Part shown: positions 1 through 64,000 of the stretch, one piece after another
How the letters are laid out: the number at the start of each line of letters is the position of its first letter
Position numbering within the stretch: position 1 is the first letter of the stretch
Source: Podarcis bocagei
Taxonomy: Eukaryota
DNA length: 64,000 nucleotides
Assembly: GCA_964188305.1 (NCBI GenBank)
Contig: OZ076899.1
Strand: one strand, 5' to 3'
Program-made: the position numbers and the translations under genes
Notes under the pieces: model-generated
The model's input: the letters and a program-made list of their open reading frames with translations, nothing else
What the model was told of the DNA's origin: nothing
The model's database searches: none

Positions 1-75
1 ATTCATTTTAAGCATGAAAGTGCTTCGCATTCCCCACTATTTGCGCAACTGGCTCAGTCTCTTCTTGTCCCACAG

Positions 76-173
76 CATCACCGGTCAGTATCAGAGCGTG
101 AAACAGAAGATAGCTGGCACCAAGGGCCTTCTGCAGCAGCGATATGATGGGCTGAAGGCAGACAGCATTGGAG
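76..173 (+). CDS. PPL: PPL coding exon (ITGQYQSVKQK..ADSIG)
   Basis: cccacag acceptor, G/gtaggt donor, phase 2-1. Confidence 0.9.
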
Positions 174-3100
174 GTAGGTGTCCCACACCATGCCTGGGGG
201 AATGCTTGAGTTCCACATTTAAAATGGAAGGGCCATTAGCTCATCACAAGCAGTGAATGAGTTCAAATTCAGCAGCTGTGCACACTCTGCACCGAAAAAT
301 GCTGCAATTCTGGAAACCTCAATTAGAATTCTGTGATCTGTTTACTATATATTATGCAAATGTATGTGCAGACATCTCTTTCTTAATATGGTTGTGTGGA
401 GGGTCATAGTTCAGTAGCAGAATCTGTGCTATCCATGCAGAAGATACATTTTTGTGTAATTCGGGGGAAATGTGAATTCATGCAGGGGTTCAGTTCCAAG
501 GGTTCTGCGTATACACAAAAGCACTTATGCTCAAACCACCCCCACGTGAGCACTCTTACTTTTCCGGAGCTGGCTTGGTGAGCAGGCCTTGCCCAATAAG
601 CAAGGCAGAGAGTTTAAAAGTGCACATTGTGTGCCTTTAATTGGCACAATTTCAACCAGCTGGCATGCAGCCACATGAGGCTGAAATCGCACAAATTAAA
701 TGTGGGTAAGATGGGATTGTACCTTACCGCTTTGAAATATGTTAGAAAAGTGACATCACAATATTAGCCTCCTTAGCAGCACAGTTTGTGAGAAGGCCCC
801 TTGTTGGGATAGTCTAAGGGCCTTAGCCACTATTTCTCCACTTCTCCCAGCAAATGTACTTGCTGACCAGGGATCCAAACATAAAACCTTCTGCTCCACC
901 TGCTGTTGTTGTTGTTGTTTTTCGCCTCAGATGCAGCATCAGTCCAGGGGCGACAGCTGCTGGCGGGGCTGGAGAAAGTGAACAGTGAGCTGGATAAGCA
1001 AGAGAAAGCCATCACTGCAAACCTGCGGCCGCCGCTAGAGCAAAGCCGGGCAGTGCAGGACAGCGCGGAGCGATCCAAGGATCTTAAGGTAAAGTCTCTC
1101 CCCACCCCCAAATCTATTCTGCAGTGAGTTGATCGAATGGCAATTGGTTGCTCATACCATTGTAAATCACAGGTAAGGGGGATACCATTGTTGAATGCAG
1201 ATAGAAACTTGCCCTTTTTAGCCTCAGTAGCTCCCAGACCCAAATCGTAACACCATGCCCACGTAGAGACACACATGCGCACACTTTCTCCTGAGGGTTT
1301 CTGGGTGCGCCCCCCCCCCCCCGCTGCATTTGGGGGACTGAGGAGAGGCTCACCGGAAGGAGATGGCGTAGGAGAGAAATTGAGTGCTCAAACTGAGTTC
1401 CTCCCTTCCCTAATATTGAGCCAGGCAGGATGCTATGAGTTGTGTCCAGAGTTATGGACCCATCTCCCCCCTACTTTGCAGCCCAGGAGGATTCTGGCTC
1501 AAGAACTCAGCTGTTCCCGGCAGGGACAGCAGAGGGGCAGTGCCATGCTCGCTTGCTCATCTGCTGCCCACCTCTCTCCCCTTTTCAGAACATCACCAAT
1601 GAGGTCCGGCGTATTGAACCTGAGAAAGCACGCAGGATCCAGGAGTGTGAAACCTTCATAGAGTCCGTGCCAGACACAGGAAGTGCCTCCCTGCTAAAGA
1701 ACAAGGCAGAAGAGACAAACAACAAATACAACCATGTCATCCAGCTGCTTGGCGCCGCTCAGGAGAAGTAGGTGTCTGTACAGCTTCTCTGAGTCGCTTT
1801 GGAAAGGGAACATGAAATTTCACCACCTGCTCTTGATCTTTGTGTCCTTTTGGTAGCTTGGCTCACCTGTTTGAACTCTTGGTAAGCACCTCCATATGGT
1901 GCACCTGCTTTTGGAGGATGAGCTGCAGCTCAGTAGTAGAACACCTGCTCTGCGTGCAGCCTGTATAAATCATGAACAGGAAATTAGCATATTTCTTATT
2001 TTGCGTAATTTATTCTGGCTTTGCTGGTCATGGGGAACGACCAGTATGCAGGGCCTGGAAGGAGCCCACCAACCCATTAAAAATCTTTTTCAGCCATCTC
2101 TCTGGCTGCTGAGGGAATATCCGCAATAGCTTACAATGCATTGCAACCATGAACACTAGACAAAAGGCGAGGTTTTCCAGACGCCGACTCCTTTGCCTAA
2201 TACCACACACTGCAGATATTCTGTGCTCCTGCGAAATCATAGCATCCATCCATGTGCACAGAACCCCGTCTGCTTCTTCTGCCTGAAGGGGTATCCATGT
2301 CTGTAAAGCTGTGTTTATTTGAAGAGTTGCTTTTGTCTGTCTTGTACAGAGTGGATGTTGCCAATCGCCTTGAGAAGAGTCTGCAGCAAGGGAGGGACCT
2401 GATTTCTGGCTACGAGAACAAGTTGGCCATTGAGGACACTATTCCAGAGGACACAGGTGCCCTGGAGCGCAAGAGAGAAGAGCTGCTGGTGAGTCCTCGC
2501 TTTCAATGGGGCTTTCAAAACAACAGCAGTGCTGCTAAATGGCCCAAATGTATCCGGACAATCACCAGTCAGTACAGTTTCTGAGGTCATCCTATTGTCC
2601 CATCTCTGGCTGAAGGGACAAGGGAGAGGGGGTCTGCTTCAGCTGTGATAAGAGATGGAGGAGGAATCCACCTGGCTCAGATTCCAAAGTGGATTCACCT
2701 GATCCAATCTGGGTGGAATCATGACCTGAACTGGATCACTGGTTCGCTTCAGAATCCACAATCCAGCGGGTTCCAGCCTGCGGGTTTAAAACACAGTCAA
2801 AGGTAGGACCTGCAGGGTTGCACACTGCCTCTGTTCCCCTTTCTTTTTTTCTTTAAACTAGGGCTGGGGGACTTGCGGCACTCCAGATGTTGCTGAACTA
2901 CAGCAAGCTAGGCCAATGGTGAGGGATGATGGGAATTGTAGTTCAGCAACATCTGGAGGGCTATAGGTGCCACACATTTGCTTTGAACACTCTAAAATAG
3001 CACTATCCAGCCACACACAGGCTGAGTGGCTAGCCCATGGGGTTCCTTGCTTCCTGTACCTTCAAGTAAACATAGAGAGAGCCCACCCCCAAACCCCAAC

Positions 3101-6100
3101 AGGGCTTGATGAAATTCCATCACTCCAAAGGGGACTTAAATAGGGAAAATATGGCTGCTGCCAGGGTTACTTAGTCCTGTCCCCTCAAAGAACTGGGACT
3201 GCCAGGACATAAAATCCATACAATTAAAACCTCTTTGCCTGCTTTTAAATGGGCTCCTAAGACCCCACCCTGCTTTAAACCTGGTGGGTGTTTTTTACAT
3301 AGAACTTGGGATGACATCATGTCATTTGCTGGCTCCTGGCAAATTTGTATGATGCTGCTTTCTTGCTTTTTGTCTTTTGTTTTATTGTTGAGGCTTGTGT
3401 TTTCATTTGTACTGTGACAGATTTAAATCTTTGTGAGGCTGTCCTAGAAAGGTAGGGTAAAAATGTTAACATCGTTTAAAATACTTGATTATCCGTTCCC
3501 CTCCCCCCCCCCAACTTTTCTCCAGGCACTGGGTTCTGAATTGCAGGCCCACCAGCCTTTGCTGAGCGTGGCAGAGCAGGATCTGCAGAAAGCCAAGAAG
3601 TGCTCCAATGCCCTGGCCAGCCAGTTCCAAGAGCACTGCCCGGACATCGAGCGCCAGGAAGCTGAACTCCATAAGCTCAACCAGCGGTTCGGCAACCTGA
3701 ACAAGCAAATAGATCACAGGTCAGGCTGTGAGCGGAAGAAAGAGGGGGTGAATGAAGCCCTGGCAATAGAAGCAGGAGAAGGAATGTCCAAACCGCTCTT
3801 TCCCCAATCCTGTGTCACCAGGTTATCTTGCGGAGGATGTTTTAGCTGTTTGCGTACTCCCCATCCCTGGAGGCTCTCAAAACGGATGGTGGTTAATACA
3901 TACAAATGGGAGCTGCAACTGAGAGCTGCATTAAAGGAAGCAGATAAATGTTGACTTTTTTGCTATAAAACGGGAGAGTTCATCCAAATTCGTCATATAT
4001 TTAGTCTAGTTTAGACTAGGGCAGTGGTTCCCAATTAGCGAAGTACTGCAGACCCCCAGTTTTTCAAAAGCCAAGACACTGACTACTTTTGAAAATGTTG
4101 CTATATCTCTCTGGTAGTTTTTGTTATGTGAACCCTTCAACATGTTCCTGTGCAAAACTGGGATGCATGTCTTCCAGGCCGCAGTCCTGCACAAGTCACA
4201 TGACCTGTGTGTTTTTGGGTGCCACACACGAGCGCATACCCCCCCCCCCATGCAATGTCCTGGACAGTTGACTGGTGTATATACTGTGGACCCTCTGTGA
4301 TCCACAGACCACCAATTGGGAACCATTGGTCTACTAGGAGGGTGTGACAGTTAATGGCACTGTGACATTTCTGCTAATGTCCATCCCAAGCAAGTATTGT
4401 TCCGCTTCCCTTCACAGATCTCAGATGTTGCAGAAAGCAAAATTGTCCTACTCCAACTATCGCAGTGGCTACAACAACCTGAACCAGTTCCTTTGTAATG
4501 TGCCCAACTATGAGCCTCAAGAAACCGACAATGTCACTCAAGTGGAAACCAAGCTGAAGAACCAACAGGTAATCATAGAACAGTATCGTAAGAGTTTTCT
4601 TGTCCGATTCCCCTGCACCCTGTGATAAGCTGATTATGCAGTAGGACTGTGATCCTAATCTGGCTCTGATCTGGACTGGACCCCAAATGAAATCAGAGGT
4701 CTTGCACAGCCCTAATGTTTAATTAGGGTTTTAAATGATGCAGGTAGAGAACATGGTCTGCATCATCTCCTTCCCACACCCTGCCACTTGCAGCTGCATG
4801 GGTAATCAGGGTTTACACAGAGTTTAACAGCCCCAATTAAACTTGTGGAGACTCTCATCTGTGTTGTCTTCTTCTGCCCACCCCCAAACTTGCTGCCCAG
4901 CGGCCCATCTGCCTTATGGCAACCCGACTGCTCTGGGAAGACCTGATGAGACCAGAGATAATGGGAGATGTAACCCAGAAACATCTAGTAGGACCACATT
5001 AGCTATCCCGATCTAAAAGATGGTATAGCCATTGGCTTCTTGCTGTTTCACATTTTCTGCTTGATCTGTTTCTGCAGGCCCTGCTGGGGGAAATTGCCAG
5101 CAAAGAGCAAGATGTTCAGAAAGTTTCCGCCGAGGCTCAACAGTATCAGCAAGCAGTGAAGGTGAGGATGGTGGGACATGGGTGTGGCTCAGAGAAGCAG
5201 CCACCTGTGTGGCTAAAAGGGTTGCTTACAGAAAGAAAACAACCCCATCGCAGAGGAGATGTACTATGGAACTGTGACTGGTTCTCTGTAAGTAGATTTT
5301 CATCTCCCTCCCCTCTGCAGGACTACGAACTTGAAGCAGAGAAGCTGAGATCCATCCTTGACCTGGAAAATGGTCGCAATGGCTTCATGAGTAAGAGACC
5401 TAGAATCCAGTCTCCAGCCGCTAAAGTGAAAGAAGAGGTACTTGCTGGTATTTGACAAGCCCTCTGTCACGGTCTAAGTGGCTCCTCTAGGCAGTATTTC
5501 AATATTTTTCATGTTGAAGGTCCATAGCTCAGTGGCCAAGTGTCTGCTTTGCATGCAGAAGCCCCCAGGTTCAATCCCTGATATTGCCAGATAGGGCTAG
5601 GAGAGAACCCTGCCTGAAACCCTGGGGCGCCACTGTGAGTCAGCATAGGCAATACTTCACTAGATGTACCTGTGGCGCCATACAAGGAAGATTTATGTAC
5701 GTTCTATATTCACCCTGAAGGAAACAGCAGTTGGCTCTGTGGCTTGACACCATCTTGGGTCCATTCTTGGATTTGTCTCAACAGTTTGCGTTCTTGCCTC
5801 AGCTCTGGCAAACCACAACCAGTGTCGCTTCCGACAAAGGAAGAGTGTCCTGACTCCACTGTATGACTAGGCCTCAGTCTCAGACATTTCATGGGGAATG
5901 ATCAAGGCTGAGAGGCACTGGGTGGAAGACACTGATCTCTCCTGGGTGCCCAGAGGCCTTGTTGGGCGGTGCATCAACCAAAACTTGCTTGACTGCAGAA
6001 ATACCCCTCTGAATGCTTCCTCCCTTGTCCAAAACCCCATCAATGACCACAGTTGCCAACTCCCCAGAAGCATGGAAGGAGGTTGTCAGCTTCTTTTATC

Positions 6101-9100
6101 TAGCCTGAAAATTGATTCCTGCAGAGCTCAGGTCCTGCTTATGGGCTTCCCATAGGCATCTGGTTTAGCTATTCTAAGAACAGGAATATAAGAGTAGATG
6201 GTCCATTTGCCTGATTCAGCATGGCTCTTCTTATGTTCTTAATACCTTTTGTTAACCTCATTTCTTCTTTCCATTCTTAGGAAGCTCTCCTGGCTGCAAA
6301 GTTCACGGAGGTGAATGCTGTCAATAAGCAGAGGCTGCAGAACCTGGAGTTTGCCCAGAATCTCTTGAGACAAGTGAGTGTGAGAAGCTTAGGCTTTAAT
6401 TTGCTTCTCACTGTTCTAGCTACTTAGGCAGAACTCTGGAAAGAGGAAGAAGATGCACATAGGCTGGGGTGCAGACTTAATACAGGCAGAGAATCCTAGC
6501 TGGCTGCAAGTTACAGAGCTGTTTTGTGAGAAAACATCCCAACTCTGCATGCCAATTTTTAATGAGAATATGCCCATGCAGATGGCAGGGAAGGGTTCCA
6601 TCATCACTTAACAGAACATGCCAGCGAGGCTTTTGAAAAAGAGGGGGTGGCAGACTAAGGCTGCAATCCTAAACACACTTACTGAATATAGTGGGATTTC
6701 TAATTACGATTGTAGCTTAAGACTGGCTCTCAGTACCCATCAGCCCCAGCTAATATGGCATGGGAGGGTGGGAGTTGGGACTCCAGCAACATCTCAAGGG
6801 CTAGAGGTTCCCCAGCCCTGTACTTGGGAAGCAGCTCCTTCAAAGACAGCCAGACTCAGAAGTAACATGCATAGGATTCTAGCAGCTTTGAAAAGAGTTT
6901 CTATCTGGCAACATTTGTCTTTGATTAGAGGGTGGAGGGAATGACAAATGATGCTCCAGCTATAGCAACTCATCATTTTTTTCTTTTTTGGCAGCAGCCA
7001 GAGGTCCAGGTGATGCAGGAGTCTGCTCAGACCAACACGTTTGAGAGGCCGCTTGAGGAAGTCTGGAAGTTAAGGAAGGAGCTGGACGATGAGAGCCAGC
7101 GCCGACAGCAGCTGGAGGCAGAGATCAAGGTCATCCAGGAAAACATCCTCCTCCTGCAGAACCAGAAGCCACAGGAGACCGTGGTCAAGAAGGAAGTGTT
7201 GAAGAAAGTGCCTGACCCAGCACTCGATGAGAGTTTTCACAAGATGCAGCAGAACCTGGCAGAAGAACAACGCAAGAACCAAAACTTGCACGACGAACTG
7301 GAGGTCCTGAAACTCAAGCTGCGAACCCTGGAGCATGAGAGGAGGGAAGGTGGGCAGGAGTATGTGGTCAAGGAAGTCCTCCGTATTGAGCCGGATAAGG
7401 CACAGGCAGAGGAAATCCTGAAGTTGAAAGAAGAGCTGGAGGATCTCAAGAGGCAGGAAGGGAACCGTCAGAATGAGATGGCTCTCCTGCGCCACCAGGT
7501 GGATGCTCTTTCCAATGAGAAGAACAAGGAGCAGGAGAAAGTGATGGAAAAAGAAGTAGTGAAGCTGCAGAACGACCCCCAGCTGGAGACAGAGTATCAG
7601 CAGCTGCAGGAGAACAAACACAGGGAGAGTACACTGCGGAAGCAGCAAGAGGAAGAGCTTCGCTTCTTGCAAGACAAACTGAAGCGGCTGGAGAAAGAGC
7701 GGGCGATGGCCGAGGGCAAGATCACTGTCAAGGAGGTGCTGAAAGTGGAGAAGGACCTAGCAACAGAAAGGGAAGTGAGCGAGCTGCGACGGCAGTATGA
7801 AGACGAGAAGGCCAAAGGCCGCTCCAATGAGAGGGAGAAAGCAGAGCTACTCAGGCAAATCCAGGCTCTGGAAGAGGAGAATGCCAAAGTGATTGTCCAG
7901 GAGAAAGTCCGGGAGATTGTCCGTCCAGACCCCAAGGCTGAAAACGAAGTGGCTAACCTTCGCCTAGAACTGGTGGAGCAGGAAAGGAGATGCCGGGGTG
8001 GGGAAGAGCAGCTGAAAACTTGCCAGAATGAGCTGGCTGCCCTGAAGAAAAGAGGGCCCCTGGTGGAAGTGCAAGAGGTTATCAAGGAGGTTATAAAATA
8101 CAAGGCTGACCCAGAGACTGAGATGGAGCTTCAGTCTCTCAGGGATGAGATTGTGGACCGGACCAGAGCAATTGAGAGGGCGGATCTTGAGATCTATCAG
8201 CTGAAGCAAGAAATTCAGACCCTGAAAGATGCCAAGCCTCAAGTCCAGACAAAGGAAGTGGTGCAGGAGGTGCTGCAGTACCGGGAAGACCCCCAAACGA
8301 GAGAAGAAGTGGAGTCCCTGAGAGCTCAGCTGGCTGAAGAGCAGAAGAAGCACCTGGACCTGGAAAGGGAGAGGAAGTTGCAGGATGAGAAGATCAGACA
8401 GAAGGAGGAGGAACTCTCTCAGGTGAGGGAGAAGGTGGTGCAGCAGGAAGTGGTAAAACTGGAGCAGGACCCTGCTTTGAAAGCAGAGGTCAGCTCCTTC
8501 TCACAGAGCATAGAGAATGAGCTGCAGCAGATTGACTCACTCCGAAACGAAATGCGCAAGCTGCAGCGGAGGAGGTCGGAGCTGGAGCGCCAGCTGGATG
8601 AGCTGGAGAAAGAGAGGCAGGCACGGCGGGAGGCAGAGCTGGAGGTGCAGAGGCTGAAGATCAGGCTGAGCGAGCTGGAGGAGCAGGTGAAGGAGACAAC
8701 AGAGAGAGTCACCGTGAAACAGAAGGTGATCCTCCAACAAGATCCGCAGCAGGAGAAAGAGCATGCTCTGCTTAAGCTGGAGCTGGAGGAAGAAAAACAT
8801 AGGAGGCAAGTCCTGCAGGCCGAGTTGGAAGCCCTGCAGAAGAAACTGCAGGCACTGGAAAAGATGGAAGTCAAGGAGAAAGTAGTCTTCTCTGAGAGCA
8901 TCCAAGTGGAGAAAGGAGACACTGAATACGAGATTCAGAAGCTGAAGAACAACCTGGAGGAGGAAAGCCGGCGGAAGATGGAACTAGACACGGACATCAA
9001 CAGGCTAGAGGCCAAGTTGTCAGAAGTGGAATTCAACAACTCCAAGTCTTCCAAGGAGCTGGACTTTTTGAGGGAGGAAAACCACAAGCTGCATCTGGAA

Positions 9101-9658
9101 AAGCAGAACCTTCTGTTGGAGATGCGGAGGTTGCAATCGGAGATTGAACTCACAGTAACAGAAACCCGGGATTTAAGAAACATGTCACAGGTGGACAGCG
9201 GCGTGAACCTAGACTCCCGGTTCCAGGCTTTGGAGAGAGAGCTGGATGATCTGAAGAGGTTATCTCAAGACAAAGACAACGAGATTGAACAGCTTCAAAA
9301 CCGTCTTCAGACAGTAGCTATCAAGAGGGAGCAGAGAGAAAATCACTTGAGACGTTCCATTGTGGTCATTGATCCAGACACTGGGAAAGAGATGTCACCA
9401 GAAGAAGCCCACAGGTTCGGGCTTATTGAGTGGAGCTTGTACGTCAAACTGAAGAGCCAAGAATGCGACTGGGAAGAGATCACAATGAAAGGGCCAAGTG
9501 GCGAATCTTCAGTAATCCTTGACAGGAAGTCAGGGAAGAAGTTCTCAATTGAAGATGCCTTGAAGAGCGGAAGGTTAACCATGGCTCAGTACGACAGTTA
9601 CCTCAACAAGGAGTTGTCCATCCAGGAGCTGGCTGTCTTGGTGTCTGGACAGAAATAG
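76..9658 (+). CDS. PPL: Periplakin, 3' part (last 10 coding exons; 5' end lies outside the window). join(76..173,931..1088,1589..1767,2350..2488,3526..3719,4418..4568,5078..5161,5321..5437,6281..6373,6995..9658)
   Basis: All introns are GT..AG and phases join into one frame. The translation matches periplakin: plakin-domain spectrin repeats, a huge last exon with the coiled-coil rod (EVLRIEPD/EVVKLQNDP repeats), and a C-terminal linker (IVVIDPDTGKEMSPEEA..CDWEEI..IQELAVLVSGQK*) with no plakin-repeat domain, which argues against envoplakin. Confidence 0.97.
931..1088 (+). CDS. PPL: PPL coding exon (DAASVQGRQLL..SKDLK)
   Basis: cctcag acceptor, AAG/gtaaag donor. Confidence 0.95.
1589..1767 (+). 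CDS. PPL: PPL coding exon (NITNEVRRIEPEK..AAQEK)
   Basis: ttttcag acceptor, AA/gtaggt donor. Confidence 0.95.
2350..2488 (+). CDS. PPL: PPL coding exon (VDVANRLEKSLQQ..REELL)
   Basis: gtacag acceptor, CTG/gtgagt donor. Confidence 0.95.
3526..3719 (+). CDS. PPL: PPL coding exon (ALGSELQAH..FQEHCPDIERQEAE..IDHR)
   Basis: tctccag acceptor, AG/gtcagg donor. Confidence 0.95.
4022..4328. mobile_element. hAT-like MITE relic
   Basis: TIR CAGTGGTTCCCAA / TTGGGAACCATTG; TSD degraded. Confidence 0.6.
4418..4568 (+). CDS. PPL: PPL coding exon (SQMLQKAK..YEPQETD..KLKNQQ)
   Basis: ttcacag acceptor, CAG/gtaatc donor. Confidence 0.95.
5078..5161 (+). CDS. PPL: PPL coding exon (ALLGEIASKEQDVQK..QQYQQAVK)
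   Basis: tctgcag acceptor, AAG/gtgagg donor; 84 nt; not translated in this frame in the ORF track. Confidence 0.93.
5321..5437 (+). CDS. PPL: PPL coding exon (DYELEAEKLRS..KVKEE)
   Basis: ctctgcag acceptor, GAG/gtactt donor. Confidence 0.95.
5516..5702 (+). mobile_element. Squam3-like tRNA-derived SINE; other copies at about 398-445 (+, head only), 11566-11762 (-), 16236-16375 (+), 17727-17912 (+), 22553-22748 (+), 30270-30437 (+) and 34080-34385 (-)
   Basis: TAGCTCAGTGG..TGCTTTGCATGCAGAAG..GGTTCAATCC head (A and B boxes) plus shared CCTGCCTGAAACCCTGG..GCAGCTTCCTA body. Confidence 0.8.
6281..6373 (+). CDS. PPL: PPL coding exon (EALLAAKFTEVNAVNKQRLQNLEFAQNLLRQ)
   Basis: ttcttag acceptor, CAA/gtgagt donor; 93 nt. 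Confidence 0.93.
6995..9658 (+). CDS. PPL: PPL terminal coding exon: coiled-coil rod and C-terminal linker domain
   Basis: T-rich tract then ggcag/CAG acceptor; 888 codons to TAG. The ORF-track start at 6932 is intronic. Confidence 0.97.
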   Translation, partial: QPEVQVMQESAQTNTFERPLEEVWKLRKELDDESQRRQQLEAEIKVIQENILLLQNQKPQETVVKKEVLKKVPDPALDESFHKMQQNLAEEQRKNQNLHDELEVLKLKLRTLEHERREGGQEYVVKEVLRIEPDKAQAEEILKLKEELEDLKRQEGNRQNEMALLRHQVDALSNEKNKEQEKVMEKEVVKLQNDPQLETEYQQLQENKHRESTLRKQQEEELRFLQDKLKRLEKERAMAEGKITVKEVLKVEKDLATEREVSELRRQYEDEKAKGRSNEREKAELLRQIQALEEENAKVIVQEKVREIVRPDPKAENEVANLRLELVEQERRCRGGEEQLKTCQNELAALKKRGPLVEVQEVIKEVIKYKADPETEMELQSLRDEIVDRTRAIERADLEIYQLKQEIQTLKDAKPQVQTKEVVQEVLQYREDPQTREEVESLRAQLAEEQKKHLDLERERKLQDEKIRQKEEELSQVREKVVQQEVVKLEQDPALKAEVSSFSQSIENELQQIDSLRNEMRKLQRRRSELERQLDELEKERQARREAELEVQRLKIRLSELEEQVKETTERVTVKQKVILQQDPQQEKEHALLKLELEEEKHRRQVLQAELEALQKKLQALEKMEVKEKVVFSESIQVEKGDTEYEIQKLKNNLEEESRRKMELDTDINRLEAKLSEVEFNNSKSSKELDFLREENHKLHLEKQNLLLEMRRLQSEIELTVTETRDLRNMSQVDSGVNLDSRFQALERELDDLKRLSQDKDNEIEQLQNRLQTVAIKREQRENHLRRSIVVIDPDTGKEMSPEEAHRFGLIEWSLYVKLKSQECDWEEITMKGPSGESSVILDRKSGKKFSIEDALKSGRLTMAQYDSYLNKELSIQELAVLVSGQK

Positions 9659-10961
9659 CTGCTTCAAGAGAGATGTTGCTTTTTTAAAAAAAAAGAACTA
9701 TTCTTAAGCGGCTGGTCTAGAGCTGTACCGAATGTTACAAACTTGGACTTCTACTACCTGTTGCATCCAATAGGTGTATATTCCCCAAACCTAGTGCCTG
9801 TTCTCCAACGTTAGGGTGCTTTTAAGCTGCACTTACTTGCTTTTATCAAAAATATTTATGACTTGCCACCCCAGGCCAATGCTCCAATTTGCCAAAGCTG
9901 CATGTTACTTTTGACCCCGCCAGTCAGTGGCAAACCCCTCTGTGCACTGGGGTGGCAGGGAGTGGGTAGAAATCAAATGATTACCCAATGCTATTTTTGA
10001 ATGAGAGCTCTCCAGCTTGGCTTTCCAAGCTCATGTGGTCTCTACCAACACATTCCCTTAGTGAAGTAGTTAAGAGTGATAGCTGAACACTTGTGAAATC
10101 TCATCTGAATCTCAACTTAATCTTGAACTCATTTGGTGAGCCATTTCCCCCCTAAGCCCCTTCACCTAGGAGTAGCAAATCTAGTGCACTTCAGATGTTG
10201 TTGAACTCTCAACTCCCCGCCAGCATGGCCACTGGCCAGCAACAATGGGAGCTGTAGTTCAACAACTTCAGGAGGGCATCACATTGACTAACCCTCATCT
10301 CTGCAATGTGTGGAGAAACACTAGCATTATCTTACAGGGCTGTTGTAAGGACAGCTGAGTGTATGTGAAACTCTGAGCACTCTAAAGTACTATATGCATA
10401 TATTGTTACCACAGGAACTGGTTTTTACTCCTGGATGTTATTTAAAGACAATACTAATAAAGCCAAAGGAAGAATAAACTCACCAGTGGAGACCCAGTAA
10501 CCAGCTACTGCGAAGAATATCAGTCTAAAGGCAGACGCTGTTCAATGCTATGCTGTGATCATTGAATACATTTGTAGAAACTTCAGCATAAGATGACACT
10601 TAGGCACAGTGCAACTCCTTTCTACATAATAAACTGTCAGACTCTAGTACGTAGTCTAAGATAGTGAGTATCATTGTGTAACTGAGACAGTAAACGATAT
10701 GTGTATGTTTAGAGCGACCTGCTTATCTTTCGGGTCATACTTGTGTAGGGAAGCTCCAGTCCTTAAAAAGGAAAGGAGGTTAAATAGAGGATGCTGCAGT
10801 TAACAATCCCCAAAAGTGCCTCTCATTCCATTGTCACTGTTAGAATGGAACAGTGGGTACTTATGATATTTGTGCTGGTGTTTGCTTAGTTGTTATTTGA
10901 CTGTATGAATTCTCAAAGTATGCATTGTAGAAGGGAATGGGAAATTTTATTTATGCACCCA

Positions 10962-10967
10962 AATAAA
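10962..10967 (+). terminator. Probable PPL polyadenylation signal (AATAAA); other candidates at 10456, 10473 and 10628
   Basis: AATAAA with upstream TGTA motifs and a T-rich region downstream, about 1.3 kb after the stop. Confidence 0.5.
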
Positions 10968-11565
10968 TGAAAAAATACTCTGCAGCAATCTAAACTGATG
11001 ATTTCCTCCCATTTAATATTTGCCATTTCATTTGTTCACATAAAAGATACGATATGCAGGGCGTCTCACTGCATCTGGTATGTACACCACTGTTTGTAAA
11101 AGGACATATAAAGTGGAGAACGTTGGCATTTTCACAGTTTGTATAGACAGGCTGTGTTTCACAAATCCAAGCAGGTGCAGAAAAAGGATGGAGACGGTCA
11201 TCTCAGCTGCTAGTTTTTTCTGAGGTCATGGGCCTAGTGCAATCTCCAGGCTCAGTAGAACTGCCAGGATCCAAGGGCCTGACTAGCTCACAGTCCCTCT
11301 ACCTGACAACAGAAACAAAATAAATTGTGCACAATGCACACAGGCTGCAAAATTTAAAATAATTCAAAACAAGCAGCCCCACACATAAATACCAAGATGG
11401 CTGGCAGTATGGTTTGGGGACGGGAGACAGAATTTTCTTAAGCCTCCGGAAAGCTTTAAAAAACAAAACAGCCATGCTGCATTCCCAACACAGTTCAAAG
11501 GAAGCAGCCTTGTAACAGGTCAAACTATTTGCTCATCTACTCTAACTGGCAGAGTCTCAAGTATG

Positions 11566-11762
11566 GGAACATGAGACACTGTCTTATGCTGAGACAGACT
11601 ACTGGACCTATCTGTCTCAGGATTATTGGTACTTACTAGCAGCAGATTTTCAGGGTTCCAGACAACAGTCTTTTCCCCACCCTGCTTGGAGATGCCAAGA
11701 ATGGACCCACAGGCTTTCTGCAGGCAAAGTGGCTGCTCTGCCACTGAGTTATGGTCACCTCT
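11566..11762 (-). mobile_element. Squam3-like SINE between the PPL and UBN1 3' ends
   Basis: reverse complement of the same consensus. Confidence 0.7.
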
Positions 11763-11821
11763 TTGCCCCTTCTTTGAAAATAAAGAGAACGAAAACAGCA
11801 ATTTGGAAACTGGAAAACAAT

Positions 11822-11827
11822 TTTATT
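11822..11827 (-). terminator. Probable UBN1 polyadenylation signal (AATAAA on - strand)
   Basis: The - strand reads ..ttgtatacagcagctgAATAAAattgttttccagtttcc..ctgttttcgttctc: upstream TGTA and a GT/T-rich downstream element. Implies a 3'UTR of about 2.9 kb. Confidence 0.55.
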
Positions 11828-12043
11828 CAGCTGCTGTATACAAGATTAGCCATTTTAAATGTCTCCTCCATCTTCCTCATTACCTAGAAAGGCCCCTGCC
11901 CCCACCCACCCACAACACACACAAAAATAAATTGCAGCTCTTCCCACACTCAAAGACGCTGCTTTTCTAAGTTTTTAAGTGCCATCTGGTGGTGCACATG
12001 CCCACCATAAACAAAAATCTCCCAAAAGGGTCAAAGCCAAGGC

Positions 12044-12064
12044 AGAGAGAGAGAGAGAGAGAGA
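12044..12064. repeat. (AG)n microsatellite in the UBN1 3'UTR region
   Basis: direct reading. Confidence 0.9.
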
Positions 12065-13586
12065 CCCCAGTGCTCTTGTTCTTGTCCCAACCAAACGCTG
12101 ATAGACCCTGCCCTGCCATGGCTCTGTTTGATTAAGTTCTCTCACTGTTCAATGCAAAAGAAAAGGTGGGGAAGGAGGAGGGGGAAGAAATAACATTTCC
12201 CTGAGGCAAGAGGCTTCATGAGATTTCTTTCTAAAACAAGAAGTTTCTGCTCCAGCCACTGCAAATGCACAGGTAGCTTTTGACAACAGAAGCTTTCAAG
12301 GGAGAGCAACAAGAGGGGAATTGCAAGTAGCTCAAGAAGGCCTCAATCCTGTCGAAATGATAAAACAGTTCTCACAAGAGGTAATTAGCACCCAGCAGGA
12401 TTGAGGCCTGACCAGAAAAAGCAAAAACAAAAAACACGCCCATCTATTACAAATGTCTGTGCTTCAAAACTGGCAACCTTAACATTTGGTCTTTGGCTCT
12501 TTTACTACAACCTAGTGTTTTTATTATTCTTATTTTCTCATGGAAATAATGGATATATTTTCATAAATAAACTTGACATTATCCAATTCATTTTGTTGGG
12601 GAGATATACAAATTAATTAGGGTTTATGTCCATATTTACTTGGACTTCAAAACAGGCATGTTGAAGGAATGAAGTTGGCTCCAAATTTGGTCATAATCCA
12701 AGCAGAACTCATTGTGATTTATTTTCTTTCTCTTTTTTCAAAACAATGGGGCTCACACCACTTAGAGGATCAAGAGCTTTCTGATACCAAGGAAGAACCA
12801 TCCAATGTAGGGCTCTGAAGGGAAGGGAGTACCTTGAGGAGCCATGTGGTTTTTGTTTGACAGCCACTGGCCCCAACCTGGTCTATGGCCTTCCAGGAAC
12901 AGAAGAGGCCGCTTGCTCCAGCAAGCCTCTTTTCACAGGGATTGCCATATGTGCCCCTCTTTGTGGCAATGTTTCTCATAACTTCTTTTTTCCCCAGGGC
13001 AAGCAGCATGCTGGGACAAAAAGGTCAAGTGAAGAGGGGGAAGGTTTAGTTAGTCCTTCAGCCCCCACCCCTTCCTGGTTCTCTTACACAAATTACCCAC
13101 TGACCAACTGAGCTGTCAGTCACCTCCTCAAAGCAAGGTATTTATGACAGCTCTGATGCACAACCACTTTCACTTTCCAGCAAAGAGCCCTGGTTGGGTT
13201 GGCGCTGGCCCTGATGAGCCTACACTACTCCCCAGACCTCCACAAAAGAGCTTAGCCACCAAGCTTCTTAGAAAAGCCTGAGCAAGCTCTTAAATGAAGA
13301 GGGTCAAGCCCAGTTTCCAGTGATTGCACAGGAAAGGTTCTCAGAGGGAACTGCCCTGTCACCAGAATACAATGGCTCCATGATCATGCTGGTGCTAGCA
13401 CAGCATTTCCAAATAGATAATGGTCCGCAACCCAGTAGTCCTACAGAGGGCCAGCTCCACACACCCATGTCTCTGTGCACCGGTATGCAGAACTCTTTCC
13501 TCCAGTAGAGCAAAAGTAGAGCTCTAGATCTCACCTTGCTTACAGAACACCTGCTGAAATCTGAGTCCGGGGAAACAGCTTTAGGG

Positions 13587-13707
13587 CAGGGATGGAGTAT
13601 CTGTGGCCCTCTCACTCCCACCATCCCCAGCCAGGATAGCCAACGGTCATGAACAATGGGGTTTGCAGTCCATCATCTTCAGGTAGACCACAGGTTCCCC
13701 ATCCCTG
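13587..13707. mobile_element. Palindromic hAT-type MITE inside the predicted UBN1 3'UTR
   Basis: TIR CAGGGATGG / CCATCCCTG; TSD CTTTAGGG / CTTTTGGG. Confidence 0.75.
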
Positions 13708-14698
13708 CTTTTGGGGAAACTCAGGTCCACATACTCCACACCTAGTGATCAATATCTATTTTGTACTCTGCTTGGCACTAGGCAACTCCATAAGGTCAAG
13801 TCCAGAAAGTAGTGTATAACTCCAGAAAAAAAAGCTCTTATCAAATAAAGCCCAACACATCTTAAATACAGCTAAGAATTTTTGAGGGGGGAAAAACAAC
13901 AACAAAAGAGAGAGCCCACACAAAAAGAGCTTGAAATGTTTTGCACTCTTGCTCCACCATAAAAGGCACTGGAATTACGGCTTTGCTATACACAATGACA
14001 TGCTGGGAAAGAAAGGGGACTTGTCCAATCCTATGCATTCAGTGGTAATGACAGGGCAGGGGAAAGGGCAGGATTGACCATACCAGAAAATAAAAGGCAG
14101 AGAAGCAACACAAAAAGATCAGAATGCCAGTGTTCATGAATGCATCTCAAGGCCTCACAAGTCTCTGTTCTTCTGAGAAGACCAATGAGCTGATTGACTT
14201 TACAAAAGATGCCACAGAGGAAGGTGGGTCTTCTTGGTTGATGTCAGCATAGCTTTATTACAGGTACCATAAAGGGGGGGGGGGGAGGAACCACTTGTGA
14301 CTATCACTCTTTGATTAGCTTAAGCCAGCCAAGTAAACCCAAAGCAGGAATGTTCCAGCACCTTCACATAGTCCACTGGAAAATCAAGGAGTGAGAAACT
14401 GGATTCAGAGGTATGTGACAAGAAGGGCTTGGGTTGTCGTGCTGCATCTCTCCCTCCCACTCTGGTGCCTGAAGTATGTGAAGCCAGGGCAGCTGCCAGA
14501 ACGGCACCAGTTAAGTGCTTCCTTTCTTAGTGCGAGGCACAGATCCCTGTGGAAAGGGACTGGTCCAAACAGGGAAGGAACCTCCAGATCAACTCCATTC
14601 AAAAAGGAACGGGGGGTGGGGAGAAAGGGCACCTTGCGTCCGTGGCTTCATTCTGCAAGTCCCTATCAGGGCTTGTCATGTCCTCAACTTTCGAACTG

Positions 14699-37118
<22,420 letters not shown>

Positions 37119-37831
37119 GGCTAGACTTACGTTGTAGTTGCTATCATGGCATGGTTTCCAACAGTCTAGGCCAAAGTCTTGACTAGTATATACATGAGGG
37201 CATCACCACTAGAAAACACGCACACACAGATGGATGCCAAATGCAGAAATTAATAGATTTGCTAGATTCCTGCGTTTTAAGAAAAACAACACAACAATCT
37301 CTGCTTTCATAAGAGGAGAAGAATCATCATCCCATAGCCACACCACTGCAGGTTAGCATGTGGCCCTTGAAGTTTATGCAGCACAACTCTGCTTCAAGCC
37401 AAACATGAAGGAAAGAAAGAAAGAACTTTCTGAACAGAGCAACTTTTATGGAATCAGTTTCATTGTGACATTGGCCGGAAAGGTCAGTCTGGGCTATGTT
37501 ACTCCACATCAGAGAATTTCCCACACTGGGAACTGACATAATGCAAAAAACACTGAACACATATGCTCCGGCCTTCTGCTGAATACAAATGCCGATCTGC
37601 TAGCATTCAGACCCAAATGAATCCCGATCCATGGCATGTAGATAGTACTCTGAAACTTCTTTCCAAAGACGTATCTTCATATTTCTACCTAAAAGACAAA
37701 ATCAGAAAGTTCCAGCCACAAAAAACAGAACAGGTGAACACACAATTTTTGTTCCTCCATGGACTATGTTTCAAATGAGGCCTGTCTGGCAGGTCTGGTG
37801 CTGTACTGAACAATGACTGTACCCTGTAACT

Positions 37832-37967
37832 CAGGTAGGGATACTCTAGCCCTCCAGATGCTGCTGAACTACAAGTGCCATCAGCCCTAGCATGTATGGC
37901 CAATGGCCAGGGCTGATAGGAGCTGTAGTTCAGCAACATCTGGAGGTCCAAATGTTCCCCACTCCTG
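37832..37967. mobile_element. Short palindromic hAT-type MITE; related copies at about 2860-2980, 6740-6820, 10168-10297, 13587-13707, 15680-15790, 39950-40045, 50630-50730 and 53835-53955
   Basis: CAGATG(C/T)TGCTGAACTACA..TGTAGTTCAGCAACATCTG fold-back core; TSD CTGTAACT / CTGTAACC. Confidence 0.8.
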
Positions 37968-40669
37968 CTGTAACCGGATGAGATTTCTGAACGTCCAAGC
38001 AAATAATTTTACCACACAAAACTCAATTACACAGTTGGATGCCATGAAATGTAGCAATTGCTACTAAACAAATGATTTCAGAAAAGCATTAAACTCATAG
38101 AGAACATGCCTGCCCAAAAATATTAGCCATAACAGGCAGAAATGGAAGCTCCATGTTCAGAAAAAGCATGCTTGTCCTTACCAGTTGGCAGAGACCAATC
38201 AATAAAAGCTTAGTCACTATTACACCCTCTCTGAGCACTCATCGGGGCACATTTGGGAACAGAGTGCTAAGCATAAACATTTGTTCTTAACCCAACAAAA
38301 CAATTCTTACTTTTTTAGGATTGGCAGTAACCAATAGACATGGTTTGGGCTCTGACAGATTGTGGATGCAAATGTTTTATGCCAATAGAAGATAATCAGC
38401 AAAATTATTACACAAAGTATTAGATGATCCACTCTCTAGAGTGAAAACTGGCAGATAAATAGTGATGAGAGAAAAAGCCAAATTGCGGCAGCTTGGATGA
38501 GGAACTGTCCCCAAATAAAATATCTACAACTGGAGATGTTGCCGCTGAACGACTGACTGTTCAATGTACAGCAGTAACATAGTACTTTGTTTCCCCATGA
38601 CAGAGAAAGTGAGATGCACACAAACAACATGCTTTGGAGAATACATTTGTGTGAGTCATGTCCTTGGGGGCACCTGCTACAAAAGTCTCTTACACATTCA
38701 AATGACTCCCCCACCTGCTGCTTTGTGAGTAAACCTCAAGGAAAAATCTGTACCCACTGCCTTGTGGGAAATCCTTGGGAGAAGAAAAGGCTAAGGAATA
38801 AACCCTACACAAATCCGGAGTGGAGTCCCTAAGACAGTTGTCTTGTATGCCTCTTTCCAGCAACTCCTGCAGCTCAAGCTGATGCCAAATGTATTGCTAT
38901 GTTTCCCTTTGGACCACATCAGAAAGGCCAAGAGTGGGTTCTTGTTGTCTGGGTAACCCAAAACCTCCATACACACTGCCCAGGTTGTCACCCCGGAGAG
39001 ATTACTTCAGTGCTGCTAACGCAGCAAAAACAATGGAAGCAACAGTTACAAGTCACAAGTCTCTGCAGCCACAGCAAGTGCTGTGACTCTCTAGTGGTTT
39101 GACTTCACCCCTGGAGACACATTCCATTGTCTCTCTGAGACAGATAGATGCTAACAACTACACTCTGTTCTGCTCTGTCTTGACAGCATCAGGTTGAGTG
39201 TTAGAACAAAACCCATCCACTTTCCTGTCAGTGCAATGGCACAATAACAGGATTAGGTCTGCGAGATCCAAGTAGCCCAGGCATTCACATATAGCATTCC
39301 TTTATTTATAGAACTTATTTCAGTTTCCAGAGTGTTAATGGAATGCATGCTTCTGGTCCCCATGGCAACAATAGGCCAATTTTTCTTTATTGTTTTCTGG
39401 CATTTAGTCACTCCCCACCCGCCTCCTTTATCTAAGTGAGGTTCACTGTAGGAAAGCTAAGCTCAAAAATAAGGTAGAAAAGTTGGCATGATGTGCTGCT
39501 TAGCAAAGCTGGGAAGTCCAAAGTTTAAATCATATAAACTTAGAAGGTGGTCTTTGAACAATCCACCCTTCAAACCTCACCACAACCACCTCATAATTTG
39601 GAATGCAGAGATAAAACCACTAGCTCACGTTTTATGACTAAAAGGATGATTGAAATAACATGTGTGGCATGTTCTGGACACTAAGGAAATGTAACTAATG
39701 CAAGTGCAAAGTATTTGAAACACAGAAATAGGTTAATTGCCTTGCAGGATCTGAACAAAGTCCACCTGCTTCAACATTCTCTCTCACACACTGATGGGTC
39801 AGATAGATGCCTGGCTGTTTCCTCTGGACTTGCCCCTGGTATTCAGAGGTACACTGTCTCAATATAGGGAAGCCCCATTGTGCTGTTGTCCAAAAGACAC
39901 CAGCAAGGGTACAAGATCTATCTTGACATATCTACTTAACCCCCAAAGTGGGAAAATCTGAGGCCCAACTCCCACCAGCCGCAGCAACATGGCCAATAAT
40001 CCTGAGGAGTGATGGGAGTGCAGAGCCCAAGAACATCTGGAGGCGTACAAGTTTCATCCACTGCTGGTGTGATCCAACGCTCCCAATTTCCAAAAGCAGT
40101 CAAGAAAGCTTCTCCAGGAAGCCCACAAAAGCAGAACTATGGTCCTCCCCCCCCCACGCCTGCACCTTTATTTACCCATAGCATCTAGCGCTGTCGTAGA
40201 CTGCTACAGCACATGGAGGTTTTGTTTACAGACATCCCAGGTAGTAGCTACTGATGGGTAGCACTAAGGGTTTTCCGGTGTGGCGTGTAAGAGGCTATGG
40301 AAAGATTCCCCCTCCTCCTCGTTCAGGCTTCGCGGTATCCAACTCCCCTCCCCCGCACCGATCCATGCACCCAAAATAAATGCAGAAGCACAAATGGCAA
40401 TTTCCAACACTCTGCAAGGGCTGCCCACCCACGCGCACATTTCCCCTGCATTATGTATTAGGGGGAAAGAGAGGAGAAGGCCGAAGCTCATCTCCAAGTC
40501 CGGGTTAATCGGGCGGGGGGGGGGGGTTTCAAAGAAAAGGTGTCGGTTATTCCCAGCCGGCGAGGTGGCGAAAGAAAGGCCCCGTTGCCCCTGGTAACGA
40601 GGGAGGCGCTTTGGAGCGCCTGGGGAGGTTTGTCCCTTCTCTCGCCCTCTACCCGAAAGCAACGCTTAC

Positions 40670-40850
40670 CGGCGCGCCTCCATTTCTTCGACTCCAAGCT
40701 CGCCTCGCGGCACCTCTCCGCCTTCCCTCCGGCTACCTCAAACCGTTGCCGCGGCCTCAGCAGCTAACCCTTCTCGCAAGCGCCGCCGTTGCTGCAACTG
40801 CCGCCGCCGCCGGATCCAATTCCTCGCTCTCAAGTCACGTGCAAGGGGAG
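40670..40850 (-). other. UBN1: Probable non-coding first exon of UBN1 (5' boundary approximate)
   Basis: CCG/gtaagc donor at 40670 on the - strand inside the CpG island, upstream of the exon carrying the start codon. Confidence 0.6.
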
Positions 40851-41413
40851 AGGGCGGAGAGAACGAAAAACAACAAGCCAGGGTTGGAGGGAAACCCCCG
40901 AGGCCCGCGTCACGTGACCCCAACGGAACGCGCTCGCGCTCTTCGCTTTTTGACAAGCAGAGCAGGAGAAGAGGGGGGCGGGGGAGAGGTCACGCGCGGA
41001 GCTCTCCCGCGTCACATGCAAAGGGCCGGCCTATCAGAGAGAGCGCTGATCGTACAGGGCATCGCTTTCCATCCATCTCTCCTCTTCCCCTCCTGTCGGT
41101 CTTTGTATTGCTGCTGCTGTTGAGGAAAGGAGGGAGGGGGCGGCGACGGAGTGCGTGCTGCGCGCGCGCCAGCCAGTGTCCCGGTAGGCTCTGCGGCAGA
41201 GTGGGAGGGGGGAGAGAGAGAGCGAGAGAGAGAAGGAAGGAAGAGGAATAGCAGTAGGGATCATCGTAGCTGCCAATTCTGGCTGCTGAGGGGCGGAAGG
41301 AGGGGGAGTCTGAGGAGGGGTGTGGCGGCGTCGGCTGTAGAGGAGGAGGAGGAGGAGGAGGTGGTAGCGGCGGCAGCAGCAGCAACAGCGACGGTGCCGG
41401 CCGGGTCAGGAAA

Positions 41414-41469
41414 ATGGCTGCGGCTGCGGCGGCTGTTCCTGTGAACCTGCGGCTCGGAGACCTGGTGTG
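41414..41469 (+). CDS. GLYR1: GLYR1 exon 1 coding part ([19 protein letters not shown])
   Basis: aaaATGG strong Kozak, TG/gtgagt donor. Confidence 0.94.
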
Positions 41470-44400
41470 GTGAGTTGCGGGGTGGCACCGCGGCGGTTGG
41501 GGGGCGCCTCCCCTCTAGAAAGGGGTGAAACGGGAAAAGCTGAATCTTCTGGCCTGGGCCTCGTAAGCCCGTAGGCGGCCATCGCCGCCGTTTGTGGGCA
41601 GAGCCCTGCGAGGGAGAGACACCCCCCCTTCCTCAGGCACAAACACGGACTCGCCTTGTGGGAGGAGGCACGGGCAAGTCAGCCCCGCGAGGACTTGGGG
41701 CGGGATGTGGGGCTAGACTTGCCTCCCGACCACCTTCCTGGAGGGGAAATTTGCCACCTTTAAGGGGGTGAAGGAAGTCGTAGGGGGCTGCTGGAGGTGG
41801 CGGCGGGCGACTCGACTCGAAGGGCGGCGCGGCCTGGGGCATGTTGCGCGTGAGAGGAGTTCACTTTTAAGAGACAGAGAAAGGTAAGCTTTGGTGTGAG
41901 CGGAGAAAACGAGTAACATTATCCGGGTGGTCGCGAGATGGGGAGGAGTTAAATCTGAAACACCACCCCATGGCTTCCATTAAATGTAGCCATATTGGGG
42001 GCCACTACAGTTTCCTAAACACGCAACTTCAATAGTTAAGAGGCTTGGGCCTCCTCTGGTTTTCTGCATTTCTAGTACTGGAAGAAACTGAGGTAAAGAG
42101 GCAAACTTGGTTGTGGGGAGGGGGGGAGTGCGTGCTAATATTATCAGTAAGCTGGCAAACTTGTGAGGAAGGGATATTCCGCATCAATTGGGTTGGTCTT
42201 TTGGTAATAGAAATGGAGCCAAGGGTAAATTCCTGCCAGCACTCAGTGTGAGCCAGGAAGTCTTAGGATCAAACTTATTGAAGCCTTAAGCAAGCTACTT
42301 TTTTCCTTTAGTTTTAGTTTTTAGACAGCATCGTGGAGAAAATGGCACTGACATATTCCGGAATGGAGCAAAGATTGTAATTAGAATTGTACAATAATGA
42401 ATTAATTAAAAGTTCTTTGAAAATTCAAATAAAGGTTACTGCTAAATAAATGGAGCTCTAGGTGGCTCAATGAGTGATCCTTTTAATTGGACCGCCTAAA
42501 TTCAGTGAGAGTTGTTCTGGAAGCTATTGTTTACTGTTGAAATCTGACTTCTTGAAATCATTGTAAATTGCAATGAGTACTTAAAGCAGAGTTGTCACAC
42601 ACAAAGTTATGAATAATGATAGTTATTTTAAATAACACGCTTAATGTACAATTGTCTTACTGTTTTATTTTACTTTTACAGCAACCCTGTGATTCAGGTT
42701 GCTGCTGTTCTTCTTTGCAGGATCTGAAGTGGAGAGGTAGTGACTTGGCCAAAGCCACCGAGTTAGTCCATAGCTGAGCTGGGATTTAAACTCAGGTTTT
42801 ATATTGTAATCCTATTGATATTTACTCTGAAGTAAGTTCCACTAGGTTTAGGGGAGCATACTTCCACGTAAGTGTGCACTGGGTAGTGTCCTCAGAAGCT
42901 TTTGTTCTCATTTTTATTCTCATTTCGTCTTGTGGGATAGATCACCAATGCAGCCACTTTACGAATGGGAAGCATGAAAAGTGTAATGGCTTCTCTACCA
43001 AAAGGATACTTTCCTTTTTTATACTAGTTAGTCCAATTGAGTTACTTGAAAAACCGAGGAACCTGCCCCCAGTACAACAGCTAACCAGGTTTAAATTATA
43101 ATGAAGTGTGGTAGTTACTCTGCAAAAAATGCTTTCTAAATTTGGATCCTTTCTAGAATGTTATAACAACAGAATGTATGGCTTTTGTTAACGCATAGTT
43201 TAGAAGTGGGCAAATAAGTTGAGCTACATTGGAATTTGTTCAATGAGTAATACAAACCCTTTTCTGCCTGCTCCTTTGTGACTTCCCACAATCATATTAT
43301 GCACTAAGAGCCACAAGGGAGCTGTTCCATAAAATTATTTGATACATCTTGACTGTCTCTTCATTATATGCCCAAAAATATTTTTTACAAAAAACAGAAC
43401 TTCAAATTATGTTCTTAATTAACAAGCACAAAGTGATTGTTGAAAATCCCACATAATGCAGTGAGGATACTCTGGAAATAACATTGTTAGGCTGCAAAAA
43501 TGTTTGCTAGCCTTCTGGGGATTGGTGAAAAAGAGATGGAGGGTCGCACTCTTGCAGCAAACTGTTGTGTTTCTGTGCTGGGGGTGGGCACTTTCCTCAT
43601 CTGATTCTCTGCCAGCCCATTCATTCACTAGCATAGAATTTTATGTACTCAGTTTTATGCATTAGTCCCTTTATGGTTTCTAGGCCGGTGCTTAAATGCA
43701 GGGTTGGTGTCATTGCTTGGTTGTGTTAGGGTTGAGGTACCAAATGGGGTAATCATCTGGAATTGCCGGTGTAATGGCCACCTTTTGTAAGAGAAGGAGC
43801 CAGTAATTATATGTGACTGTGCTGGAGTTGGTGCACAAATACAGAACTGGAAGCAAGACATAATTCTATGAAATTTTTATCTGGGCCTGTGAAGCCTGGG
43901 TTTTTTCCAGGGTAGTAGCTCAAGGCCATTGAATGCCAACCAAGTAGTGAGTCTGCTTCTGGTAGTTAAAGCCCTGTCTTCATTGAGCAGTGGTGTCTGA
44001 GCAATATGACTTATTTCAAGAGCCACTGAGCAGTTTATTTTTGTGTCCTCAAGATGGGTCATATACCACTAGAACTACAGTACACAGATTTTGCTCCCAA
44101 GAGAACATGGTGAATGGCAAAATTTTTGGAGCAGCTATTGATAATCTGGAAAAACTGGCATTTATTCATCTTTACGTATAAGTGTGGCTTATTGGCAGAT
44201 ACCTCTGCCATGCGAAGAAATCCTATTCCTATTTTTTTTGCTCTAATAATGGCTTCTATTAAGCATTTTTTCATTTAGTGTTTCTGTTAATTCTTCTAAA
44301 TGGTGGTCTTAAACAGATTTGTTTTAACTTTGAAACAAATAGCTATATACTCAACTTGCAAGTTTGTATAAATTTATATACCAAAGAAAAGTAATTATAC

Positions 44401-47400
44401 AATCCTGACAATAACCAGCTCAGATTTCTCATTAGACTTGCTAACAGAGTAGCTAGAATGTGATTTATTCAGATGATGCATTTCCAGTCTGTGTTGGAAG
44501 TTGTACTCAACTTGTGAAGTCGTTAAATTTGAGTTCAAGTTGGAATTCACATTTAGCTTTGTTGATAGACTTTGATGATTATTTAGTCATGTGCTAATAT
44601 AGTATGTTAGATGATCACCAAATATTGAGAGATGTGCTATAAAGAGGGATGGCAGCAGAGTGAGTGAGTGAATGCCAGCCTAACTTAATCTCATAATAAT
44701 AATAACAACAACAACAATCAACTTGGTTGTTGCTTGTTCTATATGCCAGTGTTGTTTCTTGGTCTTTTGCATCCAGGTTTGTGTCTAGTACGGCAGCTTT
44801 TGGCCCTTCCTTAATTGCTTTGCTTTGCTTATTGGCAGGAATGTTGTTTCCTAGCCCTGTAAATAGGTCCAAGATTAACATGGGGACTTGTGTAATGGCT
44901 GTTAATATCACTAAAGTAGGGGAAAAGGTATGTTCCCTACATGTGACCCATGACAAACTTTCAAAAACTGGTGCTTGCTTGAACTTTTGGATCTACAAAG
45001 TGCTCACTTTGTAGAACAACTTTGTTCTTCTCTAACTTCTATGAGCCAGCATGGCTGGTAGCCATAGATTATGGAAGTTGTAGTCAAGTAACCCCTAGAG
45101 GGCCACACTGTTCCTCCACTCTTGGTTTATGGACAGCAAAGCCAGTAAAAGGAGTGGTGTTAGAAGTATCAGTGAAGTAAGCATCGGCAGAGATAATAGA
45201 GATGATAGCCCTCCAACAGCTTCTGGAGGGCAACAGATTGGAAAAGCCTGTCTTAAGGGAAAGGGGCATTTGTGGTCTGTCTTCCACACCAGGAGAAAGG
45301 TAATTGCTTTCATTTCCCTTTGTGCTTTCTGATATAACTTCTTCTGCCTACACTAGCAGGAGAAGATGAATTTTCAGTGGCATGAAGTCAGGGTTCCACA
45401 AATTCACTTGCCAGATTGCTGTTGGCGACTGTGAATCTAATTGAAGCACACCCACAAACTCAAATCTCAGCATATGATATATCTTCATTTTTTTGTACAC
45501 ACATAAATAATAAAACATGACGTGACTAACAAAAAATGGATCACTAGGGAAGTAAAATACTAAACATTATTTTACCATACATAATAATCAGGTGATTTTA
45601 ATAAACCAGTAAAATGAATTCTTCAATAAATCAGCTTAGAGAACACAGAGTAATATGGGAAAGCTAATGAATAGTGCCTGCTTATCTATGCCAAATTTCA
45701 ATGTATGTGTTCTTTTATTTCTACAGTGGTACCTCGGGTTAAAGGGACGCGGGTGGCGCTGTGGGTTAAACCACAGAGCCTAGGACTTGCTGATCAGAAG
45801 GTCGGCGGTTCGAATCCCCACGACGGGGTGAGCTCCTGTTGCTCGATCCCTGCTCCTGCCAACCTAGCAATTCAAAAGCATGTCAAAGTGCAAGTAGATC
45901 AATAGGTACCGCTCCAGCGGGAAGGTAAACGGCGTTTCCGTGCGCTGCTCTGGTTTGCCAGAAGTGGCTTAATCATGCTGGCCACATGACCTGGAAGCTG
46001 TACGCCTGCTCCCTCGGCCAGTAAAGCGAGATGAGCGGCGCAACCCCAGAGTCGGCCACGACTGGACCTAATGGTCAAGGGTCCCTTTACCTTTACCTCG
46101 GGTTAAGTACTTAATTCGTTCTGGAGGTCTGTTCTTAACTTGAAGCACCACTTTAGCTGATGGGGCCTCGCGCTGCCGGAGCACAATTTCTGTTCTCATC
46201 CTGAAGCAAAGTTCTTAACCCGAGGTACTATTTTTGGGTTAGCAGAGTCTGTAACCTGAAGCGTATGTAACCCGAGGTACCACTGTATGTTTAATAAAAT
46301 CACACCATACCTTGTAAAAATTATTGTTTCTCTGTCCCCTTGCCACCTTCAATTTTTGCAACAACTTTTCCATTGTTTCCCAGACTATACTACACCAGTG
46401 ATCAATATTCAAGGTTTTCCAAGTTCTGGCTATTACCGTTCTAGTTGCTGTTAATAAATGTGTTATTAATTCCTTCCTAATTTGTCCATATCTGGAATAT
46501 ATAAATTAAGTAAGGCTAATGCTGGTGTTACTGGAATTATCTGAGCTGTAATCTGAGATAACCTTTTTAAAACTTTCTTCCAAAATTCTACTTTTTGTAG
46601 ACATTCCCACCACATATGTTGGTATGTACCTATAATTTGGCATCCTCTGCAACAGAACAGAGAGCTATTGGGCTGTGTATAAGATAGGCACCTCAGTGTT
46701 AAATAACACCCATGCAGGTTTTAGTGAATATTCCCCAGGATTTGCTGACATATTTATATGGTGCTTTGGTCCATAAAAAAATTCTATTTATCTTCTTCAA
46801 TGTTTATATCCCAATTTAATTCCCACCAGCTTTTTATATTTTGTTGGGGCAAAATTGCTTCTCAATAAGTTTTGTATAAAAGGGAAAGTAATCCCTTAGT
46901 CCTCTTCCCCTGCATTATAGTGGCAGGGGGGCTTGTTTTGTGCCAAGCAGGAAATACAAACCTGCCCTTCCCTCAAATCTCCCAGCTCTTGTACAGAAAA
47001 TTTTAGGGAAGGGACCAGCTGCTCGGTTTGGGTTGGTGTTTTCATACACTTGGAAGCATCAGAACTCTTTGTATTACAGTTTGAAGGTACTGAAAAGCAG
47101 TGAGAAACTGACGCATTTTCTCTCCAGAGCTGCTTTTTTTGTTGGGTGTCATGGAGAAAAAGGTCATTGGTCATCTGCAAGTAACAGCAGGCTAAGACCA
47201 CCAGCTAAAACTTGTAGATTCCTGTATGAGACCTCCCTATAAAAAAGACTCCATATTTTTATGCACCTATACACTGGTACCTCAGGTTAAGTACTTAATT
47301 TGTTCTGGAGGTCCATTCTTAACCTGAAACTGTTCTTAACCTAAAGCACCACTTTAGCTAATGGGGCCTGCTGCCGCGCCGCCGGAGCCTGATTTCTGTT

Positions 47401-50400
47401 CTTATCCTGAAGCAAAGTTCTTAACCTGAAGCACTATTTCTGGGTTAGCAGAGTGTGTAACCTGAAGCGCATGGAACCTGAGGTACCACTGTATACACCT
47501 TTCATATCTAACCCCGAATCTGCCTTTTTTCTTGAGTTTTTTATTTTTATTAAGCTAGAATGTTGCTGACTGCCGGTTGGCTATTTTTTTGCATGTTTTA
47601 TTGTTACCTATTTAATCATGTATTCATGGGTGTCATCAGGGTTGGACCAGTTTTTAATAATGAATGAAACCATAGCAAGATTTTGATTACAAGGCTTCCA
47701 TCTACATATTGTATAATATTGAATTGTCTAAGAGGTGTAAGTATCTGTGTCAGTTTCACTTCTCATCAGTGATGTAGGGCTGAAATATTTTCATTTCTAA
47801 AAATTCATTGCTTTGTAAAATTCATTAGTTCATGCCAGTGTAACATTAGACAAACTGTTTTCTGCATGACAGTTTCAAAGTTGTAATTAAATGTTTTTCA
47901 TGTGATCTTAGGAAAAAGGAAGAGAGTACATTTTGTTTTGTAAATAGGTAAAATACAAATACAAACCAAGCATGAATTCAGATTGGCTGTGCAGTTAAAA
48001 TCAAGGCCAAACCTAAAATCCATATAAACTTGGGGCTGCAAGTGTGTTTATATTTAGTTGAAGTCAAATATTCAAAATCAAATTATTCTCTGTTTAAAGC
48101 ATCAATATTTTTCTAACTAAAAATTATCTGGAAAACCCGCATCACTGCTTCTCAAATAGTAATAAAGTATGATGTTTGTCTAATCCAGTGCATTTAGCCT
48201 ATCTCAGTTGTTAACTTCAGGTTCCAAGCAGCCTTAAAGTGCACAGCTTGACCAATAACTGCTGGTAGAATTTGAAAAATATGAGGGGCCTGATCATCTA
48301 GGCCAGTGTTTCTCAAACTTGGGTTGCCAGCTGTTGTTGGACTACAACTCCCTAGCTGGCAGGACTAGTGGTCAGGGATGATGAGACTTCAAGTCCCAAC
48401 AGCAGTTAAGACCCAAGTTTGAGAAACACTGGTCTAGGCTAAGAATTACGGCATTTCTCCATTCTTTAGGACTTGCTGCTTAATTTGATTCTGCCACGTA
48501 ATTACTGGAAATCCTTTCCCCCCACCCAACCATGCCTATTAGTCTTTCTCCTGTGTAGACTAGCTGTTTCCACCTTGACCTACCATGGTGTTTGTAACTT
48601 GTCTTATGATGGCCAAGCATGCAAACTGTCACCAGAGCTCTGCAAACTGTAGCTTAGAAATATGATTGTGTGTGAGAGAGCTTAAGCTTTGGGTTGGCAG
48701 TGGATCCCCAGGTGTTTCATATTGTAAGAAACCTAAATTATTTATTTTATTATTTAGTATTTTTTTTTCAGTATGGGCAGGATCCAGAGTTCCTGTGAGT
48801 CAAGTCAAGACACTGGATGCTCCTGCTGTAGGAAGGGAGGAAAGCGATTTCTGCCATTTACTTCTTCCCCACCCTGGGTCCCCTGAAAAGCTGCTCCAAA
48901 AGGAACGTTGGCAACTGTATCAGAGGAACTGCAGGAGGGGGGGGAGAGGAATCAGCTAATATGTTTCTGCTCCCCCCCCCCTTTGGGGGGAGCCTCCATA
49001 GGCATTCATCCTCTTCTGCAAACACAAGGCACATTCTAGTCCCAAGCCTATATCTTTTAGCATATAATGATCTGTGCAGTCTATTATCTCTTGCAGTCTA
49101 AGCCCAAGTTACACTATTGCTTTTTCTTTCTTTTTTGTAAACAAGCCTGTGGAGTCATGGAAACAGACTATTTTGATTGAGCTTAGCAGTATGGCTTGCC
49201 TGTGCTGGTTTAATCTAAACTGAGATAAACAGGCCGTAAGTCAAGGACTATGCATCTTGTGAGTTAAGCTACATGAATTTAAAACCAGCTTTATGATAAG
49301 TTGTTTTACATGGATTTTGTAGGCAGCAAAGAAAGGCAACATAAATATAAGGAATAGCCTCAATATTGAGAATAACATTTATTGGAAACAGCATTTATGT
49401 ATATTATCTAGTAGACTACAAAATAAGGACCATTATTGCAGTGTTTTGTGGTTACCTCAGGGGATTACTTAATCTCTGCGTTATTATTTTTCTAGACAAT
49501 CCTCCATTCCTTGGGTTAAAAATTCTTCCCAAAATTTGGTTTGTGTAAGAGTTTGAGGCAAAACCCTTCATATTCTTTGCCCAATTTGGGCCCTAGAAGG
49601 TTTGGAACCACTAAAAATCCACAAGATATTAACATGATTTGTGGAAGCATCATGGAAAAGAAGCTGAATAGACATTGCAAAGTGTGTATAACCTGTTTTT
49701 CAGATTGTACTCAAGTAAAAACATAGCACCTGGACCTCTGAGACTTGGTCTTTCAATCAACTGTACATTATACACCAACATTTTTTCCACTTGGACTATT
49801 ATTAGAAATGGTATAACAATCAGACAGTGAACTATTTGGCATATAATAGCTAGGGCAAAACATATCCTGTGCCCCTTTATTTCTGACAAGTTCCAGCATT
49901 TGAGGTACCTTACTGCTGTGTGCACTCCATTTCCCTTCCATGTAAAGTAGTTGCATGAACAATTCAGAATAATTAAATGTGACTGCAGCACATTCTTTCA
50001 TGAGAAAATCATTAGGTTTCCATATTTAGCAGCATTAAAGAGAACCTCAATACATGAAGCTAATGAAAATGCACATTCTTTGACCAGCCTGAAACAAACT
50101 TAGAATTTTGGGGCTATTCTCTTAAATGCGTCCTAGTAAAAAAAGTCAGGAAATGTTGCAGATAACCTTTTCCCCCAAGGGGGGTAGGGTGGGGAATCAG
50201 ACAGGTATACAGTGGTACCTCGGGTTAAGAACTTAATTCATTCTGGAGGTCCATTCTTAACCTGAAACTGTTCTTAACCTGAAGCACCACTTTAGCTAAT
50301 GGGGCCTCCCACTGCTGCGCGATTTCTGTTCTCATTCTGAAGCAAAGTGCTTAACCCGAGGTACTATTTTTGGGTTAGCGTAGTCTGTAACCTGAGGTGC

Positions 50401-53400
50401 CACTGTATTGCCTGAAATAAAATGCAGAGGTTTGGGGTTGTAGTCAACAAAGTTTTAGTCAGAGTAGATCCTTTTAAATTAATTAATGTCATTAAGTTGG
50501 GCCTATTAGTTTCAGTGAGTCTACTCTGAGTAAAATTTAGTTGAACGCTACCCTTTAAAAGCCTGTTTTCTAAGTACTTTTCCCAGTTGACCTCCAGGCA
50601 GGAGTCACCAGTGTGTTGCACTTAAGATGTCATTGAACTCCCAATTCCATCAGCCCCAACCACCACAGCCAAAGGTCAGAAATGTTGGGAATTAGCGTCC
50701 ATTGTCCAATAACATCCAGAAGGCACAACATTGGCTTCTTATATGTTAGCTCATATTTTATTGTTTGTAGAACCTTAACTTTAAACCATTTCTGTTCTGT
50801 GACAATGGAAGATGTATAAAACCATTCACCCTACCTAAGCTAAGGGTCTAGTGATACTGTGAGCATATGTATTCTGTTTCCCTCCATTTTCTGTGGGGAA
50901 GTGATATAATGGTTCTAGTGATGAAAGAATATTGATAGGGCATAACATGAACACCTGTATTTATAAGGAGTACAACATGGTGTGTGTGGAGAATTTTATA
51001 AGCTGTAAAGTTGAAACTCACATGCCTTTCTTTTGTCATGAATACATGTCTAGATGAGACCATGTGTTCCAGGGAGCTCAGTTTTCATATATAATCATGT
51101 AGATAGGTGTCAATGTTATTCCACGTATGGCAGCTCTCTTTGTGAGGAAACAGTCAGATGTGAACAGTCCTTGGATCTGGGCTCTTCAGATATTGTGGGA
51201 CCCAAGAGATACTATTTTAATTTGAAAAGTGGTGCATTTAAGGAATTGCTGACTTTTATCTGGGATTCGACGGATAATACAGTTATGAGGTTCAACCTGG
51301 TGTGGTCCTGAGGCAATCTGTACTCATTGCAAGCTGAGCATGCATGCAGACAATTTATGCAGGATAAATGAAAAGGGGGTAGTTGAAATTTAGGAAAACC
51401 AAGCATGTTTCTGGTTGCTTTATTTGTCCTACTGCCCTTCGGAGGCTTGTCACAAGGATTGTAAATAGCCACTGACCTGAATGCCTGTGGCAAAAAAGAA
51501 TTCCCATCAGGTGAAGAAGCTGGGAAATTTGATGATTAAAAAAAAAGACTGATTTTGCAGGCAGTCCAGCAAATGTGTCTGGATATGTTTGTAAGTCAAC
51601 TTGCTATGTTTGGGAACATGCACAAAAGAAGATACTAGCGAGATTTTGGCTCAGTTCCAGGGAAGGGGACATTCTTTAGCATCCATGGAAGAATATTGCC
51701 CTGGATTCATAATTCCCCCCTTAAATTGCTCTCAGTTTTCTTTTCTAGTAGTACTGTGTAGGTGAAGAATGTTGAAGAGTTGCTCCTGTTTTTCATAACC
51801 ATTGGCTGACTTCTGGTTTTTCTATAGGGGGAAGCTGGGCCGATATCCTCCTTGGCCAGGAAAGGTGAGTTCTAGTGTGCACTTCACTTACTTTTTGGTG
51901 TTCTCTTTATTGGAGTAACATATTTTTATTAATGTCAAATGCAATGTGTAGATCTACATTTCCTGCAATATTTCAATTGACCCACAGCATGTTACATAAA
52001 CCAAAGTGAATGTAGACCAGTTTAGGTGGGTTTTGAAATCAATTGTACCCTGGATGTAGCTACTTAACCCTTTTTCTCTCTTTCTGAAAAAGTGCTTTCC
52101 CTTTCTTCATAAATATGCCCTGACACCACCCTCAAATAAAATGTGCAATCAGATCTTATGAATGAAATAAGTCCCATTTGTGTTCAGTGGGACTTTCACT
52201 CAAATGACAATGAATAACAGCCCAAGGAAAATTTTGAAGGCTAAAGATTTATTTGTAAATGTATTTTTGTTTTGCAAAAGCTCCAGATTTAGGCCTAAAT
52301 ATCCACCAGAAGTTCCATGATGTTATGCTAAGAGATGCCATGCTGGTGGAATCACACATAGTTGGCCTGGCCTGCAGTTGCTGGGGGCAGGCTCTTGGGG
52401 GCCCTGTAGAGATTAATTGGTTCAGCTGGGCCGGTGAAAAGGAGTTGCCTCAGTGGCATGGTGTGCCCATGTCATTCGTACCTTACAAAGCTACTCAGTC
52501 TTGTTCTCTTGTGCTGTTACTCTAGATCTGCAGGAAAAGCATGCTCATGTACCATAATTCATTGCTTGGGTTCGATTCTCTTACAGAAATTCTGTCAGCC
52601 TGTTTTTCATTCTCTGGCCTCTCACAGTTCTGCTGTCTATAAAAGAATGGACCATCTTAGCAAAATTTTAGTAGGAGGAGCACAGTGTGGGCGTTTCAAT
52701 ATCAATTCAGTATCTGTGTGCTAGAATCAAAGGCACAGTTACTGCTATTACTTTATTTCATTATTTGATATATCACCGATTAGTACAGTGTTTGATTGCT
52801 TCCATTCACTCGGATAAATGATTGACGAGTGTGACAAATGTCTGGATTTATCTCCTGAAAAGCTGATGCTTTTGTAGCATTTACCTTGCAAACAGTTTGT
52901 TACTCTAGGGATAATTACAGTCTGTCCTGATGCTGTGTTGTGTATGGTGTACTTAACTATGCAAAGCCTGTTGCAGAATTACCATCTAAACTTAGTCTAT
53001 ATCAGCGTAACTGGTGTGATTGCGAGGCATCATGCTGTGAACAGCATAATACACAGATAGCCTCATTTGCTCGTTGATTGACATGAGTGGTGCAAGTTGT
53101 TAGGGTACATCCTAGTGACCCAGAGTCCTAAAACGTGTTACACAAGTAGTTTGACATAATTGATTTCCAGGAAAATCTCAGAATGAGATATTTTTACATA
53201 TACCTGTAAAAACATGTTACTTGCATTTTTGTAATAAGCTTAGCCCAAAGTTTTAAGAGTAGCACTGCACTCAGGAATATGGGCCTTCTTTTTCTGGCGT
53301 GAATATACCTTTAGTTACAAGGTATTCTCCCCCCCCCCCCCCATAATCTTGTTTCACAAGTCTTTACCAATACATGCAAAGATTTTGGAGCGGGTTGTGT

Positions 53401-56400
53401 GTGTGGAGAATGTTTGAAAAGTTCCGTTTTTATTACCTCTAATTGTGGCTTCCTGTGTTTCTCAGATTGTTAACCCGCCTAAGGACCTGAAGAAGCCTCG
53501 TGGGAAGAAGTGCTTCTTTGTGAAGTTTTTTGGGACTGAAGATCAGTATGTACCCACTTCTTTTCTGCCAGGGGGATCTATTTTTAAACTTTAGAGCCTT
53601 TGTAGAAAAGCTGGCACAGTGCAATTTCATGACCGGTAAAAATAGTCTTAATTTATCAGCTAGCAGCAGAAACCTCTAGAGCCTATGTGCTGGTCAAGGC
53701 TGAAGAAGCCGATGTACCAGCTTACCTAGGCATCAGAAATGTCCATAGCCTTTTTTAGACAGTTTAACACACATCCACATTCCCTGCATTAGGAAGAATT
53801 TGACAGCATGTAGTTGGCATTGAGATTTATATCAAGGCTGGGGAACCTGTGGCCCTCCAGATGTTGGACTTCAGCTCCCATCAGCCCAGCTATAATGGCC
53901 AGTGGTCAGGGATGATGGGCATTCTAGTCAAGTAATACCTGGAGGGCTGCAGGTTTAATGTATGGTTTGTTAATTTGAAAGTCAGGCTTACATATTGAAT
54001 ATTGTTGCAGTTGATATCAGTGATGTCCAGTGAAATAGGAAGAAACTGGTTGGTGTAAAAAAACTGAAAAGCAATCTAGTTCATTCTCTCCCGGTCCCCA
54101 TCAAAGGCAGGCATTTTTGACCGTCTTCTTCATTTGCAAAATTCAGACTTCTGGGTTCCATAAACAAGTGGAGTAGGAAGTAAAGAGGGATCTCTGTTGC
54201 ATGTACAGAGAACCAAGGGAAGGGGTCAGGCATTTGCCTCATGGTGGATTTTGCAAACAGTTTGGTCTGCACAGTCCATTGGGAACTGCGTGAACAACCC
54301 CAGGAGAAGCTTCTATATTGTATCATAATCATCCATCCCTCTGTTTCTGCTTCAAGTCTTCCCGTGCTTGAGGAGCTGGAGCCCAAACTGCATCAACCAC
54401 GTACAAGAGAGAGGTATTAGCAGATTCAAGATACAATAGAGGTTTGCGGGTGCTCAGTAATCTTCAGTGGAAAACAACAACAAAGGGATTTGGGAAATCC
54501 CCAAACATCCCCGTAAGACTTCAGTGATACAAAATGTTGAAGGAGGAAAAATAAAAACCTGATAACCATGTGGAAGGAGAAGTGTAATGGGGAGTGAACA
54601 AAAAGTACTCCGTGTTGCTACATTTTGTTGCAGGTTGCACTTATACAAAGTATTTCTACTGAGATATATGGACCAATGATCTGATGCTGTAAGCACCCAC
54701 ATATGATAATTTCATTTAAAAACTGGGCCATTGTGTCAGCAATCAACACATTATGCTTTAGACAACAGCATAAACTCCTCCTTTATACTTGCTTTTTCTG
54801 AAGCTTAAATATTTGGACTGACAGTGCCACACGAGAGAGTGCTTATTTTCTAGCCAGGTATCAGTGCTTCAAGGCTGTTGCTATTCCTCACCCTTAGGTA
54901 GTTCCATTTTTTTTGTAAATTCTTTAAACTGGTTTTAACCTTACATTTTTATATTGTTGTAACCTGCTATGGGAGCTTATAGTGAAGAGCAGGTAGGAAG
55001 TAATACAACATCATGAGATGGGAACAAAAAAGGAGAAGGGAGAAACTGCAGTATGCTTTTATTTGCACTTGAAAAGTGGGTCAAATGGTCTGGAATGCTG
55101 TTTAGTTCCAGCATAGATTAATGAACAGATTGAAAATGAAAACGTTGATGTACCAAACCAAACTAAATAGCAGTATGGCATGTAGACCAAACCAAATAGC
55201 AGTATGGCATGTAGTTTATAATATAATTCGGTGAAGGAGGTTGGCTAAAGAGCAAGGCCTGAGGAATGTCTTAATCATGTCCTGTTGAATGATTTCTGTC
55301 TGCTGAGCAGTGGATATTTCATTCAAGTACAGACTACATCTTATGTATAAGGGAAAGGCAAGATATAAGCAGGGTTCTGTGTGCTGCAATTTGAGGGGGG
55401 CATAGAAGATTGTATTGCAAAAAAATAGTTTCCTGAGGCAAGCAAAGTAAGTTTCTAGCCCTTACTGCGTTTATAGAAACAGGAGAGTTGATGCAAAGTA
55501 CATTTAAACTTTAAACTGTCCTGTCATCTTTAGCTGAAGGGCAGTATATAAAATTATTAAATAAAAAATAAGAATTTCTATTTCTATAAAATTAAAAAAA
55601 TCATTCAATGGCCCTTTGTGACCTGTGTCTAATCCTTGGGTGAGCCTTTGAGTCACAGTCATTCACTTTAAGTGGGAATTTAGTTTCCATCTGACAAAGT
55701 GTGATAATGCTCTGTTAATCCTGGTTATCTCCTCCAGTTTCTGTAATGGAAACAAAGCAGTACCTCCAGTAATGAAGCAGCATTCAGGCAAGTGCTCTCC
55801 ACCCATACTTTTGAGGAAAAACAACATAAACCTGAAGTAGTCAAGGAAAAAACCCAGTGTACCTTCTGACAAACTAATTTACAGCCCATTTGTATAATAT
55901 TTGCAACAATAACAACTAATAATAATAAAAAATTGTTAATTATACCCTGCCCATGTGGCCAGGCCTCCCCAGCCACTCTGGGTGGCTCCCAACAGAATAT
56001 TAAAAACACGATAAAACATCAGACATTAAAAACTTCCCTAAACAAAAACTATATGATATTTTTCACCACTCAAAGTACTTTACATGCGTTATCTTATTGT
56101 AGTCTTTAACAGACACCCTGTAAGGTAGATCAGTATTATCCCCAAAGTGCGAATAGTGGGGGGAGACTGAGATCGTTAGGCTGAATTCATGGTAGAGGTA
56201 AAGTTTGAACCAGGGTCACCCTGACGTAGTTTAGCCTCTTAGCTACTACGCCACACCAGCTCTATGATTAGGAGCATCATATTATAGAGCCATTTGGGAA
56301 TATGACTTAAAACTGTAGGTCTTGCCAGATGCAGAAAATTTGTGCATCTAGGAGAGTTTCTGGCATATTGTGCTGGTATGCCTATGTGTGCTATGTGCAT

Positions 56401-59400
56401 TTCACAAGACTTCACAATGGAAGACTTCCCAAGTGACTTTTTTGTGCTGTATTTGGTTGAAACAACCTCCCTCTCCTGCCAAAAACAGGAAGTATGCATG
56501 ACACCTGATTGCAGGCTTCTGGGAAGAAACTGAATAGTCACAGTTGAGCTTTTTTATTTTTTATTAATGCATAAATATTTAACTGAAACATTCTTTTTCA
56601 TCAAGTAGTAGCTCTGGCTTGTGGGCCCAGTTATGTCCACGAAGCCTCTCCTTTTGGCTTGAGAGACCATTTTAGCCAAGCCACAGCCTCCTGCCCTGAA
56701 TGTGATGTCATATACGATGTCACGATGTCAGGGTGAGGGAGGTAAATTCATATATTGCTGCTGAAACTCTGTTTATGTGTGCAATTTGATTGGAAACTGT
56801 TGCCTCACAATTCAACTTTCTATTTGTTTATTTTTATTTATTTTTAAAGGCAAGTTTCTAGTAGAAATATTCTTGGAAGTATGTGTCTGTGAATCTTGAG
56901 AAATCTTAACTCTTTGAGGGTTTGCTGAATAAGACATTCAGAGTTAGATATAGGGCTTTAGTGCTATGCTTGCCTTCGTATTCTTCCCCATAGTTCCCTT
57001 TTTCAGAATAAGCAGACAGGTGCTAGTCATACAGTTTTCCTTGATGCACACTTGAGTTACCTCTAGGCCTGGGCAATATATTGCCCAGGACCAGTACGTG
57101 GGGGCAGACTGCAATGACAGTTTCACACAGTGGTCTTATCACTGGTGAAAATGTCACCACTCTTGAATCCCACTGCCCCCAGCACGCTGAGGGAGAAACA
57201 AACTAACTGGGAGCTGGCAGCAGAGGGACTCAAGCGACAGCAATTTCACCAGCCATATAGCACTCTGCCCCGGCAGAGGGAGAATCAAGCTGAATCAGTG
57301 AGGTGCTGATACAGCTTGTTCCTTCCTCTGCTTCTTTAAACTGTTTGGCTGGGGAACGAGCTGCTGCCCTCGCCTCAGCCAACCAGTTTTATGGAGCCAC
57401 CGGCTCACACAAAGCAGCGGCAAGATGGGGGCTCCGTTAAAGTACTCCCCCCTTGCCAGCTGAGAGAGCCCCAACCCTGCTTGCACACCAGTAAAAGCGG
57501 AATCAGGGCTGCTCAGCTGGGGAGTGCAAAGCCTGCTCTTCCCAACTGAGAGCCTCGCCTGGTTGCCTTTTCTGGGAAGGTGTGTTGCGCCTTTCCTCCC
57601 AACCCGGTGGAAGGCAGCCAGGCAGTGTAGAGGCTCTTAGATGCTGTTGGCGGGCCCAGCGCTCTCCAGCTTTGCAAGGCATGGATAGGGTGGTTTCACT
57701 CGGGAGGGTGGGCTGTGTCATTCCTCCTGGGGTGAATGAACCATCACTGGAGGAAAGAGATAGCACACCCGCACTGGCGAAGGCATTCAAACGCACGAAG
57801 CCTGACAGGTTCCATGCACTTGGCTTCTGTCACTTTGTCTGTCTTTGGGAAGTGGGGGTCAAGCGGGCAAGGTAGCTCACCCTCCCCCCACGCCAGCAAA
57901 GGCAGAGGGAACTTGGCCAGGGAGCCCCAAGGTCCTTGCTGCTCCAGCACCAGCAGCAGGGGACTCGGGTCTGGCTCTTCTGGGGGCAGGAGCTTTGCTG
58001 CCCCCAGTGGAGCCTGGCCAAGGGGCCTCAGCTGGGGGCAGGAGCCTTTCCCTCTGGCTGAGCAGCAGACTGGGGCCAGCTGCATTGGCCACAGCCTGCA
58101 AGGCGCTGGGGTGAAAGCGCTTCAGCTCTCACAAAGAGAACTGTGGCAGTTTTACCCAGCATCTCACTGGCTGGGGCCAATGCAGCTTTTTTCATCATTG
58201 TAGTATATCGTCAAACTGTAGTGATACGATGCAATGTTGAAAACCCAACATCGCCAAGCCCTAGTTACCTCATCACATAATTTTAATTTTATTTACCGTA
58301 TTGGCCTGAATATAAGATGCATCCGCAAATAAGCTGCCCCTTTAAAATTCAAGGCATATTTGCGGGTGCTGCCCGCCTCCTGGCACTGCCTCCCCAAGCC
58401 GGTGCCAGGGGAGGCTTGGGAACGGTGGGTCGGTGGGCTTCACACCACTGCCTTGTGCTCCCGGGCTGCTTCCTGGAGTGGGTGGGAGCTGCACCACTTT
58501 GCTGGCAGTCTCTCCCCCCTCCCACTTCCTTAGGAGGCTTGGGAGCAGCGGGCAGGTGGCGCGGCGCTGCCCCACACTCCCAGGCTGCTTCTTGGCATAA
58601 GCTCACGGTATAAGCACTGGGAATACCCAACACTGAACATGAGTATAACCAACTTTAATAAGTGAATGGGCATTTTTGGTTTTAAAATAAAAATAAAAGG
58701 CAAAAGCTCTCATTCTGGTGACTTATGGCTGCTGTTTGTAGAAGGAATAGTGCCAGAATGGTCATATACATGGCCTAGTTCATAATATCTTCCCCAATTT
58801 TGGAACAAAAGAGCACAACTGTGATGCCAAAACAAGGAAAGGAGTTAATCCGTACACATTCTCAGTGCCCAGCCTCCTGACTAAGGCTGCTTTGTGCCTA
58901 ACTGCTTACCTAGAAATAAGCTCAATTTAATTCATTAGGACTTATTTCTGAGTAGGTCTGGCTAGCATTGCACTGTATATTATTAATATGTTTTGTCTGC
59001 AAGCTTAAATATTTGTGTGTATGGATATGTTAAGTCAGGATAAACTGCTTTAAAACACTAAAGACTGAAATCAATAGTATCATAATTCTGCTAGGACCAA
59101 TTCAAGTCATAGAAGAAGTGAATTAAAGCTTTTTTGAGTTCATAACTTTTATCAGACTGGGTGAGTATAGATTGTGAGGAAGACAGATGTAATAGTTACT
59201 TGGCATAATGGAGAGCCCTGTTTGTGGTAGTAGTTGAAGATTGAATGAAGGACAGATTGCACAGGTTGCTCACCGGGGCAAGAAAGGCTGAGCATATAAC
59301 AACAATTCTGGCCTGACAGCGCTGATTATGAGTTAGTTCAGTGTTTCCCAACCTTTTTTGGGCAAAGGCACACTTGTTTGATGAAAAAAATCTCGAGGCA

Positions 59401-62400
59401 CACCACCATTACAGCCCCGTGACGTCAGCACGCAGCGTCACGCCGGGAGGGATGCACGAAAGTGTAAGTTTCAATTTTTTCCCCTCCCCCTTGCCGGGGA
59501 ACCTCCAAGCTTTGGGGGTGGGGGGGGAGGAGGCAGCAAAGCGAGGCAGGAAGGAGAGCGCGGCTTGGCTGGGTGAGCTTTGGCAGGGAATGAGAGCCGC
59601 GAGGCGGGCGCTGCGGACGGAGGCGCTGCCCGCCGAGCTTGCAGGCAGCCAGGCAGGCAGACAGCGAGAGCCCCGCGCTGGGCGGCCTCTCCTCGCCGCC
59701 GCCGCCCCGCCTCTCGTCGCCCGACTCGCCCGCCTCCCTCCAGGCAACATCTCGCGGCACACTAGTGTGCCGCGGAACAGTGGTTGGGAAACACTGAGTT
59801 AGTTTCCAGGCGCAATTCAAAGTGCTGGTTTTGACCTATAAAGTCTTAGGTGCCCCCCCCCCCCGAACTGACCCAAACCCTGCAATCAGCATCTGAGGCC
59901 CTTCTTTTGGGGCCTCTCCACAGGCGTTCTGGAAGATGGCAACATGAGAAAGGGTCTTTTCATTGGTCTAGCTCCCTGCTAGTGGAATGCTTGCTCAGGG
60001 CAGGTTTGCCTGGCACCATTGTTGCATATCCTTAAGTGCTATGCAAAAACATACCTTTTTAATCATTTGGATTTTAACTATCAGTGGCCTTTTTGTGTTG
60101 GTGAGATGTTTTAATGTAGATGGTTATTTTCCAATGCTGGTTTTAATGTATGTGTTTGGTTTTTTGCTTAAAATATTCTAACTCGCTTTGAGTTGCTGTG
60201 GCAAAAAAATGACTAATAAACTTCATAAATAATAATTAAAAAACCCTTTTTTTTACTTAGACTTTTGGTTCTAATAAACAAATTACAGTGGTGCCTCGCA
60301 AGACAAAATTAATTTGTTCCGCAAGTCTCTTCGTCTTCCGAGTTTTTCGTCTTGCGATGCACGGTTTCCCATAGGAATGCATTGAAAATCAATTAATGTG
60401 TTCCTAGGGAAACCGCCTTCAGACCAGGTCCGGGGACAGTCTGTCCCCGGACCTCTTCTGAAGGCTGGGGGGGGGGGACAAGGGCTTTTCTTCCCACCCC
60501 CAGCATTTTAAAAAACCCCAGGACAGGGGAGGACTTCTCCGCTGTCCGGGCGATCTTAAAATGCTGGCGGGCGGCATTTTAAAATCGCCCCGGGACAGCG
60601 GAGGACTTCTCTGCTGTCCGGGGCAATTTAAAAGCCCCTGGGAAGGCAGGCAGGGGGGACAGAGACTTTTGCCCCCCCCCCCGCCAGCCTTCAGAAGAGG
60701 TCCTGGACCTCTTCTGAAGGCGGGCGGGGGGCGAAAGTCTTTGCTCCCCCCCGCCTGCCTTCAAAAGCCCTCCGGGACAGGCAGGCAGGGGGGAGCAAAG
60801 ACTTTCGCCCCCCGCCCGCCTTCAGAAGGTGTTCCCGCCCCGCCGCCCGGCTTCGGAGCACCGTTCCGAAGCCGGGCGGCGGCGGGAGGTGTTCCCTCCC
60901 CCCCGCCCGGCTTCGGAGCACCGTTCCGAAGCCGGGCTGCGGCGGGAGGTGTTCCCTCCCCGCTGCCCAGCTTCGGAGGAGCCTTCCGAAGCCCGGCGGC
61001 GGCGGGAGGAGGTGTCCCCGCCCCGCCGCCAGGCTTCGGAGGAGGTCCGAGGACAGTTGGGAAGACGCGCTGCGCTTCCCCGCTGTCCCTGAGATTTCCC
61101 TATGGGCTGTCGTCTTGCGAAGCAAGCCCATAGGGAAATTCATTTTGCGAAGCGCCTCCAAAATGGAAAACCCTTTCGTCTAGCGGGTTTTCCGTTTTGC
61201 GAGGCGTTCGTCTTGCGGCGTACCACTGTACTCTACTATTGCTTTTGGATACCCTTTTTCTAATGGACCAAAATTTCTTCCCACGTTGTTTTGTCTACTA
61301 AAACTGCATACTATTCCTTGGTGTGGTGCTTAAAAGTCAGGTGGAATGTGATTTTCTTGAGTTGGTGTTTAAGCATTTTATTCAGGCAACAACTCCTTTA
61401 AACAATGGTTTTTGCAACTCCACTGGAATTCTGTAGATAGAATATTGATTTATCTTATAAAATGATATGCATGGATTCTGATTCTTTGTTTCTGTGACAG
61501 AAGTTGTAAAGTTAATAGATTACATATAGCAACATACCTACTGAGAAGGAGCAATTTCATTTAAAACATGTCATTAGGAACAAAGTCTAGGACTTGAAAT
61601 ATCAGAAATGCTATGGAAATGCATATAAAAGAAAACAGAAGAGGTGAATAAGTTCCCCTTCATTCTGTAATAGTTGAGTTCAGTTAAAGACAGGTGTTTT
61701 TCCTAATTCAGCTAGGTGCTGCTAAGGAATCAGTGTTTTGCACAGGTATCCTAGTTGGACGACAAACTGAAGAACAAAAACAAAACAAAAAGCACCACCC
61801 CGCTCAGTTGTTTGGGAGTTGAAAGTCTGGCAGTGTGAGGGGTATCACCAGATTGAATCAAGAAAACCAAAGGAAAACCTTAATAGCTTAATTTATCCAA
61901 TTCATTATACGCAAAATAGCTCTTAGTCAGAAGTGACTTCTGATTTCACTAGTGATTTCCTTGAACACAGAAGACACTCTCACATTGAAAACCAGCAGTG
62001 GCATCTGAGGAAGAACTTCTGCTTGAAAAACATCAGGCACAAACATGTTTGAGATGTGGTTTGTTAACAAGTAAACTGCTTTTTCAGCACCTTGGGTTCA
62101 CCTCTAATTGAGGAGGTATGGGAGGGAACGCTTACAGATAACTGAAGTAGTATAAAGTTAGCTAAGAAGAGGATTTGCCTTTGGCGCTAGGTAGTATGCC
62201 ACTTGTGAAAGTATATATGTTCCAAGGAAGGCTCTTGGAATACGGTGGGGGGTGGCGGGACAAAGTATTCAGGTTTTGTCCACACATCTTGCTTGGAAGG
62301 GCTGCCAATTACCTCTGGGAGCGATATGACTGGAAAATACCATTTTCATTTCTCTTTTATTAGTGCTTGGATTAAAGTGGAGCAGCTGAAGCCTTATCAT

Positions 62401-63233
62401 GCCCACAAAGAGGAAATGATCAAAATTAACAAAGGCAAGAGGTTCCAGCAAGCTGTGGATGCTGTGGAAGAATTCCTCAAAAAAGGCAAAGGCAAGGACC
62501 AGGTGAGTGTCCTTTCATTTAGTTTTGCCTCCTGACACCGTTCCCTGGAATAATGAATAAAATGCTTCCGTTTTTACTTCATTGCCAGGTAGGTGTGACA
62601 GACTATGTCTCAAGAATTATACTATGGAGCAGTGATTAGGATCACATTTAAAGTTGTAAAGCAGTTAAGTTTCACAATTCTGTTCCCTCTCTGACATCCT
62701 TAAAGTGAACAGTGACAAAAGGATCGGCTGGATCTCCTTACAGCGTTGGAATGTGTTTGCTATGCACTCTGGAGTTAGAACTTTTTTTCCCTCATAAAGT
62801 AGGTGTCTGCCTAGAACACACAGCTGTGCTTTGCCTCTCCTTGTCTGTTCTAAATAGTAGCTTGAACCTGCTAAAACCCTGAGTTCAGGGTCCTTGGCAT
62901 TCTTCGGATATCTGGCAAAACTCATGTTTGGATTTTGTGAGTTTGGGGACAACAAAATCCATGCCAGCTCATGCCCCTTCTTTTCCTCATCCTCTCTGTT
63001 CTGTAATCTCTCAGGCTTCTCATAACTCCACCGAAGAGAAGAATCGGCGGAATTCGAGTGAAGAGAGGGGCAAGCAGTCAGTGGGAGAAGAGAAACACAA
63101 AGCCAATTTGTCTGAAGGGAAGCCGAAGAAGAGGGTGTCTTCCGTTTCTTCAGAGCGAGGCTCAAAATCCCCTCTGAAGAGAACGTATGAGCAAAGCCCC
63201 CGGAAGCGAGGGCGCCCCCCTAAAGATGAGAAG
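41414..63233 (+). CDS. GLYR1: GLYR1 / NPAC (cytokine-like nuclear factor N-PAC), 5' part. join(41414..41469,51828..51864,53466..53545,62364..62502,63015..63233); continues beyond the window
   Basis: The spliced product [70 protein letters not shown].. is the GLYR1 PWWP domain. Exon 5 ends with the AT-hook [12 protein letters not shown]. All introns are GT..AG with matching phases. Confidence 0.96.
45724..46285. mobile_element. Tc1/mariner-pogo-type MITE (family A), interrupted by the Sauria SINE
   Basis: TA flanks; TIR CAGTGGTACCTCGGGTTA / TAACCCGAGGTACCACTG. Confidence 0.88.
45743..46093 (+). mobile_element. Full-length Sauria-type SINE
   Basis: GGGACGCGGGTGGCGCTGTGG.. head with B-box GGTTCGAATCC, (ACCTTT)n tail, 13-bp TSD TACCTCGGGTTAA (45730-45742 and 46094-46106). 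Confidence 0.9.
47272..47491. mobile_element. Tc1/mariner-pogo-type MITE (family A)
   Basis: TA flanks, TIR CA(C)TGGTACCTCAGGTT / AACCTGAGGTACCACTG, body shared with the 45724 and 50210 copies. Confidence 0.88.
48304..48431. mobile_element. Short palindromic hAT-type MITE
   Basis: 21-bp perfect TIR CAGTGTTTCTCAAACTTGGGT; TSD ATCTAGGC / GTCTAGGC. Confidence 0.85.
50210..50405. mobile_element. Tc1/mariner-pogo-type MITE (family A)
   Basis: TA flanks, same TIRs and body. Confidence 0.88.
51828..51864 (+). CDS. GLYR1: GLYR1 exon 2 ([16 protein letters not shown] motif)
   Basis: ctatag acceptor, AAG/gtgagt donor, 37 nt. Confidence 0.95.
53466..53545 (+). CDS. GLYR1: GLYR1 exon 3 ([26 protein letters not shown])
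   Basis: tctcag acceptor, CA/gtatgt donor, 80 nt. Confidence 0.95.
54357..54413 (+). CDS. GLYR1: Putative alternative in-frame GLYR1 cassette exon (+19 aa in the PWWP domain)
   Basis: pyrimidine tract and ttcaag acceptor, GAG/gtatta donor, 57 nt, phase 2-2, no stop in the GLYR1 frame. Confidence 0.55.
55157..55214. repeat. 29-bp tandem duplication
   Basis: ACCAAAC(T/C)AAATAGCAGTATGGCATGTAG x2. Confidence 0.85.
57064..58263. mobile_element. 1.2-kb hAT-like non-autonomous element
   Basis: Imperfect TIR TAGGCCTGGGCAAT / ATCGCCAAGCCCTA and perfect 8-bp TSD GTTACCTC. Confidence 0.85.
58296..58608. mobile_element. Truncated TA-flanked DNA-transposon relic (CCGTATT.. end, pogo/Tigger-like)
   Basis: TA-CCGTATTGGCCTGAATATAAG start and CACGG-TA end; the right TIR is mostly lost. 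Confidence 0.5.
59339..59796. mobile_element. hAT (Charlie-like) MITE, GC-rich interior
   Basis: Perfect 15-bp TIR CAGTGTTTCCCAACC and perfect 8-bp TSD AGTTAGTT. Confidence 0.92.
60286..61228. mobile_element. Family B element (opposite orientation to the 30457 copy) with a GC-rich palindromic and tandem-repeat interior
   Basis: TA flanks, TIR CAGTGGTGCCTCGCAAGAC / GTCTTGCGGCGTACCACTG, about 120 bp of terminal homology to 30457-30766. Confidence 0.88.
60827..61050. repeat. 60-bp tandem repeat (about 3.7 units), each unit a hairpin
   Basis: Consecutive 60-nt lines align. Unit 1 has a perfect 17-bp stem CGCCGCCCGGCTTCGGA (60841-60857 / 60865-60881). Confidence 0.9.
62364..62502 (+). CDS. GLYR1: GLYR1 exon 4 ([24 protein letters not shown])
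   Basis: tattag acceptor, CAG/gtgagt donor, 139 nt. Confidence 0.95.
63015..63233 (+). CDS. GLYR1: GLYR1 exon 5 ([24 protein letters not shown]-hook)
   Basis: tctcag acceptor, AAG/gtttgt donor, 219 nt. Confidence 0.93.
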
Positions 63234-64000
63234 GTTTGTGTTTTGCATCTCCTCCCATGCTCTGTGAGCTTGTCCAGATGGAATGTAACCTTAACAGCCA
63301 ACCAGATGACTTCATTGTTGTGGCCATTTGAAAAGTTGCATGTGTTAACTGTTCAAGGGTCCACCAGGCAATTCCTTTATTCCTCAGCCATAATCATTTA
63401 TATTCGTTGGCTCTTCCAAAGTGCTCAGCTTTAGAAGTTTCATGGAGTGGCTCCTCTCTCTGGGAAATCCAACGAGATAACACCATTTTTCCATCTTGTT
63501 GCACGCTAACCAAGGAAATGGAGCACAATTTCACCGTCAATAGTGGTATATGTTAACATCTCCATCTCATTTGTGCGTTTGGTCAGATGACAGCCCTTTC
63601 CATCTCATCCTTTCTCCGGTGCGGTCAGGCTGGAAAAGGGCCAGTTGCCTTGATAGATGAGCACGAAGAAAGCTTCTAGAAGTGGATTACGTAGCCAGAA
63701 GACGTCCGTTTCTATGCATTCCTAATTCTTTGCCAGCCTTTGATTGCTCACCCCCCGTTGTGGTCTGTCCCATCCTTGGACACTTGACAGATGTTCACTA
63801 GCGGAACGTGGCCACCTCTATCTATTCAAGAAAGTTGGAATCTCCTGGCGGTTGATGTTACCTACTTCAATTCTTACCAGTTGAATGGATTACTATAATG
63901 CTAATGCTCCACAAGGCTGAATCTGAATGCCACTAAGAAGCATAAGACAGGATTACTAATCAGCTAAGATTTACTAGAATTGCATTCCACTCATTTTCAG

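Follow-up and report, generated by a model that had tools for sequence, protein, structure and literature searches.

A probable alternative GLYR1 exon of lacertoid lizards that would lengthen the β3-β4 turn of the PWWP domain

PWWP domains and the GLYR1 locus of Podarcis bocagei

GLYR1 (NPAC/NDF) is a reader of H3K36me3 that facilitates transcription through nucleosomes. The way in which a PWWP domain contacts the modified histone has been described for several other proteins. In PSIP1, the cage is formed by M15, Y18, W21 and F44, specificity is governed by the cage-flanking residues H48 and E49, and the H3K36me3 peptide perturbs strand β4 as well as the cage (PMC3663649). For BRPF1, a groove made up of the insertion motif, strand β4 and the preceding loop was found to accommodate the H3K36me3 peptide, and in HDGF2 the residue T50, which is located on β4, bonds with the histone (PMC3119473). 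PWWP domains have a known variable insertion motif, which is located between β2 and β3 (Wu et al., 2011; PMC3119473). This motif is variable in length, is found at an intron position, lines the histone groove and may set the ligand specificity, and in these respects it is comparable to the insert studied here. The two differ in position and in the level at which they vary, as the insertion motif lies between β2 and β3 and varies between paralogous families, whereas the lizard insert would lie between β3 and β4 and be optional within one gene.

Alternative splicing of GLYR1 itself has been described in human, where the gene has a Tra2-dependent alternative exon (Best et al., 2014; PMC4175592). 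Like the lizard exon, it belongs to this gene, and it is a regulated cassette that uses purine-rich enhancers; no link between the human exon and the PWWP junction was found. No publication on the lizard cassette exon was found in a literature search, and the human exon was the only GLYR1 cassette described in the literature consulted.

The window, i.e., the whole 64-kb stretch of P. bocagei DNA that was analyzed, contains the 5' part of GLYR1 on the + strand. The following parts of the gene were identified:

41456..41512 (approximate), + strand: GLYR1 exon 1, coding part; Podarcis and Zootoca proteins have an identical N-terminus, and the end coordinate is approximate
51835..51871 (near 51.84 kb), + strand: GLYR1 exon 2 region with the PWWP motif
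53466..53545, + strand: GLYR1 exon 3, IVNPP...FFGTED followed by CA, coding for strand β3, which includes the cage phenylalanine
62364..62502, + strand: GLYR1 exon 4, T followed by AWIKVEQL...KGKDQ, coding for the helices as well as strands β4 and β5

A single CpG island, at 40-42 kb, contains exon 1. Intron 3, which separates exons 3 and 4, has a length of 8.8 kb. An Rfam scan of the whole window gave no hits.

The cassette exon in the window sequence

Within intron 3, a short segment was identified that could be joined to both neighboring exons without loss of the reading frame. Its elements are:

54338..54356, + strand: AAG acceptor of the cassette exon with its pyrimidine-rich tract
54357..54413, + strand: cassette exon of 57 nt, phase 2-2, assigned from the sequence, its translation, an identical peptide in P. 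muralis and P. raffonei isoforms and a 17/19-identical one in Rhineura floridana isoforms
54414..54419, + strand: GTATTA donor of the cassette exon

The 57-nt exon is directly preceded by the tract ccctctgtttctgcttcAAG, whose last base is 54356. The exon encodes 18 residues and contributes positions 1 and 2 of the closing Ser codon, and when the CA of exon 3, the 57-nt segment and the T of exon 4 were joined, the translation was open and contained no stop. The coordinates, the length of 57 nt, the phase 2-2, the peptide and the missing stop had all been given by the sequence-only reading and were correct on re-reading.

A canonical AG acceptor, a GT donor and a pyrimidine tract are all present, and both splice sites are weak. 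With rough position weight matrices (PWMs) built from general knowledge, the cassette acceptor scored 3.8, compared with 5.1 for the acceptor of exon 3 and 6.2 for that of exon 4, and 17 of the 641 intronic AGs scored at least as high as the cassette acceptor. By the same rough measure the GTATTA donor scored -0.8, and the constitutive donor of exon 3 (TCA|GTATGT) scored -1.5. This agrees with the earlier statement that the AAG acceptor and the GTATTA donor are weak, with the addition that the donor is at least as strong as that of exon 3. The 60 nt that precede the exon contain no strict yUnAy branch motif. Inside the exon, the purine-rich motifs GAGGAG, GGAG and AGAGAG are present, which would fit an enhancer-dependent exon with weak sites.

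To compare the segment with its background, all open, frame-preserving AG..GT segments of 27-300 nt in intron 3 were counted. There are 517 of these, and eight, the cassette included, have both rough splice scores equal to or above those of the cassette. First-order Markov copies of the intron contained a mean of 1.23 equally good segments, and at least one was present in 63% of the copies. The open frame around the cassette runs from 54184 to 54417 (78 codons), beyond both ends of the exon. Judged from the window alone, the 57-nt segment is no more than chance. What places it above chance is that annotated proteins of other lizards carry the same peptide at this junction.

Some further features of intron 3 were noted. 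The interval 60827-61041 is a tandem repeat with a GC-rich unit of 60 nt in 3.5 copies, and most of the remaining "good" pseudo-exons counted above stem from this array. The 3' part of the intron (58000-62000) is CpG-rich, with an observed/expected ratio of 0.5-0.7. Just 3' of the weak exon 3 donor, the interval 53546-53709 is conserved in Sceloporus and Lerista, and within it 53558-53610 is conserved in Paroedura too; this block may be an intronic splicing control region.

The possibility that the exon is derived from a transposon was also considered. No second copy of 54000-54900 was found in the window, except for a MITE-like hairpin about 400 nt upstream, and the exon region had no matches elsewhere in the four other squamate GLYR1 loci. 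An exonised transposon was rejected, as neither the self-comparison of the window nor the four squamate loci revealed a recognisable repeat copy; an old or rare element could have escaped these comparisons. The hairpin itself (53843-53957) is a near-perfect palindrome of 115 nt with a minimum free energy of -61.7 kcal/mol (z -4.3). It has a partial copy at 2914-2968 and matches the Paroedura intron in both orientations, and it looks like a MITE-type repeat.

Occurrence of the exon in annotated isoforms and in other taxa

Exon 4 was used as a query to retrieve full-length GLYR1 proteins, which were scanned for insertions between GTEDH and AWIK. Isoform X13 of Rhineura floridana was the one insert-bearing protein in this retrieved set. 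When the region of Rhineura comprising exon 3, the insert and exon 4 was used as query, all insert-bearing proteins ranked at the top. An identical insert of 19 aa at an identical junction was found in 11 NCBI isoforms of Podarcis muralis (X4-X7, X9-X14 and X19), which span two annotation runs and have the same N-terminus as the window. In Podarcis raffonei at least three isoforms (X11-X13) carry the insert, and some sequences are common to P. raffonei and P. muralis. The Podarcis accessions (XP_0285610xx, XP_0532210xx and XP_0777745xx) represent three annotation runs in two species. For N-PAC/GLYR1 isoform X5 of P. muralis and P. raffonei (XP_028561059.1 / XP_053221035.1), the N-terminus, the junction and the 19-aa insert are identical to those of the window, and no difference was observed at the protein level over exons 1-4. 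In RefSeq these models are named "cytokine-like nuclear factor N-PAC" or "putative oxidoreductase GLYR1".

In Rhineura floridana, the N-PAC isoforms X4, X6, X7 and X13 (XP_0614564xx, e.g., XP_061456421.1) contain an insert with the same junction and length as in the window, in which the frame is kept and 17 of the 19 residues are identical at the protein level. The two changes, Q to H and R to C, are non-conservative and are both located in the basic half of the insert. The insert is thus found in transcript-style gene models of three species from two families. Models without the insert were found for Rhineura (X8), for Zootoca vivipara (X6, X7 and X13) and for P. lilfordi (one model). Forms with inclusion and with skipping of the exon are both present as public gene models, i.e., at the level of protein models, and the existence of insert-free isoforms suggests that the cassette exon is optional. 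Since annotation pipelines can use protein evidence to pass isoforms between relatives, expression may not be independently proven by the Rhineura and P. raffonei models.

The cassette exon is already part of the public isoform models and is no unknown gene feature. The sequence-only reading had called it hidden, a label that has to be dropped because NCBI has annotated the exon; its own caveat, that the exon might be present in automated isoform predictions, turned out to be right for P. muralis, P. raffonei and R. floridana.

To determine how far the exon reaches, the window was compared with the whole GLYR1 genes of Sceloporus undulatus, Paroedura picta, Lerista edwardsae and Erythrolamprus reginae. 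Exon 3 gave 100% tblastn matches in these four squamates, and exons 3 and 4 had 98-100% protein identity in all four, which are non-lacertoid. The intronic blocks that could be aligned to the squamate relatives are 53546-53709, 55044-55142, 55286-55316 and 61662-61716. No homolog of the cassette exon and its flanks was detected in intron 3 of any of the four (an iguanian, a gecko, a skink and a snake) by blastn, blastn-short or a shuffle-checked scan of the translated peptide. In Sceloporus, the syntenic interval between the conserved blocks has a length as in the window, and its identity of 42% equals the level of shuffled sequences. The lizard insert peptide was absent from all retrieved bird, turtle, mammal and amphibian isoforms, and metagenome contigs contained no match to a degenerate DNA pattern representing the exon's invariant half. 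The conservation across amniotes that had been put forward for the exon did not hold, and deep amniote conservation was rejected, as the exon is absent from four squamate lineages. On this sampling, the exon would belong to Lacertoidea (lacertids and Rhineura), either because it arose there or because it was lost elsewhere.

One of the alignable blocks, 55044-55142, lies deep in the intron, some 630 nt 3' of the cassette exon, and is 84% identical in Lerista and 72% in Sceloporus. It contains stops in all three frames and is therefore a conserved non-coding element.

To estimate whether the likeness between Podarcis and Rhineura could arise by neutral evolution, a simulation without indels was performed in which the frame had to stay open with at most two amino-acid changes, and for which the neutral divergence between Podarcis and Rhineura was extrapolated from more distant lizards. 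The probability of this outcome was at most 1e-4 at a neutral nucleotide identity of 70% or lower, and rose to 0.006 at 80%, 0.04 at 85% and 0.19 at 90%. Intron 3 is mostly unalignable between squamate suborders, and the split between lacertids and amphisbaenians is only moderately younger than the splits between these suborders. Combining the two, constraint on the exon is inferred, and the exon would have been kept by selection since the lacertid-amphisbaenian split.

In four mammals and a turtle, too, in-frame inserts have been annotated at this junction. Those of the bat Hipposideros larvatus and the whale Kogia breviceps comprise 21 aa, are ∼64% identical to each other and are located at the same phase-2 junction (GTED|...|S-AWIK). 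The rodents Apodemus speciosus and Myodes glareolus and the turtle Chelonia mydas each have their own in-frame insert at this phase-2 junction, and that of A. speciosus looks like a B1 SINE. In a comparison of the proteins, none of the bat, whale, rodent and turtle peptides had an evident similarity to the lizard insert. The presence of unrelated inserts in several taxa indicates that this intron readily yields annotated inserts, which are possibly noise.

Position of the insert in the PWWP domain and its possible role

The insert-bearing isoforms have a precomputed match to PF00855, and the rest of their PWWP domain in P. muralis and P. raffonei is identical to that of other squamates. The aromatic cage residues Y25, W28 and F52 (P. 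muralis numbering, from the alignment), which were aligned with Y18, W21 and F44 of PSIP1, are invariant or nearly so. When PSIP1 and HDGF2 were aligned with GLYR1, their residues F44, H48, E49 and T50 corresponded to F46, E50, D51 and H52 of GLYR1 in this alignment. The insert enters right after H52 (GTEDH|AW), at the start of β4 and next to the cage-flanking residues. By this mapping it lies at the histone H3 groove, in a loop other than the one that usually varies in PWWP domains. It consists of an acidic half, LPVLEELEP, followed by a basic half. Its earlier placement beside the methyl-lysine pocket agrees with the published PWWP structures (PMC3663649, PMC3119473).

A sequence search of the PDB yielded no GLYR1 PWWP chain and matched only Drosophila LD23804p (6kco) and HDGFL3 (6iip). 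The domain was modeled with AlphaFold2 with and without the insert. Both models have the same strand order, with a β1-β5 barrel and helices, and in the model with the insert the strands comprise residues 17-20 (β1), 28-32 (β2), 47-52 (β3), 77-81 (β4) and 85-87 (β5). The insert was predicted as a low-confidence loop between β3 and β4 (pLDDT ∼50-66) with a helix of one turn. The mean pLDDT was 72 with the insert and 64.5 without it, which is a moderate confidence obtained from a shallow alignment of 24 rows. These models fit an insert that would be a tolerated, flexible loop.

The annotated lizard isoforms make a real, frame-preserving alternative exon in the GLYR1 PWWP domain, as proposed from the sequence at the outset, the best reading of the locus. 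Very probably the 57-nt stretch is a real coding exon of lizard GLYR1 whose use is optional, and presumably it is spliced into Podarcis mRNA at an appreciable level. It is likely that this genuine alternative exon is restricted to lacertoids on the present sampling and lengthens the β3-β4 turn by 19 residues. Before the databases were searched, a chance AG..GT pseudo-exon was strongly favored, in line with the 1.23 equally good segments per simulated intron and the 63% of simulated introns with at least one. The annotated isoforms overturned this, and since the exact junction carries the peptide in annotated isoforms of three species, an open segment that arose by chance and is never spliced is now highly improbable. 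Splicing at a low level could also be mere noise, in which case the stretch would be a functionless, occasionally used pseudo-exon that deep RNA-seq detected in Podarcis and that protein evidence then spread to the annotations of relatives, and its likeness to Rhineura would reflect slow or regionally constrained evolution of the intron. The weak acceptor and donor, the statistics at chance level and an open frame that continues well beyond the exon are as expected for noise, as are the Zootoca isoforms that lack the insert in the retrieved set and the unrelated inserts of bat, whale, rodents and turtle, one of them presumably B1 SINE-like. However, the insert is present in all 11 P. muralis isoform sequences retrieved, which come from two annotation runs, and in three or more P. 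raffonei isoforms, the 17/19 identity with an intact frame in an amphisbaenian is improbable unless the neutral identity is 85% or higher, and most of intron 3 cannot be aligned even among squamate suborders. Noise is for these reasons judged to be unlikely.

The uniform presence of the insert in the P. muralis sequences could also mean that inclusion is the default in Podarcis. The insert-bearing PWWP domain would then be the normal protein, a lineage-specific elaboration and not an off-switch. None of the 11 retrieved sequences, which include the near-longest isoforms X4-X7, is insert-free, the isoforms of P. raffonei (at least three) share insert-bearing sequences, and the remaining PWWP domain is unchanged. 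Against this, X1-X3 and several other isoforms lie outside the retrieved set, insert-free forms may sit in large 90% clusters, insert-free models exist in P. lilfordi, Zootoca and Rhineura, and the weak splice sites fit partial inclusion. Default inclusion is possible but rather unlikely. A more far-reaching proposal is that the insert is an acidic/basic loop in the H3-tail groove, selected in lacertoids since the lacertid-amphisbaenian split, that it gives a second form of the protein with a changed affinity or specificity for H3K36me3 nucleosomes, that mammals exonised sequence at this site independently, and that the β3-β4 turn is a recurrent tuning point; this is distinctly unlikely.

For the alternative exon as the likely reading, a mechanism can be proposed. 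Given its weak splice sites and internal purine-rich motifs, the cassette would be optional and enhancer-dependent. Its inclusion would place a loop, first acidic and then basic, next to the methyl-lysine pocket and the surface that faces DNA. The predicted flexible loop may modulate the engagement of the nucleosome and H3K36me3, most likely without abolishing it, possibly by placing acidic residues beside the surface that binds DNA and the histone tail. The idea of a reader switch is plausible. The presence of the insert in all P. muralis and P. raffonei isoforms seen, together with the invariant rest of the PWWP domain, argues against an insert that simply causes loss of function.

An optional loop at the edge of the methyl-lysine pocket would amount to a natural experiment in which a histone reader is tuned by splicing. 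Because the exon is already present in public models and seemingly confined to one lizard clade, its value lies in providing a natural pair of variants for a binding study. The cassette exon would also be an example of a young coding exon that is retained in a very conserved domain.
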